Shown here: in pieces, positions 1 to 64,000 of the stretch
Numbering within the stretch: the stretch's first letter is position 1
How the letters are laid out: each line of letters begins with the position of its first letter
Virus record (IMG/VR): IMGVR_UViG_3300042321_002027
Strand: one strand, 5' to 3'
DNA from: a virus
Length of the DNA stretch: 64,000 nt
Position numbers and translations under genes: made by a program
The notes under the pieces: model-generated
The model's database searches: none
The model's input: the letters and a program-made list of their open reading frames with translations, nothing else
What the model was told of the DNA's origin: nothing

Positions 1-60
1 GTTCAGCTTTTTGGCTATTAAACATAAACAGCACACGACTCCGAGCTTGTTCTGCGAGCA

Positions 61-363
61 ATGGAAAAAGACGAAAATCCACTAGCTGTGTTTCACCCAG
101 CTAGTATGGCGGTCTGTGCGCTGTTTGCCGATAAAAGATTAACAGCTTTCCGAAATCATGAAAGACCGCTATACTATTATTCTGATGATCGTGTAACGAT
201 CTTTGCATCTACAAAAGACATTTTAAAGCGCAGCGGTATCCCTAGTTCAGAAAAAACTAGAATGTTCGAAATTTATAATGTAAATAACTTTAAGCTCAGT
301 CATTTTGAAGTGGCTGATGATAAGTGGCTTAAAGAAACATTCAATATTGAGGATTTACAATGA
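61..363 (+). CDS. C-terminal part of class II glutamine amidotransferase-like protein (5' end damaged or outside window)
   Basis: FRNHERPLY motif and upstream in-frame DSELVL; directly precedes an amidoligase; two in-frame TAA at 19-21 and 25-27. Confidence 0.55.
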   Translation: MEKDENPLAVFHPASMAVCALFADKRLTAFRNHERPLYYYSDDRVTIFASTKDILKRSGIPSSEKTRMFEIYNVNNFKLSHFEVADDKWLKETFNIEDLQ

Positions 364-1283
364 AGTATTATCACCCAAATACATTTACCTATGGTTTCGA
401 AATCGAGTGGGGCGATATAGATCGCAAGATGCAAATTCCTGAAGAACTTGGTTCTTGGGAATATTGCGAAACAGATATTATTAATGAAAGAGAACCTTAT
501 CGTGGTCTTGGTTCAGACCCGAAAGGAATTAATCCGCCAGTCGGCGGCGAAATTAATATGAAACCTACAAAGACTTGGCAGCATCAAGTTGATAACATCA
601 TGAAGGTTAAGGAGCTATTTGATGCGCATGGAACTTCTCCTACTGCTGGTTGTGTTAATCACGGTCATCTTCATATTCACGTTCCAGGTTTGATTGAAGA
701 TATTGACGCTCTAAAGCGTTTGATGCGTTACATCAAGGAAAATCAGCACATCACTATGGATCGTGTTTATCAGTTTAGAGTCTATCCTAATATGACACAG
801 ACAAAGACTGCAAAGACTTATTTGAAGCATGATGGTGGTCGTATTGCCCCTAATTGGTTGCTTGAAAATCTTGCAACTGTTCCTGTTGACTTTGAAGATT
901 GGCTTCGTGTTCATTGTTGTGGTAAGGATGCTAAAATTCAATCTCGTCCTTTCCGCTATGGTATTCATACCTATGCTTTGAAGAACTCAAAGACTGTAGA
1001 GTTTCGTTGTTTCCGTAGCTCTATTGATCGCCGCGAAATTGAAGACAGCTTCCGTTTCGCCACTGCCTTTATGGATGCTGCGCTTAACAACGGACCTGAT
1101 GTGCAGGAAATCCTTTTTTCTTATGATTACAAGTTCCCTCCATTTACATATGATCACGAATTGTACATGGGTTGGGAAAAGACCAAGTATGAAAGAACTG
1201 ATCGTAATCTAGACAATGAAACGGCTGAAAAGCTCGGTCTGAATGTTCTTGGTAAACAGCGCAGATTTTTAGAAGCAATATGA
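360..1283 (+). CDS. putative amidoligase (COOH-NH2 ligase, Amidoligase_2-like)
   Basis: GFEIEW, GGEIN, GHLHIHV, TVEFRCF motifs. Confidence 0.75.
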   Translation: MKYYHPNTFTYGFEIEWGDIDRKMQIPEELGSWEYCETDIINEREPYRGLGSDPKGINPPVGGEINMKPTKTWQHQVDNIMKVKELFDAHGTSPTAGCVNHGHLHIHVPGLIEDIDALKRLMRYIKENQHITMDRVYQFRVYPNMTQTKTAKTYLKHDGGRIAPNWLLENLATVPVDFEDWLRVHCCGKDAKIQSRPFRYGIHTYALKNSKTVEFRCFRSSIDRREIEDSFRFATAFMDAALNNGPDVQEILFSYDYKFPPFTYDHELYMGWEKTKYERTDRNLDNETAEKLGLNVLGKQRRFLEAI

Positions 1284-1909
1284 TCTACAAAACGCTTGAC
1301 AAAAACGATTATTTAAAGTATCATAATACTCTTATAGGAAAAGATTTCAAGTTCTCTAAAGTTGCTATAGGAATGTGGGACTTTATGAAAGCTTGGGAAG
1401 ATTGGCCTCCGAGAGTATTAGAACTAAACGGAAATATTCTTTCTGTTTGTTTTATGAAGATTTCAGGCCAAGCAAAGTCAAAAGTTCTTTTTATATCAAA
1501 TATCTTTACTCCTGCTTCTGGCAGGGGTAAAGGTTCTGCACGAGAAATGTTACATCGTAACATACTAGAGGCTGTAGAAGCTGGCGCAACTAGCATTCGT
1601 TTAGATTGTAATAAATCTGCTCTTGGTTTTTATGATAAACTTGGAATGACTTATTGGGGAACAACCATCAGTCATTCGATGTTTTGTGATTTGCCAATCA
1701 ATGATAAAGGCGTTGAATGTTTTAAACAAACTACAAATATGAGTTCTTTAGAAATACTTAATTCATATCCGCAAGAATTGCGTAATGCTAAGATAAAGTG
1801 GATTATGAAGAAAGTAAAGAAACATAAAGAGTTTGATTTTGAGCATCCTTCTAGATATAATGAATTTATGAAATGCTTTTTTGATGACAAAAATACAATC
1901 ACAACGTAA
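1280..1909 (+). CDS. GNAT-family acetyltransferase
   Basis: RGKGSAR acetyl-CoA motif A and N..ALGFY.KLG motif B. Confidence 0.7.
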   Translation: MIYKTLDKNDYLKYHNTLIGKDFKFSKVAIGMWDFMKAWEDWPPRVLELNGNILSVCFMKISGQAKSKVLFISNIFTPASGRGKGSAREMLHRNILEAVEAGATSIRLDCNKSALGFYDKLGMTYWGTTISHSMFCDLPINDKGVECFKQTTNMSSLEILNSYPQELRNAKIKWIMKKVKKHKEFDFEHPSRYNEFMKCFFDDKNTITT

Positions 1910-2873
1910 GCAAGACTTTATTAAATGGTATAAGTGGTCCTTATCTATTAAGGATTGCGACCCTGCTATCTTCATGACTAACTATTTGTTCGATCGTTTC
2001 GAACATAATACGGAGCAAAAACTATGGATCTCTTGGATTTATGGCACAACCTATTATCTCCCAACAACTTGGGTGATTTGGAATGAGTTCCCCGACATGG
2101 AACTCGTTGGAGTCGAACGCCTCCGCGAATGGAATAATAACAATTACAAACGGCTCCGTTATCAAACTGACACCAAGTGGAACAAAGGTCATCTTCCAGC
2201 CCAGTTCGAAAGTTACAAGCAATGGGTTGGTGATCGCACTCAAAAAGAAACCTTCGATCCCTTCCTTGAAGGATCAGCAAGAGAAAACTTCGACGGACTT
2301 TGGTCAGAAGTAAAAACAAAGTTCCATAAGTTTGGTCGTTACTCAACTTGGTTTTATATGCAAACACTCAAACAGTGTTGTGGTGTTCCCATTGAACCTC
2401 CACATTTGATGCTTGACGATTATGATGGAAGTCGTTCTCATCGTAACGGTCTTGTTATGGCTCTTGGGCTTGACGATTGGTATGATAAGAAACTTACCGA
2501 TCAAGAGATTAACTATCTTGATGGTCAAGCATATTATATTTTGCAGGAAGTTAGAGAAGAGTTTCCAAACACTGATTACTTTGATATGGAAACTTGTCTT
2601 TGTTCATTCAAGAAGCTATTTCGTGTCAGTCGTGGGCGTTACCTTGGTTATTACCTTGATCGTCAAGCTGAAGAAATTAAACAGTGCGAAAACGATGATT
2701 GGTTTGGTATTGATTGGCAACCAATGTGGGACGCTCGTAAAGAAACACTAAATAATAAACTGTTGACTAATAAGATTGATGATAGTAAAATGGCTCTGTA
2801 TAGCCAAAATAATATATTAGACGCGACAGGTTTGTTCGTACAAAATAAAATTGGTCTTGAAGAATTTATGTGA
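1881..2873 (+). CDS. alpha-glutamyl/putrescinyl thymine pyrophosphorylase clade 2 (amino acid:DNA transferase)-like
   Basis: DCDP N-terminus, FGRYSTWFY, ETCLCSFKK, RYLGYYLDR motifs; next to P-loop kinase. Confidence 0.7.
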   Translation: MMTKIQSQRKQDFIKWYKWSLSIKDCDPAIFMTNYLFDRFEHNTEQKLWISWIYGTTYYLPTTWVIWNEFPDMELVGVERLREWNNNNYKRLRYQTDTKWNKGHLPAQFESYKQWVGDRTQKETFDPFLEGSARENFDGLWSEVKTKFHKFGRYSTWFYMQTLKQCCGVPIEPPHLMLDDYDGSRSHRNGLVMALGLDDWYDKKLTDQEINYLDGQAYYILQEVREEFPNTDYFDMETCLCSFKKLFRVSRGRYLGYYLDRQAEEIKQCENDDWFGIDWQPMWDARKETLNNKLLTNKIDDSKMALYSQNNILDATGLFVQNKIGLEEFM

Positions 2874-2879
2874 GGTATT

Positions 2880-3416
2880 ATGAAAGTAATTGCTATTGGT
2901 GGCGAGCCTGGATCAGGCAAAACTACCTTGATGAAAGAAATTATTAAGCATTACCAAGTTACACCAAACTATGATGCTTTCAAGCTTGTTCCCTACTTAC
3001 AAAAAGATAATATCTATATCCTAGGAAAGTACGAAGAAGGCGAAGTATTTTCTGGGACAGATCGTATGAGCATGGCTGTTCAGCCAGAAGCTATTAAGTT
3101 TCTTTCTTCAATCCCGTCAAATTCAGTTGTATTGTTCGAAGGCGATCGCTTGTTCACTGCTTCTTTCCTTGAGCATTGTTTAGACAAATATGATCTTAGT
3201 ATCATTTATCTTTCAACAACAAAGCAAATTCGCGAAGAAAGATATAAGGAACGTGGAAGCAATCAGAATGAAACGTGGTTACAAGGGAGAGAAACAAAGA
3301 TCTCAAACATCATGTCTAATATGACATTGATGTTCAACACCTTCAAGTATGTTAATAATACTCTTGAAGAACAAAATCATATTTTAGACATAGTTTATGA
3401 AATGGTAGGTAAGTGA
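2880..3416 (+). CDS. P-loop nucleotide kinase (modified-base pathway)
   Basis: GGEPGSGKTT Walker A, GTDRMS, FEGDRL. Confidence 0.7.
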   Translation: MKVIAIGGEPGSGKTTLMKEIIKHYQVTPNYDAFKLVPYLQKDNIYILGKYEEGEVFSGTDRMSMAVQPEAIKFLSSIPSNSVVLFEGDRLFTASFLEHCLDKYDLSIIYLSTTKQIREERYKERGSNQNETWLQGRETKISNIMSNMTLMFNTFKYVNNTLEEQNHILDIVYEMVGK

Positions 3417-3829
3417 TGATTTGTACTGGTAATTGCAATTGTGATTGTGATAGTGATAATGAATATATCTTTGACGAGAGTGGGTTTATTATAGGTAAGG
3501 CTGCTCCAGTCAAAGAATATATTTTTGATGGAAAAAACAGTGAATTGAACTCTTTGTCGTATAAATACGCTGAGGATAAGATTCTAGCTGACCTCAAAGC
3601 ACATTTAGACGCAACGTATTCTGAACACTATATGACAGAAGATAAGTCTATTGAATGTTTTGATGCCTGGATTGCTCTTGGAGATTCAACTCCAACATTT
3701 CGCAACACTGCTATTAAGTATCTTTGGCGTTATGGTAAGAAGAACGGAAGCAATAAGAAAGACTTGATGAAGGCTTTGCACTATATATTCATGTGTCTAT
3801 ACGTAGATCATTATAAGGATGGTAAATAA
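3413..3829 (+). CDS. DUF3310-like protein (T7 gp1.7-type nucleotide kinase family)
   Basis: HY...IEC.D...AIKYLWRYGKK...DL.KALHYI. Confidence 0.65.
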   Translation: MMICTGNCNCDCDSDNEYIFDESGFIIGKAAPVKEYIFDGKNSELNSLSYKYAEDKILADLKAHLDATYSEHYMTEDKSIECFDAWIALGDSTPTFRNTAIKYLWRYGKKNGSNKKDLMKALHYIFMCLYVDHYKDGK

Positions 3830-4737
3830 TGGAAATTAAGATTGAAATAGAAACTCTAAGAAAGAACGGACTGTTTCTAGCAACACCGATGTATGGTGGC
3901 CAGTGCGCTGGTATGTTTGCTAGATCGGTGGCAGATCTAGCTGCTATCTGTTCTCAGAACGGTATTCCCCTTCAGATGTATTTCTTGTTTAACGAGTCGT
4001 TGATTACTCGCGCTCGTAACTATTGTTGCGACGAGTTTATGAGATCGCCTTCACAGCATCTCATGTTTATCGACTCTGACATCGGATTTAATCCTCATGA
4101 TGTCATTGCTCTCATGGCTCTACAAGCAAACGAACCAGAGAAGTATGACATTGTTGGTGGACCTTATCCCAAGAAGTGCATCAGCTGGGAAAAGATTAAG
4201 ATGGCTGTTGATAAGGGTGTTGCCGACGAAGATCCTGGAGTTCTTGAAAAGTTCGTTGGTGATTATGTGTTCAACCCAAAGAACGGTCAAGGATCTATTC
4301 AAATTTCTGAACCTTGTGAAGTTCTTGAAATCGGCACAGGCTTCATGATGGTCACAAAGGCTGCAATGCAGAAGTTTGCTGATACATATAAGGAAATGAT
4401 GTATCGTCCTGACCATGTTCGCACTGAGGCTTTCGATGGAAGCCGCGAAATTATGCAGTTTTTCCAGGCAGAAATTGATCCTAAGTCTAAGCGTTATTTG
4501 TCTGAAGATTATTGGTTCTGTCAGAAGGCGCAGGAAGCTGGTCTTAAAACTTGGTTCTGTCCATGGATGAAGATGCAGCACGTTGGTACTTACATCTTTG
4601 GTGGCTCTCTTGCTGATCTTGCTGCTATTGGTGCAAGCGCAACTGCTGATCCAGGAGCTTTAAGAAAGAAGGCACCAAAGCAAGATGAAGCAGTTGAGAA
4701 TGCAAGACAGGGAAAACTTGAAGCGAAGTATTTGTGA
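3829..4737 (+). CDS. GT-A fold glycosyltransferase-like protein
   Basis: ATPMYGG, ESLITRARN, FIDSDI (DxD), LSEDYWFC. Confidence 0.65.
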   Translation: MEIKIEIETLRKNGLFLATPMYGGQCAGMFARSVADLAAICSQNGIPLQMYFLFNESLITRARNYCCDEFMRSPSQHLMFIDSDIGFNPHDVIALMALQANEPEKYDIVGGPYPKKCISWEKIKMAVDKGVADEDPGVLEKFVGDYVFNPKNGQGSIQISEPCEVLEIGTGFMMVTKAAMQKFADTYKEMMYRPDHVRTEAFDGSREIMQFFQAEIDPKSKRYLSEDYWFCQKAQEAGLKTWFCPWMKMQHVGTYIFGGSLADLAAIGASATADPGALRKKAPKQDEAVENARQGKLEAKYL

Positions 4738-4796
4738 TTGCTATTTAATAGCTTTTATAGTATGATTTTATTGTGATAAACATTATGGAGAATAAT

Positions 4797-5450
4797 ATGA
4801 AGATTTCGACTAATACGCTGAATGTTCTTAAGAACTTCGCAAAGATTAACCCATCAATTGTTGTACAAGAAGGAAATGTTTTGAAGACCATTTCTCCTTC
4901 AAAGACAATCATGGCAAAGGGTAAGGTTGACACTGACTTCAGCAAGAAGTTTGCTATCTATGACCTTGACCAGTTCATTTCAACTGTGAGCCTTTTCAAC
5001 GATCCTGAGTTGAGGTTTGGCGACAAGTCGGTTGAGATCTTTGACGGAAACAAGAAGTCTCAGTATACCTATGCTGAAGAAAGCACTATCACAAAGGCTC
5101 CTGATAAGGAGATCAATCTTCCATCAGTTGATGTCAGTTTTACTTTGACCAATGAACATTTGAGGGATGTTGAGAAGGCTGCTGGTGTTCTTTCACTTCC
5201 TGAAATTGTAGTCTTTGGCGATGGACGCAATGTTTTCCTTCAGGCAGCTGACACTAAGAATGTGACAGGAAACATTTATTCTATCAATATCGGCGATACT
5301 GATAAGACTTTCAGAGCTATCTTTAAGTCCGAAAACATTAAGATTATCCCTGGAGATTATGAGGTAACTATCAGTTCTCGTGGTATCTCTCACTTCTCTG
5401 GTAAGGAAGTTGAATACTGGATCGCGGTTGAGCAAAGCTCAACATTCTAA
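4797..5450 (+). CDS. 45: DNA polymerase sliding clamp (T4 gp45)
   Basis: MKIS..TL.VLKNFA.IN.SI, FAIYDL..F, YWIA.E; start after GGAG RBS; synteny with 44/62/regA. Confidence 0.92.
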   Translation: MKISTNTLNVLKNFAKINPSIVVQEGNVLKTISPSKTIMAKGKVDTDFSKKFAIYDLDQFISTVSLFNDPELRFGDKSVEIFDGNKKSQYTYAEESTITKAPDKEINLPSVDVSFTLTNEHLRDVEKAAGVLSLPEIVVFGDGRNVFLQAADTKNVTGNIYSINIGDTDKTFRAIFKSENIKIIPGDYEVTISSRGISHFSGKEVEYWIAVEQSSTF

Positions 5451-5457
5451 ATGAATT

Positions 5458-5482
5458 GGGGAGCTTCGGCTCCCCTACTTTT
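5458..5482 (+). terminator. rho-independent terminator with UUCG tetraloop
   Basis: ggggagc-ttcg-gctcccc followed by T-rich tail. Confidence 0.75.
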
Positions 5483-5490
5483 GTTATATT

Positions 5491-5763
5491 ATGGAGATTT
5501 CGATGAAGCGTGACCGTGTTGTGCCTAGAGTTACTAGGCATGTTTCGAACAACGTAACTAATACTATCTTTTCCGCTCTTGGTCTCGAGGGCAAGGGGTA
5601 TAAGCTGAAACCTTGTACTTACTGTGGTGAACACAAAATATACAGCGATTTTTATGTTAAGTCAAACAGACAACATATTCATCCTGACAATATCCAAGCT
5701 AAAGATCTTAGAGGATATTGTATACCTTGTTATGACGAATATCATTCGGGAAGGAAAAACTAA
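5491..5763 (+). CDS. hypothetical protein with two CxxC pairs
   Basis: CTYC...FY...CIPC; true start may be 5503. Confidence 0.55.
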   Translation: MEISMKRDRVVPRVTRHVSNNVTNTIFSALGLEGKGYKLKPCTYCGEHKIYSDFYVKSNRQHIHPDNIQAKDLRGYCIPCYDEYHSGRKN

Positions 5764-6701
5764 TGAACGAAGAATTTTTGTGGGTAGAAAAGTATCGTCC
5801 TAAGACTATTGAGGACACTATCCTTCCGGTTGACCTGAAGGCAACCTTTCAACAATTTGTTGATCAAAAGAATATCCCAAATCTGATTCTATCTGGTACA
5901 GCTGGAGTTGGTAAAACAACGGTGGCTCGTGCTATGCTTGAGCAGTTGGGTTGTGATTATATTGTAATTAACGGATCTATGAATGGTAACATCGACACAC
6001 TTCGTAATGAGATTCTCAACTTTGCCTCAAGTGTATCTCTCAGTGGTGGACGAAAGTACGTTATCCTTGATGAGGCAGATTACCTCAATGCCAATTCAAC
6101 CCAGCCAGCCCTTAGAAATTTCATGGAAGAATTTAGCAGAAACTGCGGGTTTATCCTTACATGCAACTTTAAGAACCGAATCATTGAACCGCTACATTCT
6201 CGGTGCTCTGTCGTAGACTTTAAGATCGGCAAGAAGGATATGGCAAAGCTTGCCGGACAATTCTTTAAGCGGGTTGAGACAATTCTCACAAACGAGAATG
6301 TCTCTTACGACAAGCCAGCTGTAGCTGAGATCATTCAGAAGTTTTTCCCCGATTGGCGTCGAGTTCTCAATGAACTCCAGCGTTATGCTGCTACAGGCAA
6401 GATTGACAGTGGCATTCTTGCTAACCTTCAGCAGACTAGCATCCGCGAATTAATCGATATGATGAAGGGAAAGAATTACACCGAAGTGCGTAGGTGGGTC
6501 AAGAACAACATTGATACAGACGTTAACGTTCTGTATAATGAGTTCTATGATAATGCTTCTCAGTTCTTTACGCCGAAGAGCATTCCTCTCTTGGTTACTT
6601 TGATTGCCAAGTATCAATATCAAAATGCATTTGCAGCCAATGCTGAAATCAACTTTGCTGCTTTCCTTGCGGAAGTTATTATAGAGGCGGAATTCGTATG
6701 A
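5763..6701 (+). CDS. 44: clamp loader large subunit (T4 gp44)
   Basis: WVEKYRP, GTAGVGKTT, DEAD, SRC motifs. Confidence 0.95.
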   Translation: MNEEFLWVEKYRPKTIEDTILPVDLKATFQQFVDQKNIPNLILSGTAGVGKTTVARAMLEQLGCDYIVINGSMNGNIDTLRNEILNFASSVSLSGGRKYVILDEADYLNANSTQPALRNFMEEFSRNCGFILTCNFKNRIIEPLHSRCSVVDFKIGKKDMAKLAGQFFKRVETILTNENVSYDKPAVAEIIQKFFPDWRRVLNELQRYAATGKIDSGILANLQQTSIRELIDMMKGKNYTEVRRWVKNNIDTDVNVLYNEFYDNASQFFTPKSIPLLVTLIAKYQYQNAFAANAEINFAAFLAEVIIEAEFV

Positions 6702-7171
6702 AATTTTTAGATGTAACTTTGCAGCAAAGAAAGGACCCAGAGCCTATTGAGGAAAAACTTACCGAGGCCAAATATGATTGGTGTTATGAAAACAGCGTCA
6801 ATTTCGGTAAAGTGCATCTAGATGTAAAGAGTCAAGAATACAAATATAATAAATGGAGAACCAATGGTTCTCTTTCTAATTTTTTAGATACGGTGTTCTA
6901 TGCTAACGAGATGAATATGAACTATCATATAACAGATCAGATGCATTACGACTATCTTTTTCATAGTATCAGAAAGACTAAAAGGTTTAACAAAAAGAAA
7001 GAGTTAGACAAGAGGCTTGAGAAGCTACAGAAAGAGGAAGAACAAAACCTTTCCCTAATTCAAGAGTATTATAAATATAATACAGCCAAATCTAAAGCTG
7101 TACTAAGAGTTTTAACAGAAGCTCAACTTGATATAATAAGAAAAAGATTAGAAAAAGGTGGAGTTAAATGA
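6698..7171 (+). CDS. 62: clamp loader small subunit (T4 gp62)
   Basis: ANEMN...YDYL..SIRK.KR, EYYKYN..K; synteny. Confidence 0.88.
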   Translation: MKFLDVTLQQRKDPEPIEEKLTEAKYDWCYENSVNFGKVHLDVKSQEYKYNKWRTNGSLSNFLDTVFYANEMNMNYHITDQMHYDYLFHSIRKTKRFNKKKELDKRLEKLQKEEEQNLSLIQEYYKYNTAKSKAVLRVLTEAQLDIIRKRLEKGGVK

Positions 7172-7575
7172 ATGAATTACTTGAAAAATTAATTGAGGTG
7201 AAGATAGGCGAAGAAGAAGATTTTCTAAAGATTAAAGAAACCTTAACTCGCATCGGTGTAGCTTCTAGAAAAGAAAATAAGTTATATCAGTCTTGTCATA
7301 TTTTCCATAAACAAGGAAAGTATTATATCGTACACTTCAAAGAGATGTTTATAATTGATGGTAAACCCTCTAATTTCTCCGACGAAGACAAGGGTCGCAG
7401 AAATAAAATTATTGAGTTGTTACAGGATTGGGGTTTACTTAAAGTAGTCGATTCCGAAAATATTAAAGATCCATTAGCCTCTATAAGTCAAATTAAGATT
7501 ATCAGTCACAAAGATAAGTCTGATTGGATTCTAGAAGCAAAATACAACATGGGACGAAAGAAGCGTAATGACTAA
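7168..7575 (+). CDS. regA: translational repressor RegA
   Basis: DFLKIKETLTRIGVAS, LYQSCHI.HKQGKYYIVHFKE. Confidence 0.95.
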   Translation: MNELLEKLIEVKIGEEEDFLKIKETLTRIGVASRKENKLYQSCHIFHKQGKYYIVHFKEMFIIDGKPSNFSDEDKGRRNKIIELLQDWGLLKVVDSENIKDPLASISQIKIISHKDKSDWILEAKYNMGRKKRND

Positions 7576-7753
7576 AACTTGCAAAGAAATAGCTAGAGAC
7601 ATTGAAGAGTTGAAACGCAAACTCCAACAAAATCGTTTGGTTGAAATGGCTTTAGTTGATTTCTTTGAGAGGAAAAAGTGTCTATCTAATAGTGCCACAG
7701 AAACGTGTTTAAATTGTAATTGTTGGAAAAGTGTGAGAGAAAATCGTATATGA
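7568..7753 (+). CDS. hypothetical protein
   Basis: ORF coupled to regA. Confidence 0.45.
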   Translation: MTKTCKEIARDIEELKRKLQQNRLVEMALVDFFERKKCLSNSATETCLNCNCWKSVRENRI

Positions 7754-8106
7754 TGAAAATGCCATGGAAAGTTGAAAAGAAACCTCAGACTACTGCAGAA
7801 CAAAAGTTAGAAGAAATTAAAGAAATATTATTTCCCCCTCTAGAACTTCGAGAAGAAGTTACTCCTGATGGAGACATTATTAAGTATCATATAGACTACT
7901 CAGTGGACTCTAATATTGATGCTGCTTTAATGGATTTGTATGGTGGAGAGAACGATCCAATTGTTCAAGAAACATTAAACAAGTCTATTTCTAGACTTCA
8001 TAAAGTTAGAAAATTGTTAGAAGCATATGCCGTCTTTGACAAAGATGCCAAATACATAATCGTTGATGATGGAAAAGACGATGAAGTCGAAGCAAGAGAA
8101 GATTGA
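7720..8106 (+). CDS. hypothetical protein (start probably near 7750)
   Basis: ORF track. Confidence 0.55.
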   Translation: MLEKCERKSYMMKMPWKVEKKPQTTAEQKLEEIKEILFPPLELREEVTPDGDIIKYHIDYSVDSNIDAALMDLYGGENDPIVQETLNKSISRLHKVRKLLEAYAVFDKDAKYIIVDDGKDDEVEARED

Positions 8107-8281
8107 CGAATTCGTTTTATCCTTACAAAAGGTTATCGATATTCGATATAAGATCAATAAAGAAACCGATCTTTGTAACCACACTTACGTCATTAAAAAT
8201 TTAAACCCGATATACGGGTTGCAAAAAACTGCTCTAGAAGAAGCTATAAAAGATCTGCTTGACAATAATTCGGAACCATAG
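8063..8281 (+). CDS. hypothetical protein
   Basis: ORF track. Confidence 0.4.
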   Translation: MMMEKTMKSKQEKIDEFVLSLQKVIDIRYKINKETDLCNHTYVIKNLNPIYGLQKTALEEAIKDLLDNNSEP

Positions 8282-8288
8282 TATACTA
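8260..8288 (+). promoter_or_regulatory. sigma70-type promoter
   Basis: TTGACA-N17-TATACT. Confidence 0.75.
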
Positions 8289-8312
8289 CTCCTACGATAG
8301 GAGATTAAATGT

Positions 8313-8717
8313 ATGACTATGCATCTACTTCCTGCATATTACACGACTACGAACTCTAAGAAACGTAAGAGCAAGCCCAGTAAGTCTGATGTCGAACATC
8401 AGAAATGGTTGGAAAAGCGCGGACTTTCCCCCAATCAGTTGAAAGCAAAGAAAAAGCTTGACATTAATTGGCAAGAAGAGTATACTAAGACTATAAAGGT
8501 TGAAAGAAAGTACGAATCTGTCGAGATGTCTGGATCTAGAGATTCTTGCGCGAAGAAAGATATTATGACTCGGCTCCATAAAGAGCCGGAACATGTTCGC
8601 AAAGAGATTCTAGATAAAGCTTCTCGTGTTATGCCCCTCTATAATAAGGGTGGCTTGCAGTATTGTACTCCTGAAACTGATATAAAAACTGTTGGAACAA
8701 AATCGAGGCGCGGATGA
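8313..8717 (+). CDS. basic hypothetical protein typical of T4-like phages
   Basis: GGAG RBS; MHLLP.YY...PLYNKGGLQY. Confidence 0.7.
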   Translation: MTMHLLPAYYTTTNSKKRKSKPSKSDVEHQKWLEKRGLSPNQLKAKKKLDINWQEEYTKTIKVERKYESVEMSGSRDSCAKKDIMTRLHKEPEHVRKEILDKASRVMPLYNKGGLQYCTPETDIKTVGTKSRRG

Positions 8718-8911
8718 GTAAATTAGTTGTTGACTTTATTTGTAAGATAGGCGAAGATATAAACATAAAGATGATTGATAACGGATTTCTTATAGAGATA
8801 AGCGGTAGAAATACTAACGATGATTGGAAAACTGTTAAGTTGGCTTGCTCGAATCGAGCTGAGCTCAACGCACTACTCGACCAATGCTTCAGCATCGATC
8901 GGGACAACTGA
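8714..8911 (+). CDS. hypothetical protein
   Basis: coupled ORF. Confidence 0.55.
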   Translation: MSKLVVDFICKIGEDINIKMIDNGFLIEISGRNTNDDWKTVKLACSNRAELNALLDQCFSIDRDN

Positions 8912-9086
8912 TTTCGGTAATATCGAAATCCAGCTCCAGGACGATACTGGTAACTGGCGAACTGGTCATGTTACACGCAATATCCCAGCGATGATTGTCG
9001 CTGCGATGGAACAGCTTGCTTCTCAATATCCTGGAAAGCGGGTGCGTGCTGTGAATAGTGAAGGACGATTAATTGATATGCTCTAA
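8820..9086 (+). CDS. hypothetical protein (start uncertain)
   Basis: ORF track; C-terminal RVRAV...GRLIDML. Confidence 0.45.
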   Translation: MIGKLLSWLARIELSSTHYSTNASASIGTTDFGNIEIQLQDDTGNWRTGHVTRNIPAMIVAAMEQLASQYPGKRVRAVNSEGRLIDML

Positions 9087-9140
9087 AAAAGAGCTTGATT
9101 TTAATTCGTCTTTAGTTTATAATGACTAAATAATGTTGAA

Positions 9141-9422
9141 ATGGAGAAACGAATGAATATGACTTCTACAGCTACTGATCGAGTTTACGAAGCCCTTGTT
9201 CTAAAGGGTGAGGAACTCACAGCCAAGCAGATCTCTGCTCGCTATAATGTAGCCAATCCTTATAATACTGTCTATACTCTCCGTATGGAAGGCTACCCGA
9301 TTTACTTGAATCAACATACAGATTCAAAGGGTCGCGTGACTCAGAAGTATCGCTTTGGTACACCATCACGTAAACTAATTGCTGCAGGATACAAGGCTCT
9401 TGCCGCAGGTCTCGTCGAATAA
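9141..9422 (+). CDS. winged-helix/HTH-like DNA-binding protein
   Basis: G.ELTAKQI..RY....P...V..LR..GYPIY; own promoter and terminator. Confidence 0.6.
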   Translation: MEKRMNMTSTATDRVYEALVLKGEELTAKQISARYNVANPYNTVYTLRMEGYPIYLNQHTDSKGRVTQKYRFGTPSRKLIAAGYKALAAGLVE

Positions 9423-9442
9423 AGGATCTTAAATAGGTTCTT

Positions 9443-9472
9443 AAAGGCGGGACGAAACTCCCGCCTTTTTTT
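9443..9472 (+). terminator. rho-independent terminator
   Basis: aaaggcggga-cgaaac-tcccgcc followed by T7. Confidence 0.8.
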
Positions 9473-9476
9473 ATTG

Positions 9477-9505
9477 TTGACTTTAAATACTGTCTAAAGT
9501 ATAGT
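9477..9505 (+). promoter_or_regulatory. sigma70-type promoter of tRNA cluster
   Basis: TTGACT-N17-TATAGT. Confidence 0.75.
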
Positions 9506-9560
9506 GTGTAAAGTGAATGATAAAGCTGCTGATTGAAATTGTTGATCTGAGATAACGAAA

Positions 9561-9681
9561 GTTATCTCTTCAGAAACCCACCGAGGCATTGTAGCTACTG
9601 CCTTTGTGGTGGACACAGTCGCGCCTTGTGGCGTTCAAGATGGACGGTTCGAATCCGTTGGTGGGTTTCTGAAGTGATAAC
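9561..9681 (+). ncRNA. tRNA-like structured RNA on a long closing stem
   Basis: cttcagaaacccacc/ggtgggtttctgaag 15-bp stem (extendable to about 22) enclosing hairpins and a GACGG-TTCGAAT-CCGTT T-arm; no CCA. Confidence 0.55.
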
Positions 9682-9684
9682 ATT

Positions 9685-9759
9685 GGACCACTAGCATAAT
9701 GGTAGTGCAAAGGACTCTTAATCCTTCAGGTCGGGATTCGACTTCCCGGTGGTCCTCCA
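9685..9759 (+). tRNA. tRNA-Lys(CTT)
   Basis: cloverleaf, loop CT-CTT-AA, CCA. Confidence 0.9.
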
Positions 9760-9764
9760 ATTAA

Positions 9765-9841
9765 CGGAGTATAGCGCAGTCTGGTAGCGCATCTGCTTTG
9801 GGAGCAGAGGGTCGTGGGTTCGAATCCTACTACTCCGACCA
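9765..9841 (+). tRNA. tRNA-Pro(TGG)
   Basis: cloverleaf, CCA. Confidence 0.95.
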
Positions 9842-9993
9842 ATTTAATCGCTGGACTACTATAGAGATGGTAGGTGCACTCTGTCTCTTGTGCGTACCAG
9901 TAGAGGACGGGCTGACACCTCTATAAAAACGCGCCAGCAATTTATGTGGAGTAGAAACTTGTATGAGTGATTCGCTCCGCTCCATTTAAGTGC

Positions 9994-10068
9994 GTTGGTC
10001 GAGGAAGATGGCAATCCGCAGGTCTCCAAAACCTTGAGAACTAGGTTCGATTCCTAGGACCTTCGCCA
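9994..10068 (+). tRNA. tRNA-Trp(CCA), two U-U mismatches in acceptor stem
   Basis: loop CT-CCA-AA, T-arm, CCA. Confidence 0.7.
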
Positions 10069-10075
10069 AATTATT

Positions 10076-10150
10076 GGGCTTGTAGTATAATGGGTATTAT
10101 ATCCCGCTTGCACCGGGATGAATGGAGTTCGATTCTCCACAGGTCCACCA
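10076..10150 (+). tRNA. tRNA-Ala(TGC)
   Basis: cloverleaf with G3-U70, CCA. Confidence 0.92.
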
Positions 10151-10155
10151 TTAAT

Positions 10156-10229
10156 GCCGCATTAGTACAATGGCAGTACAGGGGCTTTGTAATCCTCTGA
10201 TGGGAGTTCGATTCTCTCATGCGGCACCA
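10156..10229 (+). tRNA. tRNA-Thr(TGT)
   Basis: cloverleaf, CCA. Confidence 0.85.
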
Positions 10230-10320
10230 ATTTGATCTGACTACGTAGCAGTGATGCGCGTCATGAATGTCAGACAGCCAGCCGAATAACTGTGAGGTTG
10301 GCGCTTTTTAGGAGAATACA

Positions 10321-10497
10321 ATGTTACCTGAAATAACTGTACCAAGAACTGTTTCGTTAGTCGAAATAGTCATTGCTGCTGGATTTGCAAAAAGCAAGAG
10401 TGCAGCTAGACGATTGATTGAACAGGGTGGCATTCGTATTAATGATGTAAAGGTTACTGACCCAAACTTAATAGTTCAGTGGCCAGAAAAAGAATAA
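10321..10497 (+). CDS. 58-aa stand-alone S4 RNA-binding domain resembling the TyrRS C-terminal domain (absent from ORF track)
   Basis: AGGAG RBS; MLPEITVPRTVSLVEIVIAAGFAKSKSAARRLIEQGGIRINDVKVTDPNLIVQWPEKE. Confidence 0.8.
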   Translation: MLPEITVPRTVSLVEIVIAAGFAKSKSAARRLIEQGGIRINDVKVTDPNLIVQWPEKE

Positions 10498-10506
10498 TAC
10501 TTGTTC

Positions 10507-10592
10507 GGGTGAGCGGCAACGACGGCGTGTTGCGGCGGACTGTAAATCCGTTGTCTATGACTTAGAAGGTTCGAATCCTTTCTCACCCACCA
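10507..10592 (+). tRNA. tRNA-Tyr(GTA)
   Basis: loop CT-GTA-AA, long variable arm, CCA. Confidence 0.9.
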
Positions 10593-10717
10593 AATTACCC
10601 GTTTTTCTAGATAAGACAGGGGAGACCTAGTAAGCCCAACATGAGGGAAAGCTTACGAATACAGGATTGCTGACTCTGTTCGCGAAAGGGCTAAACCTGT
10701 AAGGTGTAACGAATCAT

Positions 10718-10792
10718 TGGCGCATAGCTCAGAGGTAGAGCACTGTCCTGATAAGACAGGGGTGGAAGGATCGTTACCTTCTGTGCCAACCA
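10718..10792 (+). tRNA. tRNA-Ile(GAT), atypical T-loop ATCGTTA
   Basis: cloverleaf, CCA. Confidence 0.85.
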
Positions 10793-10793
10793 A

Positions 10794-11090
10794 TTATCCG
10801 TGTGAAGGATAAACCCCGTTCATTACCATATGAGCGACCAACTCATCTTCGTGCCATTCGCGACGAGTGCGATGACCATAATCTGGTCCTACATCGTTCC
10901 AAGGTCTTAGATCAGGTAATGCGAATGTTCTTTGTCCATCGCCGCCAAAGCGAGTTCCCAATAGAGAGAACAAAGCTTGGTAATGATGAATGTCTAAAAT
11001 TTGCCCACGGCACGGCATAGTTTGTGTTGTGTCCCAAGAAAAGGGTAAATAAATGACTTGACTTATATAAGTTTCCATAGTATACTCCAT
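10794..11090 (-). CDS. phage tail-collar domain (microcystin-dependent protein-like)
   Basis: C.GQIL.I..YQALFSLLGT.FGGDG..TFALPDLR. Confidence 0.85.
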   Translation of the reverse strand: MEYTMETYISQVIYLPFSWDTTQTMPCRGQILDIHHYQALFSLLGTRFGGDGQRTFALPDLRPWNDVGPDYGHRTRREWHEDELVAHMVMNGVYPSHG

Positions 11091-11120
11091 ATTATGAGTT
11101 GACGGAGTATTTAGTTTATT

Positions 11121-11186
11121 TCTAGCATAGCCTGGGGCGGTAGGTGCACACTACCAAAGTACGGTTCGAATCCGTCGCTGGAACCA
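11121..11186 (+). ncRNA. degenerate tRNA-like RNA (GCA in loop, minimal D-arm)
   Basis: acceptor-like stem, ggtag/ctacc stem, TTCGAAT T-loop, CCA. Confidence 0.5.
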
Positions 11187-11192
11187 GTTTAT

Positions 11193-11266
11193 TGGAAGAT
11201 CGTCTAACGGTAGGACGGTGGTCTTTGAAACCACGAATCTAGGTTCGATCCCTAGTCTTCCAGCCA
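11193..11266 (+). tRNA. tRNA-Gln(TTG)
   Basis: cloverleaf, CCA. Confidence 0.92.
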
Positions 11267-11272
11267 AGTTTA

Positions 11273-11328
11273 AGGATCCTTGCAGCAATTAACTTTCTTG
11301 CATGATAGAAAACCAAGCGGATCCTGTT
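11273..11328 (+). ncRNA. CAGCAA-family small RNA, copy E8 (orphan in tRNA cluster)
   Basis: AGGATCC-TTG-CAGCAA...GGATCCT-GTT, same architecture as the 29.1-31.1 kb array. Confidence 0.65.
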
Positions 11329-11459
11329 ATATACTGAGTCCCTCCAGCGGGATACCGTCCGATATAGACTGCCAGTTTACTGGGTAATGAATAAGGGCGG
11401 CAGTAATTGTTGTTGTAATAGCTTATAGTCTATAGAAGTAGCCGCACTACAAAGTATAC

Positions 11460-11542
11460 GGACTGGTTACCGTAGTGGCGAACGGCGCAGACTTTTAATC
11501 TGCTATACAACATCGTGGGTTCGAGTCCCACCCAGTCCTCCA
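11460..11542 (+). tRNA. tRNA-Lys(TTT) with extended variable loop
   Basis: loop CT-TTT-AA, 11-nt variable region, CCA. Confidence 0.85.
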
Positions 11543-11547
11543 ATTAT

Positions 11548-11622
11548 GGCGCATTAGTTTAGTGGTTAGAATACTGGGCTTTCAATCCGGGGAGAAGGGT
11601 TCAATTCCCTTATGCGCTGCCA
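11548..11622 (+). tRNA. tRNA-Glu(TTC)
   Basis: cloverleaf, CCA. Confidence 0.88.
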
Positions 11623-11623
11623 A

Positions 11624-11697
11624 CCCTGTTTAGTTCAATGGTAGAACGCTGGTTTGTGGAGCCAGTTACGGTAGTTCGATTCTACCATCAGGGACCA
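11624..11697 (+). tRNA. tRNA-His(GTG), A73 and no encoded G-1
   Basis: loop TT-GTG-GA, ends GGG-A-CCA. Confidence 0.88.
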
Positions 11698-11706
11698 ATT
11701 TATTAT

Positions 11707-11780
11707 TGCCCTTTCGTCTAACGGCAGGACTCTGGCCTCTGACTCCAGCAATTGTGGTTCGAATCCACGAAGGGCAGCCA
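11707..11780 (+). tRNA. tRNA-Gln(CTG)
   Basis: cloverleaf, CCA. Confidence 0.88.
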
Positions 11781-11794
11781 ATTAAGGATTTGTT

Positions 11795-12028
11795 ATGAAT
11801 AACATGAATAAAAACTGGGAAGCTATTCCTGAATGGCCAAAAGGACATAGAAGAAAAATTAGATCTTTGTACCTTGCTATTCATAATCCTTTTTACACTG
11901 GAAGATTTAAAGATTACGCCTTCCCTCTCTGGTGGAGGAATCTTTTTGTCTTGTATAGACGCGAGAAGTTTTGGTTAAGATGGCGTTTAATCTGGCGTTG
12001 GAATCAAATTAAGTCCTTGACTTTATAA
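11795..12028 (+). CDS. hypothetical Trp/Arg-rich protein
   Basis: AAGGA RBS, ORF between tRNAs. Confidence 0.5.
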   Translation: MNNMNKNWEAIPEWPKGHRRKIRSLYLAIHNPFYTGRFKDYAFPLWWRNLFVLYRREKFWLRWRLIWRWNQIKSLTL

Positions 12029-12045
12029 ATAGATCTAGGTATACT
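12017..12045 (+). promoter_or_regulatory. sigma70-type promoter with nested T4 late-type TATAAATA box
   Basis: TTGACT-N17-TATACT; TATAAATA at 12024-12031. Confidence 0.7.
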
Positions 12046-12102
12046 AGCTATACTACGAAGAGTGGAGGGCGTAACCACTATAAGAAATCGCATCGAGTTT
12101 AT

Positions 12103-12179
12103 TCCCGTGAACTGTCCTAGGTGGAGAGGAGTGACTGTTAATCACTATGCGGTAGGTTCGAATCCTACTACGGGAGCCA
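12103..12179 (+). tRNA. tRNA-Asn(GTT), atypical D-arm
   Basis: loop CT-GTT-AA, T-arm, CCA. Confidence 0.8.
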
Positions 12180-12184
12180 ATAAT

Positions 12185-12273
12185 GGAAGGTTAATTGCTC
12201 TGGGAGCAACCTCGTCTTGAAAACGAGTGGTACCTTGACCGGTATGGAGTTCGATTCTGCCAGCCTTCCGCCA
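12185..12273 (+). tRNA. tRNA-Ser(TGA)
   Basis: loop CT-TGA-AA, long variable arm, G73, CCA. Confidence 0.85.
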
Positions 12274-12322
12274 ATTCCACTACTAAATACTTGTGTAGAC
12301 AAGTGGTTTACTTTATGCTTAA

Positions 12323-13009
12323 ATGAGAGGTATTATTATGGCGGATCAGATTACAAGGCTCGAAGAAGGCCAAGGATTATTCTTCACTTTCCCAAACTCA
12401 GGTGTCTTATTTCAAAGAGTTCCAAAGGAAATTATGGACCCTGTTAACAAGGTTGTCCAAAAGCTTATGGACACAGACTTTAAGGAAGGTAAGAAGGCAA
12501 ACTATAAGCTGACAGCGAACATCGCCAAGGAGTTTGACCTTAGTGAAGAACTGATTCCTGTAATGCTTGAGTATATTGTTGGTCTAGCACAGGCTCATGA
12601 TCAGATGTCCCAGCCGCATCATATTCGTAACGTAACAGAAGTTGCCTCAAAGGTTACTAAGTTTAAGTTCAAGGATATCTGGGTAAACTTCCAGGCAAAG
12701 AATGAATTCCATCCGCACCATATCCATGGTGGTGTTTATTCGTTCGCTCTTTGGGCCAAGGTTCCTTATCACGCTGCCGACGAGCGAGCTCTGTATCCAG
12801 AGTCTACGCTGCCTATAGCTGGTAATTTTGTAGCCTATTACACTGACATTCTCGGACAAACCCGTAGCTTCCCGTTCCCAGTTGATAATGAGTATGAAGG
12901 AATTATTTGTTTGTTCCCAGCCAAGCTTGGTCACTCTGTAAACCCATTCTATACTTCTGATGGTTATAGAGTCTCGCTTTCTGGCGATCTTGTTATTGAT
13001 ACTGATTAA
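12323..13009 (+). CDS. putative 2OG-Fe(II) oxygenase (start probably 12338)
   Basis: WVN...HPHHIH, FPA.L.H.V.P, R.SLS. Confidence 0.7.
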   Translation: MRGIIMADQITRLEEGQGLFFTFPNSGVLFQRVPKEIMDPVNKVVQKLMDTDFKEGKKANYKLTANIAKEFDLSEELIPVMLEYIVGLAQAHDQMSQPHHIRNVTEVASKVTKFKFKDIWVNFQAKNEFHPHHIHGGVYSFALWAKVPYHAADERALYPESTLPIAGNFVAYYTDILGQTRSFPFPVDNEYEGIICLFPAKLGHSVNPFYTSDGYRVSLSGDLVIDTD

Positions 13010-13020
13010 TTGGAGGAACT

Positions 13021-13617
13021 ATGGAACATTATTTTCAAAAGGTTGAAGGCTGGTTTAACTTCGCAGACATTTATGCTTATGCGGTAGCTAATGCTCCCCA
13101 GAAGGGCAAGTTTGTAGAGGTTGGTCCTTGGAAGGGTCAAAGTTCTTCGTTCCTCGCTGTTGAGATTATCAATAGCGGTAAGGAAATCACGCTCGATTGT
13201 ATTGACAACTTCACTGGTTCGCCTATTGAACCTGGACAGATGCACGATCGCGACAATCAGGCTGGTCGTTTGTTCGAGGTTTTTACAAATAACATGAAGC
13301 CTGTTGAGCAGGAACGTCCAGGAATGGTCAAGGGCATCAAGGGAGACAGCGCCGAGTCTGCTGCTCTGTATGAAGATGAGTCTCTTGACTTTGTGTTTAT
13401 CGATGCTTCTCACGACTACGAGTCCTTCCGTAAGGATCTCCTAGCTTGGCATCCAAAGGTTAAGGTTGGTGGATTGTTCGCAGGTCATGACTTCGCCGAT
13501 CCATATCCTGGAATCGTTAAAGCGATCAAGGATCATTGTTCTCATGAGAAGGTTGGTGTCACGCCTTCTACTTGTTGGTTCTTTACTAAGACAACAAAAG
13601 ACTTGATTAATATCTAA
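13021..13617 (+). CDS. class I SAM-dependent methyltransferase (Methyltransf_24-like)
   Basis: VEVG.WKG.S, DFVFIDASHDY, GG.FAGHD. Confidence 0.85.
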   Translation: MEHYFQKVEGWFNFADIYAYAVANAPQKGKFVEVGPWKGQSSSFLAVEIINSGKEITLDCIDNFTGSPIEPGQMHDRDNQAGRLFEVFTNNMKPVEQERPGMVKGIKGDSAESAALYEDESLDFVFIDASHDYESFRKDLLAWHPKVKVGGLFAGHDFADPYPGIVKAIKDHCSHEKVGVTPSTCWFFTKTTKDLINI

Positions 13618-13644
13618 AGATATAGTATATTACAAAAATAATGT

Positions 13645-13721
13645 TGCGGGGTGGAGCAGTGGTCAGCTCGTCTGTCTCATAAGCAGAAGGTCGTAGGTTC
13701 GAATCCTACCCCACGCATCCA
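13645..13721 (+). tRNA. tRNA-Met(CAT), initiator-like acceptor
   Basis: loop CT-CAT-AA, GCGGGG start, CCA. Confidence 0.8.
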
Positions 13722-13723
13722 TT

Positions 13724-13797
13724 GGTCCTATTGCCGTCAGGGAAGGCTCCGGACTGTCTATCCGGAAAGGCGGGTTCGAGTCCCGTTAGGATCGCCA
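13724..13797 (+). tRNA. tRNA-Asp(GTC)
   Basis: cloverleaf, CCA. Confidence 0.88.
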
Positions 13798-13802
13798 AAA
13801 TT

Positions 13803-13878
13803 GTGACTGTAGCAAAACGGTTAATGCGCGGGACTGCAAATCCTTGAGGTGCCAGTTCGAATCTGGCCAGTTACTCCA
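13803..13878 (+). tRNA. tRNA-Cys(GCA)
   Basis: cloverleaf, U73, CCA. Confidence 0.88.
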
Positions 13879-13883
13879 ATTAT

Positions 13884-13977
13884 GCATCCGTATCCACCTT
13901 GGCTACGAACCAAGAGTAAGGTAACTGGAAGTGGCCAGCGATGGCTGATGCAGGTTCGAATCCTGTCGGGTGCTCCA
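13884..13977 (+). tRNA. D-armless tRNA-Arg(ACG)-like RNA with long variable region
   Basis: gcatccg/cgggtgc acceptor, cttgg-CTACGAA-ccaag, T-arm, CCA; only 7 nt where the D-arm should be. Confidence 0.6.
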
Positions 13978-13992
13978 TTTTAGGTTCTCAAT

Positions 13993-14490
13993 ATGAAGTC
14001 TTATCTAAACGCAGATAACGAAAAGATTTGGTCAGAAAGAGTTCATTTGGTCATAGAGGGGATTAATATCCCAGGATATGCTAGTGGGAAACACATATAC
14101 GGTTATGATCGGTTTCCTGATCCTCATTATGCAAACCCTAAGATAGCCTTAGACATTATTTCTGATCCGGATCTTTATCGTAATAAAAAGATAGTTGATC
14201 TTGGTACTGGCACAGGACTTATACCATTACTTTTAACAAAAAACAATTTTAATGTAATAGGTATAGAGAACAGAGAAAGAGGTTATGATGGTGCTGTTTA
14301 CACGATGAACCTCAATCAAATTTTCTATGAAATAATTCTTGGTGATGAAAAGTACCTCGATACTATCGAATATGATGTTCTTATCATGAACGATATATTT
14401 TATGATGAGTTTCATAAAGAAAAACATATTAGGTTAGGAAATCAAGAAAGAGAAAATGGGAAGATAGTTCTTTCTTCCTTAGAATTTTAA
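13993..14490 (+). CDS. class I SAM-dependent methyltransferase
   Basis: VDLGTGTG motif I, NDIFY. Confidence 0.75.
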   Translation: MKSYLNADNEKIWSERVHLVIEGINIPGYASGKHIYGYDRFPDPHYANPKIALDIISDPDLYRNKKIVDLGTGTGLIPLLLTKNNFNVIGIENRERGYDGAVYTMNLNQIFYEIILGDEKYLDTIEYDVLIMNDIFYDEFHKEKHIRLGNQERENGKIVLSSLEF

Positions 14491-14496
14491 ATTAAA

Positions 14497-14572
14497 GCAA
14501 CCTTGGTGAAGCTGGTGCTCACGTCCGCCTGAAGAGCGGAAGAACTCTGTTCGATCCAGAGAGGTTGCACCA
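14497..14572 (+). tRNA. tRNA-Phe(GAA)
   Basis: cloverleaf, CCA. Confidence 0.88.
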
Positions 14573-14586
14573 TTTAGAGAGTAAAG

Positions 14587-14772
14587 ATGAAAGAGTTCGC
14601 TAAAGTAACTGCCGTAGCTCAGAGAATTGATGTTCTTGTTGAAAAGATGAGGAACAAGAAACCTGTTCTCGGACAGTGGCGTTATCCAGAGTATGATGAT
14701 ACTCTCTGGAAATTCTTGAAACTCAATGAAGAATATGATCGTCTTTGGAAAAAGATTGAGAAGAAACTATAA
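14587..14772 (+). CDS. hypothetical protein
   Basis: ORF between tRNAs. Confidence 0.5.
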   Translation: MKEFAKVTAVAQRIDVLVEKMRNKKPVLGQWRYPEYDDTLWKFLKLNEEYDRLWKKIEKKL

Positions 14773-14773
14773 T

Positions 14774-14849
14774 GCGTCTTGGGAGGTGATGGGCATCTCG
14801 CTGGTCTCATAAGCCGGAAAAGGTAGTTCGATTCTACCATGACGCACCA
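14774..14849 (+). tRNA. tRNA-CAT (Met or Ile2)
   Basis: loop CT-CAT-AA, CCA. Confidence 0.8.
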
Positions 14850-14866
14850 ATTTATAGGATAATGAA

Positions 14867-15241
14867 ATGAGTGATGAACCATATCTTAAAATTATGAAAG
14901 TCGAATGGGTATACAACCCAAGTTACGGTGATGATCGTATCTGTAAGTGTTCTCATGCTTACTATCGTCACTTTGATACTTACGAAGAAATGAGTAACGT
15001 TGGTTGTAAGTATTGCGGCTGTCACAACTTTGAGGAAATGACAGAGTACGACAAGAAGGTAATATACAATCGAGTTGTTGAAAGCTATAATAACGCGATT
15101 GAAAACGGACACGATATGAACGCCAAAGATGTTTGGGATATCGTATGGGATATGAAAGAATGCGACGCTGATCTTGAAATTTATGATCATCGTTTCCTAT
15201 ATAAAATGGTAGAAGACCATAGAGTTTCTAGAACTAAATAG
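14867..15241 (+). CDS. hypothetical protein with Cys/His metal-binding cluster
   Basis: CKCSH.Y.RH...GCKYCGC. Confidence 0.6.
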   Translation: MSDEPYLKIMKVEWVYNPSYGDDRICKCSHAYYRHFDTYEEMSNVGCKYCGCHNFEEMTEYDKKVIYNRVVESYNNAIENGHDMNAKDVWDIVWDMKECDADLEIYDHRFLYKMVEDHRVSRTK

Positions 15242-15249
15242 AATAAAAT

Positions 15250-15323
15250 GCTGGTATGATGTAATGGTAGCCTTTCTCCTTGCCAAGGAGAGTGCGCGGG
15301 TTCGATTCCCGCTACCCGCTCCA
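15250..15323 (+). tRNA. tRNA-Gly(GCC)
   Basis: cloverleaf, U73, CCA. Confidence 0.88.
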
Positions 15324-15329
15324 ATTTAT

Positions 15330-15404
15330 GGCCGATTAACTCAGCGGTAGAGTATCTCGTTTACACCGAGGCTGTCGGGAGTTCGAATCTCTCATCGGCT
15401 ACCA
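15330..15404 (+). tRNA. tRNA-Val(TAC)
   Basis: cloverleaf, CCA. Confidence 0.92.
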
Positions 15405-15409
15405 ATAAT

Positions 15410-15493
15410 GCGGATGTGGCGTAACGGTAGCCGCGCTGGTCTTAGAAACCAGTTCTGGAAGGAGTGGGGGTTCAAGTCCCTCCATCCGCACCA
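15410..15493 (+). tRNA. tRNA-Leu(TAG)
   Basis: cloverleaf with variable arm, CCA. Confidence 0.92.
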
Positions 15494-15507
15494 TTTAGGA
15501 ACTTGTT

Positions 15508-15690
15508 ATGACATATTGGGAATACTTTTATGGAAAGTGCACTAAGAAACCCTGTGGTTCTCCCAAATGTTGTGCAGGTTGTGAAGAATGCTTTGGTCTT
15601 AATTGGAAACCATTAGGTCCAAAAACATTTGAAGAGATGTTAGAATACTTTAGAAGCTGCCATAGCTCAGTTGGTAGAGCAGTTGATTAG
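15508..15690 (+). CDS. small Cys-rich hypothetical protein, 3' end overlaps tRNA-Thr
   Basis: AGGA RBS; ORF track. Confidence 0.35.
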   Translation: MTYWEYFYGKCTKKPCGSPKCCAGCEECFGLNWKPLGPKTFEEMLEYFRSCHSSVGRAVD

Positions 15691-15731
15691 TAATCATCAG
15701 GTCGGGAGTTCGAATCTCTCTGGCAGCACCA
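15656..15731 (+). tRNA. tRNA-Thr(AGT)
   Basis: canonical body, loop TT-AGT-AA, CCA. Confidence 0.85.
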
Positions 15732-15732
15732 T

Positions 15733-15809
15733 GCCTGAGTGGCGCAATCGGTAGACGCATCGGTCTCAAAAACCGAGTGTTGTGGGTTCGAGTCCCACCT
15801 CAGGCACCA
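15733..15809 (+). tRNA. tRNA-Leu(CAA), short variable loop
   Basis: loop CT-CAA-AA, CCA. Confidence 0.88.
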
Positions 15810-15810
15810 T

Positions 15811-15839
15811 TTGACTTTTAATATCAAATAAGCTATAAT
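15811..15839 (+). promoter_or_regulatory. sigma70-type promoter
   Basis: TTGACT-N17-TATAAT. Confidence 0.8.
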
Positions 15840-15868
15840 ATAATAGTTGAAGAGATAACAAAGGATAT

Positions 15869-16300
15869 ATGATGGCCAAGTTTTTTGTTTATGTTTCTAT
15901 TGTAATTGCAGCGATCTTTATGCTTGTTACTGGAGCAAAGGCTGAAGAGGTAACAATCGTAGTAGATATCTCAGAACAAACAATGTATGTGGAGACTCCA
16001 ACCGATTATTTTGAGTGGGATGTTTCTACAGGTCGTAAGGGTTTCTCTACGCCTCGTGGCATCTATCAGCCATATTATCTTACCAAGATGCACTACTCCA
16101 GCAAGTACAACAATGCCCCAATGCCTCACTCTATTTTCTTCCATGGAGGATATGCTATCCATGCAACAGACGCCATAAATAAGTTGGGTCGTCCTGCTTC
16201 TCATGGTTGTATTCGTTTGCATCCGAGAAACGCTCGTTGGCTTTTCCGACTTGTTAAGGACTATGGCGCAGATAATACTACGATTTATATTCAAGATTAG
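15869..16300 (+). CDS. L,D-transpeptidase (YkuD family) with signal peptide
   Basis: VSTG...TP.G, AIH.T...LGRPASHGCIRL. Confidence 0.9.
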   Translation: MMAKFFVYVSIVIAAIFMLVTGAKAEEVTIVVDISEQTMYVETPTDYFEWDVSTGRKGFSTPRGIYQPYYLTKMHYSSKYNNAPMPHSIFFHGGYAIHATDAINKLGRPASHGCIRLHPRNARWLFRLVKDYGADNTTIYIQD

Positions 16301-16391
16301 GAAGGTTGGCTGAGCGGTCGAAAGCAGCGGTTTGCTAAACCGTCGTACTTCGCTAGAGGTACCAAGGGTTCAAATCCCTTACCTTCCGCCA
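16300..16391 (+). tRNA. tRNA-Ser(GCT)
   Basis: long variable arm, G73, CCA. Confidence 0.92.
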
Positions 16392-16407
16392 TTAATGTGG
16401 AGTTATT

Positions 16408-17010
16408 ATGGGTAAACTTATAGATAATTGGTATTGGGTTTTCGATGTTCCCAAAAGAAATGTTGTAACAGCTGTTGACGATTTTTTAACTGATGAAGAG
16501 ATAAATCGTTTAATTGAATGGGGGCAAGATAATTTGTCCCCTTCAACTATGGGAAATGGAAGGTTTAACTTCGATCTCAAGATAGCAGACAGTGCAAGGC
16601 TAAATGTCGAAGGGTTTGAAGACATTTACAACAAACTAGAGAAAACAGTACAGTTAATAAATTCTAAACATTATAACTATTTGATCTCAAAATTCGAGAA
16701 GCTCGAATTGCTTAGGTATAATAAGGGTGGACACATGGCAACCCATATCGATTCTCCGTTCAATTCTACAGTAAAGCTTTCGTGTATAATACCCTTAACC
16801 AATCAAGGAATTGATTACGAAGGCGGCGACTTCATATTATATGATGGTAACAGACCGATCACTGCGAATAACGGCAGACATAAACTTGATATGAAAAAAG
16901 GCTCTCTAGTTTTTTATCCTGGATATATGTTACACGAAGTTACACCTATTACCTCTGGAACAAGAATGATGCTAGGAACTTGGGTGTACGGAGAAAGGCC
17001 ATATATGTGA
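16408..17010 (+). CDS. 2OG-Fe(II) oxygenase (prolyl-4-hydroxylase-like)
   Basis: RY..GG...HID, YEGGDF, HEVTP.TSG.R. Confidence 0.88.
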   Translation: MGKLIDNWYWVFDVPKRNVVTAVDDFLTDEEINRLIEWGQDNLSPSTMGNGRFNFDLKIADSARLNVEGFEDIYNKLEKTVQLINSKHYNYLISKFEKLELLRYNKGGHMATHIDSPFNSTVKLSCIIPLTNQGIDYEGGDFILYDGNRPITANNGRHKLDMKKGSLVFYPGYMLHEVTPITSGTRMMLGTWVYGERPYM

Positions 17011-17017
17011 AACCTTT

Positions 17018-17680
17018 TTAAGAAGTAAATAATTCTATCACTCTATTAACATACCGAGAACGCTCCATGACGAAAGTCTGGGGCGTTCTTTCGTTATCTA
17101 CAGTTAAAATAATTACAATTTGAGGAACAGATATGCTGTAGATGCGTTCAAACATCATTGAGTATACAGTTGACTGTAGGAAATAGCTTTCAATCCATTC
17201 CTCTTTCTTTAACTTTTTCGATGTTTTAAAATCAATGATAGAAACTTTTCCGTCATATTCAGCTACCAAGTCTGTTCTACCAGCGCAACCAAGTGCCTTA
17301 GAACACAACGGTAGTTCTACTCCGAGAATATTATCTACATGGGCGTCCAGCGCGGACTTGATAGGTTGGAACGACTCGACATTAACAGGCATCTCATTTT
17401 GATAAATGTTCTCTTCATTGAGAACATAACGCTCTGCTATCTTGTGAATAGAGTTTCCCCTACGTGTTGATTGCGCAGAGATCCTGTTAGCTTCTTCCTC
17501 ACCAACCCTCTTGCGCCATTCTAACAAAGCAGTTTTATCGAGTTTCTCTGATAAAATTGTAGTGACTGACTTGAGCTTAGTTACGCCATCGGGCAGCACA
17601 TAGTAGCGCTGCCCGTTGATTGTTTGTGTTGTCAAACTGATCTGAGGGACCAGTGTATGTTTAAATTCTTTACGCGACAA
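17018..17680 (-). CDS. PD-(D/E)XK exonuclease (T4-like phage exonuclease)
   Basis: SVTTIL, RG..IH, AGRTD, IIDFKTS, Q...Y. Confidence 0.85.
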   Translation of the reverse strand: MSRKEFKHTLVPQISLTTQTINGQRYYVLPDGVTKLKSVTTILSEKLDKTALLEWRKRVGEEEANRISAQSTRRGNSIHKIAERYVLNEENIYQNEMPVNVESFQPIKSALDAHVDNILGVELPLCSKALGCAGRTDLVAEYDGKVSIIDFKTSKKLKKEEWIESYFLQSTVYSMMFERIYSISVPQIVIILTVDNERTPQTFVMERSRYVNRVIELFTS

Positions 17681-18425
17681 TTCCTAATCTGTCCTTCCAT
17701 ATAATATAATCTTTCACCATGGAACTACGGACTATATCATTTTCATCAAAGTCTATAAAAGCAAAAGATTTCATTTTGTCAACAATTCTCATAAACTGAG
17801 GCAATCCATTTTTTTCATGATCTTTAGTAAAATCAGATTGCCTAAAGTCGCCTGAGAATATAATCTTACAGTTCTTACCTACGCGAGTAATTACTGAATC
17901 AAGTTCATGTAGTGTCATGTTAGCGATTTCATCAACAATAATAATGCAATTGTTGAGAGTGATACCACGTATAAAAGAGGTAGAAATAAAATCAACCAAC
18001 CCCTTTTGCTTGAGGTATTCATATGAATCTCCACGCCCAAACAGTTCTGTACATATTGCATAGTACGGAGCTTCATACACCTTGGCTTTTTCTTTAGAAT
18101 TGCCTGGAAGAAATCCCATATCTCTAGTAGGCACAACACTTCTAACAATTATAACTTTTTTATACGGACCATCCACCTCAGTTATAATTTGTTGGAGCGC
18201 AAGATACATGGAAATAAAACTTTTACCAGTACCTGCTATACCATGAAGCATTAGGTTTTTGCCTGCATCATAGGCTTCAAAAGATTCTCTTTGGTGTTTA
18301 GTTAGTGGTTCTATTTTTTTTAATTGGAAGTTTAGCTTTTCTTGATAGCTGTTATCATTATTGTTATTATTATTTTGCCTAATAAGTCTTTTTTCTTTTC
18401 TTGATAGCTTTTTCTTTTCTTCCAT
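17670..18425 (-). CDS. phoH: PhoH-family ATPase
   Basis: G.AGTGKS, GFLPG, RG.TL, DE..N, GD..QSD. Confidence 0.92.
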   Translation of the reverse strand: MEEKKKLSRKEKRLIRQNNNNNNDNSYQEKLNFQLKKIEPLTKHQRESFEAYDAGKNLMLHGIAGTGKSFISMYLALQQIITEVDGPYKKVIIVRSVVPTRDMGFLPGNSKEKAKVYEAPYYAICTELFGRGDSYEYLKQKGLVDFISTSFIRGITLNNCIIIVDEIANMTLHELDSVITRVGKNCKIIFSGDFRQSDFTKDHEKNGLPQFMRIVDKMKSFAFIDFDENDIVRSSMVKDYIIWKDRLGIVA

Positions 18426-18434
18426 TTTGTCCTA

Positions 18435-18686
18435 CTAAAAAGTATTAACTGTACTCCTTGTGATACCTCTAGAATTTCTTCTTTTAATATCTTTCAGCAA
18501 GTCTCGGAAACCGTTATCCGGCTTTCCCAATCCTCTGCCTGAATGGATTAACGGAGCACCGTTAACTAATTGTGTTATGTTTTGATTGCTCTTGAGGTAT
18601 TCATCAAGATCAGATATGGTCATAAAGTCTTCAAACTCTTCGCCAGTATCATTGTTTATGAATCTATATGTTGGCATCATTCCCAA
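18435..18686 (-). CDS. FmdB-like small protein
   Basis: MPTY.F....TGE.FE. Confidence 0.55.
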   Translation of the reverse strand: MGMMPTYRFINNDTGEEFEDFMTISDLDEYLKSNQNITQLVNGAPLIHSGRGLGKPDNGFRDLLKDIKRRNSRGITRSTVNTF

Positions 18687-18833
18687 TCATTATTTTCGTC
18701 ATTTTCAATTAGTACACTAATGTCTTTAGTTCTTAGTGCACGCTCAATTCTTCGTTGCTTACGTTTATCTACTTTATTCTTATGATCTATGTATTCATCT
18801 TCATCGTCGTAAGAATAATCGTTCTTTTTAAAT

Positions 18834-19265
18834 TTACGCAGCGTTTGTTTGCTCATTTAGAATAAGTCCCGGTAATGCCTCTGTTACGTGTTGAATTGTA
18901 ATGCCCTTCATAGGCTTCTTGTCCTTGAAAAGGCAAATCATCTCTGCATCCTTTGGCGCTATACGTTCTAGAAATTCTACGAACATAGTTTCGCGCTTCA
19001 TCGAAGGGAGATTATCGTGAAATCCTTTGATAAAGTACCTTAGCTTTTCACAATCTTTAATAAGAACGTGCTCTTGGTCTACTAAATCATTGGGTTTGTA
19101 TGGTGGTGTTCCTTCTGGTAACTCCCACTGTACATTAGGATCATATCCTGCTTGGAGTACAATTCTCAAAACAAGACTATCATTTGCTCTGATAGCATCA
19201 ATCTTTTCTTGAGTTCTCTTTAACTTACCTACTTTTTCTAGGAACTCAGCTACACCAATTACCAT
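18834..19265 (-). CDS. conserved T4-like phage hypothetical protein
   Basis: W.LPEGTPPY, KRE.MF...LE. Confidence 0.7.
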   Translation of the reverse strand: MVIGVAEFLEKVGKLKRTQEKIDAIRANDSLVLRIVLQAGYDPNVQWELPEGTPPYKPNDLVDQEHVLIKDCEKLRYFIKGFHDNLPSMKRETMFVEFLERIAPKDAEMICLFKDKKPMKGITIQHVTEALPGLILNEQTNAA

Positions 19266-20125
19266 TAAAATTCTCCAATATGTTCAGTTAAATTGCGAAG
19301 TCTATTCGCGATAAAATAATTCATCAGCTTTGAACGATCTTTATTATCCTGCGAGTAATAAGATTCCATTACCTTCAAACGAATATCTTCTGGAACATGG
19401 TCCAAGTCGATAAGCTGTTCGTTACGGAAGTAATTACGAGCAATGTTAGTTTCCATCTCATTTGGTTGAATCTTGAGATAGTATTCGATTTTCTTAGCAG
19501 TAAGCGGACGCTGACGCTCACCGATAACAAAACAGTTGTCAGAAGAAAGAATGTTGGGAACACCATCACTAGAATCTCCCTTCAAGATATGTTCTCTCTT
19601 GTACGAGAAAGGATCAGGGTGAACGATCCACTTTTTGCGAGTAGGATCATACTGCTTGACGTTGCCGTAGGAATGCAGTTGAATAAAATCTTTGTCGCCA
19701 GAAAGAATTAATACCTTACTTTCTTGGGGAGCATCCTGCAATGCTGCTGAGAATACCAGTGTAGCAATGACGTCATCTGCTTCGGCAGACTCAATATCAA
19801 TTACTCTGTAAGGGAAATATTCTTTTAGCTCAGAACGAATCTTATTCAGGCATTCGAATACTGCCTTCCAGTCAACTTCTGACTTTTCTTGAGCTTTCTT
19901 TCTATTGGCCTTATAGTAAGGAAATACTTTCCTGCGCCAATAATTCGTATTATCGCAAGCGATAACTAATTCTCCGTACTCTGAGAAAAATTTAGTTCTG
20001 TATGAACGCAAGGAATTTAGAATCATATGTCTTACCATATTTTCTTCTATCTGTGCGTTAGTATGGTTGCCAAGTTGCATTAATAGATTCGAAAGCATAA
20101 CTTGATTAAGGTCAACAATAATCAT
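19265..20125 (-). CDS. rnh: RNase H / 5'-3' exonuclease (T4 rnh)
   Basis: YWRR...P.YKANRK, EADD, S.DKDF.QL, GD.SDGVPN. Confidence 0.92.
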   Translation of the reverse strand: MIIVDLNQVMLSNLLMQLGNHTNAQIEENMVRHMILNSLRSYRTKFFSEYGELVIACDNTNYWRRKVFPYYKANRKKAQEKSEVDWKAVFECLNKIRSELKEYFPYRVIDIESAEADDVIATLVFSAALQDAPQESKVLILSGDKDFIQLHSYGNVKQYDPTRKKWIVHPDPFSYKREHILKGDSSDGVPNILSSDNCFVIGERQRPLTAKKIEYYLKIQPNEMETNIARNYFRNEQLIDLDHVPEDIRLKVMESYYSQDNKDRSKLMNYFIANRLRNLTEHIGEF

Positions 20126-20142
20126 AATATCACCTATGAAGA

Positions 20143-20523
20143 TTAATCTTCTTCTTTCAATTTAATATTTAAGCTGTTAACTATATTTAGTGTTTCAGGC
20201 TCTTTATCATCGGCTTCGAAAACATTCTTAGCTAATGTTTGAAAAGGATGTTCGATTCCATAAAACTTACACATAAAAGATCTAATCGATTCTACAATCA
20301 AAGCACCATCCTTTATTGATTCATCTTCTGATGGATCTTCTTCATCAAGCGAAAATCCGGAAATATCTAACTGGTTGAATATCATTGGAATAACATTCGT
20401 CAATGTTTCTTGAATATGAAATTGTTTCATCATGTCCAAATTGTGTGATATATTTTCCGGTGTGACATTTTGTTTAGGGCCAGAGTAAGGTTTCGGGAAG
20501 GTTACTACATTGTTGCTAATCAT
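20143..20523 (-). CDS. hypothetical protein
   Basis: ORF track; upstream sigma70-like promoter. Confidence 0.6.
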   Translation of the reverse strand: MISNNVVTFPKPYSGPKQNVTPENISHNLDMMKQFHIQETLTNVIPMIFNQLDISGFSLDEEDPSEDESIKDGALIVESIRSFMCKFYGIEHPFQTLAKNVFEADDKEPETLNIVNSLNIKLKEED

Positions 20524-20590
20524 TTATAATCCAGTCTTATACATTGTTATTATACCATCCTTTTGTATATTTGTCAATGTATTTATTAAT

Positions 20591-21568
20591 TTAGCAACTA
20601 GATATAATCGTCGATCCTTGTTCAACGAATTTGAAGTCATAAACCTTACAGCTAGATTCGTGAGTAACAGCATGGATAACTTTTTCTCTGTGGTCAGGTT
20701 TCACATAGAATAAAAAGAATCCTCCACCGCCAGCGCCAAGCAGTTTGCCGCCAATAGCTCCAGCCTTCAAAGCTTTGTCGTAGATAACATCGAAATAATC
20801 GTTGGTGATCTCTTTTGCCAATCCCTTTTTGTCCATCCAAGCATCATGAAACAATGCTCCGAAATCGTCAATCAAACCAGCAGAGAAAAGATTAGCCCCA
20901 ACGAAAGCTCTATCTCTGTTTCGTGCTACTAGCTTGAATTTATCTTTTTCGTCCATAGCTGCAGCTTGTTTTTGTAAAATACTATTAGCTGATCTACCAC
21001 GACCACTATAGATAAGCAGGAGATTGTTCTGTAACTTGTTCCAACTTTCATTATTGTTAACAACAGGTTTAACAGTTACCACATCATCTGTTTCAAATTG
21101 AAAAACGTTTAACCCACCATAAGCTGCTGCATATTGATCCTGTTTACCAACAGGAAACTTACACATATTTCTTTCAATATGATATGCTGTTTGTGCTAAA
21201 TGTTCTCTGGTGTAGTTACCTTCAGCCAAACAATTTAGCAATCCTGTAGTAAAGGCTGAAGAAGAACCAAGACCAGAACCCCTCGACAAAATATCAGAGA
21301 TAGAAGCAATTGTTACATCGTTGTCGATATTAAAATGCTTCAAGCTTTCTCTTGTAATAGCATGCTGCATAAGTTCAATGTCAGCTGTTTGCTCAATTGT
21401 ATCATACATTGTTTTGATACCAAGGTGTGGAGTTTTGTGCATCATAACATATATGTACTTGTTGATTGTAACTGACAGAGCAGCACCTCGTTCTCTAAGA
21501 AAGAACGAGGGCATATCACTACCACCGCTGAAGAAGCTGATACGTAGAGGAGTTCTGGAAATAATCAT
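20591..21568 (-). CDS. hddA: D-glycero-alpha-D-manno-heptose-7-phosphate kinase (GHMP kinase)
   Basis: TPLRISF..GGSD, GSGLGSSS, GKQDQYAAAYGG, GKLLGAGGGG. Confidence 0.88.
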   Translation of the reverse strand: MIISRTPLRISFFSGGSDMPSFFLRERGAALSVTINKYIYVMMHKTPHLGIKTMYDTIEQTADIELMQHAITRESLKHFNIDNDVTIASISDILSRGSGLGSSSAFTTGLLNCLAEGNYTREHLAQTAYHIERNMCKFPVGKQDQYAAAYGGLNVFQFETDDVVTVKPVVNNNESWNKLQNNLLLIYSGRGRSANSILQKQAAAMDEKDKFKLVARNRDRAFVGANLFSAGLIDDFGALFHDAWMDKKGLAKEITNDYFDVIYDKALKAGAIGGKLLGAGGGGFFLFYVKPDHREKVIHAVTHESSCKVYDFKFVEQGSTIISSC

Positions 21569-22578
21569 AGATGGTTAGTCCTGTAAATAAACATTTCCTT
21601 CTTTGCCTTTCGGCTGTCGACAGTAGGGTATCTCCACTTTAAATCGCCAAGCATTGTTTCCCACTGCCCAACAATTCTGTTGATATTATATCTACTATCA
21701 ACATAGATCTTGTTAAAGTTGATCATGTTTTCATAATTGTCAGAATTAATCATTTGAATAGCAGCACCCAAATGCTGTACCAAAATTTGTCCATGATGAT
21801 TTCTGTCTTCCATGTCGCCGCGATACATGATATTCAACATACCAGAAGTTTCAGGCAATGCACCATAGCTTGTATGGACGCAAACCAAACCAGCAGACAT
21901 AGCTTCTAGCATAGCACGACAGCTAGTTTCCTGCCAAATAGAAGGATAAGCGAAAATGTGACACTTGTTGATAAACTCTTTCAGTTCCGCATTAGGTTTA
22001 TAGCCATGATACGTCATTTGCGGATGGTTACGAATTTCATTATACAATGGTTCGTACTGCTTGTCCATCTGATCCCAACCATAAATCTTAAAGCTAGAGA
22101 AAACATGCAAGTGAATGTTGGGATTATTTTGCGCCAAGAACTTAAACACAGGTACAAGAATCTCTAAACCTCTCTGTGGTGTAGAAGTGTACACAATGTG
22201 AATTTTACCATCATCAGGTTTATTTAATGCTGATTGTGGAGCGGGTTCAATACCAGATTCAATAACGTCTGACTTACCATCATACTTAACGCCATGAAAT
22301 AGCTGATAACGTTGAAACTGCCAGTTTGAAATAAAAATGTACTTGTGTATATTTCTTTGGAACTCAGCATCTTTAAACTTGGCTGACTCAGGATCTTCAG
22401 GCAAATCATGACACCAAAACACTCGAAGCTTTTCTGGCTGATATTCTCTAAGCCGAGAACAAATAATCTGACTTTCCTGTAGAAGTTCTGGGTTGATTAA
22501 CTCAGCTAGTCTGCGCTTGGCGATTTCAGTTCCGCCATTAGCATTCTTGGAAATTTCGTTTTCTTCAAATCCACTCAT
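21565..22578 (-). CDS. GT-B (GT4-like) glycosyltransferase
   Basis: GGTE, YTSTP.RGL, YPS.W.ETSC...LEAMSAG. Confidence 0.82.
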   Translation of the reverse strand: MSGFEENEISKNANGGTEIAKRRLAELINPELLQESQIICSRLREYQPEKLRVFWCHDLPEDPESAKFKDAEFQRNIHKYIFISNWQFQRYQLFHGVKYDGKSDVIESGIEPAPQSALNKPDDGKIHIVYTSTPQRGLEILVPVFKFLAQNNPNIHLHVFSSFKIYGWDQMDKQYEPLYNEIRNHPQMTYHGYKPNAELKEFINKCHIFAYPSIWQETSCRAMLEAMSAGLVCVHTSYGALPETSGMLNIMYRGDMEDRNHHGQILVQHLGAAIQMINSDNYENMINFNKIYVDSRYNINRIVGQWETMLGDLKWRYPTVDSRKAKKEMFIYRTNHL

Positions 22579-23294
22579 AGAACATATCCCGACTTTTGTG
22601 CATCATTGTAAAACATTTGAACAGTTTCCATCGAGTATTCTTCGAGGTTCTTGTTCTGTAATGAAAACTTCTTGATCTGATCAGGAGTCATCGTAATGAT
22701 GTCACAACCAGAACGGTAAGCTTGAGTGTAATTAAACACTTCGCGACAAGAAGCCCAAAGGAAATTAGCCTTTGCGTCTCTGTCTAAACTCAAACACTTA
22801 GTAACGATCTTTTCTGGATCACGTAAAGTGTCAGCAATTCTACCAGCGAAAATAGAAATAATTACTGAACCAGTTACATCTTGAATTTGCTCTAGAATAT
22901 CCATTGTCTGATGCTCTGTAAACACAGCAGTAACATTTACGTTGATGCCGTCTCTAGCAAGATCGCCAATAAGATTGTAGTTAGAAACTCCCTTGGTGTT
23001 CATTACAGGAATCTTAACATATACCTTGAAGTCGTACTTGTCTCCCCAACCTGCAATAATCTTTGCCTGACGAAGCATTTCGTCTTGCTCGTCAGCAAAA
23101 ACTTCTAAGCTGATGTTTGTATCAGGTCTAATATCTTTTAAGTGAGGGATAATATCGTTGGCAAACTTTGAAAAGTCTGTGACTCCAGCAGCCTTCATCA
23201 AGGTAGGATTGGTAGTAAATCCCTTGATGTTCTTGTTCATTGCTGCATCTATAATACCATTATAATCTGCGCCATCGGCGTACACATCAATCAT
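22575..23294 (-). CDS. tal: transaldolase (TalC/Fsa type)
   Basis: GFTTNPTL, SLEV, VYVKIP, NVTAVF, S.FAGR. Confidence 0.9.
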   Translation of the reverse strand: MIDVYADGADYNGIIDAAMNKNIKGFTTNPTLMKAAGVTDFSKFANDIIPHLKDIRPDTNISLEVFADEQDEMLRQAKIIAGWGDKYDFKVYVKIPVMNTKGVSNYNLIGDLARDGINVNVTAVFTEHQTMDILEQIQDVTGSVIISIFAGRIADTLRDPEKIVTKCLSLDRDAKANFLWASCREVFNYTQAYRSGCDIITMTPDQIKKFSLQNKNLEEYSMETVQMFYNDAQKSGYVL

Positions 23295-23303
23295 TCATAA
23301 CTC

Positions 23304-23852
23304 CTAAATTAAAAAGCTTGCCCGCCATAAACTATCAGTAATATAATCAGGCTTTATATCACCATACTTATCTTTGTAATCTTGTTTAAGATTCCACTCT
23401 TTGTTTTCTAACCACTTATCATTTACCCATATTGTATTTATACCAGCCCTGTTACCAGCAATTATATCTTTGTCACTATCGCCAATAAAATAACATTGTA
23501 CAGGATCAGCATCGTAATATTCCAAACCTCCCAACAACATACCAGGATTAGGTTTGTAGTCTGGTGCACCTCTAGTATGAGCCATGTACAATTCATCAAT
23601 TTCAAAATCTGATCTGATCTTGTTATGGATTGCGTTTAGATTATCCCAAGTCATATAGCCATCTTTAACGTCTGGCTGATTAGTTGCTATGATTATAATA
23701 TAACCTTTATTTTTAATATTATAAAAAGCTTCTTGAACCTTAGGTAGGTATTCAAACTGTTCTAAGGTCCATGGCGCACAAGCAGTTATACCATCACGAG
23801 GAATTAACTTGTTAATTACACCGTCTCTATCAATGAAACAAATTTTTACCAT
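23304..23852 (-). CDS. gmhB: D,D-heptose-1,7-bisphosphate phosphatase (HAD)
   Basis: DRDGVIN, TNQP, KPNPGML, IGD...DI.AG. Confidence 0.85.
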   Translation of the reverse strand: MVKICFIDRDGVINKLIPRDGITACAPWTLEQFEYLPKVQEAFYNIKNKGYIIIIATNQPDVKDGYMTWDNLNAIHNKIRSDFEIDELYMAHTRGAPDYKPNPGMLLGGLEYYDADPVQCYFIGDSDKDIIAGNRAGINTIWVNDKWLENKEWNLKQDYKDKYGDIKPDYITDSLWRASFLI

Positions 23853-24430
23853 TTAGTAGAGTTTTCTTGTAATTTAGGATTTGAAACGATACAATGCCAA
23901 ACAACAGCTTGAAATGCTTCGCTATGAGGAGTAATTCGTTTAGGTTCAACATCAGGCACAACTACGCAAAGATCCGCATTCTTAGCAATGTAACCATCCT
24001 TTTTACCAACAATACCAAACACCTGTCCTCTGTTTGCCTTAGCAAATTGAGCAGCATTAATGATACCAACAGAAACATTCTTTTCCTTATCACCACCACC
24101 AACTGACAAAACAAAGATAGCATCGTTTTCGCCAAAGTTGCTGACAGCAAGGTATCTGTCAAATACAGTATGAAACCCTTCATCATTTGTACGAGCAGTC
24201 AACTCAGGCACGTTGTCAGTTGGACAATAAGCTTCAATGTTACATAGCTTACGTAGGTCATTGACCATGTGAGAAGCATTACCAGCGGAACCACCTACGC
24301 CAATAACAAATACACGACCATTTTTTTCTCTAAGAATATTTAATTCTGTAACAATCTTTTCAATTGTGTTCTTATTAATTTGCGATGCTATATTTACAAC
24401 TTCTTCGAAAAATTGATCACTGAAACTCAT
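23846..24430 (-). CDS. gmhA: sedoheptulose-7-phosphate isomerase (SIS domain)
   Basis: G.GGSA.NASH, TAR.ND.G. Confidence 0.85.
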   Translation of the reverse strand: MSFSDQFFEEVVNIASQINKNTIEKIVTELNILREKNGRVFVIGVGGSAGNASHMVNDLRKLCNIEAYCPTDNVPELTARTNDEGFHTVFDRYLAVSNFGENDAIFVLSVGGGDKEKNVSVGIINAAQFAKANRGQVFGIVGKKDGYIAKNADLCVVVPDVEPKRITPHSEAFQAVVWHCIVSNPKLQENSTKW

Positions 24431-24831
24431 TTCAATCTTCTCCTCAATTCGCTTGAACTATAATTATGTAGTCTGCTATTGTAGTGAATTCGGATTTCTC
24501 TTCGTTCACAAATATCTTCACCTGTTAAACAAGTGCCTTCATATTCTTGGCCAACGAATCTAACATGTATATCTTCTATAGCCAGAAGGTTTATTAAATC
24601 TTCTTCGGTTTCATACGGAATCACTTCGTCAACGTATGTGCATCCCCTCAACTGTATATATCTTTCATATACAGATTGAACAGGTTTGTTTTTCTCAGGT
24701 CGATCTTTTGATGGATCGACCTGAAGACCAACTACTAGATAATCGCAGTGTTGCTTACACTCCGCAAGCATCGCTACATGACCAGCATGTAATAGATCAA
24801 ATGTGCTGCAGGTGAAGCCAACTACCAACAC
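24427..24831 (-). CDS. cytidylyltransferase-family nucleotidyltransferase (TagD/RfaE domain II-like)
   Basis: FDLLHAGH, R.H.YSSS. Confidence 0.85.
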   Translation of the reverse strand: MLVVGFTCSTFDLLHAGHVAMLAECKQHCDYLVVGLQVDPSKDRPEKNKPVQSVYERYIQLRGCTYVDEVIPYETEEDLINLLAIEDIHVRFVGQEYEGTCLTGEDICERREIRIHYNSRLHNYSSSELRRRLK

Positions 24832-24832
24832 A

Positions 24833-25186
24833 TTATGCCTGTCTAGTTAGATATGTTTGGCGTACGCTTGTTGCTCCGAAATATTCCTCGACAAGACCAA
24901 TAACAACATCATTATCATAAGTCTTGCAAGAGAAGATATCGAAGTATGCAGTGTTATCTTCTTCAACGAAATGGACGCATATATTACTGGTCTCAATAAG
25001 CTGAACTAATGTATACCCTTCCTTACCACTATGACCGAACTTAACGATCTGTGGCTCACCATAAGCAACCATGTCAATATCCTTGACAAGCTGCTTGGCA
25101 AAATTATAAATGTTTTCTTTGCTTCTGATTGATTTTGGGTTAAGTCCAGCGCAATCGAGAATTAGGTGATAACCCCAGTATGACAT
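24833..25186 (-). CDS. speD: S-adenosylmethionine decarboxylase proenzyme
   Basis: G.HLILD, IETSNI..H, DIFSCK. Confidence 0.85.
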   Translation of the reverse strand: MSYWGYHLILDCAGLNPKSIRSKENIYNFAKQLVKDIDMVAYGEPQIVKFGHSGKEGYTLVQLIETSNICVHFVEEDNTAYFDIFSCKTYDNDVVIGLVEEYFGATSVRQTYLTRQA

Positions 25187-25233
25187 ACCATTTTAACTCC
25201 TATTAGTTGTTGAAAAATAGTTATTGAATTTGA

Positions 25234-25509
25234 TCAATAACCGTCGATAACCTGTAGGTACTCTACAGAGTCTATTCTGAATGAACGCCATCCACCTTTT
25301 TGGACATCCCATGCAGCAATTACATTAGGATTCTGTTGGTGAAATTCTTTTTCTTCAGATTGTTCTTGGATATTTTCGTTGTAGGATTTTGGTAAATGAC
25401 CTGGCATCAAAGTGCAACGCATAAGCCTTTGTTCACCATTGATTTTATTGAAAGAAACCTCAACAACATTTTCTCTCAAATCTTTAAGAATAGTATCACG
25501 ATTATACAT
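25234..25509 (-). CDS. WYL_2/DUF2693-like SH3-fold protein
   Basis: V.F.K.NGE.R.M.CTL, WD....GWRSFR. Confidence 0.75.
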   Translation of the reverse strand: MYNRDTILKDLRENVVEVSFNKINGEQRLMRCTLMPGHLPKSYNENIQEQSEEKEFHQQNPNVIAAWDVQKGGWRSFRIDSVEYLQVIDGY

Positions 25510-25510
25510 A

Positions 25511-25777
25511 TTATATTCCTTCAGTTAAGAATTTTCTGCTCTCTTGTAAAGTGTTATTTAACTTTTCTTTAAGCTGAACATAACCACCAATATTAAAGCC
25601 ATCAACGACAATGACAGGAAACGTTTTGGCTTCAGGAAACATTTCTAGAAGAGTTTCGCGTGTAAAATCTTCACCTAATTTCATTTCAGTAAAGGAAATA
25701 CCCTTGCTTGTTAAAAGCAACTTGGTGTTGGTGCAGTAAGAACAATTATCTTTGGTGTACAAAATTACATTCATCAT
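25511..25777 (-). CDS. grx: glutaredoxin
   Basis: CSYC, TFPVI, IGGY. Confidence 0.9.
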   Translation of the reverse strand: MMNVILYTKDNCSYCTNTKLLLTSKGISFTEMKLGEDFTRETLLEMFPEAKTFPVIVVDGFNIGGYVQLKEKLNNTLQESRKFLTEGI

Positions 25778-25827
25778 AACCTCTATTATAATACCATTTT
25801 GATTATTAGTAAAGCTTTATTTATCTG

Positions 25828-26388
25828 TTAATAGAATTCTACAATCTCATCCGCAATACCATACTTAACTGCTTCTTTAGCAGTAAGCCAAACATCTTCT
25901 GGCGGCAATAAATAAGTTTTGATTTGCTTGTCAGTTAATCCTGTACATCTTTTATAGTGTTCTATAATTCTCTCTTGTGTGTTGTTGAACTCTTTAACGC
26001 GAGCCATAAGCTCATGTTCTTTGCCCCAAGAACCCCAGCTGAATTGGTGTGATAAAATTGCTGTGTTTCTGGTAATAAATCTTTTGCCCTTTTCACCTGC
26101 GATAAAAGTTAACAATCCGCAGCTGGCAATTTCTCCAAGTCCGTAAGTATATACAGGTATTTTTGAACCTTTTATAGTATCAATTAACGCGAAGGCTGAA
26201 TTAACTTCTCCGCCAGGAGAGTTGATTATCAACTTCATCATCTTCGGTCTATCTTTGATAATTAAGTTTCTTTCAATAATAAACTTGATCAAGTCGCCAG
26301 TAGATTTAGAATTGAAGTCCTCGTTGAAGAGATAATAGTGATAATCTTCAATTGAGGGGATAGTTGGTTTTTCTTCTTTTATAATCAT
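25828..26388 (-). CDS. clpP: ClpP-like protease subunit
   Basis: INSPGGEV, ASCG (Ser), SHQ (His), D.WL.A.EA..YG..D. Confidence 0.85.
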   Translation of the reverse strand: MIIKEEKPTIPSIEDYHYYLFNEDFNSKSTGDLIKFIIERNLIIKDRPKMMKLIINSPGGEVNSAFALIDTIKGSKIPVYTYGLGEIASCGLLTFIAGEKGKRFITRNTAILSHQFSWGSWGKEHELMARVKEFNNTQERIIEHYKRCTGLTDKQIKTYLLPPEDVWLTAKEAVKYGIADEIVEFY

Positions 26389-26440
26389 TCTTTTCCCCTG
26401 AAAAAAGTAGTAGGAGTTTCCCCCTACTACTTATTGTGTT

Positions 26441-26794
26441 TTACAATACTTTAATTGTAACTACGCATACACCCTTACAACCGATTTTTCTAGCTGCAGC
26501 TCTAGAAAGATCAAGTGACCTACCTTTAATGAATGGTCCACGGTCATTGATCCGAACTATTACAGACCTACCCTTATAAGTGACTCTTACTTTAGTGCCG
26601 AACGGCAGAGTCCTATGGGCGGCGGTGAGAGCATTAGGATTAAATTTTTCGCCATTTGCGGTAATTTTGTGCCTACTGCATTCTCCGGGTTTAGCGCAAT
26701 CGTACCACGATGCCTTTACTTTGCCAGCATCAGCAGTAGGAACGTTAACAAACATAAATCCTACTGCAAGTAGTGAGAATAATAACTTTGACAT
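26441..26794 (-). CDS. rlpA: RlpA-like lytic transglycosylase (DPBB)
   Basis: [31 protein letters not shown]. Confidence 0.9.
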
Positions 26795-26813
26795 TATTAT
26801 CTCCTTTCTTAGT

Positions 26814-26888
26814 TGGTGCGCCCGATAGGACTCGAACCTATACTCAGACAGTTATGAGCTGTCAGCTTCACCTTTAAGCTACAGGCGC
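26814..26888 (-). tRNA. tRNA-CAT (Ile2-like or Met)
   Basis: minus-strand cloverleaf, loop CT-CAT-AA, CCA. Confidence 0.88.
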
Positions 26889-27045
26889 GTTGGGTTTTGC
26901 TATGTATAAACATAGCGCGAAATTACACCTTTCGGTGCAATACCGGAATACCAATATTATTTATAGAAGCGGAGATTGTTGCGTATGACAAGGATGCTTA
27001 TGCCAATGACATAAGCACCCAGAATTGTCGGGATAATAAAATCCA

Positions 27046-27546
27046 TTAAGCTGCATCCTGCTTATGGTTAATGTGCTGAATAGCGTCCTTGTAACGGTCA
27101 GCACAGTAGCTGGCAGCCCAAGCGTTTGGCTTGACCAAAGGTATGATGTTACACATACCACGGATGTAACCAACAGCTTCGTTGATAACGCATGAAGAAC
27201 CGTGTTCCTTGTTTGGATTAATGTCCAAGTGGATTTCAACATCACGGTTTTCAAGAACGTCATGAAGGTCCATGTAAAGTTGAGCGGTCTTCATAACTTC
27301 GTTCATCAGACGCATACGAGGCTTATCCTTTTGCTGATCATAGTCGCGCTCACGCACGATACCACCAAACACACGACAACCATTCTTACCGTTTTTGTGA
27401 ACAACTACAACGTTGATATAGTCTGCATGCCAAACACCGTTGATCTGAAAACGTTCTGAGTCACCACCAAGATAAACTTTAGTTTCTGGTGTTTGAGCGT
27501 CGATAAACGTCTTTACTTCTGCGATGTTTAGTTCTTTCCTGATCAT
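27046..27546 (-). CDS. RNase H-like YkuK-family protein
   Basis: YLG.DS, RL..EV, EIHLDIN, ASYCAD. Confidence 0.75.
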   Translation of the reverse strand: MIRKELNIAEVKTFIDAQTPETKVYLGGDSERFQINGVWHADYINVVVVHKNGKNGCRVFGGIVRERDYDQQKDKPRMRLMNEVMKTAQLYMDLHDVLENRDVEIHLDINPNKEHGSSCVINEAVGYIRGMCNIIPLVKPNAWAASYCADRYKDAIQHINHKQDAA

Positions 27547-27573
27547 AATACACCTTTATTAGATTGGATAGAT

Positions 27574-27647
27574 TGGAGCGGGGTACGGGACTCGAACCCG
27601 TTTCACTAGCTTGGAAGGCTAGAGCACAACCCATATACCAACCCCGC
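27574..27647 (-). tRNA. tRNA-Gly(TCC)
   Basis: minus-strand cloverleaf, U73, CCA. Confidence 0.9.
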
Positions 27648-27685
27648 AATTGTCTAGTATTTAGGGGGAATTTCTTCCCCCTCTT

Positions 27686-29110
27686 TTAGTAGTCGTAACG
27701 ATCGTTCATTACTGCCTTCAACATGATCCCTTCAGGTGTGAAGTTTTCCATGTTACCGGACAGAACCGCCTTAACGATGGCTGGAGAGAAACCAGAAACA
27801 AGAGCAGTATCGCGCTTGTCGAACTTAACAGGAACGTTGTCCTTTGCGTTAAGGTTCCAGAACACGATCTTAGGCACCTTGTACCCAGCAGCTTCGAACT
27901 TACGCTCGATCATTTCCATCGCTGAGTCGTCGAAACGAACACAAGCATTGAACTGCATATCCGAAAGGATCAACAGCATGTCAGGCATTTCCTCCTGAGG
28001 CACATTACCCTTGACTGCGACATCAAGGATCTTACGCATTGCTGCGTGAAGATTAGTGCTCATACCCCATTCTGAAGCTGACATCTGCTGGATCTTACCC
28101 AGAATGTTGCCCTTCAAGTGCATAAGCTCAGGCTTGTCAGAGAAAGTCAAGAACGTATCCTTGAACTTACCCTTGTTCTTGTCTGCAAGGTAAAGACCAA
28201 GCGAAACAGAAACATCAAGACAAGTAGTCAACGACTTAGAGCCGTAACCACCTGCAGGTGACATCATTGAGCCAGAGACGTCGACGATTGGCAGGATGTT
28301 CGCATCACCAACGTAGTTAGGCAAAGCCTCCCACTGAGCCACGATGTGGTCAAGGTTGGCCTTTTCATAGCTCAGTCGGTATGCACCGATAACACCCTTC
28401 AGTACATCGTATGGGTACACTGCTCCAGCGTTAACCTTTGCAGTTGGATCACCCTTTACGAGCTTCTCCACCCATTCCTTGTACTTTGGCGTATGACGAG
28501 CAAACGCCTTCTTGTAACGTGAGGACGCAACAGAAGGAACGTGGTTGAAGTTGATTTCATCCCACTTGTTCGCACACATGTTCTGCTCGACAACCTTAGT
28601 CAGTTCGACCAGACGCTTACGGTAGTACTTTGGAGTCCAACCAAGGAACGAACGCAGACGAGCCGCATCCTCACCCTTACGTGGCATCCACTTAGCACAC
28701 AGACCATTGCCTGCATCCAAAGCATCCTTGATCAAAGTGAACGCAACTGCCTCAGCAGCTGAGTCCTTGTCAAAGACCAACAGGTCGTCCCAACGACCAA
28801 GCTCAGGGATCTTGCGCATCAAAGCTATAGCGCGGTCCTCGTCCTTGAGAACAAGCTCACGGAGAATGTCGCGGAACACCTTACGCTCACCAGCGCCGCC
28901 ACGAACGTCGCGAGCCCAAAGAGCGATACGTGCAGCAAGATCCTGGTTCTCTACATACGCAGCAGTGAACGCAGGAACTACGTTCTTACCACGCATAGCG
29001 CCGACGTTGAAGAACAAATCAACGCAAGCGGAAGCAGTAGAAGCTCGAGCCTTCATACCGTTCTCGGTACGAGCTTCCTGGTTCTTAACGGCATTAACAA
29101 AAGTAGACAT
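27686..29110 (-). CDS. DUF2828-family protein with C-terminal vWA domain (TROVE/Ro60-like architecture)
   Basis: TENG, DLFF, RDVRGGAGER, GRWDDL, AKWMPR, DVSGSM MIDAS, LSDMQF, FWNL, SGFS. Confidence 0.82.
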   Translation of the reverse strand: MSTFVNAVKNQEARTENGMKARASTASACVDLFFNVGAMRGKNVVPAFTAAYVENQDLAARIALWARDVRGGAGERKVFRDILRELVLKDEDRAIALMRKIPELGRWDDLLVFDKDSAAEAVAFTLIKDALDAGNGLCAKWMPRKGEDAARLRSFLGWTPKYYRKRLVELTKVVEQNMCANKWDEINFNHVPSVASSRYKKAFARHTPKYKEWVEKLVKGDPTAKVNAGAVYPYDVLKGVIGAYRLSYEKANLDHIVAQWEALPNYVGDANILPIVDVSGSMMSPAGGYGSKSLTTCLDVSVSLGLYLADKNKGKFKDTFLTFSDKPELMHLKGNILGKIQQMSASEWGMSTNLHAAMRKILDVAVKGNVPQEEMPDMLLILSDMQFNACVRFDDSAMEMIERKFEAAGYKVPKIVFWNLNAKDNVPVKFDKRDTALVSGFSPAIVKAVLSGNMENFTPEGIMLKAVMNDRYDY

Positions 29111-29126
29111 TTTCACTTTCCTTTTT

Positions 29127-29186
29127 CAACAGATTGAACTTTTTTCAAATTTCAAGTTTGATTTTTTTAGTTGCTGAACTCAATCT
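29127..29186 (-). ncRNA. CAGCAA-family small RNA E1 (Ser-UGA anticodon stem-loop cargo); 5' leader of DUF2828 gene
   Basis: AGAUUGA-GUU-CAGCAA...UCAAA-CUUGAAA-UUUGA...UCAAUCU-GUUG. Confidence 0.72.
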
Positions 29187-29194
29187 AGATTCTT

Positions 29195-29223
29195 AATATA
29201 CTCTACACACTATTTAAAGTCAA
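29195..29223 (-). promoter_or_regulatory. sigma70-type promoter starting transcription at E1
   Basis: TTGACT-N17-TATATT on minus strand. Confidence 0.7.
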
Positions 29224-29337
29224 CGGGTTTCTATTTTTCGGTGGGAATTGAACCCACTACACTCTGTTTACAAGACAGATGCTCTACCAAATGAGCTACG
29301 ATGGCTTACGCCATTGATTGTTTGCTGTAAGAAACCC
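29221..29337 (-). ncRNA. CAGCAA-family small RNA E2 (permuted tRNA-Thr(UGU) cargo)
   Basis: GGGUUUCU-UA-CAGCAA...D-arm, anticodon arm, T-arm...AGAAACCC-GUUG. Confidence 0.72.
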
Positions 29338-29344
29338 AAAACTT

Positions 29345-29755
29345 TTAGAAACTGGAGTTTTCTAGATCAGACATCTTAGCGTCTAGACGGAAAACTCTCA
29401 TCCGAGGAAGAACCGCTACACGAAAATGAGGGATATAATCGCCCTTCTTCGTTTCGTGGTTATAAACCCATTTCGCGCCATAAACCTGTTCAATTTTAAC
29501 AGCCACAGGCTTGTATTCTGTAACAAGGTCATACTTAGTATGACCACGTTCATCCTTGATGATATTACCTTCAATGTCTCTCGACACAACGCTTCGTGAA
29601 ACATTTTGATAATAAGCTCCTACGAACTTACCCTTACGAAACGTCGTAGACTTCCACGATGTACCAGCATAGATAATATCTTCACCGGGATTAATCGTTT
29701 GACCAAACATATTAACGAATGGTACTACCTTAAGATCTGCCATCACTTTCTCCAT
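29345..29755 (-). CDS. hypothetical protein inside RNA array (start probably 29743)
   Basis: ORF track; GGAG RBS. Confidence 0.6.
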   Translation of the reverse strand: MEKVMADLKVVPFVNMFGQTINPGEDIIYAGTSWKSTTFRKGKFVGAYYQNVSRSVVSRDIEGNIIKDERGHTKYDLVTEYKPVAVKIEQVYGAKWVYNHETKKGDYIPHFRVAVLPRMRVFRLDAKMSDLENSSF

Positions 29756-29765
29756 AATTATAATT

Positions 29766-29953
29766 CAACAGGATCGCGTTTGCTTAACGTGCTACTATTA
29801 CACCAAGGACCCATCAGATACACACGAAGACGATTTGCCGAAGCATTCTTACCCATCTTAAGGAACAGCTCCGTATGTATTTGGTGGATCCCCTCGGATT
29901 TGCACCGAGACCTTTCCTTTTCAGAGGAATGCATTTTATGCGGAAACGATCCT
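29766..29953 (-). ncRNA. CAGCAA-family small RNA E3 (circularly permuted tRNA cargo, YrlA-like order)
   Basis: AGGAUCG-UUU-CCGCAU...T-arm, 3' acceptor+ACCA, linker, 5' acceptor, D-arm...CGAUCCU-GUUG. Confidence 0.68.
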
Positions 29954-29959
29954 AAAACT

Positions 29960-30026
29960 CAACGGGATTGCTTTTTTGCGTTTTTGATTAAAAGTCAAAT
30001 GCATAAAAGTTTGCTGTAACAATCCC
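29960..30026 (-). ncRNA. CAGCAA-family small RNA E4 (Lys-UUU anticodon stem-loop cargo)
   Basis: GGGAUUG-UUA-CAGCAA...UUUGA-CUUUUAA-UCAAA...CAAUCCC-GUUG. Confidence 0.72.
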
Positions 30027-30033
30027 AAAACTT

Positions 30034-30492
30034 TTAGTCTAGTTTAGACCAGTCAAGTATCTTAGCTTTTAACGCCTCATACTCTTCTGACTTATAAGTT
30101 GATCTACCATCTTTACCGTAGTACTTGTGGATGCGTAGCCCTTTCGGTCCATACTTAGCTACCATGTCGATAATTCTCGGCAATATAGCGTTATGGTAAA
30201 GTGCCTCATCATACCTTTTCGATTCGACCTGTTTATAGTTTAGGCCATTTAGAAATGCACGAGCGAGGTGTGTAGCTCTAGATTCATTTCGTACCACTGT
30301 TTTACGGTGATGCTGAAGATTATACCATTTACTATGGTAAGGATAAAACATCCCATCAAACATATTCGCATTTTGAATCTGATGATGTTGTTTTAGCCAG
30401 TTAATCTGGTTACGAATCTTTTGTTCTTCCTTACGGATGATCGCAGGTTCGAGAGCTAGATGTTTAGATTTGATTTTTAATTCGATAGACAT
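30034..30492 (-). CDS. hypothetical basic protein inside RNA array
   Basis: GAGG RBS before MSIELKIKSK; own promoter TTGACT-N17-TAGTAT ending at 30540. Confidence 0.7.
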   Translation of the reverse strand: MSIELKIKSKHLALEPAIIRKEEQKIRNQINWLKQHHQIQNANMFDGMFYPYHSKWYNLQHHRKTVVRNESRATHLARAFLNGLNYKQVESKRYDEALYHNAILPRIIDMVAKYGPKGLRIHKYYGKDGRSTYKSEEYEALKAKILDWSKLD

Positions 30493-30548
30493 TGTTTTCC
30501 TCATGATTTGTATACTACTATGTTTGGTATAAAAAGTCAAGGGAAATT

Positions 30549-30587
30549 TTAGGGTGGTTTGTGTTTCTAGTACAAATATGTCTTCAT
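30549..30587 (-). CDS. mini-ORF MKTYLY-[TAG]-KHKPP-TAA (candidate amber read-through peptide)
   Basis: AGGAG RBS 6 nt upstream; in-frame TAG at 30567-30569; lies 18 nt downstream of the tRNA-CUA CCA end. Confidence 0.5.
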
Positions 30588-30605
30588 GTTATTCTCCTAA
30601 TAAAG

Positions 30606-30681
30606 TGGTGACCCCAGTGGGATTTGAACCCACATCAAGTGTTTTAGAGGCACCTGCATCACCAGATCATGCTCTAGGGTC
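30606..30681 (-). tRNA. tRNA with CUA anticodon (amber suppressor-like)
   Basis: GACCCUA/UGGGGUC acceptor, D-arm, GGUGC-CUCUAAA-ACACU, GUGGG-UUCAAAU-CCCAC, ACCA. Confidence 0.75.
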
Positions 30682-30685
30682 AATT

Positions 30686-30786
30686 CAACAGGTTGTATTT
30701 TCTACTTTTTGATTAGTGTGAGAAATCGAAACTCACGTAGTGACGCCAAAAGGGGTCGCATTTTTATGGTTTGCAGTATACAACCT
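30686..30786 (-). ncRNA. CAGCAA-family small RNA E5 (T-arm-like cargo)
   Basis: AGGUUGUAU-A-CUGCAA...GUGAG-UUUCGAUUU-CUCAC...AUACAACCU-GUUG. Confidence 0.68.
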
Positions 30787-30791
30787 ATGTT

Positions 30792-30882
30792 CAACAGGAT
30801 AGTTTTCTATATTCGCAGAATCTGCAAATGTTGGATTCGAACCAACAATGAACCAATTTGGATCATTTGCTGAACCTATCCT
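30792..30882 (-). ncRNA. CAGCAA-family small RNA E6 (T-arm cargo)
   Basis: AGGAUAG-GUU-CAGCAA...GUUGG-UUCGAAU-CCAAC...CUAUCCU-GUUG. Confidence 0.72.
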
Positions 30883-30887
30883 AAAAT

Positions 30888-31078
30888 CTACGGGATGGTC
30901 GAGTGGACATTAGTTTTATTCTTGCAGAGCCTAACTCCTCTGCCATATTCCTAATTTAGTAAGAACCGAGCTAATCAAAGGGGACTAGCGCCCTCCTGCC
31001 TCCTTTATCAGGACACAAGCGTAAAGAGAAGCCCGAAAGCTTCGTGCTTTGATCAATGATCGTTGCTGTACTCATCCC
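30888..31078 (-). ncRNA. CAGCAA-family small RNA E7 (long multi-hairpin cargo)
   Basis: GGGAUG-AGUA-CAGCAA...CAUCCC-GUAG. Confidence 0.6.
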
Positions 31079-31096
31079 AAAACTTGGTAATTCTAT

Positions 31097-31180
31097 TTAG
31101 CGCCGAGCGCGAGCCTTGCGCTTCTTAGAGCCAATTTTTCTGCGTCCTTTACGAGGACGATTCTTGTGTGGGTGCGACAT
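31097..31180 (-). CDS. 27-aa extremely basic peptide (absent from ORF track)
   Basis: GGAGG RBS; MSHPHKNRPRKGRRKIGSKKRKARARR. Confidence 0.6.
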   Translation of the reverse strand: MSHPHKNRPRKGRRKIGSKKRKARARR

Positions 31181-31198
31181 ACTTCCTCCATTACAAAT

Positions 31199-31274
31199 TG
31201 GTGCCCCCTGTCAGATTCGAACTGACCCTTGAGCGATTTTAAGTCGCTTTCCTCTACCGCTGGGATAAGGAGGC
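31199..31274 (-). tRNA. tRNA-Leu(TAA), short variable loop
   Basis: loop CT-TAA-AA, CCA. Confidence 0.88.
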
Positions 31275-31294
31275 TTTCTCATTATTTATGTATA

Positions 31295-31729
31295 TTACTT
31301 AGATTCAGATTTAAAGTCAAGCTTTAAATGACTTCTGTGGACTCTAACCCGTATTTGGTCGTTATAGTAGTCGTTGGATTCAAGTACTCGGGACTCAAAC
31401 TGATACCTCGCCTCAAGGTAGTTGGCGGTACCGCGCGATTTACATAGGTCGAGGATTTCTCTTCTAAAGTTCTCTGCGCCCAACTCGACAACGTCTCGCT
31501 TGAGGGTATCGTTGCTACCATAGTAATCCCGCCAGTCGCTTTCGGTAACGACTTTCTTTTTGCGAGTCTTACCTTTGATCTTCTTAGTGCGAGTTTTCGT
31601 GAGTAGTTTCTTACCAATGTACTTCTTCCCACTTTGGAGGTTAGTGATGAGATAGACAAAAGCAACGTACCCCTGAATGTCCTCATCACTAACTTCCTTA
31701 TCTTTGTATATCCACATAACGTACTCCAA
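31295..31729 (-). CDS. GIY-YIG-like (Seg-type) protein
   Basis: FVYLITN...GKKYIGKK, Y.GS, F.REIL, YYN. Confidence 0.75.
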   Translation of the reverse strand: MEYVMWIYKDKEVSDEDIQGYVAFVYLITNLQSGKKYIGKKLLTKTRTKKIKGKTRKKKVVTESDWRDYYGSNDTLKRDVVELGAENFRREILDLCKSRGTANYLEARYQFESRVLESNDYYNDQIRVRVHRSHLKLDFKSESK

Positions 31730-31743
31730 AAGGAGTATTTATG

Positions 31744-31953
31744 TCAGTCTTCAGAATCTCCATAAGGATTAGGATTCTCATCCCATTCTTCTTCAAGATC
31801 CGCCAAGTCTTCTTGAAGAGAGTTACCACAGAATGGGCAATACTCAGGTGTATCTTCTTCTTCGTGAATTATAGTAAACTCAGTTTCACATACTGAACAA
31901 GTTATTTCCTTTTCCATTCTGGATCCTTTCTTAGATTTCGCATCCACCAGCAA
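31744..31953 (-). CDS. small zinc-ribbon protein (start probably 31917)
   Basis: CSVC...YCPFCG. Confidence 0.6.
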   Translation of the reverse strand: MLVDAKSKKGSRMEKEITCSVCETEFTIIHEEEDTPEYCPFCGNSLQEDLADLEEEWDENPNPYGDSED

Positions 31954-33865
31954 CGCAAGCTAACTCCTGCGTGCCTGTAGTTGTGTCTTGCTTTTCATAT
32001 TTAGCAAGGTCCATCCAGTTGACGATCTTAGGCATCTTGGCTGCAAGTGCTTCGTACTCTTCCTTTGTGCAGTCCTGATACGGGGCTTGTTTATAAACGT
32101 GATCGCTAAATGGCAAGAACGAAACGCCTGACATCTCATCGAAGTGTTCATATACCCAAGCACCAACACTCATCCACTCTTCTTCCTTAACAGAAACAGT
32201 GATAGAAGGCTTGTGCTCACACCAGTGACGCTGATAAGTCAACCAAAGCTCAAGTTGTTCAATGGCAGTCATATCTTTACGGAACACAGCATGCTCAGGA
32301 GACTTTTGTGGGAACGAGAACACATACGTATGATCTGGCTTAGTAATATCATCCTCGACAGGGAAACCCATGTCCTTCATCATAACTGCGAGAGGATCCT
32401 TCTTATCTGCACGAACAGTTCTAATATAATAAGGAGAGTGACGAGCATGAATGCCACTTGCAGAGTCGACCAACTGTGATACCGTTCCACTAGGTTTGAC
32501 GCAAGTAATAGCAGCGGAGACAGGAATATTAAGTTTAGCAGCCCATAACTTGTTAGTTTTAACAGCTTCTTCACGGAGACCCTCCAACATATCACCAATA
32601 TTAAACAGTCCTGTAGCTTGTGTTGCACGACCGTTTGTGTATTCATTGTCCATAATACCAGTCAACGAAACACCAAGAAGTCTTTCCTCTTCGCAGTTCT
32701 CCTTCCACTTCTTGTTCAGGTATTTGAAGTTGGTAAGTGTGGATTGGAATGTACCAAGGATAGTCGCGAGCTTGACTTTGTGCTTGAGGGTTTCTGGGGT
32801 ATCGTCACCTCTAACCACGACCTCTGTAAGGTTACAAAACTCCCTTGAACGGAGAATGATTTCGCTACATGGGTTGGTGCCAAAATCGTGATCCGGATCT
32901 CTTCTTCCATATTTCTCAGCCTGTTTCTTTGATGCAGTTCTACTAAAAATGCCACGTTCGCCAGAGCGCGACTCATAGAGGGAAAGCCACTCACGCATGA
33001 AGATGCCAGGTTCAGGCTTTTCCTTACCAACGTAAGAGTTGTTTGCGAGAGCGCGTTGTACATTCTCCTTCCACCAGTCACCAGACTTAGCATGGCGCAT
33101 TCTATCATCACTAAGGTCAGAAAGAGAAATAAGCGCGGATCTGCGTACGCCGCCCACAACCACAATTTCAGCGATCTTACAAACGATGTCATGGCACTCC
33201 AATGTAGTCAAACGACGACCAGCAGCCTTCTTGAATGTTGCAACCGCAAAATTAAACAAATCGTTCAACGGAGCAGGACCAGAAGCTCTGCCGCCGAACA
33301 CCTTCAATGGTGCGCCAGCAGGACGTACCTTTGACAAATCCCACTTAGGAATTTGACCAGCATAAAGAAGATGAATGAGTTCTTTAAGAGCCTTTGCCCA
33401 ACCCAACTTGGAGTCAGCCACAAGGATAGTAGTGTCAGTTGGAAACAATTCGTCTGGGATCACAGGCAGTTGATCCACATACTTAGATTCTACTGAGAAA
33501 CCTACACCAGTACCATTCATCAAGACGTAAAGGATTTCATCGAACGAACGAGGGCTATCAACTGCAACATATGAACAGTTATAACCAGAAACGTTTTCGC
33601 GCTTGAGTGCTTCGCCAGCAGTCATCAAGCAACGCATAGAAGGCATAATATCAAGGTTCAACACAGCTTCTTCCAACTGCTTACGTTCTTCAGCAGTGAT
33701 AGTGTATCCAGTCATTTCCTTGACGTGTTCATCAAAGAAATTAAAATAACGGGCGACTGTTTCGTCCCAGTTTTCTCGACGGTTTTCTTCCCACAGCCAA
33801 CGGGCATAACGAGACTTATGAATGAACTCTTGATACAGAGACGGTAACATATTACTGCCTGACAT
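31931..33865 (-). CDS. nrdJ: class II (adenosylcobalamin-dependent) ribonucleotide reductase
   Basis: NC, GTGVGF, VVVGGVRRSA, TNPCSE, CNL, KPSGT, C-terminal CxxxxC; no nrdB nearby. Confidence 0.9.
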   Translation of the reverse strand: MSGSNMLPSLYQEFIHKSRYARWLWEENRRENWDETVARYFNFFDEHVKEMTGYTITAEERKQLEEAVLNLDIMPSMRCLMTAGEALKRENVSGYNCSYVAVDSPRSFDEILYVLMNGTGVGFSVESKYVDQLPVIPDELFPTDTTILVADSKLGWAKALKELIHLLYAGQIPKWDLSKVRPAGAPLKVFGGRASGPAPLNDLFNFAVATFKKAAGRRLTTLECHDIVCKIAEIVVVGGVRRSALISLSDLSDDRMRHAKSGDWWKENVQRALANNSYVGKEKPEPGIFMREWLSLYESRSGERGIFSRTASKKQAEKYGRRDPDHDFGTNPCSEIILRSREFCNLTEVVVRGDDTPETLKHKVKLATILGTFQSTLTNFKYLNKKWKENCEEERLLGVSLTGIMDNEYTNGRATQATGLFNIGDMLEGLREEAVKTNKLWAAKLNIPVSAAITCVKPSGTVSQLVDSASGIHARHSPYYIRTVRADKKDPLAVMMKDMGFPVEDDITKPDHTYVFSFPQKSPEHAVFRKDMTAIEQLELWLTYQRHWCEHKPSITVSVKEEEWMSVGAWVYEHFDEMSGVSFLPFSDHVYKQAPYQDCTKEEYEALAAKMPKIVNWMDLAKYEKQDTTTGTQELACVAGGCEI

Positions 33866-33960
33866 ACGGATACTCCTAGTTTTTTTATTGTTTATTATTT
33901 TTGAAATGCTGAATTATCTTAATCAGCTGTTTAATTTCTTCTTTGGTAAATAATATTCTA

Positions 33961-34653
33961 TCAGTCATTATTCAACACATTCTTAAGTGAAGGAAACTTA
34001 TTCACGATCTGTTCCCAACATTCAGTTGCGATTAAACGATGTTCCTTCTGCGTTCCGTTTCCCATACGTAATTCACAGTAGTGGATCCATGAACGGAGTG
34101 ATCCTGACATATACATGCGTGACATAGTGAGACCTTCAGGAAGAACAGAACGAGCAACTTCCTTTGCGATACCATTCCTGATTGCCCATTCGTAAACTTC
34201 CATAGTCTCGTCAATCAATCTTTCTTGCATAGACTCCCACATATCAGGCACTTCATCGTCCTTATCTTTTGGAATCTCAATGCTATTTTGACGGTTCTTC
34301 TTATCTTGATAACGTGTTTCGCGCGGCTCAGACATTTCAGTAACAGCAGCATAACGCTGTGAAAACTCTTGAAACGAGAACGAGCGATGACGAAGGATTT
34401 GTCTTGCAATGTCGCGCGTGGTATTGATTTCCATAACTACATGCACCATCTCAAACGGTGACCAGTGCTTGTTCTTCACAAGATACTTGAGCAACTTTTC
34501 ACTATCTGGATTGTCCTGATTAGCAGGATTGGACACACGAGCACAATATGCAATAAAACTTTCAGCACTCATAAGATGGAACGTATCAGGTTTACCTTCT
34601 ACAGGCAGCTGAATGTTACAATGCGTCATCGCAATAAGTTTCACGTTACTCAT
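33961..34653 (-). CDS. thyX: flavin-dependent thymidylate synthase
   Basis: HWSPFE, RHRSFSFQEFSQRY. Confidence 0.95.
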   Translation of the reverse strand: MSNVKLIAMTHCNIQLPVEGKPDTFHLMSAESFIAYCARVSNPANQDNPDSEKLLKYLVKNKHWSPFEMVHVVMEINTTRDIARQILRHRSFSFQEFSQRYAAVTEMSEPRETRYQDKKNRQNSIEIPKDKDDEVPDMWESMQERLIDETMEVYEWAIRNGIAKEVARSVLPEGLTMSRMYMSGSLRSWIHYCELRMGNGTQKEHRLIATECWEQIVNKFPSLKNVLNND

Positions 34654-34657
34654 AATA

Positions 34658-34972
34658 TTATACTTCCTGATACGTTCTTACAAAAATGCTATCCTTGCAG
34701 GGATAAAACTCGCCAGCTACACCCTTGATAATCCAGTCGCCATCATCAGCAGTCATACGACCTTCGAGTGTGTCGATCCAAATAGTGGGAGGGCTAGTTT
34801 GCCAACCAACAGTAGCACTATTCATCCAATCAACGATCGGCTGTACAGTCTCAGGTCCGTCAATTTGCATAGCCTCAATAGCCACAGGTTTCTTTCTAAA
34901 GGTTCTTGGTGTCATAATATCCTCATATTGTATAAGCACTGATTCTCCAAGCATCTGGAGAATCCCATCCAT
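34658..34972 (-). CDS. conserved phage protein (PGDYG-like); start probably near 34915
   Basis: RKKPV.IEA.Q, TLEG.M....GDWIIKGV.GEFYPCK. Confidence 0.75.
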   Translation of the reverse strand: MDGILQMLGESVLIQYEDIMTPRTFRKKPVAIEAMQIDGPETVQPIVDWMNSATVGWQTSPPTIWIDTLEGRMTADDGDWIIKGVAGEFYPCKDSIFVRTYQEV

Positions 34973-35186
34973 GTTTCTTTATGTATTCATTCTTGGCAAC
35001 AATCTCTGCATCAATCTTTGACTTGGCTCTAACCTCAAATGTATCAGCCTTGCCCTTCTCATACTTGATAGGAGTAAGGTTGACCTTATACATCTTTGAG
35101 CCCTTCATCTTCTGCTTTACGACCTTGAGATAGTCAACAGGCTTATTGTGCCAAATGTCTTCCATTTCAGCCTTGGTAATCATCAT
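34923..35186 (-). CDS. hypothetical protein
   Basis: ORF track. Confidence 0.55.
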   Translation of the reverse strand: MMITKAEMEDIWHNKPVDYLKVVKQKMKGSKMYKVNLTPIKYEKGKADTFEVRAKSKIDAEIVAKNEYIKKHGWDSPDAWRISAYTI

Positions 35187-35419
35187 TTGTTTCCCTTTAC
35201 AAAAGCATTATTCAATGAAACAACATAACTGGCATGCTCAAGGCTACCACCAACCATAGTAAACAAACATTTACCATTTTTGTCAACAATAGCAATATCC
35301 TGATTGTTGAGATCACCACCCCAATCCATGCGAATAGACCACGGACGATCACCGTCTGCACGGCTCGCCAGCGTTTTCATTCGTTGTTCGTCGTGATAGT
35401 CCATTATACTTTGCTCCAT
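35183..35419 (-). CDS. hypothetical protein
   Basis: ORF track. Confidence 0.5.
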   Translation of the reverse strand: MEQSIMDYHDEQRMKTLASRADGDRPWSIRMDWGGDLNNQDIAIVDKNGKCLFTMVGGSLEHASYVVSLNNAFVKGNK

Positions 35420-36426
35420 TTGGTCAATGCCAGTTTCGCAGCTAGATCTCGATAAGTGTTATTATCGATAATGTGATTAATAAAATCCGGAGAAAGACCA
35501 GCAAGGACCATGTCGTTAACATCCTTGTGTTCTAGATTCTCTGGCCATATACACACATTATACCCGTTCATAATACTTTTGTCAAGCTTTTTTATTGTCT
35601 CTCTTGATCTTGGTTCATTATCATAAACAATAACAAGTTTGCTCTTATCAAAGTTTTTAAGAACAGGAATCATCTCTCCACCAGCTACCGCAATTGAATT
35701 AGGAACAAACATAGAATCGATCGGTCCTTCAAAAGCATACGTTTTTCTCATAAGGTCAACAGTGTCTAAACCATAGACCTTCGGAGAAGTGTCGTTCAAT
35801 ACGATGGTGATATACTTAGTTTTTGACGATCTTAAGGAACGCCCTTGGAAGGCAAATAAGTTTTTATTTTTGTCTAAGAAAGGAATCAAAAGCCTTTGTT
35901 CGTCATGCTTTAGTGCGTCATTCTCAAACTTATTAGGTAGTATTCCATTAACGAATGACATAAAATTAGGACATGCAAAAAGTTTCGCATGGTAAGGATT
36001 TGGAATTTTTCTTAGATCAACAAACTTCTTGATAGGATGATCTGGTGATAGCTGACTAACCTTCTTCAATCCCTTCAACGGTCCACTCTTCATGAACACA
36101 GGCTTCTTCATTTTTTCGATGAACTCTTCGTACTCTCTCTGCTCAGGAGTTTTCTTATCCTGTAGCTTCTCAAGTTGCATCTCATTATAGAGATTCAGAT
36201 CGATCATCTTAATAAAATTAGGCACAGATGAACTTGCCCCACAGTTGTGACAGTGGAACGACATCTTACCTTGCTTTTCGTAGATATATCCGCGAGCTTT
36301 ACTCTTGCTAGACTCTGAGTCTCCGCAAATTGGACACCTAAAGTTATAAAGAGTCGGTCCCTTGCGCTTAAACTTCTCTAATCGAGTAGAAACAATACCA
36401 ATATATTTGTGCTGCAGCCAATCCAT
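35404..36426 (-). CDS. 61: DNA primase (T4 gp61)
   Basis: NFRCPICGDS, CHNC, FQGR, EGPIDS, DNEPR, KD.NDM. Confidence 0.95.
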   Translation of the reverse strand: MDWLQHKYIGIVSTRLEKFKRKGPTLYNFRCPICGDSESSKSKARGYIYEKQGKMSFHCHNCGASSSVPNFIKMIDLNLYNEMQLEKLQDKKTPEQREYEEFIEKMKKPVFMKSGPLKGLKKVSQLSPDHPIKKFVDLRKIPNPYHAKLFACPNFMSFVNGILPNKFENDALKHDEQRLLIPFLDKNKNLFAFQGRSLRSSKTKYITIVLNDTSPKVYGLDTVDLMRKTYAFEGPIDSMFVPNSIAVAGGEMIPVLKNFDKSKLVIVYDNEPRSRETIKKLDKSIMNGYNVCIWPENLEHKDVNDMVLAGLSPDFINHIIDNNTYRDLAAKLALTKWSKV

Positions 36427-36490
36427 AGTGTACTCTCATCATCAAAACCACACTAGTGATTATACTGTCTTTTTAATAAATGTCAAACAG

Positions 36491-36895
36491 TTATTTACCA
36501 AAAACTTCAATTATTTTTGGACCATATGTAATTAAAAATATTACAACGCTGAATCCACCAAGATAAGTCCATATAATTTTTTCAACAGCTGTCATTTTAT
36601 CAGAAAGAGCTTTATGTTGATCTTTCTGCTCTTTTCTCATTTTTTCTAGTTCTTCTAAAATTTTTGTATCTTCTACTCTCATGACATCATACACGTGTTG
36701 AATTTTTTTATCATATTCTTCTCTGCGTTTCTCTACCATGTCTTCTATTAAGCCCATGCTTCTTTCTTGTTGAGAAAGTCTCTGCTCTTGCACGGCAAGC
36801 ATTTTGTTTAAATCTGCAGAAATCTCTGTTAGCTTATCGATCGCATCTTCTATGCGACTCTGTCTTTTTTCCATATGTTCTATATCAGATACCAT
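36491..36895 (-). CDS. coiled-coil protein with C-terminal transmembrane helix
   Basis: heptad pattern; IIWTYLGGFSVVIFLI. Confidence 0.65.
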   Translation of the reverse strand: MVSDIEHMEKRQSRIEDAIDKLTEISADLNKMLAVQEQRLSQQERSMGLIEDMVEKRREEYDKKIQHVYDVMRVEDTKILEELEKMRKEQKDQHKALSDKMTAVEKIIWTYLGGFSVVIFLITYGPKIIEVFGK

Positions 36896-37036
36896 GGCTC
36901 TTTTCCTTACCTAGCTCTTTTTTAGGACCAGTTATTCTTCTGAGAGGTTTGGCTGTAAGGAGTTTTTCAGGCATTGCAATGTTTCCTCCACCTAGAGGAG
37001 AAGATGCGCCCATAGCATTTGCAATTTCTTCGTTCA

Positions 37037-37429
37037 TTAAACCTTCCTTAATTTTTTTACAATAACTGGGTCCATCTCAATTAAATCGGTATCTACAATC
37101 AAATCATCATCAACGTTATATATTTTATCTGGTAGCAAATTTAACAAAATTAAGAAGGGTTTTATAAATTTCATTTGCAGTTTTAGTTTTAGGTACAATA
37201 TTTTACATAAAATATCCGGACCAAAACAATTATTTAAAACAATAATATGATTAAGTATCAATCTTTCCTTTAAGTCGCCATTCTCAACATATCTAGTAAT
37301 TAATTTTTTTATATATTTAATTCTGTTTAAATCTTCTACAAATTCTTCAGTAGAAACATATCGAGAATTATCATAATGTTGAGCGCAAAATAGTAAAAAG
37401 TTATGATCTGTCAGTTTTTCATTGTTCAT
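37037..37429 (-). CDS. conserved T4-like phage hypothetical protein
   Basis: EF.EDL.R.KYIK.L, ERLILNHII.L.N.FG. Confidence 0.75.
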   Translation of the reverse strand: MNNEKLTDHNFLLFCAQHYDNSRYVSTEEFVEDLNRIKYIKKLITRYVENGDLKERLILNHIIVLNNCFGPDILCKILYLKLKLQMKFIKPFLILLNLLPDKIYNVDDDLIVDTDLIEMDPVIVKKLRKV

Positions 37430-37435
37430 TTAATA

Positions 37436-37933
37436 TTAATAATACGTTGCTGCATATTTAAGTAAAACGTTAGATGTTGCTGCCGAGTCTCTTCTCAAGA
37501 AAAGAGTTACTACTCCAGTAGACAAATTTACTGATGGGGTAGAATCAAATCTTATTTTGTTCGAACCAACGTCTGCTACACTAACCGATGAACATGCATC
37601 AGTGCTATTAGCTGAACAAAAAATTTCACCAGTCGTAATATCACCTGATGTGACATCAACCGCATGAAATTTCACATCAGCTGCGTCTGTGTTGAAAGTA
37701 AAGAAGGCAACAGGAGTTGTGCCATCTGAAGTAATTGTCACGCTATTACTTACTATTGTTGAATTAGGAACAACAACAGGCAATAGCGTGGCAATTGAGT
37801 TTGCTAAATTACCAGCAGTAATAGTTCTTACGCTTGCATTAGATGCAGGACTTCGGAGGATCAAAATCCTATCAGTACTTGCTGCATTAGTAGTAGTCGG
37901 TAGTTCCGATACTTTTTTACTATTATCTGCCAT
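37436..37933 (-). CDS. putative virion structural protein
   Basis: KVSELP...A...D N-terminus; Ser/Thr-rich. Confidence 0.55.
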   Translation of the reverse strand: MADNSKKVSELPTTTNAASTDRILILRSPASNASVRTITAGNLANSIATLLPVVVPNSTIVSNSVTITSDGTTPVAFFTFNTDAADVKFHAVDVTSGDITTGEIFCSANSTDACSSVSVADVGSNKIRFDSTPSVNLSTGVVTLFLRRDSAATSNVLLKYAATYY

Positions 37934-37951
37934 AATTATTATACCAATCTA

Positions 37952-38944
37952 TTATGAATCGTGTAGAACTGTGTCGTCAGCACCATCAGCTGTTGTAGCT
38001 GGAGTACCAAAGGCAGCTGTTTGAGCACCAAGAGATCCCATGGCTACCAATGTTTCCATTTGAACACGACCAGCGCGACCACCAGTGCCTTCTGTACGAA
38101 GAACCCAACCAGCGTGAGCAGCGCCCTGACGCTTTGCACCAGTTACGATGACAAGACCAGTAGCAGTGTCGCCGCGAATTGTGTGAGTTTCTCCAGAAAC
38201 AGTTACTCGGGTGTCAACAATGTTAACATTTGCACCACCAGCAGATTCTGAAAGAGCAATTGTAGATGTATTAGCAAAAGAAACATAATAAAAAGTATTA
38301 CCAGTTAGAGGAGCGATTGGTGTGTTAGCTGTTGGAACAGAATAGAACAAACGATCGCCAACCTGCAATCTAGAGTTGGCAGTAGAAACAACCAATGTGT
38401 CAGTTGTGTTACTGAAACCAGCTGAGTTTGCAGTGATGTTAATTGCAGCAGGAGCAGCAATAGTGATTGCTGGTGTTTCAGCGATGCCAGTGATTGACTG
38501 GTTTGAAGTTAATGCAGTTACGCGACCAAGAACAACAGTAGCATTAGCAGCTGAAGTGTTAGTTACGCCATTGGCAAAAGTAATAGTGACAGCGGCTGCA
38601 GTGTTTGATGCATAACCAGAACCAGATCCTGTTACACGCCAAATACCGTTTGTTGAACCAGTTGTTAAGCCCATTTCTGCTGCGTCAACACCGAAAACAC
38701 CGACAGCCTGTCCTGGAATGTAAGCATTTAAAGTAGTATTTAAATACATACTTACATCAACGTTGGCTCTAGAGCCATCTGATGTGTTACCGAAGTGAGC
38801 GTTAGCACCATCGACGCGAACTGAAGAGTTACCGCCTCCAGACTTAACTAAAGCATGAGTACCGATTGGTGCTCCATTTGATGATTCAACAGTAGTAGTG
38901 CTATTAGCAGTTACTGCTTGATCGTTTCTACCCCATAATGGCAT
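37952..38944 (-). CDS. putative virion structural protein
   Basis: MPLWG N-terminus, HAGWV....G.GGRAGRV..ETLVAM C-terminus. Confidence 0.7.
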   Translation of the reverse strand: MPLWGRNDQAVTANSTTTVESSNGAPIGTHALVKSGGGNSSVRVDGANAHFGNTSDGSRANVDVSMYLNTTLNAYIPGQAVGVFGVDAAEMGLTTGSTNGIWRVTGSGSGYASNTAAAVTITFANGVTNTSAANATVVLGRVTALTSNQSITGIAETPAITIAAPAAINITANSAGFSNTTDTLVVSTANSRLQVGDRLFYSVPTANTPIAPLTGNTFYYVSFANTSTIALSESAGGANVNIVDTRVTVSGETHTIRGDTATGLVIVTGAKRQGAAHAGWVLRTEGTGGRAGRVQMETLVAMGSLGAQTAAFGTPATTADGADDTVLHDS

Positions 38945-38988
38945 TTCTTATTTCCTCCTAGTGAGATAATTTCTTTGTATTTATTAGT

Positions 38989-39291
38989 TTAAAAATCTTC
39001 AATCATGTCTCTTAAATAATGAGATTTTGTATTAATACGCCTTATTAATTCACCATCTTCTTTATGACGATATTTTTGTTCTTCTGGCGCAACAACTTCT
39101 ACTATTTCTTCGACTAACTTTTCTTTAGCTTCTACTATTTCTTCGACTAACTTTTTTTTAGCCAGCTTTTCTTTAGCTTCTTTCTTGATAGAATCTAGTG
39201 TGGATGGTCGACCATCCACACTAGGAGCAGCTACACTTATTATTGGCTTTTGATGCGCCTTAATAATTATATTTCTGGCATTAATAGGCAT
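38989..39291 (-). CDS. hypothetical protein with internal tandem repeat
   Basis: KLVEEIVE twice. Confidence 0.55.
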   Translation of the reverse strand: MPINARNIIIKAHQKPIISVAAPSVDGRPSTLDSIKKEAKEKLAKKKLVEEIVEAKEKLVEEIVEVVAPEEQKYRHKEDGELIRRINTKSHYLRDMIEDF

Positions 39292-41678
39292 TAGATTTTT
39301 GGTAATGTAATCTTATTTGTGTTTGCTGGATCAAGAGACTTACCAGAATGTTTTTCAACGAATGCCTTAGTCATAGATTCCTTATGAGCTGGCTTTTCTG
39401 TACCGTGGAAAGCCTTATAGAAATCATTAGCAGCCTTTTGTGGTGCAGAGAATTCCATAGTTTTTGGTGTTGATACAGTTTTGCCATCAACCTTTGATGT
39501 TGTATAACCAGTGATGTGTTTTAGTTTGTAGTTGCCTTTGCCGTCAGAAAGACCAAGCTTTTCAGCATTTCTGATTTGATCAACAACGTGTGTTACACCA
39601 CCAGTTGTACCGCTACCAGAACCATGCTTAGAACCAGACTTACTGCCCTTTGGACGACCACGACCACGCCTTGCTTCTTCTTCAGCAATAGCTTCGTCAG
39701 TCAATGTTCCTGATCTGCTAGCTGTAGAACCAAAAGCATTTGGTGAATAATCATCTGGAGTTGGAGCAACTGGACCTTCAAGGATAGCAGCCATGTGTGC
39801 TAGTTCTGCTTCAGAAAATTCAACTTCTTCTTTAAACCTGTCATACGCCTGATTTGCTACTTGTTGATTCTTTTTGGCATTTTTTACATCACCATCATCA
39901 GCCGCTTTCATTAGACGGTCCACAGCTCTTTTCTGAACTTTGCCAAGAAGTTTCTGACCTTTCTTGCCCTGATAGCCTTTAAGTTCATCAATCTGTTCAA
40001 CTTCTTCCTGTACTGTCATAAAGTGAGTAACGTGAGCTTTACCACCCTTCATATGAATAGAGTGAACCTGACTCTCAATTCCGTCGTTGTGTGTAACGAA
40101 GTGCTTACCATCCTGCTTATCAAATGTAACAGTACCCTTGCCCCACATTTTCTTTACGTGATTGGCAATTGCCTTCTTGTGCTCAGCTGGTAAACCACCA
40201 GCAGCTTCGTCGATGTATTCAACTTCTTCGTTCTTCAATGCGATAGAGCTTTTTCCAGTATTCTGATATACCTTTGATTCTGGTTTCTTATAACCAGCAA
40301 CAGCATCAGCAACCTTGGCAATTCCTTGACCATAAGCAGCGCCAACTCCCTTGGCAATCGCCTCAACGCTTCTTAATCCGCCTGCACGATTTGCTGCATC
40401 TTTTGCAGAGTCAATCATGCTGCGCTGACGAGATCCTGGCTCACCAATTTCTTTATTTGTTTCGCGCTCACGTTCCATTGATTTTGCTACATCAGCAGGA
40501 AGATCGCCCTTTGGTGATGGTCCTTCTTCCTTTTCTTTCTTTGGTTTTGCATAAGAAGGAGCTTTAATTCTCATTGAAGAAGGAGAAGTTACATCTTCCT
40601 TCATTGCATCAGCAATTTTCTTACGACGATTGTGTAGGTAGCTATCGGTTTTATCCTTGTCGCCATCGTTGTCGATGTCTTCATCTTCCTTGCCAACTGG
40701 ATCAAGTTTCTTTGCTTTCTTAGCTGCTTCGAAAATGTTTGATGTGTTTAGTGATTGAAGCTTCATGAAGGCTTCGATAAGCTTATTTGACATTTCTGTT
40801 GACTCCATTCTGTCTCTATTGTAGTTTAAACGACGTTTTAATTCTTCTTCTCTTTTAGCTCTTTCGACAGCATCAGGATTTGTCATAAGTGTAAATCCTG
40901 TTTTACCTCCTGAAAAATTTGGAGCAGCTGGTTTAACACTGCTGCTGCCAGCTACACTGCTGCTGCCAGGTTCTCTTGCCATTATTCTAGAAGTTGTTCG
41001 GTCATTCAAAGCTTTTGCACCAATAGGATTTTCTCTTCTCATTTTATTAAAGCCTTCTTGGCGTTTCATATGAGATAAAGTTTGATCGCCTACGATGCCA
41101 TCAACTTTTAAATTATATTTTTTTTGATAATCCATAACAGCTTTTCTGGTGTTATCACCATATTGTTTGTCTGCTTTGATTCCAAGTTGTCTTTGAACAT
41201 ATGAAACTTGATCGCCGCTTGAACCAACTCTTAGATTGCTAGTAGAAGTTCCAACTTTCATCTGTGGTGTAGAAGTGTCGAACTTTTTATACTGAGACTC
41301 ATAATTAGAAGCGGCAGTTGTCGGATTTTGATTAGCCTTATACATGTCACCAGCTGCAGCTGCTTGTGTTACAATAGGCTGAGTCATCTGCGAAGAACCA
41401 GAAGTTGCTGCTGCTGGCGCGCTTGCTGCAGGAGGAGCTGCTGATTGTTTATATCTATCAACTCCAAGGTTTGCAAAATTTGAACCTGTTTTAGTCAAAT
41501 CTGCCATTGATTTTTGTACACTTAATCCAGTTGCATCATATCCGGTGCCGCTAGCATTAACACGTTCGCCGCTAATTGGCATAGGACCTTGTTGTTTAAT
41601 TGGAGTTACTCTTCTAGTTAAATCTTCATGCAACTTCAAAAATGATTCAATTAGTGGATTTTTAGTTTCTTTGCTCAT
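39291..41678 (-). CDS. large low-complexity protein with peptidoglycan-binding domain; probable head-internal protein
   Basis: L..GS.G..V..VQ..L...D...G..T..AV..YQ....L.VDGIVG.QT; many Glu-rich linkers. Confidence 0.65.
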   Translation of the reverse strand: MSKETKNPLIESFLKLHEDLTRRVTPIKQQGPMPISGERVNASGTGYDATGLSVQKSMADLTKTGSNFANLGVDRYKQSAAPPAASAPAAATSGSSQMTQPIVTQAAAAGDMYKANQNPTTAASNYESQYKKFDTSTPQMKVGTSTSNLRVGSSGDQVSYVQRQLGIKADKQYGDNTRKAVMDYQKKYNLKVDGIVGDQTLSHMKRQEGFNKMRRENPIGAKALNDRTTSRIMAREPGSSSVAGSSSVKPAAPNFSGGKTGFTLMTNPDAVERAKREEELKRRLNYNRDRMESTEMSNKLIEAFMKLQSLNTSNIFEAAKKAKKLDPVGKEDEDIDNDGDKDKTDSYLHNRRKKIADAMKEDVTSPSSMRIKAPSYAKPKKEKEEGPSPKGDLPADVAKSMERERETNKEIGEPGSRQRSMIDSAKDAANRAGGLRSVEAIAKGVGAAYGQGIAKVADAVAGYKKPESKVYQNTGKSSIALKNEEVEYIDEAAGGLPAEHKKAIANHVKKMWGKGTVTFDKQDGKHFVTHNDGIESQVHSIHMKGGKAHVTHFMTVQEEVEQIDELKGYQGKKGQKLLGKVQKRAVDRLMKAADDGDVKNAKKNQQVANQAYDRFKEEVEFSEAELAHMAAILEGPVAPTPDDYSPNAFGSTASRSGTLTDEAIAEEEARRGRGRPKGSKSGSKHGSGSGTTGGVTHVVDQIRNAEKLGLSDGKGNYKLKHITGYTTSKVDGKTVSTPKTMEFSAPQKAANDFYKAFHGTEKPAHKESMTKAFVEKHSGKSLDPANTNKITLPKI

Positions 41679-41679
41679 A

Positions 41680-43614
41680 TCAGTTCTCGTCTAATTCTGG
41701 GTGTTTAAGTTTAGGTTTTAAAATTACTGTTGAATCTTTTTTGTCAGCAATTACTTTACGAACAATGTTAGCTCTTTTAACATTTTCGTCAATAATTTTC
41801 TGCTTTATCTCAGCTTGTTTAGTTACTCTAGTTTTTCCACCAGGACGTGCAACGTTTTCTATATATCTACGAACGTTGTCGGCGTCATTGGATTCACCGA
41901 AATTGACATAATCCTGAGCATAGTGCAAATAAGGTTTTGAAGGAACATTACCTTGTAGACCAGAAATTGTTTGTGGATTGATTCCTGGAATTGAAAGACT
42001 GAAAGGCATACGTTTTCTGTTTTGTTGTTTTTCTTCTTTTTTTCTATTTTGCTCTTTTTTCTTATTTTGATTCGCTAGATTTTCTGATGCTTTAGCTGCA
42101 GCTGCATTTACTGCAGTTTGTTTTGCAAGAGCGGGTTGTGCAGCCACATCTGCAGAAGGTGAAACTGCTGTTTGACCAACAGGTTTTGTAACTGCAGCCG
42201 TTTGTTGTCCTGGAGTTGCAACAGTTTGTGGTGCAGCAGCTGGCTTTGTTACTCTGTATGGAACAACATCCGGAGGTGTATCTCTTTTAGGTGCTGGAGG
42301 CGTTACAGGTTCAGGAATTTTTGGCGCAGGTGTGACATGCGGAGGAGTTTCTACTTCTCTTTGCGGTTTCGATGGAGCTGGTCTCCAAGGCACATTTCTA
42401 CGATCTGGTCCTTTTTCTCTTCTTATAGGAGCTCTTTGTGGTGGACCAGAAGGTTTTGGAGTAGGAGGCTCTATTTTAGGTACAGCTGCTCCTGTTGGTT
42501 TTAATTGAACCACAGAAGGTTGATCGCCACCAAGTTTCATAGAAGTACCACCATCTCCTTTTGGCATAGGAACAACGTTTACACCTGAAACGTCAGAAAG
42601 CGTTTCGGGTTTTTTCTCTGCCTTTGGACCAGTTGGACCTCTTGGTCCAGTTGGTGGAGCTGCAGGTGCTGCAGGCGCAGGGCTAACACCCAAACGATCA
42701 TCATGTCTTCTTAGTTTTGTAGAAGCAGAAGAAGATGGTTCTCTTGCTGAAATCGACACTCTCGCGCCAGTTTGTCTTGCATTAATAGTTCTTTGCTGAG
42801 CAAAAGGTTGATATGTTGCCTTGCTTTTATCAGCTGGTGGTTTAATCTCTGCTGTTGGTGTTTCTGTTTTAGGAACTTCAACTTTTGGAGCTGTCTCTGC
42901 TTTAGGAACTTCAACTTTTGGAGCTGTTTCTGGCTTTGGAAGCATTTTAGCTTGGTCTGCTTGTTTTAAAACTTTGTTACCAAATCTACCCAATAACGCA
43001 CCACCTGCCAATGGCAAAGCTACTCCAGTAGCAAATTCTTTTGCTGCTTTTAGACCTTCGCCTCTTTTAGCTAATTCTCTAGCATCCATATAACTTCCAG
43101 CAATATCAGTTGCTCCAAAAGTTAATGCGCTGGCAGCCTTACCTATCTTTTCAACTCTTTCTCTTGCTTCTTTTCCACCACCATAAATTTTTTCAATTGC
43201 TGAAGAAAGTTTTTCTGTAGGTAATGGTTCTCTGCTAGTAATTTCGCCAGTAGGTTTCATACCTGCAGGTAAATTACCACCAACGACTTTATCTTTATCG
43301 CTTTTCTTTTTAGTAGTTGTTTCTGAGGCAGGATCCCAAGATTCTCCTTCCTCTTCTTCTTTCTTTTTTGTTTGTTCTTCTATATTTTCTTCACTCTTCA
43401 AACCATGTTGAACTTTATCTTCGCCACGTTGAGCTAAAATTGTTGCTGTTTTCTTAGTTCCAGGATGTTCTTCTCCCTTTGGTGGAGAAATAACACCAAC
43501 TGGCTTTAGAAAAGAACGTGGAGTTCCTTCTGGTTTATCTTTTCCAGAAATACCAATAGATTCTTTTACTATATTTCTAATAGCATGCTCTAAGCTTGTG
43601 TATTTCTTATCCAT
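41680..43614 (-). CDS. large Pro/Ala/Lys-rich protein, probable head-internal protein
   Basis: low complexity; PK.ETAPKVEV repeat. Confidence 0.6.
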   Translation of the reverse strand: MDKKYTSLEHAIRNIVKESIGISGKDKPEGTPRSFLKPVGVISPPKGEEHPGTKKTATILAQRGEDKVQHGLKSEENIEEQTKKKEEEEGESWDPASETTTKKKSDKDKVVGGNLPAGMKPTGEITSREPLPTEKLSSAIEKIYGGGKEARERVEKIGKAASALTFGATDIAGSYMDARELAKRGEGLKAAKEFATGVALPLAGGALLGRFGNKVLKQADQAKMLPKPETAPKVEVPKAETAPKVEVPKTETPTAEIKPPADKSKATYQPFAQQRTINARQTGARVSISAREPSSSASTKLRRHDDRLGVSPAPAAPAAPPTGPRGPTGPKAEKKPETLSDVSGVNVVPMPKGDGGTSMKLGGDQPSVVQLKPTGAAVPKIEPPTPKPSGPPQRAPIRREKGPDRRNVPWRPAPSKPQREVETPPHVTPAPKIPEPVTPPAPKRDTPPDVVPYRVTKPAAAPQTVATPGQQTAAVTKPVGQTAVSPSADVAAQPALAKQTAVNAAAAKASENLANQNKKKEQNRKKEEKQQNRKRMPFSLSIPGINPQTISGLQGNVPSKPYLHYAQDYVNFGESNDADNVRRYIENVARPGGKTRVTKQAEIKQKIIDENVKRANIVRKVIADKKDSTVILKPKLKHPELDEN

Positions 43615-44072
43615 TAGCTTTTACCTTTTGCTATAGCTCTTAACATCCAACCATGTTTTTCATGGATGTCGATGCGCTCTTCTATAAAATTTACTATACC
43701 AATCTTATTTGCTTTTTCAGCTTGCTCGTGAGCAGTTGTCAAAGAAGCTAAAACTTTCTTATTGTCTTCTTCAAGTTTACGGACCATGTTTATAGCGGTT
43801 GGGATATTTACTTCGTCTGAAATAGTTGCTAACTGGTAAAAACGACCGAAAGATGCTGGTGCATATTCATCTAGTGTACGGATGTGTTCAGCAACCAAGT
43901 CTGTTGCTAACCATGCTTCATTATACAAAGTAGCGAAGAATGCGTGATAGTCGTTAAAGTTTTCACCCTCAACATTCCAATGATAGTTGTGTGCTTTAAG
44001 ATAGAACGCAAAAGTATCTGCTAGAACCACTTTCAACGAATCTGCTAGTGTATTATTCTTTTCTTTAGCCAT
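43614..44072 (-). CDS. dps: Dps-family ferritin-like protein
   Basis: HNYHWNV.G..F...H, D..AE, HEK..WML. Confidence 0.9.
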   Translation of the reverse strand: MAKEKNNTLADSLKVVLADTFAFYLKAHNYHWNVEGENFNDYHAFFATLYNEAWLATDLVAEHIRTLDEYAPASFGRFYQLATISDEVNIPTAINMVRKLEEDNKKVLASLTTAHEQAEKANKIGIVNFIEERIDIHEKHGWMLRAIAKGKS

Positions 44073-44073
44073 A

Positions 44074-44478
44074 TTAATCTCCTCTCATAGAAATCAAATC
44101 ATTTTTAGGTTTCTTGTAAATCGTAGTATTGTTCTTTGGTGGCAAAAGATTGCCCTTACTACTTCTTTCAACATCAACCGTTCCAGGAAGAGAAGTTTTT
44201 TGCTTTTTTATTTCTTGTTTCTCGCGATTAGCTTGTTCCCAATCAAGTTCTTGTTGGCTAGAAGCTGGCTTTGCGCCAAATCCCCATGTATATGCAGCAT
44301 AAGGTCTAATAGAATTATCTACTCCTTTTTGATAACTATCTGAAGAAAAGGGCGAAAAAGGAAAATTAGCTAAGTCATAATCTAATGTGTTTAATTTCGA
44401 CTTAGTTTCTTTCTTATCGTTAGAAACGAAACCTTTCGCTGGCATATCTTCTTTAAAAAATTGCTTGAAACTTTTCAT
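44074..44478 (-). CDS. hypothetical protein with capsid-targeting-like N-terminus
   Basis: MKSFKQFFKE. Confidence 0.6.
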   Translation of the reverse strand: MKSFKQFFKEDMPAKGFVSNDKKETKSKLNTLDYDLANFPFSPFSSDSYQKGVDNSIRPYAAYTWGFGAKPASSQQELDWEQANREKQEIKKQKTSLPGTVDVERSSKGNLLPPKNNTTIYKKPKNDLISMRGD

Positions 44479-45666
44479 TTAGCAATCCCAAGCTTTACGA
44501 GACCAATAGTTGGCGCTTGTTGTATTAGTTAAATTACCTTGACCGCCTGAACGAGCGCAATATGAGTCTTTGTTGCTCTTAATATGCTTCTTGATAGACA
44601 TTGTCTTGCTACCAAAGTTTACCTTTTGTGCCTTGCCATCGCCGTCCGGATCAACATAAACCTTAGACTTCTTAACGTCGCCCTTCATTGGCTTGTTGAG
44701 AGGAACTGTCTTACCCTTGTAAGTGGCTTCAGCTATAACTTTTTTAATAGTTTGTAGGGTTGATTTTTTCATTTGACCTGGAGTATCGCCCTTATAGACG
44801 TTTGTTAATGAAGTTGTACCATCAAATCTTGATGATGGGTTATTTTTGTTTTTGGAAACTTTTTCTGCACCAGTGTACTCGTCACCATACATTTGACGAT
44901 ATTTCTTTGTGTGTTTTGACTCTCTTGTTTTAGCGGTTGCATCACCTGGAGCTTTTCCGTAAGCAGAAGGGTCATCCCAATGCTTTTCTCTACCTTTTGC
45001 AAAGTGTGCAGCACGTGCTTTGTCTGTTCCTTTTTGACCAGTCGTGTACTTCTTTGGCAAACCAGTTTCTTTATCTTTTGGAACTTCAGGCAGTTTTTCT
45101 TCTCTTAAATCTTTATCAGCGCCGTGATATGTGCCTTTGCCTTTAGTAATATATGAATTCACACGAGCCATACCCCACTGCTGTGGTGTAGTTCCTGGAC
45201 GATGACCAGTTCTCCAAGCAGCGACGCCTCTAGAATACACTTTCTTCAATGTTCCTAAAGAAACTCCTGAAGCAGCAGCCTTCTTTGCTAAGGCTGACTC
45301 TGATTCGTCTAGCTCATATTCTTCATTTTGTGCTGATTTAATTTGCTCTCTAGTTGGAGCACCCTTTGATCCTGGCTTCCTCATTTTTTCACCAGAACCA
45401 GCCTTGATTCTGGCACGCTTGGCGTGGATATTAGCCCATAAACCCTTTCCGCCCTCTAAAAGGTCAGCGTCTAATTCGGTGGCGTATCCACCAGCTATGA
45501 AGGAGTTAACTCGGTCAAAACCAAACTGTTCAGGGTTGCCTGTGAACGATTCGTTCCAAAGGTTGTAGCCGCGAAGGTAGATCTGTTCTAAAACCGCAAT
45601 CGAGTATCCAGAGCTTTGTGACTTCTTGTACAAAGCTAGTTTCTGCTTATCATTCAATTCTACCAT
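44479..45666 (-). CDS. multi-module basic protein with duplicated domain; probable head-internal protein
   Basis: two copies of L.KK...SG.....L...Y.RG...P.Q.G..RVNS.I; C-terminal V.FG...SYCARS...SANYWS. Confidence 0.65.
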   Translation of the reverse strand: MVELNDKQKLALYKKSQSSGYSIAVLEQIYLRGYNLWNESFTGNPEQFGFDRVNSFIAGGYATELDADLLEGGKGLWANIHAKRARIKAGSGEKMRKPGSKGAPTREQIKSAQNEEYELDESESALAKKAAASGVSLGTLKKVYSRGVAAWRTGHRPGTTPQQWGMARVNSYITKGKGTYHGADKDLREEKLPEVPKDKETGLPKKYTTGQKGTDKARAAHFAKGREKHWDDPSAYGKAPGDATAKTRESKHTKKYRQMYGDEYTGAEKVSKNKNNPSSRFDGTTSLTNVYKGDTPGQMKKSTLQTIKKVIAEATYKGKTVPLNKPMKGDVKKSKVYVDPDGDGKAQKVNFGSKTMSIKKHIKSNKDSYCARSGGQGNLTNTTSANYWSRKAWDC

Positions 45667-45752
45667 CGGAGTTTCCCTTTAGGCTTATCCGTTTATGTTT
45701 ATGCGAGTTTGCCGATAGCCTTATCGCGGTTTACTATTATTTATAATAAAAC

Positions 45753-47060
45753 TTATCTTGAAACTTCTTCCCAGTCCATAGATCCGTAGACACTCTCACC
45801 ATTAGTTTTGGCTGCCAACACAAGAGAGATTTCAAACGGCGTTCCCGTAAAACTGTTTCTTTCTAGCTGAAATTTAAATAGTGCTTCTTTGAGAATATCC
45901 ACAGACGCGCTGGTGCTTGCCGTTGATGTAAAGTAACCAGATGCAAGGGTTCTGCCACCTGAAGTGCCAGTGCCTGTTATGTTATATTCAACAGCACTAT
46001 CATCACCTGCACTTACCCATGTTCCGCCTGTTGTAGTGGTGCTTGCTCTTACCTGCCAGTTGAAGTTACTTGCTGTGTCAGCGATACAAGATAATGCAGT
46101 AAGAATTACTACAGCATCTAGTGAGGTTGCTTTTAGTCTTAATGAAACAATTGGGTAAAATGTTCCTGCTGTAGCCAAACTACGTGCCGCAGTTATTGGA
46201 GTACCTATTGCTTGCTGCGAACCTCTAAGTTCGTATCCACCTTCAGAGATTACAGATGAGCAGACTTGTTTCATTAAGCTGCTATTAGCAGTTGTTCCTG
46301 TGTTTCTAATTTCGTAACGAACAGGAAGTGAAGCAGTCGTCATGTAAGTAGATGTAATGTAATTTGCATGGTGAAAAGAGTGGCAATGAATTAACTTACC
46401 ATCAATAACAAAACCACAACGAACTGAACCAAGACCCAACCATTCAATATCATGGAATACGATCTGCGCCTTTGACATATCCAATGTTGCTTTAGAAGGA
46501 CTAGATGCAACGTTGCCTAGTAGAGTATCAATGTTCCAATTTGCCTGTTCTGCTCTTATTTCGACTACATTACCGTTTGAATATGAACGTTCAACAAACG
46601 CAATATTGGTGCCATTAGCTTCCAAATAGATACCGTTGTTATTACCAAAGTAACCAACTCTTTGTCTTAGGTTTGCCTTTGGTGGTGACATAACAACTGT
46701 GTTTAATATCTGCAATGACTTACCAGGCTGATACGAAAACACCTTGGTTGTTTCTCTAATAATTTCAGCACCAGAAGTTGTCGGTAAATTGAGTTCAATC
46801 AACCCTGCATTAGCATTAAAATTATATGTTGTTCCGGCTGAGTTTGATGTTGACCATAAACCGTTGTCTTTATAACGATGTGAAGAATCAAACAACGTTA
46901 GTGGTTGTGAAACTCTTGAACGACCAAATGCGTCAACAGCCATACCTGTAGGATTTGATGGACCTACCAAGTTGCCATATTGATCTGCAAGCATGACAAC
47001 TTCAAATATTGTTGTTCCATCTTTTAAATATTGGTGAGTATCTTTACGAAATTGTGCCAT
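45753..47060 (-). CDS. putative virion structural protein
   Basis: DAFGR.RVS.P.TLFD, YQPGKS, EWLG.G.VR.GF. Confidence 0.7.
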   Translation of the reverse strand: MAQFRKDTHQYLKDGTTIFEVVMLADQYGNLVGPSNPTGMAVDAFGRSRVSQPLTLFDSSHRYKDNGLWSTSNSAGTTYNFNANAGLIELNLPTTSGAEIIRETTKVFSYQPGKSLQILNTVVMSPPKANLRQRVGYFGNNNGIYLEANGTNIAFVERSYSNGNVVEIRAEQANWNIDTLLGNVASSPSKATLDMSKAQIVFHDIEWLGLGSVRCGFVIDGKLIHCHSFHHANYITSTYMTTASLPVRYEIRNTGTTANSSLMKQVCSSVISEGGYELRGSQQAIGTPITAARSLATAGTFYPIVSLRLKATSLDAVVILTALSCIADTASNFNWQVRASTTTTGGTWVSAGDDSAVEYNITGTGTSGGRTLASGYFTSTASTSASVDILKEALFKFQLERNSFTGTPFEISLVLAAKTNGESVYGSMDWEEVSR

Positions 47061-47062
47061 GT

Positions 47063-49138
47063 TTACTTTGCTCTTCTTTTAAGCGCGTCTATTAATAAAG
47101 GATTACCATTTTCGTCATAGTCCCAATAAGTAAGAGCTTTTTCTCTACTCATTTTTGGTTGGTACTCTTTGAAACCAATAATTTTAGATAATTTGTTCTG
47201 ACTATTACTTAGTTCTTTTGATAAAGATTGACCTGTTTGATCTGATGCTACGGCATTAGTGTCTGCATATCTGGCAAGTTCGTCATTTGTTGCAGCAGGA
47301 TTACCGCTGTTAAACCCTAAACCACCAACAGCTGCTGTTGTTGTTTCATTTAACTTCATGCCTTTTCTAACATCATTGTACATAGCAGTTTTGTTTCTAT
47401 CACTCATTGAAGATGGAGCCATAGACTTAAATGCGCCTACGTTTTTACTCTTAGCAGCATCTCTCATTTTAGAGGCTGAATAACCAGCAACGCTTTCACT
47501 CTCATCTCTTGCGCCTCCAGCTTGAGCAAAGTTAAGTTTCATGTCATAGAAACCATGTGGTCCTTTTACGCCATTATATTTCTTAGCCATTTCTCCCATC
47601 GCGTCTCTATCAGACCCACCTACAATAGTTACTTCTCTGTGCCCTTCATTATATGCTCTGCTCAAATGGTGAAGTAAGTTAGGTTGTGCTGGTGAAGATG
47701 TACTAAAATTTACCCCAGGAAAAGCACTTCTAGCATGCTTTAATTTTTGCTCTGCAGTTAATGGATTTTTCTTTGGATCATGGCTGTGAGAAAGTATTAT
47801 CTCATGATCTGCATTGTTACGCTTTGCTTCATCAGCTACCTTTTTAACAACAAGACCATGACCTTGATGGATTGGATTCATTCGAACAAAAGAAATAACT
47901 TTGGCTTCATCTAAAGATTCCGCCATGGCTTGTCTCTCTTTAGCTAGTTGACTTTGTTTTCCTTTAAGGAAATTTTGCCTAGAAAACTCTTCACGGTCAA
48001 CAAACTTAGTCATGTTACCTTTCTTATCAACAGCAACACCGCCTTCTGGACCAGTAGCCTCTCCACCGATAGAGTGCATAAAAGGGTTATTTTTAGCCAT
48101 TACATTAGTCAATACATTCTTGGCAGCTTGTAAATGGCCATGAACCTCTAATGCTTTCTTAAAGTGTGGTAAATTATCAGTAATTTGTTTTACCAATTTG
48201 GCATGGTCTTGGATTTTCTTTTCTTTTGCTGCAGGAGTTTTAACCTTATCAACTTCTTTTTTAGACTTTTCAGCTAAATCAGCAAGATAACCTTCAATTG
48301 ATGGTTTACCACCCTCGCGCACCATTTTGTTAACATGCATTTCTAATCCAGGACCATGCCCCTCAATAGCATCCATAGCTTCAGGCTTCATACCAGAATA
48401 TGCTTTTCTTACATTAGCAGAATGATTCAAGAAAGCTTGCTGCTCTTCAGCAGTATAGTTTTGCGGATTGACGTCAATTGTTGGGTCAATGTTATGGACA
48501 TCCGGATGATTTCTAAAAGTATTTCTAGACTTTTCATCTAAAGCAGAAGCACCCATAGACTCTAACTTTTTACCACCGGAATACTTGGTATGTACCACAA
48601 CACCAAGCTCAGCATTTTTCATTTGAGAGCCATGTTCACTGTCATTTGGCGCTGAGTAAGTGATAGTATTAGGTGTAACACTGCGCATACCATTTTTTTC
48701 TGTTACATCACCCTTGGTGTACATCAAGTCACCTTGATAAACGCCACCATTTCTTGGCATGATTTTAGGTAGGTGATCTAGTGCACCTTTTAGTTTCTCG
48801 ACCAATCCAGGAGCATGACCGTGATTACGTTCGATATCTTCAGGAGTGTAGTTTATCTTAGGATCTTTATTGAAAGCAGACTTAGAAGCAACGAAAAACT
48901 TACCAGTTTCTGGATGTGTTCCAAATACAATTGATGGCGAACCATCATATTTTGTGGTTACCATGGTAGAATTATTTCTGCCAAGCAACTTGTTATGCAC
49001 ATCTTCTAAATGTTGAGCAGCAATACCTACACCCTCATGACCGCCATGAATAACCATGTCTTCAAGGTGAGTAAGATGCTTTAGTTTTTTCCCTTGTTCT
49101 TCTATATCTTCTAGGAGAAAATTTGAAAAGTTAATCAT
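47063..49138 (-). CDS. fusion of conserved N-terminal domain (KYDGSP, nucleotidyltransferase/ligase-like) and cytidylyltransferase-like domain
   Basis: HL.HLED, KYDGSP, QGDLMY, EG.V; RMNP.H.GH, KNPL, GSDR, SASKMR. Confidence 0.7.
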   Translation of the reverse strand: MINFSNFLLEDIEEQGKKLKHLTHLEDMVIHGGHEGVGIAAQHLEDVHNKLLGRNNSTMVTTKYDGSPSIVFGTHPETGKFFVASKSAFNKDPKINYTPEDIERNHGHAPGLVEKLKGALDHLPKIMPRNGGVYQGDLMYTKGDVTEKNGMRSVTPNTITYSAPNDSEHGSQMKNAELGVVVHTKYSGGKKLESMGASALDEKSRNTFRNHPDVHNIDPTIDVNPQNYTAEEQQAFLNHSANVRKAYSGMKPEAMDAIEGHGPGLEMHVNKMVREGGKPSIEGYLADLAEKSKKEVDKVKTPAAKEKKIQDHAKLVKQITDNLPHFKKALEVHGHLQAAKNVLTNVMAKNNPFMHSIGGEATGPEGGVAVDKKGNMTKFVDREEFSRQNFLKGKQSQLAKERQAMAESLDEAKVISFVRMNPIHQGHGLVVKKVADEAKRNNADHEIILSHSHDPKKNPLTAEQKLKHARSAFPGVNFSTSSPAQPNLLHHLSRAYNEGHREVTIVGGSDRDAMGEMAKKYNGVKGPHGFYDMKLNFAQAGGARDESESVAGYSASKMRDAAKSKNVGAFKSMAPSSMSDRNKTAMYNDVRKGMKLNETTTAAVGGLGFNSGNPAATNDELARYADTNAVASDQTGQSLSKELSNSQNKLSKIIGFKEYQPKMSREKALTYWDYDENGNPLLIDALKRRAK

Positions 49139-50607
49139 TACGCATGTCCTTGATAAATTTCGTGGTCGGCATGAACCTGTCTACCAAACATCTCATTGCT
49201 TATTTTTTTAGGTTCTGCTTGTGGTTTGTTTTCTACTTTTGGATTAGACTTAATTACGGGGTTAACTGGTGGCCTAGAGGTAGATTTGTCCCACATATGA
49301 ACGCCTCTACGATTAACTGCAGTGTTTCCACCAGCTGGTGAAGAATCAACAACATAACTTACTCCATGCCCTGAAGGACCACTTAATGAAGTTGATATAG
49401 AACCAGGATTAGAAGTAATTTTGTATTGACCGTAAGATGATTCAAAATGTGAATCAAAATCGTTTTCTGCATCTGATATTTCAGAAACTCTTTCTGGCGC
49501 GCCTTTTTTAATTTCACCAGAAGTACTTTTCCAAGTATTTAACCTTACAACTGGCATTTTACTTTGATCTCTTCCTATATTTAATGTTTTCTTTAGAAAA
49601 GATCTTATTTTTTCTTTATTTTCCGGAGTTTGGACGTTCATGATGTTAGCCATGTGACGACCTAAAGAAACATTTGTAGCTCTTTTAGCTATTTCAGTTC
49701 TGCTGTCTCTTAATTCTTTGTATATGTTCGCAAAAGTTTCTCTGTCTTTATCATTAGCATACATTGATTTGTTTTTTTCTTCTGAAGCTTTTTCAAGATA
49801 TCTAAAAGCATCTTTTGTTTTATCTGAGTCTTTAAGTAGACTTATATTACCATTTTTATCGTAAGAAAGTTTGTTTGGAGAAGAGATACCATTTTCGCCA
49901 AAATGCCTTTTTAAAAACGGTTCATATTTTTTTAATATTTTACCGTGTGCTAATTTAGCAGCATTTTCTGCTTTTTCAGAATCTGCTTCAAACGAACCAG
50001 ATTTACCTGTTATATTTTTATATTCATCATCAATTTGTTTTGAAAATTTACCAAGACCAGAATTAAATAGTTTAGATTCTGATCCAGATTTTAAGCTTAC
50101 TCCAAAATATCCATTTCCGAGATTTTTGTGACCATGCTCAACTACAATATCTGAATTATTCGTTTCGTCTTCTACGCCAGTTAAATTTTTGATATCATTT
50201 TTATTTGCTGTAAAATGTACGCCTTTTATGTCTTTAATGCCATTTTTGTGCAAATGGTCTATTAAATGAGAAGCTCCATGTAAAGCATGCTGAAAAATAT
50301 CTTCATAATTATCTTTATCAGCAGCGTTTCCTAGTTCATTGTGAAGATCTTCAGCAGTTTTATTATCACTGTCTTTAAATTGAGGCATATGCGTTAGTGA
50401 ATACATATGACTGTTTTTCATTTTTTGCGGTTTGTTTATAGCTTGCATAGCCATATTATGCGCAGTATCATGACCCTTACTAATATTTTTTTGGTAAACT
50501 TTAGCATAATGATTAACTAATCCACCAACTAGAACTTCATGAAGTTTTCCATATTGATTCTTATTTAATTTTTCTTCAAGCAAAAAATTAGAAAAATTTA
50601 ACATCAT
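49138..50607 (-). CDS. hypothetical protein, possible PD-(D/E)XK-like motif
   Basis: HE...SDIVV...GVSLK. Confidence 0.5.
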   Translation of the reverse strand: MMLNFSNFLLEEKLNKNQYGKLHEVLVGGLVNHYAKVYQKNISKGHDTAHNMAMQAINKPQKMKNSHMYSLTHMPQFKDSDNKTAEDLHNELGNAADKDNYEDIFQHALHGASHLIDHLHKNGIKDIKGVHFTANKNDIKNLTGVEDETNNSDIVVEHGHKNLGNGYFGVSLKSGSESKLFNSGLGKFSKQIDDEYKNITGKSGSFEADSEKAENAAKLAHGKILKKYEPFLKRHFGENGISSPNKLSYDKNGNISLLKDSDKTKDAFRYLEKASEEKNKSMYANDKDRETFANIYKELRDSRTEIAKRATNVSLGRHMANIMNVQTPENKEKIRSFLKKTLNIGRDQSKMPVVRLNTWKSTSGEIKKGAPERVSEISDAENDFDSHFESSYGQYKITSNPGSISTSLSGPSGHGVSYVVDSSPAGGNTAVNRRGVHMWDKSTSRPPVNPVIKSNPKVENKPQAEPKKISNEMFGRQVHADHEIYQGHA

Positions 50608-51287
50608 TTAGAACCTTTCTCTTTAGGAGTAGCTGAATATCTAGTTACTTTGACATTACCAGTTTCAGGATCATGTTGAACATGGTGACCGTGAAATGCA
50701 ACATCTGGAAATTTCTTTTGTAACTTCAGCATACCATTAATATTGTCTATAGAGTCATCGTACAAGTGAACTTCTTTTAGCCCTTCTTTTTCGATGGCTC
50801 CAGCTATATGAGCAGCCTTTGTATCAGCTGGCTTTCCTTGTGTATTCCCAGCTCTGCGTACGTGAACACCAGAACCTGGAGTGATGTCGATACCATATTT
50901 ACCCATTATCTGAGCAAACTTTTCTTTATCATCTAAGTCGCCGCGAGCAGTTAACATCTCGACGTTGGCGCCATTCTTTTTCATTGCTTTTAGTTTAGCA
51001 ACCATACCACGGATAGGAGTAGCCGACTGATCGAATAGATCAGAGCTTCTAAACTCGCTAAAATCGTAGCTGTGATCAGGGGAGAGTTGATGTGAGTTAA
51101 ATTCTTGGTTTGTTAAAGTTCGAACTCTACGACCAGAAGAGTCTTTAACGTGGACTCTTAACTTATTGTGATCGTGCGCGAAAAGGGTTTCGTCTATGTC
51201 GAAATAGTGTTTAGCTTTTCTGTTTTTAACTGAAGGTTTAGAAACAGCTTCATTTATCGATAAAAAATGCTGAAATTTTAACATCAT
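50604..51287 (-). CDS. HAD-superfamily phosphatase-like protein
   Basis: FDIDETL, LTAR, K, LYDD...N. Confidence 0.75.
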   Translation of the reverse strand: MMLKFQHFLSINEAVSKPSVKNRKAKHYFDIDETLFAHDHNKLRVHVKDSSGRRVRTLTNQEFNSHQLSPDHSYDFSEFRSSDLFDQSATPIRGMVAKLKAMKKNGANVEMLTARGDLDDKEKFAQIMGKYGIDITPGSGVHVRRAGNTQGKPADTKAAHIAGAIEKEGLKEVHLYDDSIDNINGMLKLQKKFPDVAFHGHHVQHDPETGNVKVTRYSATPKEKGSK

Positions 51288-51362
51288 CTGACCCTAAATA
51301 TGCTTTTAGATATTTATTAAAATAAAAAAGGCGAGCCTTTACAGACTCGCCGTTAAATAGAT

Positions 51363-51467
51363 AAAACATGTGTCGAGCGGAACCCCACCGATACTCTCAA
51401 CTATTCCATGTGACCCTCATATAAGCCTCTTGCCTCTTGTACGCTCTTTCGTCGTACTACATGTTTT
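51363..51467 (-). ncRNA. candidate small RNA in intergenic region
   Basis: AAAACAUGU/ACAUGUUUU closing stem; terminator hairpin at about 51324-51352. Confidence 0.4.
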
Positions 51468-51485
51468 AATCATGAGTATATTTAG

Positions 51486-51707
51486 TCAAATGACAACTTG
51501 AACACGGAAAAAATCCGGCGTCCAACCATCAAAACCACCACCTAAATTAAGGTGGCGAGAAAAAGACTTAGCCTCAGTCTTATTCATAAAACGCTTAATC
51601 CAGATCTTTTCCTTAGTTTCCGTACGATGCTCATACACATCGTATACAGGACAATTCGCTGACGAATTCGGATGCAGCAGAAGATCTTCTTGAACTCGAT
51701 AACCCAT
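51486..51707 (-). CDS. hypothetical protein
   Basis: AGGAG RBS; LN.G.GFDGWTP.FF. Confidence 0.6.
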   Translation of the reverse strand: MGYRVQEDLLLHPNSSANCPVYDVYEHRTETKEKIWIKRFMNKTEAKSFSRHLNLGGGFDGWTPDFFRVQVVI

Positions 51708-51710
51708 AAT

Positions 51711-51920
51711 TTACTCCTTCACCTCAAATGCCCAATGAGTAGTTAACCAATCGTAAATGCAGTTTTCTTCAGTTATAAATTCATGATCCGGACCAAATTT
51801 TTCAGTCATTTTTCGACTCCAAAACTCCCAGTATTCTTTGATGATGTCATCTTCCGTTAGGATAACTTCTTTAACTTGATCGTCTTCGTCAGTAAGTTCG
51901 GTGTACTTAAATTTTCTCAA
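51711..51920 (-). CDS. hypothetical protein
   Basis: GGAGG RBS, TTG start. Confidence 0.6.
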   Translation of the reverse strand: MRKFKYTELTDEDDQVKEVILTEDDIIKEYWEFWSRKMTEKFGPDHEFITEENCIYDWLTTHWAFEVKE

Positions 51921-52180
51921 TAGGATCCTCCACTACAGAAACATTATATCCACCAATCGATTCAGCCCAAAAAATTGCTGCTTGAGAACTAGAAGTTCTA
52001 ACAGTTGACTCATAGATATATGAGCCGATATTATATCTTACCGTATATTCTTTCATCTATTCAACATCCTAAAACAATACCAAAAGCTGTTCGTTTGTCT
52101 ACACTCAGTCCAAAAATTGTATTCCATCCAAAATGCGAAACCAATAATACAAATAAAAGCTGTTATTGCAAGATAATATT

Positions 52181-53581
52181 TCACTTGAACCCCTCAAACT
52201 TCGCTTTGTCAAACTTAGGTTTTTTTCGATTACGCTCATAATCCTGCTGACCAAATTCAGTATTGTCCATCACAGGTCCGTCCATAATATCCTCCTGCGC
52301 CGACTGCTCTACATCATAGAGACGCATTTTGCTACGATCAACCCCAAGAACAAACCGACGATTAGTGCTGGGATCATTGTATCGATTCTTAAGCTGCTTA
52401 ACCATAATTTGGCCGAGCTCTTCCAATTCCTCGGATGTGGTGAGCGCAAACATAAAATCAGCTGTGGCTGGGAGTCCAAAGGATTCCGATGTATCTTCCA
52501 ATCCCACGTCGCTGTTCGAATATCCGCTTCGAGTTGTTTGAGTCGCAGAGATGACAGGAACATTGTGTTCCACTGCCAACCCTCGTAACTCTTCTGCGAT
52601 TGCTTTGACAAGGGTATAAGAATTGACGTTGGCTCCATTGCGAATCCTCGATGACATACAGATGTTAAGATAGTCGATGTAGATTACATCAGGTATAAAA
52701 TTTTTCTTGATCTTCAATTCGTTGATGAGATGGCGGAAGTTAGCAGAACCAGCACAAGCAGTGGGATATTCCTTGATAACCAACTTACCCTTGACCTTCT
52801 GCTTCAACCTTTCCATTTTCTTATCATAAGCATCTTTCGGCAATACCTTCAGGTCGTCAAGTGTAACGTCTAGAAGGTTTGCGTCGATACGCTCGGCAAT
52901 ACGCTCTTCAGCCATTTCCATCGTGATATAAAGAACGTTCAAACCAGCAACCATATTGGCAGCTGCGAAGTGACACATGGCCAACGACTTACCAACACCA
53001 GTACCTGCAAGGATGATATTCAAAGTTTTTCTTGGCAACCCACCTTGCGTGATCTTGTTGAAGTATTCAAGATCGAATGGAGTGCGCGATTCTTTTGTAT
53101 GATAAAACTCGAAACGAGCATCGGCATCAAGGATGAAGTCATGACCAATATGCGCATCGAACGACACACCCAAAGCATCAGACAAAATTTGAGGTATAGA
53201 ACCTTTCGAGAGCTTTCCTGTTTTGTCGTCAATGATTTGAATTGAATGCATCAAAGCATTATAGATTGCTTTTTCTTGACAAAACTTTTCAGTTTGATCA
53301 ACCAACCAATCCAGCTTGGTCTCATCAGGTTGGATATCCTGAATGATACTCTTACACTTTTTGAAAGTTTCTTCACTGACACCACTTTTGTCAGTGAGAT
53401 CGATCGCAAGTGCTTCTTTAGAAGGAAACGAATTGTACTTCTTTACATACTCTTCAATTAGGTTAAAGATAACTTTGTTTTCATATTCAGGGAAATATTC
53501 TTCCTTGAGGAATGGGATTACCTTTCTGCCATATTCCTCGTTTGTAACGAGATTGCTGAAGATAACCTGTTCAATCGCCAT
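52181..53581 (-). CDS. 41: replicative DNA helicase (T4 gp41)
   Basis: AGTGVGKS, IKEYPT, IDYLNI, ATQTTRSG, ESFGLPATAD, KQLK.RY. Confidence 0.95.
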   Translation of the reverse strand: MAIEQVIFSNLVTNEEYGRKVIPFLKEEYFPEYENKVIFNLIEEYVKKYNSFPSKEALAIDLTDKSGVSEETFKKCKSIIQDIQPDETKLDWLVDQTEKFCQEKAIYNALMHSIQIIDDKTGKLSKGSIPQILSDALGVSFDAHIGHDFILDADARFEFYHTKESRTPFDLEYFNKITQGGLPRKTLNIILAGTGVGKSLAMCHFAAANMVAGLNVLYITMEMAEERIAERIDANLLDVTLDDLKVLPKDAYDKKMERLKQKVKGKLVIKEYPTACAGSANFRHLINELKIKKNFIPDVIYIDYLNICMSSRIRNGANVNSYTLVKAIAEELRGLAVEHNVPVISATQTTRSGYSNSDVGLEDTSESFGLPATADFMFALTTSEELEELGQIMVKQLKNRYNDPSTNRRFVLGVDRSKMRLYDVEQSAQEDIMDGPVMDNTEFGQQDYERNRKKPKFDKAKFEGFK

Positions 53582-53817
53582 TTAAACCTCTTTGAATATT
53601 CTATAATTTTTATTAATTCCAAGAACAAAGTTTTCAGCAGCATCTTCTACGTATTGAAGAGATTTGCTAGTAAATAAACAGCTGTGATCATACTCTTCAT
53701 TTACAAAAAAGTCAACACCATAACCTCTATCCTGCATAAAAACAGTTGCCTTCTTGGCACCATCATCACTATAGTAGTTAGAAATTTCAATCTTCTGTTT
53801 CATCTTCATCCCCCATG
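53582..53817 (-). CDS. hypothetical protein (start uncertain)
   Basis: 3' part of ORF 53582..53947; Y.EDAAENFVLG. Confidence 0.55.
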
Positions 53818-54836
53818 ATAGAGCCAATAGCAATCTTATAACGATTTTCAATATACTTGGCAAAGTCTGTTGTGTTAAACATGTTAATCCAAAACTCTTT
53901 ACTATCAACAATTTCTGAAGCACGCATGTTCGGTGCCTTAATCTCACCAGTTTCTCTGTCGACTAAAGCATACCAACCATTTTTAGGCTTAACAATATAT
54001 CCACCATCCAGAGCAACATCCAACAAACCAGACCAGCGATTAATGCCACCTTCAAATGAAACGGTAATTGGAATCTTAGACTTTTCTTTAACATATCTGC
54101 TCTTTTCTATATTGATGACGAAATGGTAGCCATTGATACCATCAGCGTCCTTGTCCTGCTGACGACCAAGAATCCAGATATTATCAGAACCATAGTAAGA
54201 ACCAGTACCACCACCAACGATATCCTTGGGATACAAACCGATTTCCTTATAGGTGTGGTTGATCACGACCATAGGAATGTCCTTGAGAGACAGGTGAGGA
54301 GTGATCATACGGAACAATGACTTGAGCTGCTTTGCTCTAGACATATCGGCAACAGACTTACCGTCAAGTGCATCTTCAACTTCTTTCTTGGAAGCAAGAT
54401 TACCAATTGAGTCAATAACAATCATAACACGATCATCGCGACCTAGCTCTTTCATCTGAGCCATGATGTCAAACTTGAGTTCTTCAATGTCTGTGATCGG
54501 AGTGTGAATTACTGAGTCAAATGGAATTTTAAAAGTCTTGAAGTAATCTTGTGGAGTACCAAACTCCGAGTCATAGAACAGAACGATACCGTCAGGATAC
54601 TTCTTCAAAAAAGCAGAAGCAAGAAGCAAAGCAAAACCAGTCTTGAAGTGCTTCGAAGGACCAGCAAGCATTGTAAGTCCGGGAGTGATACCTCCATCAA
54701 TCGATCCGGATAAGGCAACGTTAATCATTGGAACAGAAGTAGGCACCATGTCCTTCTTCGTGAAAATCTTGCTGTCTGCAAGTGTATCTGTTAAATCAAT
54801 TGTGCTGTTTTTGAGTAGCTTATCTCTTAATGACAT
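53787..54836 (-). CDS. uvsX: RecA-like recombinase UvsX
   Basis: GPSKHFKT, YDSEFG, DSIGNLAS, NHTY, GGTG. Confidence 0.95.
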   Translation of the reverse strand: MSLRDKLLKNSTIDLTDTLADSKIFTKKDMVPTSVPMINVALSGSIDGGITPGLTMLAGPSKHFKTGFALLLASAFLKKYPDGIVLFYDSEFGTPQDYFKTFKIPFDSVIHTPITDIEELKFDIMAQMKELGRDDRVMIVIDSIGNLASKKEVEDALDGKSVADMSRAKQLKSLFRMITPHLSLKDIPMVVINHTYKEIGLYPKDIVGGGTGSYYGSDNIWILGRQQDKDADGINGYHFVINIEKSRYVKEKSKIPITVSFEGGINRWSGLLDVALDGGYIVKPKNGWYALVDRETGEIKAPNMRASEIVDSKEFWINMFNTTDFAKYIENRYKIAIGSIMGDEDETED

Positions 54837-54887
54837 GTATATCTCCGTATAGTTGTATGGTTAGTATAGCGGTATATTAGTATAAAG

Positions 54888-55157
54888 TCAAGTGTTAATA
54901 TAATCGTCCATCTTCTTTATGAACGCTTTAATTTTCTTTTCGCGGTCTGGCCATAGTATAGTATCTTTTTCAGGATTCTTCATTAAGTTGTTTAGGAGCG
55001 GCATAATCATCTTACGCAATCCCTGCAACTTATCTTCTGTGGTAGTTACCTTTGCTTGTAACTCTGTTGAGTCGGTAAAAGAAAAACCGAAATCGTCATC
55101 TTCATTTAGTTTCATGAGAAAAAATCCTCTAATGTTGATATATGTTCTGCATTCCAT
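54888..55157 (-). CDS. hypothetical protein (start probably 55115)
   Basis: DFGFS...PLL.NL..NP.KD.I.WP.R. Confidence 0.6.
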   Translation of the reverse strand: MECRTYINIRGFFLMKLNEDDDFGFSFTDSTELQAKVTTTEDKLQGLRKMIMPLLNNLMKNPEKDTILWPDREKKIKAFIKKMDDYINT

Positions 55158-57607
55158 CCTATTACACTTGTAATTGATTTGACAGGCTCAAGGAACGACT
55201 TGTTGAACTGTAGCTCACGATCAATATACTTATCTAATCCTAATTCATCGGGCATTTCATCAGGTGTTGCGATAACAGTGTCATTGATAGGATTGGGAAA
55301 CTTAAGATAAGCAAACCTAATCTTATCACCATTCTGAATAGGAGGAATATGGTTAATGTTCTTTTCTTTTAGTAAGTGATTGAACAGCAATGCACCCTTC
55401 ACATGGATAGGAGTTCCTTTTACATAAATTGTAGCAGCATCAGCATATCCTTTCGGATCAGCGTCAAGACCTTTAACGCCTCTCGGAAAAGCAACATCCT
55501 CGAAAGGCAGTGTCATGAACTTAGCTTTGAACTCTTCAATAAACTGAATCAATTCATTTTGATCGCCGTTCATGATAATACCGAATGCTTTCTTAATGTT
55601 CTCGCGACAAGCATGTGGAGTTGAAGAACGAACAGCTTCAATACCAGACAACTTCAGCTTGGGTTTATCATACTGCACACCTTCAACGTTCCAAGCATTG
55701 AGAATGTACATTTTCTTACCACGCCAGATACCCTTGTTGGCAATGGTTTCACGCTTCATCTTCATCTTCTGCTGATATGCATTCATCATATCAGCCAGTT
55801 CCTGATAGCACTGATCCATATATGGCTGAATTTTTAGTTCACAGAAAGCGTCGATAGCTCCCACGATAAAATGGTCATCGTCAATTTTAAGATGCTTTAC
55901 TAACTCCTCCATTGTAACATAGATTGAGTCAGTGTCAGAAGCGATTACATAGTCAATATCTGTTGTATTGAGAACCTTGTTCATGAACTGGTTCATTTTC
56001 TTTTCGATCCAACGAATAGAAAGCTGACCAGACATAGTGATAGCTTCTGCGTGGTTATGGTTGAACCAACGGAAGTACTGGTTACCCAAAGCACCATAAG
56101 CAGAGTTCAGCTGAATTTTCTTGGCCAGCTGCATGTTATGATAACGAGCAACCAACTTAGCATCTTCTGGGTTTTTAGTTTCTTCATAACGTTTCTTTGC
56201 TTCAATCATAAGCTTCTTATACTCTGATCGGCTGTTATACATTTTTTCCATCAAAGCAGGAAGAAATCCCTGCTTTTCGCGAGTATAATAACAACCATTG
56301 GCAGCATAAGCAACACCAGCCGCTGAACGATATGGTGAACCAAACGGATACTTAAGATCAAGCAAATCATCGATACTAGGCATGTCGTCAAGTTTACCAA
56401 CAAAAGTTTCTGGACTGATGTTGTACTGCATAATCAGGTGCGGATACAGTGAGTTTAAGTCGAACGACACAACCCACTTACTCAAACCAATCTTTGGTTC
56501 TTTAACGTGACCACCGACCAATGCTTCGTTGTCAGGCTGCTTCTTGAACTGTGGGATGACAATGTTCTGCTCTAGCAGATAGTTGTGAATGATCACATCC
56601 CATGAGCGAACAGTTGTCATTGTGTCCGAATAGTTTACCTTGGCGTCATAGGCAAGCGCCATCACCTGTTCTAGAAACTTCAGCTTGTCGTCGAGTTTCT
56701 CGACCAGCACAACGTCTTGAATGTTATACTCAATAAACTTTTGATAATCTTTTTTATACAATTCTAACAGATTACCATACTCTGAGTAGTCAACCTTTTT
56801 CTCACCAAGTTCAATTTGTGAAATATAGTCAAGCTTATACGACTCTTGATTACCAAAAGTAAACTTGCGATAGAGTTGATAGTAGTCTAGAACTGTGATA
56901 CCAACAGGCTCATAGCTTTGGTTTTCTTTACCTTTGAACTCAACCATACGTTCATTTAAGATTCCCCATGGCGAGAGTTTCTTTGCTTCGGACATACCAA
57001 GCAAACTTTTAATTCTGTTTACCAAGTATGGCATGTCGAAAAACTCGACGTTCCAACCTGTTACAATGTCCATGTCCAAATGCTGCCAAGCAAGCAAAAA
57101 CTTAGCAAGCAAGTCATATTCATTCTTACATCTTAGATAACTTGTATTGGGATCATTGCTGATGAAATGTCCGCAACCAAACACATAGTTCGTTCCTTGG
57201 AAACGTAATGCAATTGCAGTAATTTCTTTGTCGGCTTTTTGGATGTTAGGGAATCCTTCGTCGGCAGCGACCTCGATGTCTATGTTACCGATACGAATAG
57301 TTTTTGGATCGTAGTTTATTTCACCTTTGAATGCATCAAAAATATATACGTATGTAAATGCATTCAGACCATAGATTTCCATGTTGGATACATCTTCATA
57401 TCTTCCAATAAAATCTTTAGCATCTGAAATGCTATCAAACTGCATCTTTTCGACGGGTTTATTATCTAACGTGCGATACTTACCACCTTGTTTTTGAATA
57501 AACATATAAGGATGGTAGTTTTCAATGAACTTAGAACGTTTACCATTCTTAAACCCACGAACATAAATTTTATCACCACGTTGGAAAACACTTGTATAAA
57601 AATCCAA
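55112..57607 (-). CDS. 43: family B DNA polymerase (T4 gp43); likely TTG start after GGAGG
   Basis: DIEV exo I, DLNSLYP, K.QLNS.YG, SDTDS. Confidence 0.96.
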   Translation of the reverse strand: MDFYTSVFQRGDKIYVRGFKNGKRSKFIENYHPYMFIQKQGGKYRTLDNKPVEKMQFDSISDAKDFIGRYEDVSNMEIYGLNAFTYVYIFDAFKGEINYDPKTIRIGNIDIEVAADEGFPNIQKADKEITAIALRFQGTNYVFGCGHFISNDPNTSYLRCKNEYDLLAKFLLAWQHLDMDIVTGWNVEFFDMPYLVNRIKSLLGMSEAKKLSPWGILNERMVEFKGKENQSYEPVGITVLDYYQLYRKFTFGNQESYKLDYISQIELGEKKVDYSEYGNLLELYKKDYQKFIEYNIQDVVLVEKLDDKLKFLEQVMALAYDAKVNYSDTMTTVRSWDVIIHNYLLEQNIVIPQFKKQPDNEALVGGHVKEPKIGLSKWVVSFDLNSLYPHLIMQYNISPETFVGKLDDMPSIDDLLDLKYPFGSPYRSAAGVAYAANGCYYTREKQGFLPALMEKMYNSRSEYKKLMIEAKKRYEETKNPEDAKLVARYHNMQLAKKIQLNSAYGALGNQYFRWFNHNHAEAITMSGQLSIRWIEKKMNQFMNKVLNTTDIDYVIASDTDSIYVTMEELVKHLKIDDDHFIVGAIDAFCELKIQPYMDQCYQELADMMNAYQQKMKMKRETIANKGIWRGKKMYILNAWNVEGVQYDKPKLKLSGIEAVRSSTPHACRENIKKAFGIIMNGDQNELIQFIEEFKAKFMTLPFEDVAFPRGVKGLDADPKGYADAATIYVKGTPIHVKGALLFNHLLKEKNINHIPPIQNGDKIRFAYLKFPNPINDTVIATPDEMPDELGLDKYIDRELQFNKSFLEPVKSITSVIGWNAEHISTLEDFFS

Positions 57608-57709
57608 CTCGTACCTCCAAACCAAAGTTATATTATACACTAAACAAACATAAAAGTAAAGGGGGATTGCTCCCCCTCTTTAAACCTTTATCGACCAAAG
57701 TATATGGAA

Positions 57710-57877
57710 TTATCTTTTACCTTCCATCACTACACGTTCAATGTCATATCTACTGATACCAATGTCTGCTAAATCTTTGTCAGTCATTGCTTTAAGATCA
57801 CGAATTGCGCGACTTTGTTCGCTAGATCTTAGTTTTCCAAATATTGCATCTGATAATAGGCTAAAAGCTGTAAACAT
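57710..57877 (-). CDS. DUF1127 (YjiS-like) small protein (absent from ORF track)
   Basis: MFTAFSLLSDAIFGKLRSSEQSRAIRDLKAMTDKDLADIGISRYDIERVVMEGKR; L..M.D..L.DIGI.R..I. Confidence 0.75.
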   Translation of the reverse strand: MFTAFSLLSDAIFGKLRSSEQSRAIRDLKAMTDKDLADIGISRYDIERVVMEGKR

Positions 57878-57879
57878 TT

Positions 57880-58362
57880 TTATTCCTTTGTGTTTTGTTT
57901 TGTTTTGTCTACAATATCAATCTTCTTGGGCTTTTTTTCTTCAGGAATAATATTTTCCAACCATAGCTTTAACATACCATTTACAAGTTCAGCATTCTTC
58001 ACTTCAACTGTATCAGCTAAAGTAAATTTACGAGTGAACGAACGATCCGCAATGCCCTTATAAAGATACTGAATTGGGTTTGTTGGATCCAGCTGATCTA
58101 GCGTCAAACCACCTTTAACAACAAGAGTGTTGTTTGCAATTTCAATGTCAATGTTCTGCTTACCGAAACCAGCAACAGCCATTTCGATAACATACTTGTT
58201 TTCATCAACCTTTGCAATATTATATGGGGGGTATCCTGGAATTCCCTTTAGGGTTTCTTCATGAACCTTGCCAAGTGTTTGGAGCATCTTGTCTGCTCCA
58301 ATAAACATTCTGCTGAAGTTGTTACCTGGGAATCCGTTAAATGAAAATACATCATTAGTCAT
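57880..58362 (-). CDS. ibpA: small heat-shock protein (Hsp20/IbpA-like)
   Basis: YPPYNI, IEMAVAGF, GIA.R.F.R.F.LA, A.L.NG.L. Confidence 0.92.
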   Translation of the reverse strand: MTNDVFSFNGFPGNNFSRMFIGADKMLQTLGKVHEETLKGIPGYPPYNIAKVDENKYVIEMAVAGFGKQNIDIEIANNTLVVKGGLTLDQLDPTNPIQYLYKGIADRSFTRKFTLADTVEVKNAELVNGMLKLWLENIIPEEKKPKKIDIVDKTKQNTKE

Positions 58363-58416
58363 AGTTTTCTCCTTATGTAAGCGAGATTGAATTAATGGTC
58401 CCTTTCGGCGACCACG
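58363..58416 (-). promoter_or_regulatory. ROSE-like RNA thermometer
   Basis: CUCGCUU-acau-AAGGAG hairpin pairing UCGCU with SD, preceded by a GAAA-loop hairpin. Confidence 0.65.
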
Positions 58417-58420
58417 TATT

Positions 58421-58449
58421 ATATAGGCACGTGAGATATTACTTTAAAG
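58421..58449 (-). promoter_or_regulatory. RpoH (sigma32)-type promoter
   Basis: CTTTAA-N16-CCTATAT versus rhizobial RpoH consensus CTTGAA-N16-CCTATAT. Confidence 0.55.
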
Positions 58450-58452
58450 TGG

Positions 58453-58707
58453 TTAGTGTAATTTTTTTCCGAATGTCTCTTTTGCTACACAATATACGTC
58501 CATATTTCTAATATCAAGTATGAACATAGGAGTCATTTCTGCCTTCTTGTATTCAGATGCTGCCAATAACATTCTTGAAAAACTGTTATCAGACTCACCC
58601 ATTTCTATCGCAGTTTCGGCAGAAGCTTCCATAATATGTTCTGGAATAACTTTATATGAAGACATATCGAACCCTTTTTCAGGGTATTTATTCGATTTTA
58701 TACTCAT
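58453..58707 (-). CDS. hypothetical protein
   Basis: ORF track. Confidence 0.5.
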   Translation of the reverse strand: MSIKSNKYPEKGFDMSSYKVIPEHIMEASAETAIEMGESDNSFSRMLLAASEYKKAEMTPMFILDIRNMDVYCVAKETFGKKLH

Positions 58708-58922
58708 TAATACGCTTCTCTTGCATTGTCAATTTATCCTTTTGGTGGCGGCGAGGATTGCCACATATATAACAAGAACAAGGTGTGCGTGTTTCTGCTA
58801 TTCTTCTTATATGTTGCTCGCGAGATTCTTCGCCCCAAAACCATCTTTTAATCCAATGAAACTTAGAAACCTTTTGCTTCATGCGTTCATGGTGGTGACG
58901 ACGTTCTGCTCTTGTTCTCATG
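58688..58922 (-). CDS. small basic protein with CSC..CGNPR motif
   Basis: MRTRAERRHH...PCSCYICGNPRR; GAGG RBS. Confidence 0.6.
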
Positions 58923-59321
58923 TTACCTCGATCTATCTGGATACCACTTTCCGTCATAGTATTCTCCGTGGCGTGCGGACTCATAATCCGACCACCCGGG
59001 ATTATCCACCTTTTTTCTTTCAACAACTTGAGATGCATTTACACTAGCTGTCTGAGTTCCTGCAACACTATAAGCTACTGCTTTCATAAATGTAGGGCAG
59101 TATGCATCAGAGCAAACATAGCCCATTACATTACTCAGATCTATTCCGCACTTACCACATTTAGGTTTGTGGTAAAGTGGTCCTGGAGGAGTTGTTGGCC
59201 AAGTAGGATTTACAGGATAAGGATATCGACCAGTTTCTAACTGGGCAACCCTACCCTCCAAATACACCAGTCTTGTCTGTAGGTGTCGTATCATTTCCTC
59301 TAGTTCTTCGTTCGAGCTCAT
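58923..59321 (-). CDS. hypothetical protein
   Basis: CGKC...MGYVC....CP. Confidence 0.5.
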   Translation of the reverse strand: MSSNEELEEMIRHLQTRLVYLEGRVAQLETGRYPYPVNPTWPTTPPGPLYHKPKCGKCGIDLSNVMGYVCSDAYCPTFMKAVAYSVAGTQTASVNASQVVERKKVDNPGWSDYESARHGEYYDGKWYPDRSR

Positions 59322-59472
59322 CGTGAAACCCTTTCATAAATTCTCTGTAAATCGTAGGTGAGTCAAGCATTAGTTCGCAATACAAACGACCAAAGTCCTT
59401 CGCGTGACTGTAGTAATAATCCTTGACCAACTTTTCGTTATATTGCCAACCAAACATTTCACTCAGTCCCAC
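59251..59472 (-). CDS. hypothetical protein
   Basis: ORF track. Confidence 0.45.
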   Translation of the reverse strand: MGLSEMFGWQYNEKLVKDYYYSHAKDFGRLYCELMLDSPTIYREFMKGFHDELERRTRGNDTTPTDKTGVFGG

Positions 59473-60200
59473 AATGATTGATAGTACTTACCGAAAAGAG
59501 TAAATCCATTCTGCTTGCGCTTGTGATATGCATCATACTTTTCTTTGTTGAACTTACCACGCTCACGTTCGCGCTTCTCTGACCAAAATGATTCTTCTTT
59601 TTCAACCACAGTGCCATCAGCTTTCAAAACACTGTACATGCGAGGTTCAATTACTTCATCAGGAGCATAAGGATCATAGAAATTCTTATCGCCTTCGTCT
59701 TCATCAAGTTCCTGCTCAAAACTCCAGATCATCTGATCAAGAACCCAAAGCCACTGTGACTGAAACTTTTCGTCTACTGCAACACGTTCTTCTGCAGTGG
59801 CATTTAAACTCTTATCGTAGCAACCATGATTGAAAACTGCATCTTCTCTTTCAGAGAAAAGAAGATGTTCTGGCAAGTCTTCCTTGCTTACAAAGGGACT
59901 GCCATGCTTTGTATCTCTAAGCTGCTTGAGCATAGGTAGAGCGATATGTGCCAGCGTATGATCCATTGACCAAATGTCATAGTTGTCAATGCGAACATTG
60001 ATCTTACGTTTTCGCTCACTGATAAGCTTATTGATTGTTGCATCTAAAACAGTTTGACACCAGCCCTCAAGCTTTTCGAGAAGCTTCTCAAAAAGAGTCG
60101 AGCTTTCTTCCCAATCATACTTGTACTTCTTGTTCATGAACTTGTAATGGAAAGTAGCAGCGTAACGATTATTTGTATATGGTCCGATATATACTTTCAT
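59463..60200 (-). CDS. conserved phage hypothetical protein
   Basis: D.WSMD.TLA.I..PMLKQL...KHG.P, LFGKYY..LWD. Confidence 0.7.
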   Translation of the reverse strand: MKVYIGPYTNNRYAATFHYKFMNKKYKYDWEESSTLFEKLLEKLEGWCQTVLDATINKLISERKRKINVRIDNYDIWSMDHTLAHIALPMLKQLRDTKHGSPFVSKEDLPEHLLFSEREDAVFNHGCYDKSLNATAEERVAVDEKFQSQWLWVLDQMIWSFEQELDEDEGDKNFYDPYAPDEVIEPRMYSVLKADGTVVEKEESFWSEKRERERGKFNKEKYDAYHKRKQNGFTLFGKYYQSLWD

Positions 60201-61258
60201 TTATCTCTCTCTAAATTATTAACGAAAATGTTCCAAACAACTTCCCAAGACCAACTATCCCTAGCAACTATACTACATTTTTTTCTTGATAAAGTCAAGC
60301 ACTTTTTTATCGCTTTTTCCAAATCATTATCTAGTAATCCAGTATACTTGTTGTCTACAACGTCAATTGGACCTTGAACGGGATATGCAGCAACAGGAGT
60401 TCCACAATACATAGACTCAATCATTACTACACCAAAGGTGTCTGCCTTGCTAGTGAAGACAAAACAGTCCGCAGTTTGATAAAACTCAGCGAGTTCTTTG
60501 CCAAACTTATATCCAACAAACTTTACATTTGGATATTTTTCTTCAAGTTCTTTCTTATACGGGCCATCACCAACTACAATCTTAACATACTTATCTGGCA
60601 ATGAACAGAACACATCTAAATTTTTCTCTTTTGAAACTCTGCCCACAGATAGAAGTATTGGTTGTTCTTTGCTTTTTGTGTATCTAGGTGTGAAGATTTC
60701 TGGGTCAACACCTCTTGGCCAAATAACTTGTCTGCGACCAATCTCATTATCAATCATAAACTGTCTAACAGTTTCAGTTGGACAAAATACTTTACGTTTT
60801 CTATGAAACCATTTAATGTAGTTTCTAGTAATCCATTCAGGAACACCAGCAACTTCTTTCATAAACTTTGACCAGTCTGTATGATAAGATGTGGTGTATC
60901 TTCTGTTTTTAGCGGTTAAAATAAATGCAGCAGCAAGACCTAGCGGTCCTTCAGTCGCGATATGATAGACGGTATCAGTTTTATATTTGAGATACTTAGA
61001 TATCCCAATAGGTATTGCAAATGGTATTTCAGGATAAACTTTAGAGTGAAGTTTCCTCTTAAATAACCCAGGATGGACAACAACGATATCGTATCCATCT
61101 CTCTTAGCAAACTCCACCATTTTCTTTAATGTGGTAACAACACCACTTACTTGCGGTTCCCATGCGTCTGTTACTATGACTATTCTTTTGAAGTCCAATG
61201 AACTATCTCCCAGGTGCCATCTGTGTTTTCTACGAGTGCTGTACAACTTTCCACCCAA
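60197..61258 (-). CDS. GT4 glycosyltransferase, Agt/MgtA-like (start probably near 61198)
   Basis: IVTDAW.PQV.GVV, HIATEGPLG, TSYHT, VGRVS.EKN, DTFG.V..E. Confidence 0.85.
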   Translation of the reverse strand: MGGKLYSTRRKHRWHLGDSSLDFKRIVIVTDAWEPQVSGVVTTLKKMVEFAKRDGYDIVVVHPGLFKRKLHSKVYPEIPFAIPIGISKYLKYKTDTVYHIATEGPLGLAAAFILTAKNRRYTTSYHTDWSKFMKEVAGVPEWITRNYIKWFHRKRKVFCPTETVRQFMIDNEIGRRQVIWPRGVDPEIFTPRYTKSKEQPILLSVGRVSKEKNLDVFCSLPDKYVKIVVGDGPYKKELEEKYPNVKFVGYKFGKELAEFYQTADCFVFTSKADTFGVVMIESMYCGTPVAAYPVQGPIDVVDNKYTGLLDNDLEKAIKKCLTLSRKKCSIVARDSWSWEVVWNIFVNNLERDK

Positions 61259-61935
61259 TCTCCAGAGTTCATATACTCAACTCCGTTGATTTGTTTGATC
61301 ACAGCAGTATGTATATGCCCGCAGATTACACCATCATAGCCTTGAGACTTACAATAATCAGAAAGAGTGCTTTCAAAATCAAATATAAAGTTCACAGCAC
61401 CTTTTACATTAGCCTTTAGATATGCAGACAAACTCCAATAACCAAAACCAAAAAACTGACGAACTCTGTTATAGAGTTTGTTCAGTTTGAGCAATATGGC
61501 ATATGCGTTGTCGCCAAGGTAACTTAACCATTTTGCGACCTTGTGTACACCATCAAATAGATCACCATGCACTACCAAATATCTTTTGCCGTTTAGTGCC
61601 TGATAATCATGTGTGTCTTTGATTTCAATAGACTCAATGTCAATTGAAACGTCTAACCATTCACGAAGAAACTCATCATGGTTGCCTGTAAGATAGACAA
61701 CTTTAGAACCATGACGCTGTTTGTTGATTATCTGGCGAATGACAAGTGAATGTGATTGTGGCCAGAAGACACGCTTTCTTAGCTTCCATCCATCAATAAT
61801 ATCACCAACAAGAAATAGATTGTCACAAGAATGATTTTTAAGGAAAGAGTTAACTCCATCTGCCTGTGATCCTTCGCTTCCTAAATGGATGTCTGATATA
61901 AAGATAGAGTTATAGTGCTTGATCTTCTTTTTCAT
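61180..61935 (-). CDS. metallophosphoesterase, LpxH2/PlcP-like
   Basis: SDIHLG, GDIIDGW, GNHD, HGD.FD, CGHIH, N.GDWVES. Confidence 0.85.
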   Translation of the reverse strand: MKKKIKHYNSIFISDIHLGSEGSQADGVNSFLKNHSCDNLFLVGDIIDGWKLRKRVFWPQSHSLVIRQIINKQRHGSKVVYLTGNHDEFLREWLDVSIDIESIEIKDTHDYQALNGKRYLVVHGDLFDGVHKVAKWLSYLGDNAYAILLKLNKLYNRVRQFFGFGYWSLSAYLKANVKGAVNFIFDFESTLSDYCKSQGYDGVICGHIHTAVIKQINGVEYMNSGDWVESCTALVENTDGTWEIVHWTSKE

Positions 61936-61948
61936 TTAAGATTTTAAT

Positions 61949-62188
61949 TTAGATATTCTGTCCAGGCTTCTGAGTTGCAGCCTTAATATCATCTGCTGTA
62001 ATTGATTTGCAAATGAAAAAAGTCGTACCAGCATTTGTACCAATCTCAATCTGTTTCTTATCAACTAACTCTTGACCAGCGGCATTACATTCTTGTTCGT
62101 TGTTGTATTCGGGCTTGTTAGGAAAATGAACATCGGTATAGACATCACCGTTGCTCATGACAATATTTAAAACGATAAACCAAATCAT
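61949..62188 (-). CDS. hypothetical secreted/membrane protein
   Basis: hydrophobic N-terminus, two Cys. Confidence 0.5.
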   Translation of the reverse strand: MIWFIVLNIVMSNGDVYTDVHFPNKPEYNNEQECNAAGQELVDKKQIEIGTNAGTTFFICKSITADDIKAATQKPGQNI

Positions 62189-62191
62189 GAC

Positions 62192-62389
62192 TTACTCCTT
62201 TGCGTCATCAATTGCTATAATAATTTGTCTTAGGACATCTTCTCCAGGAATATGATTGTCCAAGTTAATCATGCCTGGAGTTTTACGACCAGCTTGAAAC
62301 CCGCTGATCCAGCACCTAAGTTTCTGTAGTTCTATTTTCCAATGCTGCTCCACTGGGATCTTCAGCTTCTTCTGCGGCGATTTCGTCAT
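62192..62389 (-). CDS. hypothetical protein
   Basis: ORF track. Confidence 0.45.
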   Translation of the reverse strand: MTKSPQKKLKIPVEQHWKIELQKLRCWISGFQAGRKTPGMINLDNHIPGEDVLRQIIIAIDDAKE

Positions 62390-62624
62390 TCAACCTTTTC
62401 CTGAAATCTATGACCATAATTGTGAAAGAAACAAACATCATGCCATATTTGGACATTAGGATCATATACTTTTCCCAAGCAGCATCCTTATTTTCTTTCG
62501 GCTCGTCGGGAAGTGACTTATAATAATCATAGTATTCTGTTACGAATTTTGCACAGTCTTCAAGTTCATCAAACTGTAGCGTTTCTACATACTTAATAAA
62601 CTCTTCTTTTGTGAAACTTTTCAT
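62316..62624 (-). CDS. hypothetical protein (MKSFTKEE start)
   Basis: 3' part of ORF 62316..62759. Confidence 0.45.
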   Translation of the reverse strand: MKSFTKEEFIKYVETLQFDELEDCAKFVTEYYDYYKSLPDEPKENKDAAWEKYMILMSKYGMMFVSFTIMVIDFRKRLNDEIAAEEAEDPSGAALENRTTET

Positions 62625-62625
62625 T

Positions 62626-62955
62626 TTAAGACCCTTCCATGCTAATTGTTCTATCAGTTTTTTCGTAAACCTGCGTCCAACCAACGCCATAACACGGTAC
62701 CACCTCAATGTACTGAGGCAAACCATTGCTGTCGCGCTCGCCATAACCATGCCAAGCAAACCAGCCTGGATACTTATCTACGTACATACGCTGGATTACC
62801 AATGCTTGCTTGTCAGCCTTGTCAATGATTCGCACCAACTCACTACGACAATGTAGCAGTAGTTCGCGAACCTTGTGTGGTTCCATTTCTTCTGGATTAA
62901 ACATACCACCCATCTGCAGGTAGTTGTCAATCATTTCAATTGTCGGATGGTTCAT
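62626..62955 (-). CDS. hypothetical protein
   Basis: ORF track. Confidence 0.5.
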   Translation of the reverse strand: MNHPTIEMIDNYLQMGGMFNPEEMEPHKVRELLLHCRSELVRIIDKADKQALVIQRMYVDKYPGWFAWHGYGERDSNGLPQYIEVVPCYGVGWTQVYEKTDRTISMEGS

Positions 62956-63152
62956 CTTGTCATGTATCCTTTATATCCACATTCTGTGTTAGAACATTGT
63001 ACGTTGATCTTAGGTGGATCGCTCGTTAACATAATACCTGGAGTAGGATTAAACAACTCGCTGCCACAGTGGTCACAAGCAATTGCTAGACCAGATGGCT
63101 CGAGCCGATAATAGTTTCTATTTTCTGACTCGTGTTCTCTTAACGTTTTCAT
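62952..63152 (-). CDS. small zinc-ribbon protein
   Basis: CDHCG...C....CGY. Confidence 0.55.
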   Translation of the reverse strand: MKTLREHESENRNYYRLEPSGLAIACDHCGSELFNPTPGIMLTSDPPKINVQCSNTECGYKGYMTR

Positions 63153-63155
63153 TTC

Positions 63156-63710
63156 TTATTCCTTCACAATAGCTAGGAGTTGCTCATACTGTTCATCAAG
63201 TTGCTTCCAGAAAGAATGATACCTATCATTATAGAGAGCAAACTTGAAGTATAGATATTCTGAAGCATAGTCTTTTGCAAACCTTACTTCCTTATTAGCA
63301 ATAGTCCTAGAATGATTATGCCAACGATCTGCCATTTTAACAAAGATGGAAGTGTTATACCGACGAGTACGATAGTATGTGTTGAGGTGTCGTTCAGTTC
63401 GTGTTGAACCTTTACCATCAGTCACTGCATCTACAAACTCAGCAATATCAAATCCAAATGTGTCATAGATGTCTTCACATGTTACTGATGTGTCTTCAAT
63501 GGTGTCATGCAGCCATCCAACAGTAACAGCATCATCAAGAGAAAAAGTACAATCATTCTCATTTGCAATGTACTCTTCACGAATCTTATCAGTCACTGCT
63601 GTAAGATGGTCTTCCATTGAGAGACAACCATGTCGTTGGTTGCTATGGACACGCAGTGCAAATTCTTTAGCCTTGTCAATAATATTCATCTCAATCCTCA
63701 ATCGCATCAA
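63156..63710 (-). CDS. HD-domain hydrolase, SpoT/MESH1-like (start probably 63689)
   Basis: H..Q, H...V, LHD.IEDT, VK.ADR.HN. Confidence 0.75.
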   Translation of the reverse strand: MMRLRIEMNIIDKAKEFALRVHSNQRHGCLSMEDHLTAVTDKIREEYIANENDCTFSLDDAVTVGWLHDTIEDTSVTCEDIYDTFGFDIAEFVDAVTDGKGSTRTERHLNTYYRTRRYNTSIFVKMADRWHNHSRTIANKEVRFAKDYASEYLYFKFALYNDRYHSFWKQLDEQYEQLLAIVKE

Positions 63711-63915
63711 TACGGAAAGTTTGATTAGGCTCTACGTTTAAAGTACGATCCATATCCTTAGAACCATCAGGATTCCAAGAACGAACACGAATCTTGTTAA
63801 TTCCTGCAGGAACTTTCCAAGTAGCAGAGTTCCTGTTGCTGTTTGCATTAGCAGCAGCTGCAAAAAATGGTAGTGTGAATAGTCCTGCCAGCAAAAGGCG
63901 CTTTCTCATTATCAT
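63691..63915 (-). CDS. hypothetical secreted protein
   Basis: signal peptide; W.VPAG...IRV. Confidence 0.5.
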   Translation of the reverse strand: MIMRKRLLLAGLFTLPFFAAAANANSNRNSATWKVPAGINKIRVRSWNPDGSKDMDRTLNVEPNQTFRIDAIED

Positions 63916-64000
63916 ATCCTTATATTATAGGTCAACGTCAATAAAGACAAGTTCGCCAAGGCACTGGAAAGTAGTACCGTTGATTTTCTGCCTACGAGTG

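What the first reader, a model, noticed from the sequence alone, without database searches (positions are those of the whole stretch)
29145..29999. Isolated anticodon stem-loops (Ser-UGA, Thr-UGU, Lys-UUU) displayed on the scaffold: possible decoys for anticodon nucleases
Seen: the only structured cargo of E1 is a perfect 5-bp stem with 7-nt loop UCAAA-CU[UGA]AA-UUUGA (29145-29161). E4 carries UUUGA-CU[UUU]AA-UCAAA (29983-29999) and E2 carries UCUGU-CU[UGU]AA-ACAGA (29263-29279). All follow the CU-NNN-AA anticodon-loop pattern. E3 has a 6-nt CUGAAA loop (Phe-like). None has a free, chargeable acceptor end. Known: host anti-phage anticodon nucleases such as PrrC and PARIS AriB cut tRNA-Lys(UUU). 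Inference: non-chargeable anticodon mimics acting as decoys or inhibitors of tRNases, or as sponges for modification enzymes or synthetases.
Basis: partly seen in the sequence, partly recalled or inferred. Interest (0 to 1): 0.82.

Follow-up and report, generated by a model that had tools for sequence, protein, structure and literature searches.

The report
Phage RNAs displaying tRNA anticodon arms
A T4-like phage encodes small RNAs, next to a Ro60-shaped RNA-binding protein gene, that display copies of tRNA anticodon arms which evolution keeps authentic; one type closely matches what the host tRNA-modifying enzyme TsaBD grips, so they are probably baits for host enzymes that read or cut anticodons, but this is untested.

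Summary
The three hairpins are real. Each sits in a 'handle' RNA unit (7-bp clamp plus CAGCAA) upstream of a DUF2828 gene whose model folds like Ro60 (Z 19). Corrections: E2 is a near-complete tRNA body; E3's 6-nt loop is a Ser(UGA) loop missing one base; the AriB cut site is not enriched. New here: E4 belongs to a 113-member type that adds A26 and a covarying 3-bp D-stem mimic, with U36-A37-A38 fixed and position 35 free. That matches the published footprint of the t6A synthase TsaBD, and PrrC needs t6A. Best reading: modification-competent baits for anticodon nucleases (0.4); rivals are modification-enzyme ligands, cleavage sensors, or generic tRNA disguise. No expression, binding or protection is shown. 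I found no paper describing these RNAs; this scan noted the family before on other DNA.

The parts
29130..29186 (-). E1 handle RNA unit (7-10 bp clamp, UCAGCAA box, A-rich linkers); also the 5' leader of the DUF2828 gene
   Evidence: 118 of 156 homologous loci have a unit within 45 nt of the start codon
29145..29161 (-). E1 cargo: bare anticodon stem-loop, Ser(UGA) (S-type); weakly stable
29195..29223 (-). sigma70-like promoter (TTGACT-17-TATATT) just upstream of E1
   Evidence: consensus match only
29224..29337 (-). E2 handle unit carrying a D/anticodon/T tRNA body without a 3' acceptor strand
29263..29279 (-). E2 anticodon arm Thr(UGU), inside the tRNA body, U31-A39 closing pair
29769..29953 (-). 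E3 handle unit; its 5' part can also fold as a cloverleaf ending in CCA (29953-29882)
29914..29929 (-). E3 hairpin with 6-nt loop, a Ser(UGA) loop short of one U; variable in homologues
29963..30026 (-). E4 handle unit (D-type)
   Evidence: z -3.3
29977..30003 (-). E4 cargo: D-stem mimic (30003-30001 with 29979-29977), A26 (30000) and Lys(UUU) anticodon arm (29999-29983)
27686..29110 (-). DUF2828/DUF7788 gene, 474 aa, predicted Ro60-like HEAT ring plus vWA
30689..31078 (-). three further handle units with non-ASL cargo (30690-30786, 30796-30882, 30892-31078)
11273..11326 (+). eighth handle unit inside the main tRNA cluster, non-canonical hairpin

Best explanation
The units are small RNAs clamped by a handle that binds the phage's Ro60-like ring (inferred). 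Their cargo is a selected mimic of the anticodon end of tRNA (shown by conservation). Two builds exist. The bare S-type (E1) shows U36 or A36 loops. The D-type (E4) adds A26 and three D-stem pairs, so that host TsaBD could grip it and write t6A37 (inferred from the match to the TsaBD footprint). Once modified, the arm looks like a host Lys/Arg/Thr tRNA to modification-dependent anticodon nucleases of the PrrC kind. Being uncharged and protein-held, it acts as a competing bait or trap that spares real tRNAs during infection (inferred). The triplet is retuned by single-base changes as host nucleases change.
For: Loops kept far above chance. D-type defined without looking at the loop: 113 of 533 short units vs 0.34 in shuffles; C32 108, U33 111, U36 109, A37 110, A38 110, C25-G10 109 of 113; along a spanning tree position 35 changes 49 times, position 36 three times. 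Both helices show two-sided changes, 0/500 shuffles as high. TsaBD reads 36-UAA-38 and D-stem pairs 10:25, 11:24, 12:23, tolerates 34/35 and does not touch acceptor or T arm (PMC13276492). PrrC needs t6A37 (stated in PMC12409363) and cuts isolated modified stem-loops (PMC1950546). The spectrum is narrower than TsaBD needs (U34 in 94/113) and is led by known tRNase targets: Lys(UUU) for PrrC, AriB, Schlafen; Thr(UGU) for AriB, P2-OLD; Ser(UGA) for VapC. Cargo stems differ from the same phage's tRNA genes, so they are not recent copies.
Against: AriB site not enriched. Literature says only full-length tRNAs are t6A substrates. A cleavable bait is consumed by a multi-turnover enzyme unless very abundant or tightly bound (own reasoning). 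About half of short units lack a canonical loop; E1 orthologues tolerate 6-9 nt loops. Bacterial 31-39 pairs vary, so 'host-like bait versus resistant phage tRNA' could not be shown. The one defence linked to a Ro60-like phage protein in the papers read, Ppl (Bas63 gp130, PMC11482910), is described as a DNA exonuclease (PMC12904381). Counts are of related sequences, so p-values overstate independence.
Confidence: 0.4

Rival explanations
1. The arms are ligands for the modification enzymes themselves. The RNA tethers or sequesters TsaBD (D-type), MiaA (A36 S-type) or U34 enzymes on the Ro60-like ring, as Y RNA tethers PNPase, either to serve the phage's many tRNAs or to leave tRNAs under-modified and so invisible to modification-dependent nucleases.
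For: D-type equals the TsaBD footprint; U36 in 35/36 distinct D arms vs 25/56 S arms; 83 of 87 distinct arms have U36 or A36, the t6A and i6A classes; the phage carries about 30 tRNA genes.
Against: TsaBD ignores 34/35, yet U34 dominates and Ile(GAU)/Thr(GGU) are missing from the D-type. S-type arms with U36 lack the D-stem. One E4 orthologue has C36 (L467). Blocking t6A would hurt phage translation (own reasoning).
Confidence: 0.2
2. Tripwire or repair adaptor: the loop is meant to be cut. Cleavage by a host tRNase changes the particle (frees the ring, creates ends for RNA ligases) or, for E1, changes expression of the gene it leads.
For: E1 is the leader of the gene with its own promoter-like site; jumbo-phage ROT/TROVE proteins are proposed RNA-repair platforms (PMC7824862); Listeria P61 has RtcB and an RNA ligase close downstream.
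Against: E4 and most D-type units are not leaders; leader loops are no better kept than others (24/64 vs 34/73 canonical); I identified no RNA ligase gene among the window proteins I scanned.
Confidence: 0.15
3. Generic tRNA disguise as in YrlA: the arm gives shape, stability or a docking surface for the ring or a nuclease such as PNPase, and the triplet is not read. For E1 the kept element may be a YGAA protein-binding motif.
For: YrlA mimics tRNA and gets tRNA modifications (PMC4201824); phiRo60 RNAs carry CGAA (PMC12135203); E1 orthologues keep YGAAA in loops of 6-9 nt.
Against: Does not explain fixed U36-A37-A38 with free 35, nor avoidance of A34.
Confidence: 0.13
4. The arms act on translation directly, by pairing with AAA/AGA/ACA/UCA codons on ribosomes or by inhibiting synthetases.
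For: Triplets are real anticodons; modified arms would be competent to pair (own knowledge).
Against: Frequent Lys-Arg switching at 35 among near-identical units argues against one synthetase; a bulky ring would hinder ribosome entry (inference).
Confidence: 0.08
5. Decaying relics of tRNA genes caught inside handle repeats.
For: Many cargoes are degenerate; E3's loop has lost a base.
Against: Compensatory changes in both helices with a fixed loop frame; stems unlike the phage's own tRNAs; similar arms in a cultured cyanophage and a mycobacteriophage.
Confidence: 0.04

Closest known systems
Bacterial and phage Ro60 (Rsr) with YrlA/YrlB/Yrn1 Y RNAs (Rfam RF02553; PMC4201824; phiRo60 PMC12135203)
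   Same: Small RNAs with a terminal clamp and a tRNA-like module, encoded beside a Ro60-fold protein on the same strand.
   Different: Different protein family (DUF2828, 16% identity to phiRo60), CAGCAA box instead of GNCGAA, up to eight units per phage with swappable cargo, and display of the anticodon arm, where YrlA shows the D/T elbow.
Class I RNAs of dictyostelid amoebae (RF01414; PMC7919456)
   Same: Short terminal stem, adjacent unpaired conserved box, variable middle, CUGU end, about 60 nt; weak Rfam hits on E1 and E2.
   Different: Scores 19 bits vs cut-off 41.5; eukaryotic promoter element; no anticodon cargo or Ro60-like partner mentioned in that paper.
Phage tRNAs that counter tRNases (T5 tRNA-Lys/Thr/Asn vs PARIS; PMC12409363, PMC10264068)
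   Same: Same tRNA species are favoured; same genomic neighbourhood.
   Different: Those are chargeable, cleavage-resistant replacements; these are unchargeable partial mimics.
Substrates of the t6A synthase TsaBD (PMC13276492)
   Same: 36-UAA-38 fixed, 34/35 tolerant, three D-stem pairs and A26, no acceptor or T arm needed for contact.
   Different: Not a full tRNA; D loop absent; modification not shown.

Membership tests
Ro60/Y RNA | Adjacent protein with HEAT ring plus vWA (Ro60 fold) | tested here: met
   Model pLDDT 75.5; top matches all Ro60: 9KOP Z 19.2, rmsd 4.1 over 393, TM 0.61
Ro60/Y RNA | Protein is a Pfam TROVE member by sequence | tested here: not met
   Only DUF2828 and DUF7788 hit; no PDB sequence match
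Ro60/Y RNA | RNA encoded within 4 kb, same strand | tested here: met
   491 sense vs 4 antisense units; leader unit in 118/156 loci
YrlA (RF02553) | Covariance-model match and GNCGAA motif | tested here: not met
   No YrlA hit at E up to 10; motif not seen in E1, E2, E4 sequences
Ro60/Y RNA | RNA binds the ring and tethers a partner enzyme | not testable with these tools
   Needs biochemistry
Class I RNA (RF01414) | Score above gathering threshold | tested here: not met
   19.3 and 18.9 bits vs 41.5; architecture similar
tRNA | Cloverleaf with acceptor stem and CCA | tested here: not met
   E1, E4 none; E2 lacks the 3' acceptor strand; only E3's 5' part qualifies weakly
AriB (PARIS) substrate | U36AAUC|A41 site | tested here: inconclusive
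   Present in E4, absent in E1 and E2; not enriched family-wide
AriB (PARIS) substrate | D-loop U16 and distal contacts | tested here: not met
   No D loop in E1/E4; requirement from PMC12409363
TsaBD (t6A) substrate | 36-UAA-38 plus D-stem pairs 10:25, 11:24, 12:23 | tested here: met
   D-type: U36 109, A37 110, A38 110 of 113; lower helix covaries
TsaBD (t6A) substrate | Full-length tRNA; t6A actually installed | not testable with these tools
   Not full length; PMC13276492 says only full-length tRNAs are known substrates
PrrC substrate | Modified Lys(UUU) stem-loop is cleaved | not testable with these tools
   E4 has the Lys loop; modification and cleavage unknown

The most novel reading that the evidence does not exclude
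Phages deploy a panel of protein-mounted minimal tRNA mimics that host enzymes hypermodify (t6A via a D-stem mimic) and that then trap anticodon nucleases: an RNA-based, one-base-retunable anti-defence system against tRNA-cutting immunity, and a natural minimal ligand of the t6A synthase.
Probability: 0.3. Interest if true: 0.92.

Novelty: new variant of a known kind. Interest (0 to 1): 0.74.

Why it matters
tRNA cleavage is a common bacterial antiviral strategy, and the phage answers I know of are resistant tRNAs, repair ligases or protein inhibitors. Selected, unchargeable anticodon-arm RNAs on a Ro60-like ring would be a different kind of answer and would give a function to DUF2828, found in 710 sequenced phage records including laboratory phages of E. 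coli, Listeria and mycobacteria. The E4 type makes a sharp prediction that is cheap to test: a 60-nt RNA that binds TsaBD or receives t6A, although only full-length tRNAs are known substrates.

Tried and rejected
No whole genome held. AriB-site enrichment: negative. 'Host-like bait versus resistant phage tRNA' test: units nearly always have A31-U39 while phage Lys tRNAs often have G31-C39, but bacterial tRNAs in three phyla vary too and the host is unknown, so inconclusive. Whether units in one genome avoid repeating a triplet: 3 same vs 6.2 expected of 40 pairs, not decisive. The strongly transcribed region of Listeria phage CKA15 (26,236-26,727; PMC12282133) lies upstream of the handle units, so it is not evidence for their expression. 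An intramolecular pseudoknot between the CAGCA box and the 3' tail was considered and dropped (no linker to span the clamp; no covariation seen). 'G36 never occurs' is true only of C32 loops: a few U32 Pro(UGG) loops exist. Literature searches for DUF2828 and for ASL decoys found no description; two papers were not held. No complex prediction was run (RNA partner not supported).

Full report
Setting. The window is from a T4-like phage (sliding clamp, family B polymerase, UvsX, helicase) with about 30 tRNA genes. On the minus strand, 27686-29110 encodes a 474-aa DUF2828/DUF7788 protein. Its model matches only Ro60 proteins over its full length (phiRo60 9KOP Z 19.2, TM 0.61, 16% identity). Upstream lie seven RNA units, each a 7-10 bp clamp followed by a CAGCAA-type box, a cargo, the complementary strand and a G; an eighth lies in the tRNA cluster.

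Observation. The three hairpins are as described and far above chance (3 vs 0.03). Four details need correcting. E2's Thr arm is part of a tRNA body scoring 52.8 bits. E3's 6-nt loop is a Ser(UGA) loop missing one base, as L082 shows, and it varies among homologues. E3's 5' part can fold as a cloverleaf ending in CCA. E4 is more than an isolated arm (below). E1's stem is marginal by folding energy and rests on comparative evidence.

Is the mimicry selected? From 168 loci fetched by protein similarity alone, a handle finder gave 491 sense and 4 antisense units. Of 135 distinct short units, 45 have a strict CU-NNN-AA arm against 0.7 in dinucleotide shuffles; with relaxed rules 58 of 137 are canonical, 15 near-canonical and 64 other. 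Pooling later pattern scans, 230 units give 87 distinct arms. Position 34 is A in only 2, as in real bacterial anticodons, although cargo is about 46% A. Position 36 is U or A in 83. Stems vary with pairing kept and differ from the same phage's tRNA genes. Close relatives switch triplet by one base: the E1 orthologue in L082 (protein 94% identical) is Thr(UGU). Related arms occur in Synechococcus phage BUCT-ZZ01, mycobacteriophage JoeDirt and a bacterial MAG; Felixounavirus and Listeria phages have handle units with looser hairpins.

Two builds. S-type units (E1) hang a bare arm on A-rich linkers and show U36 or A36 triplets (UGA 26, UUU 24, UGU 22, GUU 11, GUA 10, GCA 8). D-type units (E4) add an A and a 3-bp helix below the arm, equivalent to A26 and D-stem pairs 10:25, 11:24, 12:23. 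That helix was not used in the first selection, yet 38 of 44 have three Watson-Crick pairs against 13.5 with swapped partners, and all three pairs show two-sided changes. Defined without the loop, 113 of 533 short units are D-type (0.34 in shuffles): U36 109, A37 110, A38 110, A31-U39 107, C25-G10 109; triplets UUU 53, UCU 25, UGU 13, GCU 9, CUU 4; position 35 changes 49 times on a spanning tree, position 36 three times. In loci first fetched by a loop-blind scan, 63 of 67 paired 7-nt loops are CU-NNU-AA. The pool is biased towards one lower-helix sequence by that scan, and the sequences are related.

What reads such a shape? The TsaBD-tRNA structures show contact only with the anticodon loop and those three D-stem pairs, a strict need for 36-UAA-38, and no base readout at 34/35 (PMC13276492). 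The match to the D-type is close. The same paper says only full-length tRNAs are known substrates, so modification is a prediction. The spectrum is narrower than TsaBD requires (U34 94/113), which points to a second reader. Lys(UUU) is cut by PrrC, AriB and RorSlfn5, Thr(UGU) by AriB and P2-OLD, Ser(UGA/GGA/CGA) by mycobacterial VapC. Lys(UUU) plus Thr(UGU) make up 20 of 62 distinct arms against 47 of 765 phage tRNA arms. PrrC needs t6A and accepts isolated modified stem-loops. AriB fits badly: its site is not enriched and it needs the D loop. MiaA acting on bare A36-A37-A38 arms is recalled knowledge, not checked here.

Mechanism. Shown: the units, their linkage to a Ro60-fold gene, purifying selection on an anticodon-like loop, and the D-stem mimic tied to U36. 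Inferred: transcription, binding of the handle by the ring, modification by host enzymes, and trapping of nucleases. I put 0.9 on 'selected anticodon-arm mimics read by some enzyme', 0.4 on nuclease bait as the main job, 0.2 on modification-enzyme ligand, 0.15 on sensor or repair adaptor, 0.13 on generic disguise, 0.08 on ribosome or synthetase, 0.04 on relic. A structurally Ro60-like protein of phage Bas63 (gp130) is a proven counter-defence factor, but against Ppl, described as a DNA exonuclease, which neither confirms nor excludes a tRNase role.

Known or new. It works like a Ro60/Y RNA particle but fails YrlA and TROVE membership by sequence, and only weakly resembles amoebal Class I RNAs (PMC7919456). 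Papers note Ro60-like genes beside phage tRNA clusters and guess at Y RNAs but none that I found describes the handle, the arrays or anticodon display. Earlier notes of this scan report the family and the anticodon display in other genomes; a word search found none naming the t6A/TsaD match. Verdict: real, selected, a new variant of Ro60-associated tRNA mimicry; decoy function plausible and directly testable; interest 0.74.

Noticed in passing
window 13883-13977 (+): tRNA-Arg(ACG)-like gene with CCA, shrunken D arm and long variable arm, missed by ARAGORN and Rfam cut-off.
   Followed up: no
window 30606-30681 (-): tRNA with CUA (amber) anticodon right after a handle unit.
   Followed up: no
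window 15656-15731 (+): tRNA-Thr with AGU anticodon (A34), rare in bacteria.
   Followed up: no
window 10156-10229 (+): The phage's own tRNA-Thr(UGU) has U32 and a C31-U39 mismatch; shortened stems are common in related phage Thr(UGU) genes, as reported for P2-OLD-resistant tRNAs.
   Followed up: partly
L468:142-249, L083:822-935, L081:410-527: Permuted-tRNA units (T arm before D arm) begin with an anticodon-loop remnant (Lys UUU, Thr UGU, Asp GUC); 58 of 447 long units have this order.
   Followed up: partly
L178, L184, L215, L232, L263 and others: Recurrent short non-ASL cargo that looks like a small pseudoknot (GCUA ... UAGC loop).
   Followed up: no
L005, L029, L012, L188: Recurrent cargo of a GNRA hairpin plus a U-rich stem with a UGG/GGA loop: Pro(UGG)-like or a CsrA-type GGA loop.
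   Followed up: no
L467:3338-3399: E4 orthologue with Glu(UUC) triplet, an exception to fixed U36; this phage's leader unit has a different cargo.
   Followed up: partly
L163:8750-9660 (Felixounavirus Shy): Four handle units with a variant clamp inside the tRNA array of an E. coli phage, a ready test system.
   Followed up: partly
Listeria phage CKA15: The DUF2828 homologue CKA15_055 was detected in purified virions (PMC12282133).
   Followed up: no
window 30892-31078 (-): Longest unit (187 nt) is conserved with compensating hairpins in L465, L467, L469, L002; cargo unidentified.
   Followed up: no

What the first reader, a model, noticed from the sequence alone, without database searches (positions are those of the whole stretch)
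29766..29953. E3 contains a circularly permuted tRNA in YrlA-like order
Seen (RNA sense): handle, anticodon-like hairpin, T-arm CUCGG-UGCAAAU-CCGAG, 3' acceptor strand GGGAUCC plus ACCA, a roughly 65-nt linker with its own stem (AUACAUACG/CGUGUGUAU), 5' acceptor strand GGGUCCU, UG, D-arm GUGU-AAUAGUA-GCAC, then the handle 3' strand. The 3' half of a tRNA therefore precedes the 5' half. Known: YrlA Y RNAs have this T-acceptor-D permutation. Inference: RNase P and 3' processing could excise the linker to give a two-piece tRNA mimic with a CCA end. This supports the Y-RNA interpretation.
Basis: partly seen in the sequence, partly recalled or inferred. Interest (0 to 1): 0.75.

Follow-up and report, generated by a model that had tools for sequence, protein, structure and literature searches.

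The report
Permuted whole-tRNA mimic beside phage Ro60
A large phage encodes a conserved small RNA that is a complete tRNA shape written in rotated order and clamped by a short stem. It sits just upstream of a Ro60-like protein gene, so it is most likely a new variant of the known tRNA-mimicking Y RNAs, one that may be cut into two pieces with a chargeable CCA end.

Summary

I found 13 further orthologous sequences (about 11 distinct) in phage and metagenome contigs, plus about 16 sister units. Over 30 distinct sequences, 95.5% of pair cells are paired, against 70.7% when shuffled. The acceptor helix covaries at 7 of 7 pairs and the handle at 8 of 8.

- **Break point:** it lies between nucleotides 26 and 27, so all four tRNA arms are kept.
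- **Linker:** it ranges from about 2 to 128 nt, and ACCA is kept in all but one lineage.
- **Acceptor identity:** G3:U70 with A73 is kept while neighbouring pairs change.
- **Anticodon:** it changes freely, even between near-identical copies.
- **Neighbour gene:** the DUF2828/DUF7788 gene folds like Ro60 and lies 187-663 nt downstream wherever enough flank was held.

E3 fails the Rfam YrlA model and lacks YrlA's GNCGAA motif. Sister units reach 31-48 bits against a threshold of 69.

Verdict: a new variant of the known YrlA-type Y RNAs. Two-piece processing has a precedent in M. smegmatis but is unproven here. This scan has noted the same RNA family before on other DNA.

The parts
29954..29963 (-).
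   Evidence: Tandem units in related loci are 9-10 nt apart, judged from model-hit coordinates. The spacer sequence GUUAAGUUUU was read in L002, L004 and L005. Inference only for processing.
29946..29953 (-). Handle, 5' strand AGGAUCGU
   Evidence: Pairs with 29770-29777. 8 of 8 pairs show changes on both sides and 96.7% of cells are paired over 30 distinct sequences.
29931..29945 (-). Single-stranded UUCC plus small hairpin GCAU-AAA-AUGC; corresponds to the family motif (C)UACAGCAU
   Evidence: GCAU is invariant in the clade. The hairpin itself is weakly supported, at 75-85% paired.
29914..29929 (-). Anticodon arm: 5-bp stem UUCCU/AGGAA with a 6-nt loop CUGAAA in this copy
   Evidence: Orthologues have 7-nt loops with U33 and R37 and anticodons UGA, AUG, GAU and GUC. 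L104 differs from the window only by one extra U here.
29910..29913 (-). Variable loop AGGU (A44 to U48)
   Evidence: U48 can pair with A15 (Levitt pair). L003 has the compensatory G15:C48.
29893..29909 (-). T arm CUCGG-UGCAAAU-CCGAG, with G at position 55
   Evidence: 100% paired, 4 of 5 pairs covary. The UGC T loop always co-occurs with an AANAG D loop.
29886..29892 (-). Acceptor stem, 3' strand GGGAUCC (positions 66-72)
   Evidence: 7 of 7 pairs covary and 99% are paired. U70 pairs with G3.
29882..29885 (-). Encoded discriminator A73 plus CCA
   Evidence: ACCA follows the 3' acceptor strand in all lineages except the capped L004/L005 form; in L110 a 1-nt deletion shifts the register. It is kept whether the linker is 5 or 124 nt beyond ACCA.
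29813..29881 (-). 69-nt linker: hairpin that extends the acceptor stem, ending in CUGAU just before G1
   Evidence: Acceptor plus linker folds as one continuous rod in all six long-linker orthologues. The basal stem covaries and the distal part is unrelated between lineages. Other orthologues have no long linker: only 3-7 nt lie between ACCA and G1, and 2 nt in the capped L004/L005 form.
29806..29812 (-). Acceptor stem, 5' strand GGGUCCU (positions 1-7); predicted RNase P site 5' of G at 29812
   Evidence: Pairing as above. The -1 base is U in 10 of 12 lineages. Cleavage is inferred.
29788..29805 (-). U8 G9, D arm GUGU-AAUAGUA-GCAC, G26
   Evidence: 100% paired and 2 of 4 pairs covary. U8:A14 is invariant and G19:C56 is present in 27 of 30 sequences.
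29778..29787 (-). Conserved single-stranded motif UUAAGCAAAC next to the handle
   Evidence: AAGCAAA is invariant in the five sequences of alignment A1 (window, L002-L005) and varies slightly in further orthologues. Sister units have ACGUAAAUG at the same place.
29770..29777 (-). Handle, 3' strand GCGAUCCU
   Evidence: See the 5' strand.
27686..29116 (-). Ro60-fold protein gene (Pfam DUF2828 + DUF7788, PHROG 850 'RNA-binding protein'); likely protein partner
   Evidence: Pfam and PHROG matches. AlphaFold model with pLDDT 70.9. The top 13 Foldseek PDB hits are all Ro60, the best being Thermus phage phiLo Ro60, E 1.8e-7. Same strand, 654 nt downstream of E3. A homologue lies 187-663 nt downstream of every orthologue with enough flank.

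Best explanation
E3 is a non-coding RNA of the Y-RNA / tRNA-mimic kind.

**Architecture (shown).** It contains a complete tRNA body: a 7-bp acceptor stem, D arm, anticodon arm, 4-nt variable loop and T arm. The chain is opened between nucleotides 26 and 27. There an 8-bp terminal handle, flanked by two conserved single-stranded motifs, closes the molecule. The acceptor stem is joined through an encoded ACCA and a 69-nt hairpin linker.

**Function (inferred).**
- The handle and its flanking motifs dock the Ro60-fold protein encoded 654 nt downstream.
- The tRNA-shaped part is the effector module presented to tRNA-binding host factors.
- The RNA is released from a longer minus-strand transcript that also carries tRNAs and sister units.
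- RNase P cuts 5' of G1 (29812) and 3' trimming back to CCA (29882) removes the linker. This leaves two pieces held together by the handle and the acceptor stem, as happens with M. smegmatis YrlA.
- The conserved G3:U70 with A73 suggests the freed end could be charged by alanyl-tRNA synthetase.
- The freely changing anticodon argues that it is a look-alike or decoy, not a decoding tRNA.
For: **Structure**
- The fold has z = -3.96.
- Orthologues score 95-135 bits on the model.
- 95.5% of cells are paired against 70.7% in shuffles, and no shuffle or slid register comes close. Acceptor 7/7, handle 8/8 and T arm 4/5 pairs have double changes.
- Tertiary pairs are kept: U8:A14, G19:C56, and a Levitt pair A15:U48 with a compensatory G15:C48 in L003.
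- Joining the two halves in natural order makes ARAGORN call a full tRNA in 10 of 14 sequences tried, 9 of them orthologues. Two of the four failures came from my script picking the wrong T loop.

**Selection**
- The window differs from L104 by 1 base and from L127 by 3 edits, all in the anticodon loop, while the flanks are about 93% identical.

**Ro link**
- The neighbour gene models as Ro60.
- It lies downstream on the same strand in every locus with enough flank.
- Sister units in the same arrays match Rfam YrlA at E 1e-4 to 9e-8.

**Processing**
- ACCA is kept whether it lies in an open loop or is partly paired.
- The acceptor stem is 7 bp and the -1 base is mostly U.
- M. smegmatis YrlA is cut by RNase P and gains CCA in vivo (PMC4201824).

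**Alanine identity**
- G3:U70 with A73 is kept in 7 distinct acceptor sequences while pair 4:69 takes all four Watson-Crick forms.
- The phage's own tRNA-Ala has the same feature.
Against: - There is no transcript, end-mapping, binding or charging datum for this RNA.
- E3 does not match Rfam YrlA at E <= 10 and lacks the GNCGAA Ro-binding motif.
- The L004/L005 orthologue has a capped acceptor with no CCA. L003 and L155 lack G3:U70. Free ends and alanine identity are therefore not universal.
- The long linker could simply be a long acceptor stem, as in some cyanobacterial YrlAs, and need not be excised.
- T-loop position 55 is G, so one hallmark tRNA contact and the TruB site are altered.
- The window's copy has a 6-nt anticodon loop.
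- The protein model is of moderate confidence (pLDDT 70.9, TM about 0.55).
Confidence: 0.6

Rival explanations
1. Decoy for tRNA-targeting defences. The RNA's main job is to imitate particular host tRNAs and so soak up or misdirect anticodon nucleases or other tRNA-directed immunity. The Ro60-like protein acts only as stabiliser or carrier. This overlaps with the best explanation and differs in what the effector module does.
For: - The anticodon loop keeps U33 and R37 while positions 34-36 change: UGA, AUG, GAU, GUC.
- Between near-identical copies, every difference lies in that loop.
- A Ro60-like phage protein, Bas63 gp130, was reported to counter the Ppl defence, and the authors suspected that neighbouring 'tRNAs' are Y RNAs (10.1101/2024.10.10.617714).
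Against: - No nuclease target or defence system is identified for this phage.
- Loops of 6 nt (window, L130, L002) would make poor anticodon mimics.
- Loop variation could be neutral drift at an unconstrained site.
- Ppl is not known to act on tRNA.
Confidence: 0.2
2. A true permuted tRNA gene. The handle region is cut out and positions 26 and 27 are ligated, for example by an RNA ligase. The linker is then removed by RNase P and 3' trimming, giving an ordinary decoding tRNA, as in the permuted tRNA genes of the red alga Cyanidioschyzon merolae.
For: - All four arms, the encoded CCA and the tertiary-pair nucleotides are present, and un-permuted joins are called as tRNAs.
- Related phages carry non-permuted versions in which the handle is a hairpin inserted at 26/27: L066 about 245-370 and L067 479-595. 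The latter scores 45 bits on the tRNA model.
Against: - The anticodon differs between orthologues and even between near-identical copies.
- Some loops have 6 nt.
- The L004/L005 orthologue has a capped acceptor.
- The handle and its flanking motifs are the most conserved, covarying part, which is unexpected for an excised segment.
- G3:U70 would mis-charge Ser, His or Ile anticodons with alanine.
- G55 replaces U55.
- From general knowledge, no bacterial or phage pathway for this kind of splicing is known.
Confidence: 0.07
3. Decayed tRNA debris. On this reading the region is a degenerate conventional tRNA at 29885-29952 followed by the 5' half of another tRNA, or a tandem-tRNA false positive, with no function of its own.
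For: - The Rfam tRNA model gives a sub-threshold conventional cloverleaf at 29885-29952: 26.8 bits against a threshold of 29.
- In the window, the handle's 5' strand can also pair with the 3' acceptor strand at 6 of 7 positions.
- Chen et al. warn that dimeric tRNAs mimic the T-acceptor-D order.
Against: - The conventional pairing falls to 2-5 of 7 in most orthologues, while the permuted pairing stays at 7 of 7.
- The handle covaries at 8 of 8 pairs.
- The element is better conserved than its flanks.
- It keeps its place next to the Ro60-like gene.
Confidence: 0.03
4. Cis-acting leader of the 136-codon ORF that starts 15 nt downstream (29345-29755).
For: E3 ends 14 nt before that ORF's start codon, on the same strand.
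Against: - No relative of that ORF was found in IMG/VR.
- In L002, L151, L130, L112 and others the gap between the orthologue and the Ro60-like gene is only 187-346 nt, which leaves no room for it.
Confidence: 0.03

Closest known systems
YrlA (Y RNA-like A; Rfam RF02553), the Ro60/Rsr-bound tRNA mimic of bacteria and mycobacteriophages. Closest is M. smegmatis YrlA (Chen et al. 2014, PMC4201824; structure in Wang et al. 2018, 10.1101/312249).
   Same: - Encoded a few hundred nt upstream of a Ro60-type gene on the same strand.
- Terminal stem formed by the 5' and 3' ends.
- T arm, acceptor stem, D arm in that order.
- tRNA tertiary-pair nucleotides, including a covarying Levitt pair.
- Several Y-like RNAs per locus.
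- M. smegmatis YrlA has a 7-bp acceptor stem, is cut by RNase P and carries CCA.
   Different: - E3 gives no match to RF02553 at E <= 10; only sister units reach 31-48 bits against a threshold of 69.
- There is no GNCGAA(N)G motif.
- The break is at 26/27, so a full anticodon arm with a class-I variable loop is kept, instead of the terminal stem replacing the anticodon stem.
- CCA is encoded, not added.
- The linker is a 69-nt hairpin, and 2-128 nt in relatives.
- G3:U70 is conserved.
- Position 55 is G, not U.
- The partner is DUF2828/DUF7788 by Pfam, not TROVE.
Phage Ro60 particles: Thermus phage phiLo Ro60 with Yrl1 and Yrl2 (PMC12135203), and Bas63 gp130, a Ro60-like protein that counters the Ppl defence (10.1101/2024.10.10.617714).
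   Same: - A phage-encoded Ro60-fold protein with small structured RNAs encoded beside it. phiLo Ro60 is the best structural match of the window's protein.
[quoted passage not shown]
   Different: - The phiLo Yrls are described as stem-bulge-stem RNAs with a CGAA motif, and that paper never uses the term 'tRNA-like'.
- No RNA partner has been defined for Bas63 gp130.
Two-piece (circularly permuted) tmRNA of alpha-proteobacteria and cyanobacteria.
   Same: - Gene order is T arm, 3' acceptor strand, CCA, an intervening segment that is excised, then the 5' acceptor strand.
- G3:U70 alanine identity.
- The mature RNA is two base-paired pieces.
   Different: - E3 has no tag reading frame and no pseudoknots.
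- It has a real D stem and anticodon arm.
- ARAGORN finds no tmRNA.
- The Rfam permuted-tmRNA model gives 13.3 bits against a threshold of 47.
Permuted tRNA genes of Cyanidioschyzon merolae and some other algae and archaea (from general knowledge; not read here).
   Same: The 3' half of a complete tRNA is encoded upstream of the 5' half, joined by a linker across the acceptor ends.
   Different: - Those mature through a circular intermediate made by the splicing endonuclease and ligase, and become working tRNAs with fixed anticodons.
- Here the ends form a conserved protein-docking style handle, the anticodon drifts, and the host is a phage of bacteria.

Membership tests
YrlA (RF02553; Chen et al. 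2014) | Encoded within about 4 kb of a Ro60 orthologue, on the same strand | tested here: met
   E3 ends 654 nt upstream of the Ro60-fold gene at 27686-29116, on the same strand. The distance is 187-663 nt in all orthologous loci with enough flank.
YrlA (RF02553; Chen et al. 2014) | tRNA-like module in the order T arm, acceptor stem-loop, D arm, closed by pairing of the 5' and 3' ends | tested here: met
   MFE fold. Covariation in all four helices over 30 distinct sequences.
YrlA (RF02553; Chen et al. 2014) | Nucleotides for tRNA tertiary contacts, including a covarying Levitt pair 15:48 | tested here: met
   U8:A14 in 30 of 30 sequences and G19:C56 in 27 of 30. A15:U48 is present, with G15:C48 in L003. 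However, 18:55 is A:G rather than G:U.
YrlA (RF02553; Chen et al. 2014) | GNCGAAN0-1G motif near the 5' end (presumed Ro60 contact) | tested here: not met
   The 5' region reads AGGAUCGUUUCCGCAU and the family consensus there is (C)UACAGCAU. There is no CGAA.
YrlA (RF02553; Chen et al. 2014) | Reaches the Rfam gathering score (69 bits) | tested here: not met
   No RF02553 match for E3 at E <= 10, nor for its orthologues at E <= 1. Sister units score 31.6-48.1 bits.
YrlA (RF02553; Chen et al. 2014) | Bound by Ro60/Rsr in vivo | not testable with these tools
   This needs immunoprecipitation or a gel-shift assay.
Canonical tRNA (RF00005) | Contiguous cloverleaf, 7-nt anticodon loop, U54-U55-C56 T loop | tested here: not met
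   Only a 26.8-bit conventional reading (threshold 29), and it is not conserved. The loop is 6 nt in the window and the T loop is UGC. ARAGORN calls a tRNA only after the halves are re-joined.
Permuted tRNA genes (C. merolae type) | 3' half upstream of the 5' half, with the acceptor ends joined by a linker | tested here: met
   Conserved in orthologues.
Permuted tRNA genes (C. merolae type) | Matures to a working tRNA with a fixed anticodon, through end-joining at a bulge-helix-bulge motif | tested here: inconclusive
   The anticodon varies among orthologues, which argues against a working tRNA. The bulge-helix-bulge motif and any ligation were not tested.
Two-piece tmRNA | Tag reading frame and pseudoknots after the 5' acceptor strand, detectable by ARAGORN or Rfam | tested here: not met
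   ARAGORN finds no tmRNA. The Rfam permuted-tmRNA model gives 13.3 bits against 47.
Ro60 / TROVE proteins (for the neighbour gene) | HEAT-repeat ring plus vWA domain | tested here: met
   By fold only. The top 13 Foldseek PDB matches are all Ro60, with E from 1.8e-7 to 7e-4 and TM about 0.5. Pfam gives DUF2828 + DUF7788 and not TROVE. Sequence search of the PDB gives nothing.

The most novel reading that the evidence does not exclude
After RNase P and 3' trimming remove the linker, E3 becomes a two-piece RNA with a free CCA end that alanyl-tRNA synthetase charges through the conserved G3:U70/A73. It would be an aminoacylated Y RNA carried by a phage Ro60-like protein. Its anticodon loop would be under diversifying selection so that it imitates whichever host tRNA a defence system attacks.
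Probability: 0.15. Interest if true: 0.85.

Novelty: new variant of a known kind. Interest (0 to 1): 0.6.

Why it matters
Ro60/Y-RNA particles are known in bacteria and a few phages, but what the tRNA-like part does is still open.

This variant keeps the whole tRNA. It encodes its own CCA end, conserves the alanine identity pair, and changes its anticodon between near-identical phages. These features make three questions directly testable:
- Are Y-type tRNA mimics cut into two pieces?
- Can they be aminoacylated?
- Do they work as tRNA decoys in phage-host conflict?

It also names a concrete RNA partner for the DUF2828 family, which is widespread in phages (710 cultured phage records). One Ro60-like phage protein, Bas63 gp130, is already reported to counter a defence system; I did not test whether it belongs to the DUF2828 family.

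Tried and rejected
- **DNA search of cultured phages.** blastn of 29300-30100 against the cultured-phage collection found nothing.
- **The 136-aa ORF below E3.** It has no Pfam or PHROG family and no relative in IMG/VR, so it could not be used for synteny.
- **Whole genome.** None is held for this window.
- **First covariance model.** A four-sequence alignment was made but not used, because the linker columns would have become model positions.
- **My own descriptor scan.** The T arm + 7-bp acceptor + D arm scan gave 415 mostly spurious hits. It was useful only for spotting short-loop acceptor hairpins.
- **Rfam at gathering threshold.** On ten related loci it gave only tRNAs.
- **Sequence search of the PDB with the neighbour protein.** Nothing found.
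- **Cultured relatives.** Synechococcus phage BUCT-ZZ01 gave only weak model hits (23 and 16 bits) that could be tandem tRNAs. Citrobacter phage Ci1 gave none.
- **Promoter-like site** TTGAGT-18-TAAAAT over the handle (29962-29933). I judged it to be chance because orthologues change both hexamers.
- **Overlapping ORFs** (58 aa at 29758-29934 on the minus strand; 137 aa at 29606-30019 on the plus strand). Rejected as genes because orthologues differ by 1-nt and 61-nt indels inside them.
- **Pairing between the two handle-flanking motifs** (CAU with AUG). Considered and dropped because the window's ACG does not compensate.
- **Recent preprint on three bacterial tRNA-mimic families.** It describes other RNAs.

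Full report
**What is there**

- an 8-bp handle, AGGAUCGU with GCGAUCCU
- a small GCAU hairpin
- a 5-bp hairpin with loop CUGAAA
- AGGU
- the T arm CUCGG-UGCAAAU-CCGAG
- GGGAUCC followed by ACCA, with the CCA end at 29882
- a 69-nt linker
- GGGUCCU, then UG
- the D arm GUGU-AAUAGUA-GCAC, then G
- UUAAGCAAAC and the handle's 3' strand

The surroundings are a tRNA-rich part of a large phage genome. ARAGORN finds 31 tRNAs. The neighbouring genes include ribonucleotide reductase, ThyX, a Clp-type protease and a SegE-like GIY-YIG endonuclease.

**Relatives**

The gene at 27686-29116, on the same strand and 654 nt downstream, matches Pfam DUF2828 + DUF7788 and PHROG 850, 'RNA-binding protein'. It has about 400 relatives in IMG/VR. 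I fetched 80 loci.

BLAST and nhmmer with E3 found orthologues in L002, L003, L004 and L005. I built a covariance model from these (124 positions, 32 pairs). Together with one pattern scan of metagenome contigs, it found ten more orthologous sequences at 95-135 bits: L155, L152, L104, L127, L150, L151, L096, L112, L110 and L130. It also found about 16 sister units at 27-50 bits.

**Comparative support**

Over 30 distinct sequences, 95.5% of pair cells are standard pairs, against 70.7% after shuffling and 37-49% in slid registers. No shuffle out of 500 reaches the observed value on any measure.

| Helix | Pairs with changes on both sides | Cells paired |
|---|---|---|
| Acceptor | 7 of 7 | 99% |
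| Handle | 8 of 8 | 96.7% |
| T arm | 4 of 5 | 100% |
| D arm | 2 of 4 | 100% |

This alignment was fitted to the model, which favours the structure. The same compensations are visible in the raw MAFFT alignment.

Within the E3 clade, the permuted acceptor pairing is 7 of 7 in 11 of 12 lineages. The rival conventional pairing is handle 5' strand with 3' acceptor strand, and it underlies the 26.8-bit Rfam tRNA hit at 29885-29952. It drops to 2-5 of 7 in most lineages. That disposes of the 'degenerate ordinary tRNA plus half a tRNA' reading.

**It is a whole tRNA, opened at 26/27**

The hairpin before the T arm is followed by a 4-nt class-I variable loop (AGGU). In most orthologues it has a 5-bp stem and a 7-nt loop with U33 and a purine at 37.

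I joined [5' acceptor strand to G26] to [that hairpin through ACCA] in a script. ARAGORN then called a complete tRNA in 10 of 14 sequences tried. Two of the failures were my own mis-parse of the T loop.

The tertiary-contact nucleotides are in place:
- U8:A14 and G19:C56
- G26 and A44
- a Levitt pair A15:U48, which becomes G15:C48 in L003

The T loop is UGC, with G55. It always co-occurs with an AANAG D loop, whereas sister units have UUC with GG.

The chain is therefore interrupted between the D arm and the anticodon arm. This differs from YrlA, where the terminal stem takes the place of the anticodon stem (10.1101/312249). A reading in which the hairpin is a long variable arm and the handle is the anticodon stem fits less well. 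It leaves 11 and 17 unpaired nucleotides at the junctions.

**The linker and the CCA**

The segment between the 3' and 5' acceptor strands, which includes ACCA where it is present, varies widely:

| Length | Loci | Note |
|---|---|---|
| 2 nt | L004, L005 | capped stem, no CCA |
| 7-11 nt | L002, L155, L152, L151, L110 | short |
| 73 nt | window, L104, L127, L096 | |
| 81-128 nt | L112, L130, L003, L150 | |

In every long form, acceptor plus linker folds into one continuous rod. The basal stem covaries and the distal part is unrelated between lineages.

ACCA follows the 7th acceptor pair in all lineages but the capped one, whether it lies in an open loop or is partly paired. The base before G1 is U in 10 of 12 lineages. 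All the phage's ordinary tRNA genes shown also encode CCA.

These are the features RNase P uses. M. smegmatis YrlA, which also has a 7-bp acceptor stem, is cut by RNase P in vitro. In vivo it is found as two Rsr-bound pieces, one carrying CCA (PMC4201824). Processing of E3 into two pieces is therefore a reasonable inference, but it is unproven. The rod is also long enough to be an RNase III substrate; that is inference only.

1. *G3:U70.* The 3:70 pair is G:U in the window and in L002, L096/L150, L151, L152, L112 and L130. That is seven distinct acceptor sequences, always with A73, G1:C72 and G2:C71. The adjacent 4:69 pair takes all four Watson-Crick forms, and 7:66 also varies. G3:U70 is the main identity element for alanyl-tRNA synthetase (general knowledge), and the phage's own tRNA-Ala has it. 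The exceptions are L003 (G:C), L155 (A:U), L110 (a deletion) and the capped form.

2. *The anticodon.* It is not fixed: UGA, AUG, GAU, GUC and 6-nt loops all occur. The window differs from L104 by a single U and from L127 by three edits. All of these lie inside the anticodon loop, while the flanking 400 nt on each side are only about 93% identical. The body is under strong constraint. The anticodon is either free to drift or under diversifying selection.

**The Ro60 link**

An AlphaFold model of the neighbour protein (19-sequence alignment, pLDDT 70.9, pTM 0.68) has Ro60 proteins as its top 13 PDB matches. Thermus phage phiLo Ro60 is first at E 1.8e-7, followed by D. radiodurans Rsr, Xenopus Ro60 and human Ro60. 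Sequence search of the PDB finds nothing.

A homologue lies 187-663 nt downstream, on the same strand, of every E3 orthologue for which enough flank is held.

Units in related loci are arranged in tandem with 9-10-nt spacers, read as GUUAAGUUUU in L002, L004 and L005.

The units next to E3 orthologues give significant but sub-threshold matches to Rfam YrlA: 31.6-48.1 bits against 69, with E down to 9e-8. E3 itself gives none and lacks the GNCGAA motif.

Published context:
- YrlA-type RNAs were reported next to Ro60 in 22 phages (PMC4201824).
- phiLo Ro60 binds two phage Y-like RNAs and host PNPase (PMC12135203).
- Bas63 gp130, a Ro60-like protein, counters the Ppl defence, and its authors guessed that neighbouring 'tRNAs' are Y RNAs (10.1101/2024.10.10.617714).

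**Mechanism, with status of each step**

*Shown:*
- the conserved, covarying permuted-tRNA fold with handle
- the encoded ACCA
- the variable linker
- conserved G3:U70
- the variable anticodon
- fixed synteny with a Ro60-fold gene

*Inferred:*
- release from a polycistronic transcript
- docking of the Ro60-like protein on the handle and its flanking motifs
- removal of the linker by RNase P and exonucleases
- possible alanylation
- a role as tRNA look-alike or decoy, or as a tether to tRNA-binding host factors such as PNPase

**Novelty and earlier notes of this scan**

The overall kind, a permuted tRNA mimic beside Ro60, is published as YrlA. This scan has already noted the handle-bearing phage family next to DUF2828 genes on many other genomes, including forms with an internal CCA and spacer. 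I treated those notes as leads only.

What this locus adds:
- a well-sampled clade with an encoded CCA
- a linker that comes and goes
- a conserved alanine identity pair
- anticodon changes between near-identical copies

I class it as a new variant of a known kind.

Noticed in passing
The window has acceptor hairpin, D arm, anticodon arm (UGU), T arm. L104 has T arm, 3' acceptor strand, GCCA, short linker, 5' acceptor strand, D arm. This looks like cassette-like cargo replacement inside a conserved handle.
   Followed up: partly
L066:245-370 and L067:479-595: Non-permuted wiring of the same design in related phages. It is an ordinary-order tRNA with free ACCA (or CCCA), in which the handle is a hairpin closed by GCUA or GUUA, flanked by CAGCAA-type motifs and inserted between nucleotides 26 and 27. 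L067:479-595 scores 45 bits on the Rfam tRNA model as a 117-nt tRNA.
   Followed up: partly
L104:1067-1179, L152:155-260, L004:536-646, L110:1596-1679, L008:5567-5680, L096:843-946, L150:1386-1495, L067:2-117: Sister units of the arrays give sub-threshold but significant matches to Rfam YrlA (31.6-48.1 bits, threshold 69). This ties the handle family to YrlA even though no member would be annotated by Rfam.
   Followed up: partly
window 29130-29185 and 29276-29336 (-): Weak Rfam matches of the neighbouring units E1 and E2 to Dictyostelium Class I RNA (about 19 bits, E 2-8). Earlier notes of this scan report the same resemblance for the handle. I did not evaluate it.
   Followed up: no
window 30606-30681 (-): A tRNA with anticodon CUA (an amber suppressor type, labelled 'Pyl' by ARAGORN), two units upstream of E3.
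   Followed up: no
window 27046-27546 (-): ORF with Pfam PF04308 'RNase H-like' (E 5e-18; PHROG 11311, unknown function). It lies between tRNA-Gly and tRNA-Met, immediately downstream of the Ro60-like gene. It could be a nuclease acting on these RNAs.
   Followed up: no
L158:6015-6128 (Citrobacter phage Ci1, OR515478.1 77205-77318): A cultured T4-like phage has a 114-nt feature annotated 'tRNA-Pseudo-AAC / tRNA-OTHER' about 600 nt downstream of its DUF2828 gene. It may be a handle-bearing tRNA mimic mis-annotated as a pseudogene. My model matched only its T arm.
   Followed up: partly
window 31295-31729 (-): SegE-like GIY-YIG homing endonuclease gene lying among the minus-strand tRNA and Y-like units.
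   Followed up: no
cultured-phage collection: The DUF2828 protein has tblastn matches in 710 cultured phage records, all below 60% identity. The organism names begin with Escherichia, Mycobacterium, Salmonella, Vibrio, Listeria, Staphylococcus, Campylobacter and others.
   Followed up: no

What the first reader, a model, noticed from the sequence alone, without database searches (positions are those of the whole stretch)
30549..30681. CUA-anticodon tRNA directly followed by a mini-ORF with an in-frame amber codon ending Pro-Pro-stop
Seen: a full cloverleaf with loop CU-CUA-AA and CCA (G at position 8, C-A mismatch closing the anticodon stem). 18 nt downstream, an AGGAG RBS leads to ATG AAG ACA TAT TTG TAC TAG AAA CAC AAA CCA CCC TAA. 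Core genes in this window are intact in code 11, so there is no genome-wide TAG recoding. Known: Pro-Pro and Pro-stop contexts slow or stall ribosomes. Inference: the suppressor has a dedicated local substrate, forming a read-through sensor or switch (for example reporting tRNA integrity or RF1 activity) embedded in the RNA array and just upstream of the 30034-30492 gene.
Basis: partly seen in the sequence, partly recalled or inferred. Interest (0 to 1): 0.8.

Follow-up and report, generated by a model that had tools for sequence, protein, structure and literature searches.

The report
Amber read-through sensor gating a phage gene
A phage that otherwise uses the normal genetic code carries its own UAG-reading tRNA next to a tiny leader gene, which must be read through an in-frame UAG to a ribosome-stalling Pro-Pro-stop end lying on a hairpin that hides the next gene's ribosome-binding site; over 50 diverged phages keep this design, so it looks like a natural sensor of stop-codon suppression that I did not find in the literature.

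Summary
tRNA(CUA) lies at 30606-30681 (-). An AGGAG-led mini-ORF, MKTYLY-UAG-KHKPP-UAA, lies at 30549-30587 (-), just upstream of a 152-aa gene ("X", 30034-30492).

In this window alone the motif is not significant (1 match, 0.13 expected by chance). Comparison settles it:
- Of 55 distinct upstream regions of X homologues, 53 keep TAG, then 2-5 in-frame codons, then CCN-CCN. Forty-five of these have a stop directly after Pro-Pro. Cultured Synechococcus phage BUCT-ZZ01 and roseophage DSS3_MAL1 also carry the module.
- Pro, Arg and Val codons vary synonymously, and indels keep the frame.
- The base after TAG is A in 36, G in 16, C in 4 and T in 0 of 56.
- The leader travels with X, not with the tRNA, but a CUA tRNA is nearly always within about 1 kb.

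The sequence at or just after the leader's stop pairs with X's Shine-Dalgarno. Cognate duplexes average -13.9 kcal/mol against -7.8 for non-cognate ones (p<=2e-4).

Best reading: an erm/SecM-like translational attenuator whose input is amber suppression.

Open points: X's function and the inserted amino acid are unknown, and a promoter-like site inside the hairpin loop may bypass the gate. This scan noted the same design before on other DNA, with Pth2-like cargo. I found no published natural example.

The parts
30606..30681 (-). tRNA with anticodon CUA (amber suppressor type). It has an encoded CCA, G1-C72, A73, a short variable loop, G8 and a C31-A39 mismatch.
   Evidence: ARAGORN; Rfam RF00005 at 51.4 bits; 54 distinct relatives, all with CCA and G1-C72, 49 with A73.
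30594..30598 (-). Shine-Dalgarno AGGAG of the leader mini-ORF, 6 nt before its ATG.
   Evidence: Sequence. GGAG/AGGA-type SDs precede nearly all homologous leaders.
30549..30587 (-). Leader mini-ORF MKTYLY-UAG-KHKPP-UAA. ATG at 30585-30587, in-frame TAG at 30567-30569, Pro-Pro at 30552-30557, TAA at 30549-30551.
   Evidence: Sequence. The pattern TAG + 2-5 codons + CCN CCN is conserved in 53 of 55 distinct leaders, and 45 of these have a stop directly after Pro-Pro.
30526..30547 (-). 5' arm of the hairpin (anti-SD; core TTTCCC at 30541-30546). It starts 4 nt after the first base of the leader's stop codon.
   Evidence: RNAduplex -11.0 kcal/mol. The same helix appears in the MFE fold. Window shuffle z = -2.1, p = 0.043. 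Across the family, mean z = -4.1 and 39 of 41 leaders reach p<=0.05.
30495..30516 (-). 3' arm of the hairpin, containing the Shine-Dalgarno of gene X (GAGGAAAA at 30495-30502). It ends 2 nt before the ATG.
30512..30540 (-). Sigma-70-like promoter match TTGACT-N17-TAGTAT inside the hairpin. The -35 overlaps the anti-SD arm. It is a possible ungated route to X.
   Evidence: 9 of 12 matches; not enriched in this region alone. Sixteen of 41 leaders have a match of at least 9 of 12, against 4.0 +/- 1.9 in shuffles.
30034..30492 (-). Gene X: 152 aa, basic (pI 9.8), helical-hairpin protein of unknown function, with a near-invariant N-terminus MSIELKIKSKHLALEPAIIRKEE. This is the gated cargo.
   Evidence: 595 homologues, none with a functional name; alignment A2; AlphaFold2 pLDDT 91.6; no informative match by Pfam, PHROGs, PADLOC, PDB sequence or fold search.

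Best explanation
The mini-ORF is the regulatory leader of gene X, and it makes translation of X depend on amber suppression. The tRNA(CUA), the leader and X lie 18 nt and 56 nt apart with no terminator between them, so I infer that they share a transcript. In the resting mRNA, the sequence at or just after the leader's stop codon (the anti-SD) pairs with the Shine-Dalgarno of X and hides it. A ribosome that starts on the leader meets UAG as codon 7. If RF1 wins, the ribosome leaves about 20 nt before the hairpin and X stays off. If the phage's charged tRNA(CUA) wins, the ribosome translates three more codons and Pro-Pro, then reaches the real stop. Termination after Pro-Pro is slow, so the ribosome dwells there. 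Its footprint covers the anti-SD arm, the SD of X is freed and X is translated. Shown by comparison: translation continues through the UAG (frame and amino acids are conserved), the SD-hiding helix exists (covariation), and the two stop positions are placed consistently relative to the helix. Inferred: that the ribosome stalls at Pro-Pro-stop, that read-through switches X on rather than off, that the read-through agent is the neighbouring tRNA, and what X does.
For: 1. Conservation. Every close homologue of X examined has the leader. Of 55 distinct upstream regions, 53 carry TAG + 2-5 sense codons + CCN CCN, and 45 of these have a stop directly after. Adding the cultured phages BUCT-ZZ01 (MGGDAS*INLKPP*) and DSS3_MAL1 (MKS*IRPPP*) and the window gives 56.
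2. Coding signature after the TAG. The spacer is 2, 3, 4 or 5 whole codons (4, 42, 9 and 1 cases). TAG is in frame in 45 of 46 leaders that have CCNCCN-stop. All four Pro codons are used. The residue before Pro-Pro is K, R or H in 43 of 56, encoded by AAA, AAG, AGA, CGA, CGT, CAT and CAC. L006 versus L012 and L021 versus L026 each differ at 3 post-TAG positions, all synonymous, including AGA/CGA.
3. The base after TAG is A 36, G 16, C 4, T 0. This is the order of amber-suppression efficiency known from E. coli context studies (own knowledge).
4. The pre-TAG part is dispensable. It ranges from start-stop forms (ATG TAG, TTG TAG) to a 62-codon ORF.
5. Hairpin. Cognate anti-SD:SD duplexes average -13.9 kcal/mol against -7.8 for non-cognate ones; 0 of 5000 permutations reach this. 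Against composition-preserving shuffles, mean z = -4.1 and 39 of 41 leaders have p<=0.05. Positions next to the SD's GG are paired in 78-93% of leaders with TA, AT and GC pair types, and 60.5% of cells pair against 29-41% with slid partners.
6. Geometry. The first paired base lies 13-25 nt (median 20) 3' of the TAG and -4 to +7 from the final stop. The anti-SD core lies -2 to +11 from the final stop.
7. Linkage. A CUA tRNA lies within 2.5 kb in 47 of 56 loci. Four more were found by pattern search or as tRNAs with a 6-nt anticodon loop. The leader stays with X when the tRNA lies downstream.
8. PP-stop is reported as among the strongest termination-stalling C-termini (Hayes 2002, as cited in PMC7246954).
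Against: There is no experimental evidence: no data show that the tRNA is charged, that UAG is read through, or that ribosomes stall here. In the window itself the helix is modest (-11 kcal/mol, p = 0.043), and the whole leader folds no better than shuffles (z = -0.13). RNAalifold on the MAFFT alignment found no consensus structure because the helix is out of register between lineages, so the covariation evidence rests on my own anchored and permutation tests. A sigma-70-like promoter match lies inside the hairpin loop in the window and in 16 of 41 leaders. Transcripts starting there would lack the anti-SD and escape the gate. Nine leaders have sense codons after Pro-Pro, so a stop is not strictly required. 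In L110, L111 and L112/L113 no CUA tRNA was found on the incomplete contigs. X's function is unknown, so the biological logic cannot be checked.
Confidence: 0.72

Rival explanations
1. The leader senses RF1 availability or general termination efficiency at UAG, for example if the phage or a host stress depletes RF1. Read-through would then come from near-cognate host tRNAs, and the neighbouring tRNA(CUA) would be incidental or only modulatory.
For: The switch necessarily measures the competition between RF1 and a UAG decoder, so RF1 level is one of its inputs. Leaders persist in L110, L111 and L112/L113, where no CUA tRNA was found on the contig fragments. RF2's frameshift autoregulation is a precedent for a sensor of stop-codon decoding (own knowledge).
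Against: A CUA tRNA is physically linked in at least 51 of 56 loci, mostly within 200 nt. The three X-like loci without a canonical TAG leader (L090, L007, L008) also show no CUA tRNA on their contigs. The 3' context of the TAG follows the order that favours suppressor tRNAs.
Confidence: 0.12
2. UAG is simply the stop codon of a 6-codon ORF and is never read through. The conserved CCNCCN-stop would be an RNA or DNA element, such as part of the hairpin or a protein-binding site, rather than codons.
For: In a few leaders the 5' arm of the helix begins inside the second Pro codon (first paired base as early as -4 from the stop). CCNCC also resembles an anti-SD.
Against: The spacing from TAG to CCNCCN is always a whole number of codons, with lengths of 6, 9, 12 and 15 nt. 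No stop interrupts the spacer. The third positions of both Pro codons take all four bases. The preceding basic residue is kept through non-similar codons (AGA, CGA, AAA, CAT). In most leaders the first Pro codon, and often both, lie outside the helix.
Confidence: 0.05
3. The read-through peptide (7-20 aa, ending K/R-P-P) is itself the functional product, and its position before X is only operon organisation.
For: The post-TAG residues are conserved at the amino-acid level: I/V first, K/R/H before Pro-Pro.
Against: The N-terminal part varies freely, from nothing to 62 codons. The conserved part is 5-6 residues and matches a stalling motif. The stop codon is locked to the SD-hiding helix, which a free peptide product would not require.
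Confidence: 0.04
4. This is a chance short ORF next to an ordinary tRNA, with no function.
For: Within the window the motif is expected 0.13 times by chance, and 12% of shuffles contain one.
Against: It is conserved in 53 of 55 distinct loci whose X proteins are down to about 37-45% identical, including phages of cyanobacteria and alphaproteobacteria.
Confidence: 0.01

Closest known systems
Leader-peptide translational attenuators of ermC/ermB, cat and cmlA
   Same: A short SD-led upstream ORF. A hairpin sequesters the SD of the downstream gene. A ribosome held at a defined leader codon melts the hairpin and turns on translation.
   Different: The trigger there is an antibiotic bound to the ribosome. 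Here the trigger is whether an in-frame UAG is decoded by a suppressor tRNA, and the helix is a simple two-segment anti-SD:SD pairing.
Arrest-peptide monitoring substrates: SecM-secA, MifM-yidC2, the RAPP peptides ApdA/ApdP (PMC10951233), and TnaC (arrest at Pro-stop, PMC8450073)
   Same: A proline-based C-terminal arrest motif with a basic residue two positions before the P-site Pro (R-A-P | P; here K/R/H-P-P | stop). The stalled ribosome exposes a downstream start site.
   Different: The motif is not RAPP. The stall is proposed at termination, as in TnaC, but needs no ligand. The arrest site is reached only after stop-codon read-through.
prfB (RF2) autoregulatory +1 frameshift
   Same: A natural circuit whose output depends on how efficiently an in-frame stop codon is recognised by a release factor.
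   Different: It uses frameshifting within the regulated gene itself and senses RF2 at UGA. It involves no suppressor tRNA, no leader ORF and no SD hairpin.
Engineered UAG-containing leader peptides ('Uaa transcriptional switch', PMC6412442 section 6 and its ref. 107)
   Same: A TAG placed in a leader peptide makes downstream gene expression depend on an amber suppressor tRNA.
   Different: It is synthetic, built on the tna leader, and acts on Rho-dependent transcription termination. The element here is natural and acts (as inferred) on translation initiation.
Stop-codon-recoded (code 15) phages with suppressor tRNAs (Borges et al., bioRxiv 10.1101/2021.08.26.457843; theta ribozymes PMC10879173)
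   Same: A phage-encoded tRNA(CUA) used during infection of a standard-code host.
   Different: Those phages carry in-frame TAG in many late genes. Here TAG remains a normal, if rare, stop, and the only programmed TAG found is in the leader.
Earlier notes of this scan on other DNA (amber leader + Pro-Pro end + SD hairpin + tRNA-CUA with Pth2-like cargo)
   Same: The same leader design and the same linkage to a CUA tRNA.
   Different: The cargo differs. No Pth or Pth2 homologue was found in this window; the gated gene here is the X family.

Membership tests
Leader-peptide translational attenuator (erm/cat type) | Short upstream ORF with its own SD immediately before the regulated gene | tested here: met
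   AGGAG-N6-ATG at 30587-30598; conserved in relatives.
Leader-peptide translational attenuator (erm/cat type) | RNA helix sequestering the SD of the regulated gene, supported by covariation | tested here: met
   Cognate -13.9 versus non-cognate -7.8 kcal/mol, p<=2e-4; mean z = -4.1 against shuffles; several pair types at positions flanking the SD. RNAalifold on the MAFFT alignment failed.
Leader-peptide translational attenuator (erm/cat type) | Ribosome arrest at a defined leader codon that overlaps the helix | not testable with these tools
   The geometry fits: the anti-SD core lies -2 to +11 from the stop, and the Pro-Pro-stop motif is conserved. Stalling itself needs toeprinting or ribosome profiling.
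Leader-peptide translational attenuator (erm/cat type) | Induction by a ribosome-binding small molecule | not testable with these tools
   No ligand is implied by the anatomy. The conserved variable step is the in-frame UAG.
RAPP-type arrest peptides (ApdA/ApdP) | Arg-Ala-Pro-Pro motif with arrest before the second Pro is incorporated | tested here: not met
   The motif here is [K/R/H]-P-P followed by a stop in 47 of 56 leaders. RAPP occurs only in the variant L115 (TRAPPA).
Code-15 (TAG-recoded) phage | In-frame TAG codons in many protein-coding genes; genes fragmented under code 11 | tested here: not met
   The window has 82 long ORFs, 8 ending in TAG, with extensions of at most 40 codons and no split genes. 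No other amber-gated ORF was found. The capsid and tape-measure genes of DSS3_MAL1 are intact under code 11.
tRNA (RF00005), amber-suppressor type | Cloverleaf with 7-nt anticodon loop carrying CUA, and a CCA end | tested here: met
tRNA-Pyl (ARAGORN's label) | Pyl-specific tRNA architecture and pylS/pylBCD genes | not tested
   ARAGORN gives this label to every CUA-anticodon tRNA (for example). Nothing here suggests pyrrolysine. The amino-acid identity could not be inferred.

The most novel reading that the evidence does not exclude
The suppressor tRNA in these standard-code phages may not be there to recode genes at all. It may act as an orthogonal reporter tRNA. Because UAG is the one codon no host tRNA reads, the leader can measure whether the phage's own tRNA supply chain is working: transcription, processing, modification, charging and survival of tRNA-targeting defences. 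Only then would it license X, a basic protein that often lies near a Ro60-like gene and, in the window, candidate Y-RNA-like elements. That would be a natural stop-codon-suppression sensor, a regulatory input not described for any cellular or viral system, with portable leaders gating different cargos (X here, Pth2-like genes elsewhere in this scan).
Probability: 0.4. Interest if true: 0.9.

Novelty: new variant of a known kind. Interest (0 to 1): 0.8.

Why it matters
Phage suppressor tRNAs are currently discussed almost only as tools for genome-wide stop-codon recoding. Their presence in standard-code phages is unexplained. This locus gives such a tRNA a specific, conserved and testable target: a leader whose UAG must be read through before a hidden ribosome-binding site opens.

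If confirmed, it would add stop-codon suppression to the short list of natural inputs of leader-peptide switches, which are antibiotics, amino acids, and secretion or insertion activity. It would also be a natural counterpart of engineered amber-codon switches.

It also points to protein family X (595 or more members, none with a functional name) as a factor tied to phage tRNA biology. The module is present in two cultured phages, BUCT-ZZ01 on Synechococcus elongatus PCC 7942 and DSS3_MAL1, a roseophage. The model can therefore be tested directly.

Tried and rejected
- DNA similarity of the locus to 50,697 phage records, in near and distant modes: no match.
- No whole genome is held for the window.
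- Single-sequence folding of the whole leader: z = -0.13, uninformative.
- RNAalifold on the MAFFT alignment A3: no pairs, because the helix is out of register between lineages. I replaced it with duplex, permutation and anchored tests.
- Function of X: no significant hit in Pfam, PHROGs or PADLOC (weak sub-threshold Pfam rows only at E 0.018-0.043). Nothing significant in PDB sequence profiles, and nothing informative from Foldseek PDB, VIA-wide (best Z 7.7, generic helical hairpins), the ESM Atlas by structure or features, or a search for longer fused forms.
- tRNA identity by similarity to the phage's own 30 tRNAs: no clear donor. The acceptor features G1-C72 and A73 do not look Gln-, Trp- or Glu-like, but this is not decisive.
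- Other amber-gated genes in the window: only antisense or chance ORFs.
- Pth or Pth2 near the module, as in the earlier scan notes: absent from the window.
- Rfam on the 125-nt insertion in L011: only a weak YrlA row (20.2 bits, E 0.097).
- The promoter-like site was considered as evidence that the mini-ORF is not on X's mRNA. I rejected this as the sole reading because helix covariation requires transcripts that contain both arms. It is kept as a caveat.
- The alternative TTG start of X at 30540 was rejected. All homologues start at MSIELKIK with their own SD, and the upstream stretch is not conserved as protein.

Full report
**Observation.** The window is a phage fragment. It encodes a class II ribonucleotide reductase, ThyX, a primase, a Ro60/TROVE-like protein, a SegE-type endonuclease and 31 tRNAs. 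On the minus strand ARAGORN finds a 76-nt tRNA with anticodon CUA and an encoded CCA at 30606-30681. Rfam scores it at 51.4 bits. The sequence shows AGGAG, six bases, then ATG AAG ACA TAT TTG TAC TAG AAA CAC AAA CCA CCC TAA at 30587-30549. On its own the motif is not remarkable: TAG-N9-CCNCCN-TRA occurs once in the window against 0.13 expected, and 12 of 100 shuffles have one.

**Conservation.** The locus has no DNA-level match among deposited phages. The 152-aa protein encoded just downstream (X, 30034-30492) has 595 homologues, none with a functional name.
- In the first IMG/VR relatives a CUA tRNA sits about 110 nt upstream of X and the mini-ORF is present in all: MKEHFF*VKQKPP*, MKAYFL*VFHPP*, MKAFFL*VFRPP*.
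- Pattern searches, contig look-ups and a profile-based scan extended this to 55 distinct upstream regions of X.
- Fifty-three contain TAG followed by 2-5 sense codons and CCN CCN. Forty-five of these have a stop codon directly after Pro-Pro.
- Two cultured phages have the module. Synechococcus phage BUCT-ZZ01 has tRNA-CUA, MGGDAS*INLKPP*, then X. Roseophage DSS3_MAL1 has tRNA-CUA, MKS*IRPPP*, then X.
- One apparent exception, L111, still starts ATG TCG TAG ATT. It carries an inserted ORF of about 95 codons that still ends VPP-TAA on the anti-SD.
- Only L090 lacks a leader altogether. Its contig fragment also shows no CUA tRNA.

**The UAG is translated through.** The alignment of 41 leaders has invariant columns only at the A of TAG (T and G nearly invariant), at CC-CC-T of Pro-Pro-stop and at the A of X's ATG.
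- The TAG-to-Pro spacing is always a whole number of codons: 3 in 42 cases, 4 in 9, 2 in 4 and 5 in 1.
- TAG is in frame in 45 of 46 leaders that have CCNCCN-stop.
- Both Pro codons use all four third bases.
- The residue before Pro-Pro is K, R or H in 43 of 56, encoded by AAA, AAG, AGA, CGA, CGT, CAT and CAC.
- The first residue after UAG is I or V in 44 of 56 (all).
- Close pairs differ after the TAG only synonymously. L006 versus L012 has GTT/GTA, AGA/CGA and CCG/CCT. L021 versus L026 has ACT/ACC, TAC/TAT and CCT/CCC.
- The base after TAG is A 36, G 16, C 4, T 0. This is the order in which 3' context favours amber suppression in E. coli (own knowledge).
- The part before the TAG is free. 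It ranges from ATG TAG or TTG TAG start-stop forms to a 62-codon ORF.

**An SD-hiding helix locked to the leader's stop.** By eye, and then by RNAduplex, the sequence at or just after the leader's stop is complementary to the SD region of X. The arms change together between lineages, for example TTTCCTATTG with CAATAGGAAA, TTTCCTTAT with ATAAGGAAA, CCGTTG with CAACGG, and CCCTAATTGGG with CCCAATTAGGA.
- Cognate arm pairs average -13.9 kcal/mol against -7.8 for non-cognate pairs. None of 5000 permutations reaches this.
- Against composition-preserving shuffles of the 5' arm, mean z is -4.1 and 39 of 41 leaders have p<=0.05. The window has z = -2.1 and p = 0.043.
- Anchoring on the SD's GG, the four positions 5' of it are paired in 78-93% of leaders through TA, AT and GC pairs. 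Overall pairing is 60.5% against 29-41% with slid partners.
- RNAalifold on the MAFFT alignment found nothing because the helix is out of register. The window's whole leader is not more stable than shuffles, although its MFE structure contains the helix.

**Geometry and mechanism.** The first paired base of the 5' arm lies 13-25 nt (median 20) downstream of the T of TAG. It lies -4 to +7 nt from the first base of the final stop. The anti-SD core lies -2 to +11 from that stop. A bacterial ribosome shields roughly 12-13 nt 3' of the first base of its A-site codon (own knowledge). A ribosome terminating at UAG therefore leaves the helix intact, while one with the final stop in its A site covers the anti-SD. 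Pro-Pro-stop is reported as among the strongest termination-stalling C-termini (Hayes 2002, as cited in PMC7246954). A basic residue two positions before a P-site proline recalls RAPP and TnaC arrests (PMC10951233; PMC8450073). I therefore read the element as a translational attenuator: RF1 at UAG gives OFF, and suppression followed by a dwell at Pro-Pro-stop gives SD exposure and ON. The direction of the switch and the stall itself are inferred, not shown.

**Linkage to the tRNA.** ARAGORN finds a CUA tRNA within 2.5 kb of X in 47 of 56 loci, usually ending about 110 nt before X. Two more were found by pattern search (L058, L077). Two more have an odd 6-nt anticodon loop, CCCTAA (L102, L106). 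In L021, L026 and L030 the order is leader-X-tRNA(Val)-tRNA(CUA), so the leader belongs to X and not to the tRNA. The 54 distinct tRNAs all encode CCA and have G1-C72. Forty-nine have A73 and 47 have the loop CU-CUA-AA. Which amino acid they carry cannot be told.

**No general recoding.** In the window 46, 28 and 8 of 82 long ORFs end in TAA, TGA and TAG. Extensions after TAG are at most 40 codons, and no gene is split by TAG. No other SD-led ORF with an early TAG is credible. In DSS3_MAL1 the capsid, tape-measure and other genes are intact under code 11, with stops TGA 30, TAA 13 and TAG 5. The leader is thus the only programmed UAG seen.

**The cargo.** X is basic (pI 9.8; family median 9.7). 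Its first 23 residues are almost invariant at the protein level while their codons vary. AlphaFold2 with 54 homologues gives a confident model (pLDDT 91.6): a long helical hairpin, a small beta hairpin and a C-terminal helix. Foldseek, VIA-wide, the ESM Atlas, PDB profiles, Pfam, PHROGs and PADLOC give nothing informative, and no fused forms were found. In several of the loci examined X lies a few hundred bases upstream of a Ro60-like DUF2828/DUF7788 gene. In the window the gap between them holds tRNA-like RNA elements. Its function is unknown.

**Caveats.** A sigma-70-like match (TTGACT-17-TAGTAT, 30540-30512) sits inside the hairpin. Such matches occur in 16 of 41 leaders against 4.0 +/- 1.9 in shuffles, so some lineages, including this one, may also express X from an ungated transcript. 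Nine leaders continue past Pro-Pro with sense codons. In L110, L111 and L112/L113 no CUA tRNA was found on the incomplete contigs. Everything rests on sequence comparison.

**Comparison with what is known.** Full-text searches found no natural leader gated by an amber codon. The nearest items are an engineered UAG-containing tna leader (PMC6412442) and a passing suggestion that recoding could let phages respond to suppressor tRNAs (bioRxiv 10.1101/2021.08.26.457843). This scan has noted the same design before on other DNA, there with Pth2-like cargo. The present case shows it with a different and much larger cargo family, and in two cultured phages.

**Verdict.** This is a new variant of leader-peptide translational attenuation whose input is stop-codon suppression. 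My confidence in the mechanism is about 0.7.

Noticed in passing
window 29238-29301 (-) and 29885-29952 (-): Partial tRNA-like elements lie between gene X and the Ro60-like DUF2828/DUF7788 gene (27686-29116). Rfam tRNA scores 52.8 bits over model positions 5-66 only, and 26.8 bits below threshold.
   Followed up: partly
L011 5912-6035; the same in L016 and L019: Close relatives with an identical tRNA-CUA and leader carry an insertion of about 125 nt between the CCA end and the leader's SD. It is GC-richer and looks structured. Rfam gives only a weak YrlA row (20.2 bits, E 0.097) spanning the tRNA plus the insertion.
   Followed up: partly
L021 4448-4521: A tRNA with anticodon UCA (opal-suppressor type, labelled SeC by ARAGORN) lies 27 nt after the tRNA-CUA in one relative. 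This gives a tandem pair of suppressor-type tRNAs.
   Followed up: no
L102 1522-1597 and L106 2242-2317: These tRNAs lie near X and have a 6-nt anticodon loop, CCCTAA, containing CUA. ARAGORN cannot assign them. They may be non-canonical amber decoders in the clade whose leaders are start-stop forms (ATG/TTG TAG).
   Followed up: partly
window 31199-31274 (-) and 15733-15809 (+): tRNAs with the Leu anticodons UAA and CAA are only 76-77 nt long and have short variable loops. This is unusual for bacterial-type tRNA-Leu, which has a long variable arm.
   Followed up: no
window 31097-31180 (-): Directly after tRNA(UAA), a GGAGG-led 27-codon ORF encodes a very basic peptide (MSHPHKNRPRKGRRKIGSKKRKARARR). 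It is followed by a stem-loop. This is another tRNA-adjacent mini-gene.
   Followed up: no
L009 4885-5303 (BUCT-ZZ01) and L119 7967-8375 (DSS3_MAL1): Both cultured phages that carry the module also encode a tmRNA. In BUCT-ZZ01 it starts about 500 nt downstream of X's stop. This is notable because Pro-Pro-stop stalls are classic tmRNA substrates.
   Followed up: no
L119 18106-19056 (DSS3_MAL1): The annotated peptidyl-tRNA hydrolase CDS ends in TAG and is in frame with the next CDS, an RNaseH_like protein homologous to window 27046-27546. Read-through would fuse them. This could be coincidence, since the second ORF has its own start.
   Followed up: partly
L055 and L059, upstream of X (2399-2506): In this variant the leader has no stop after Pro-Pro and stays open, in frame, into X's ATG. 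Amber read-through could give an N-terminally extended X.
   Followed up: no
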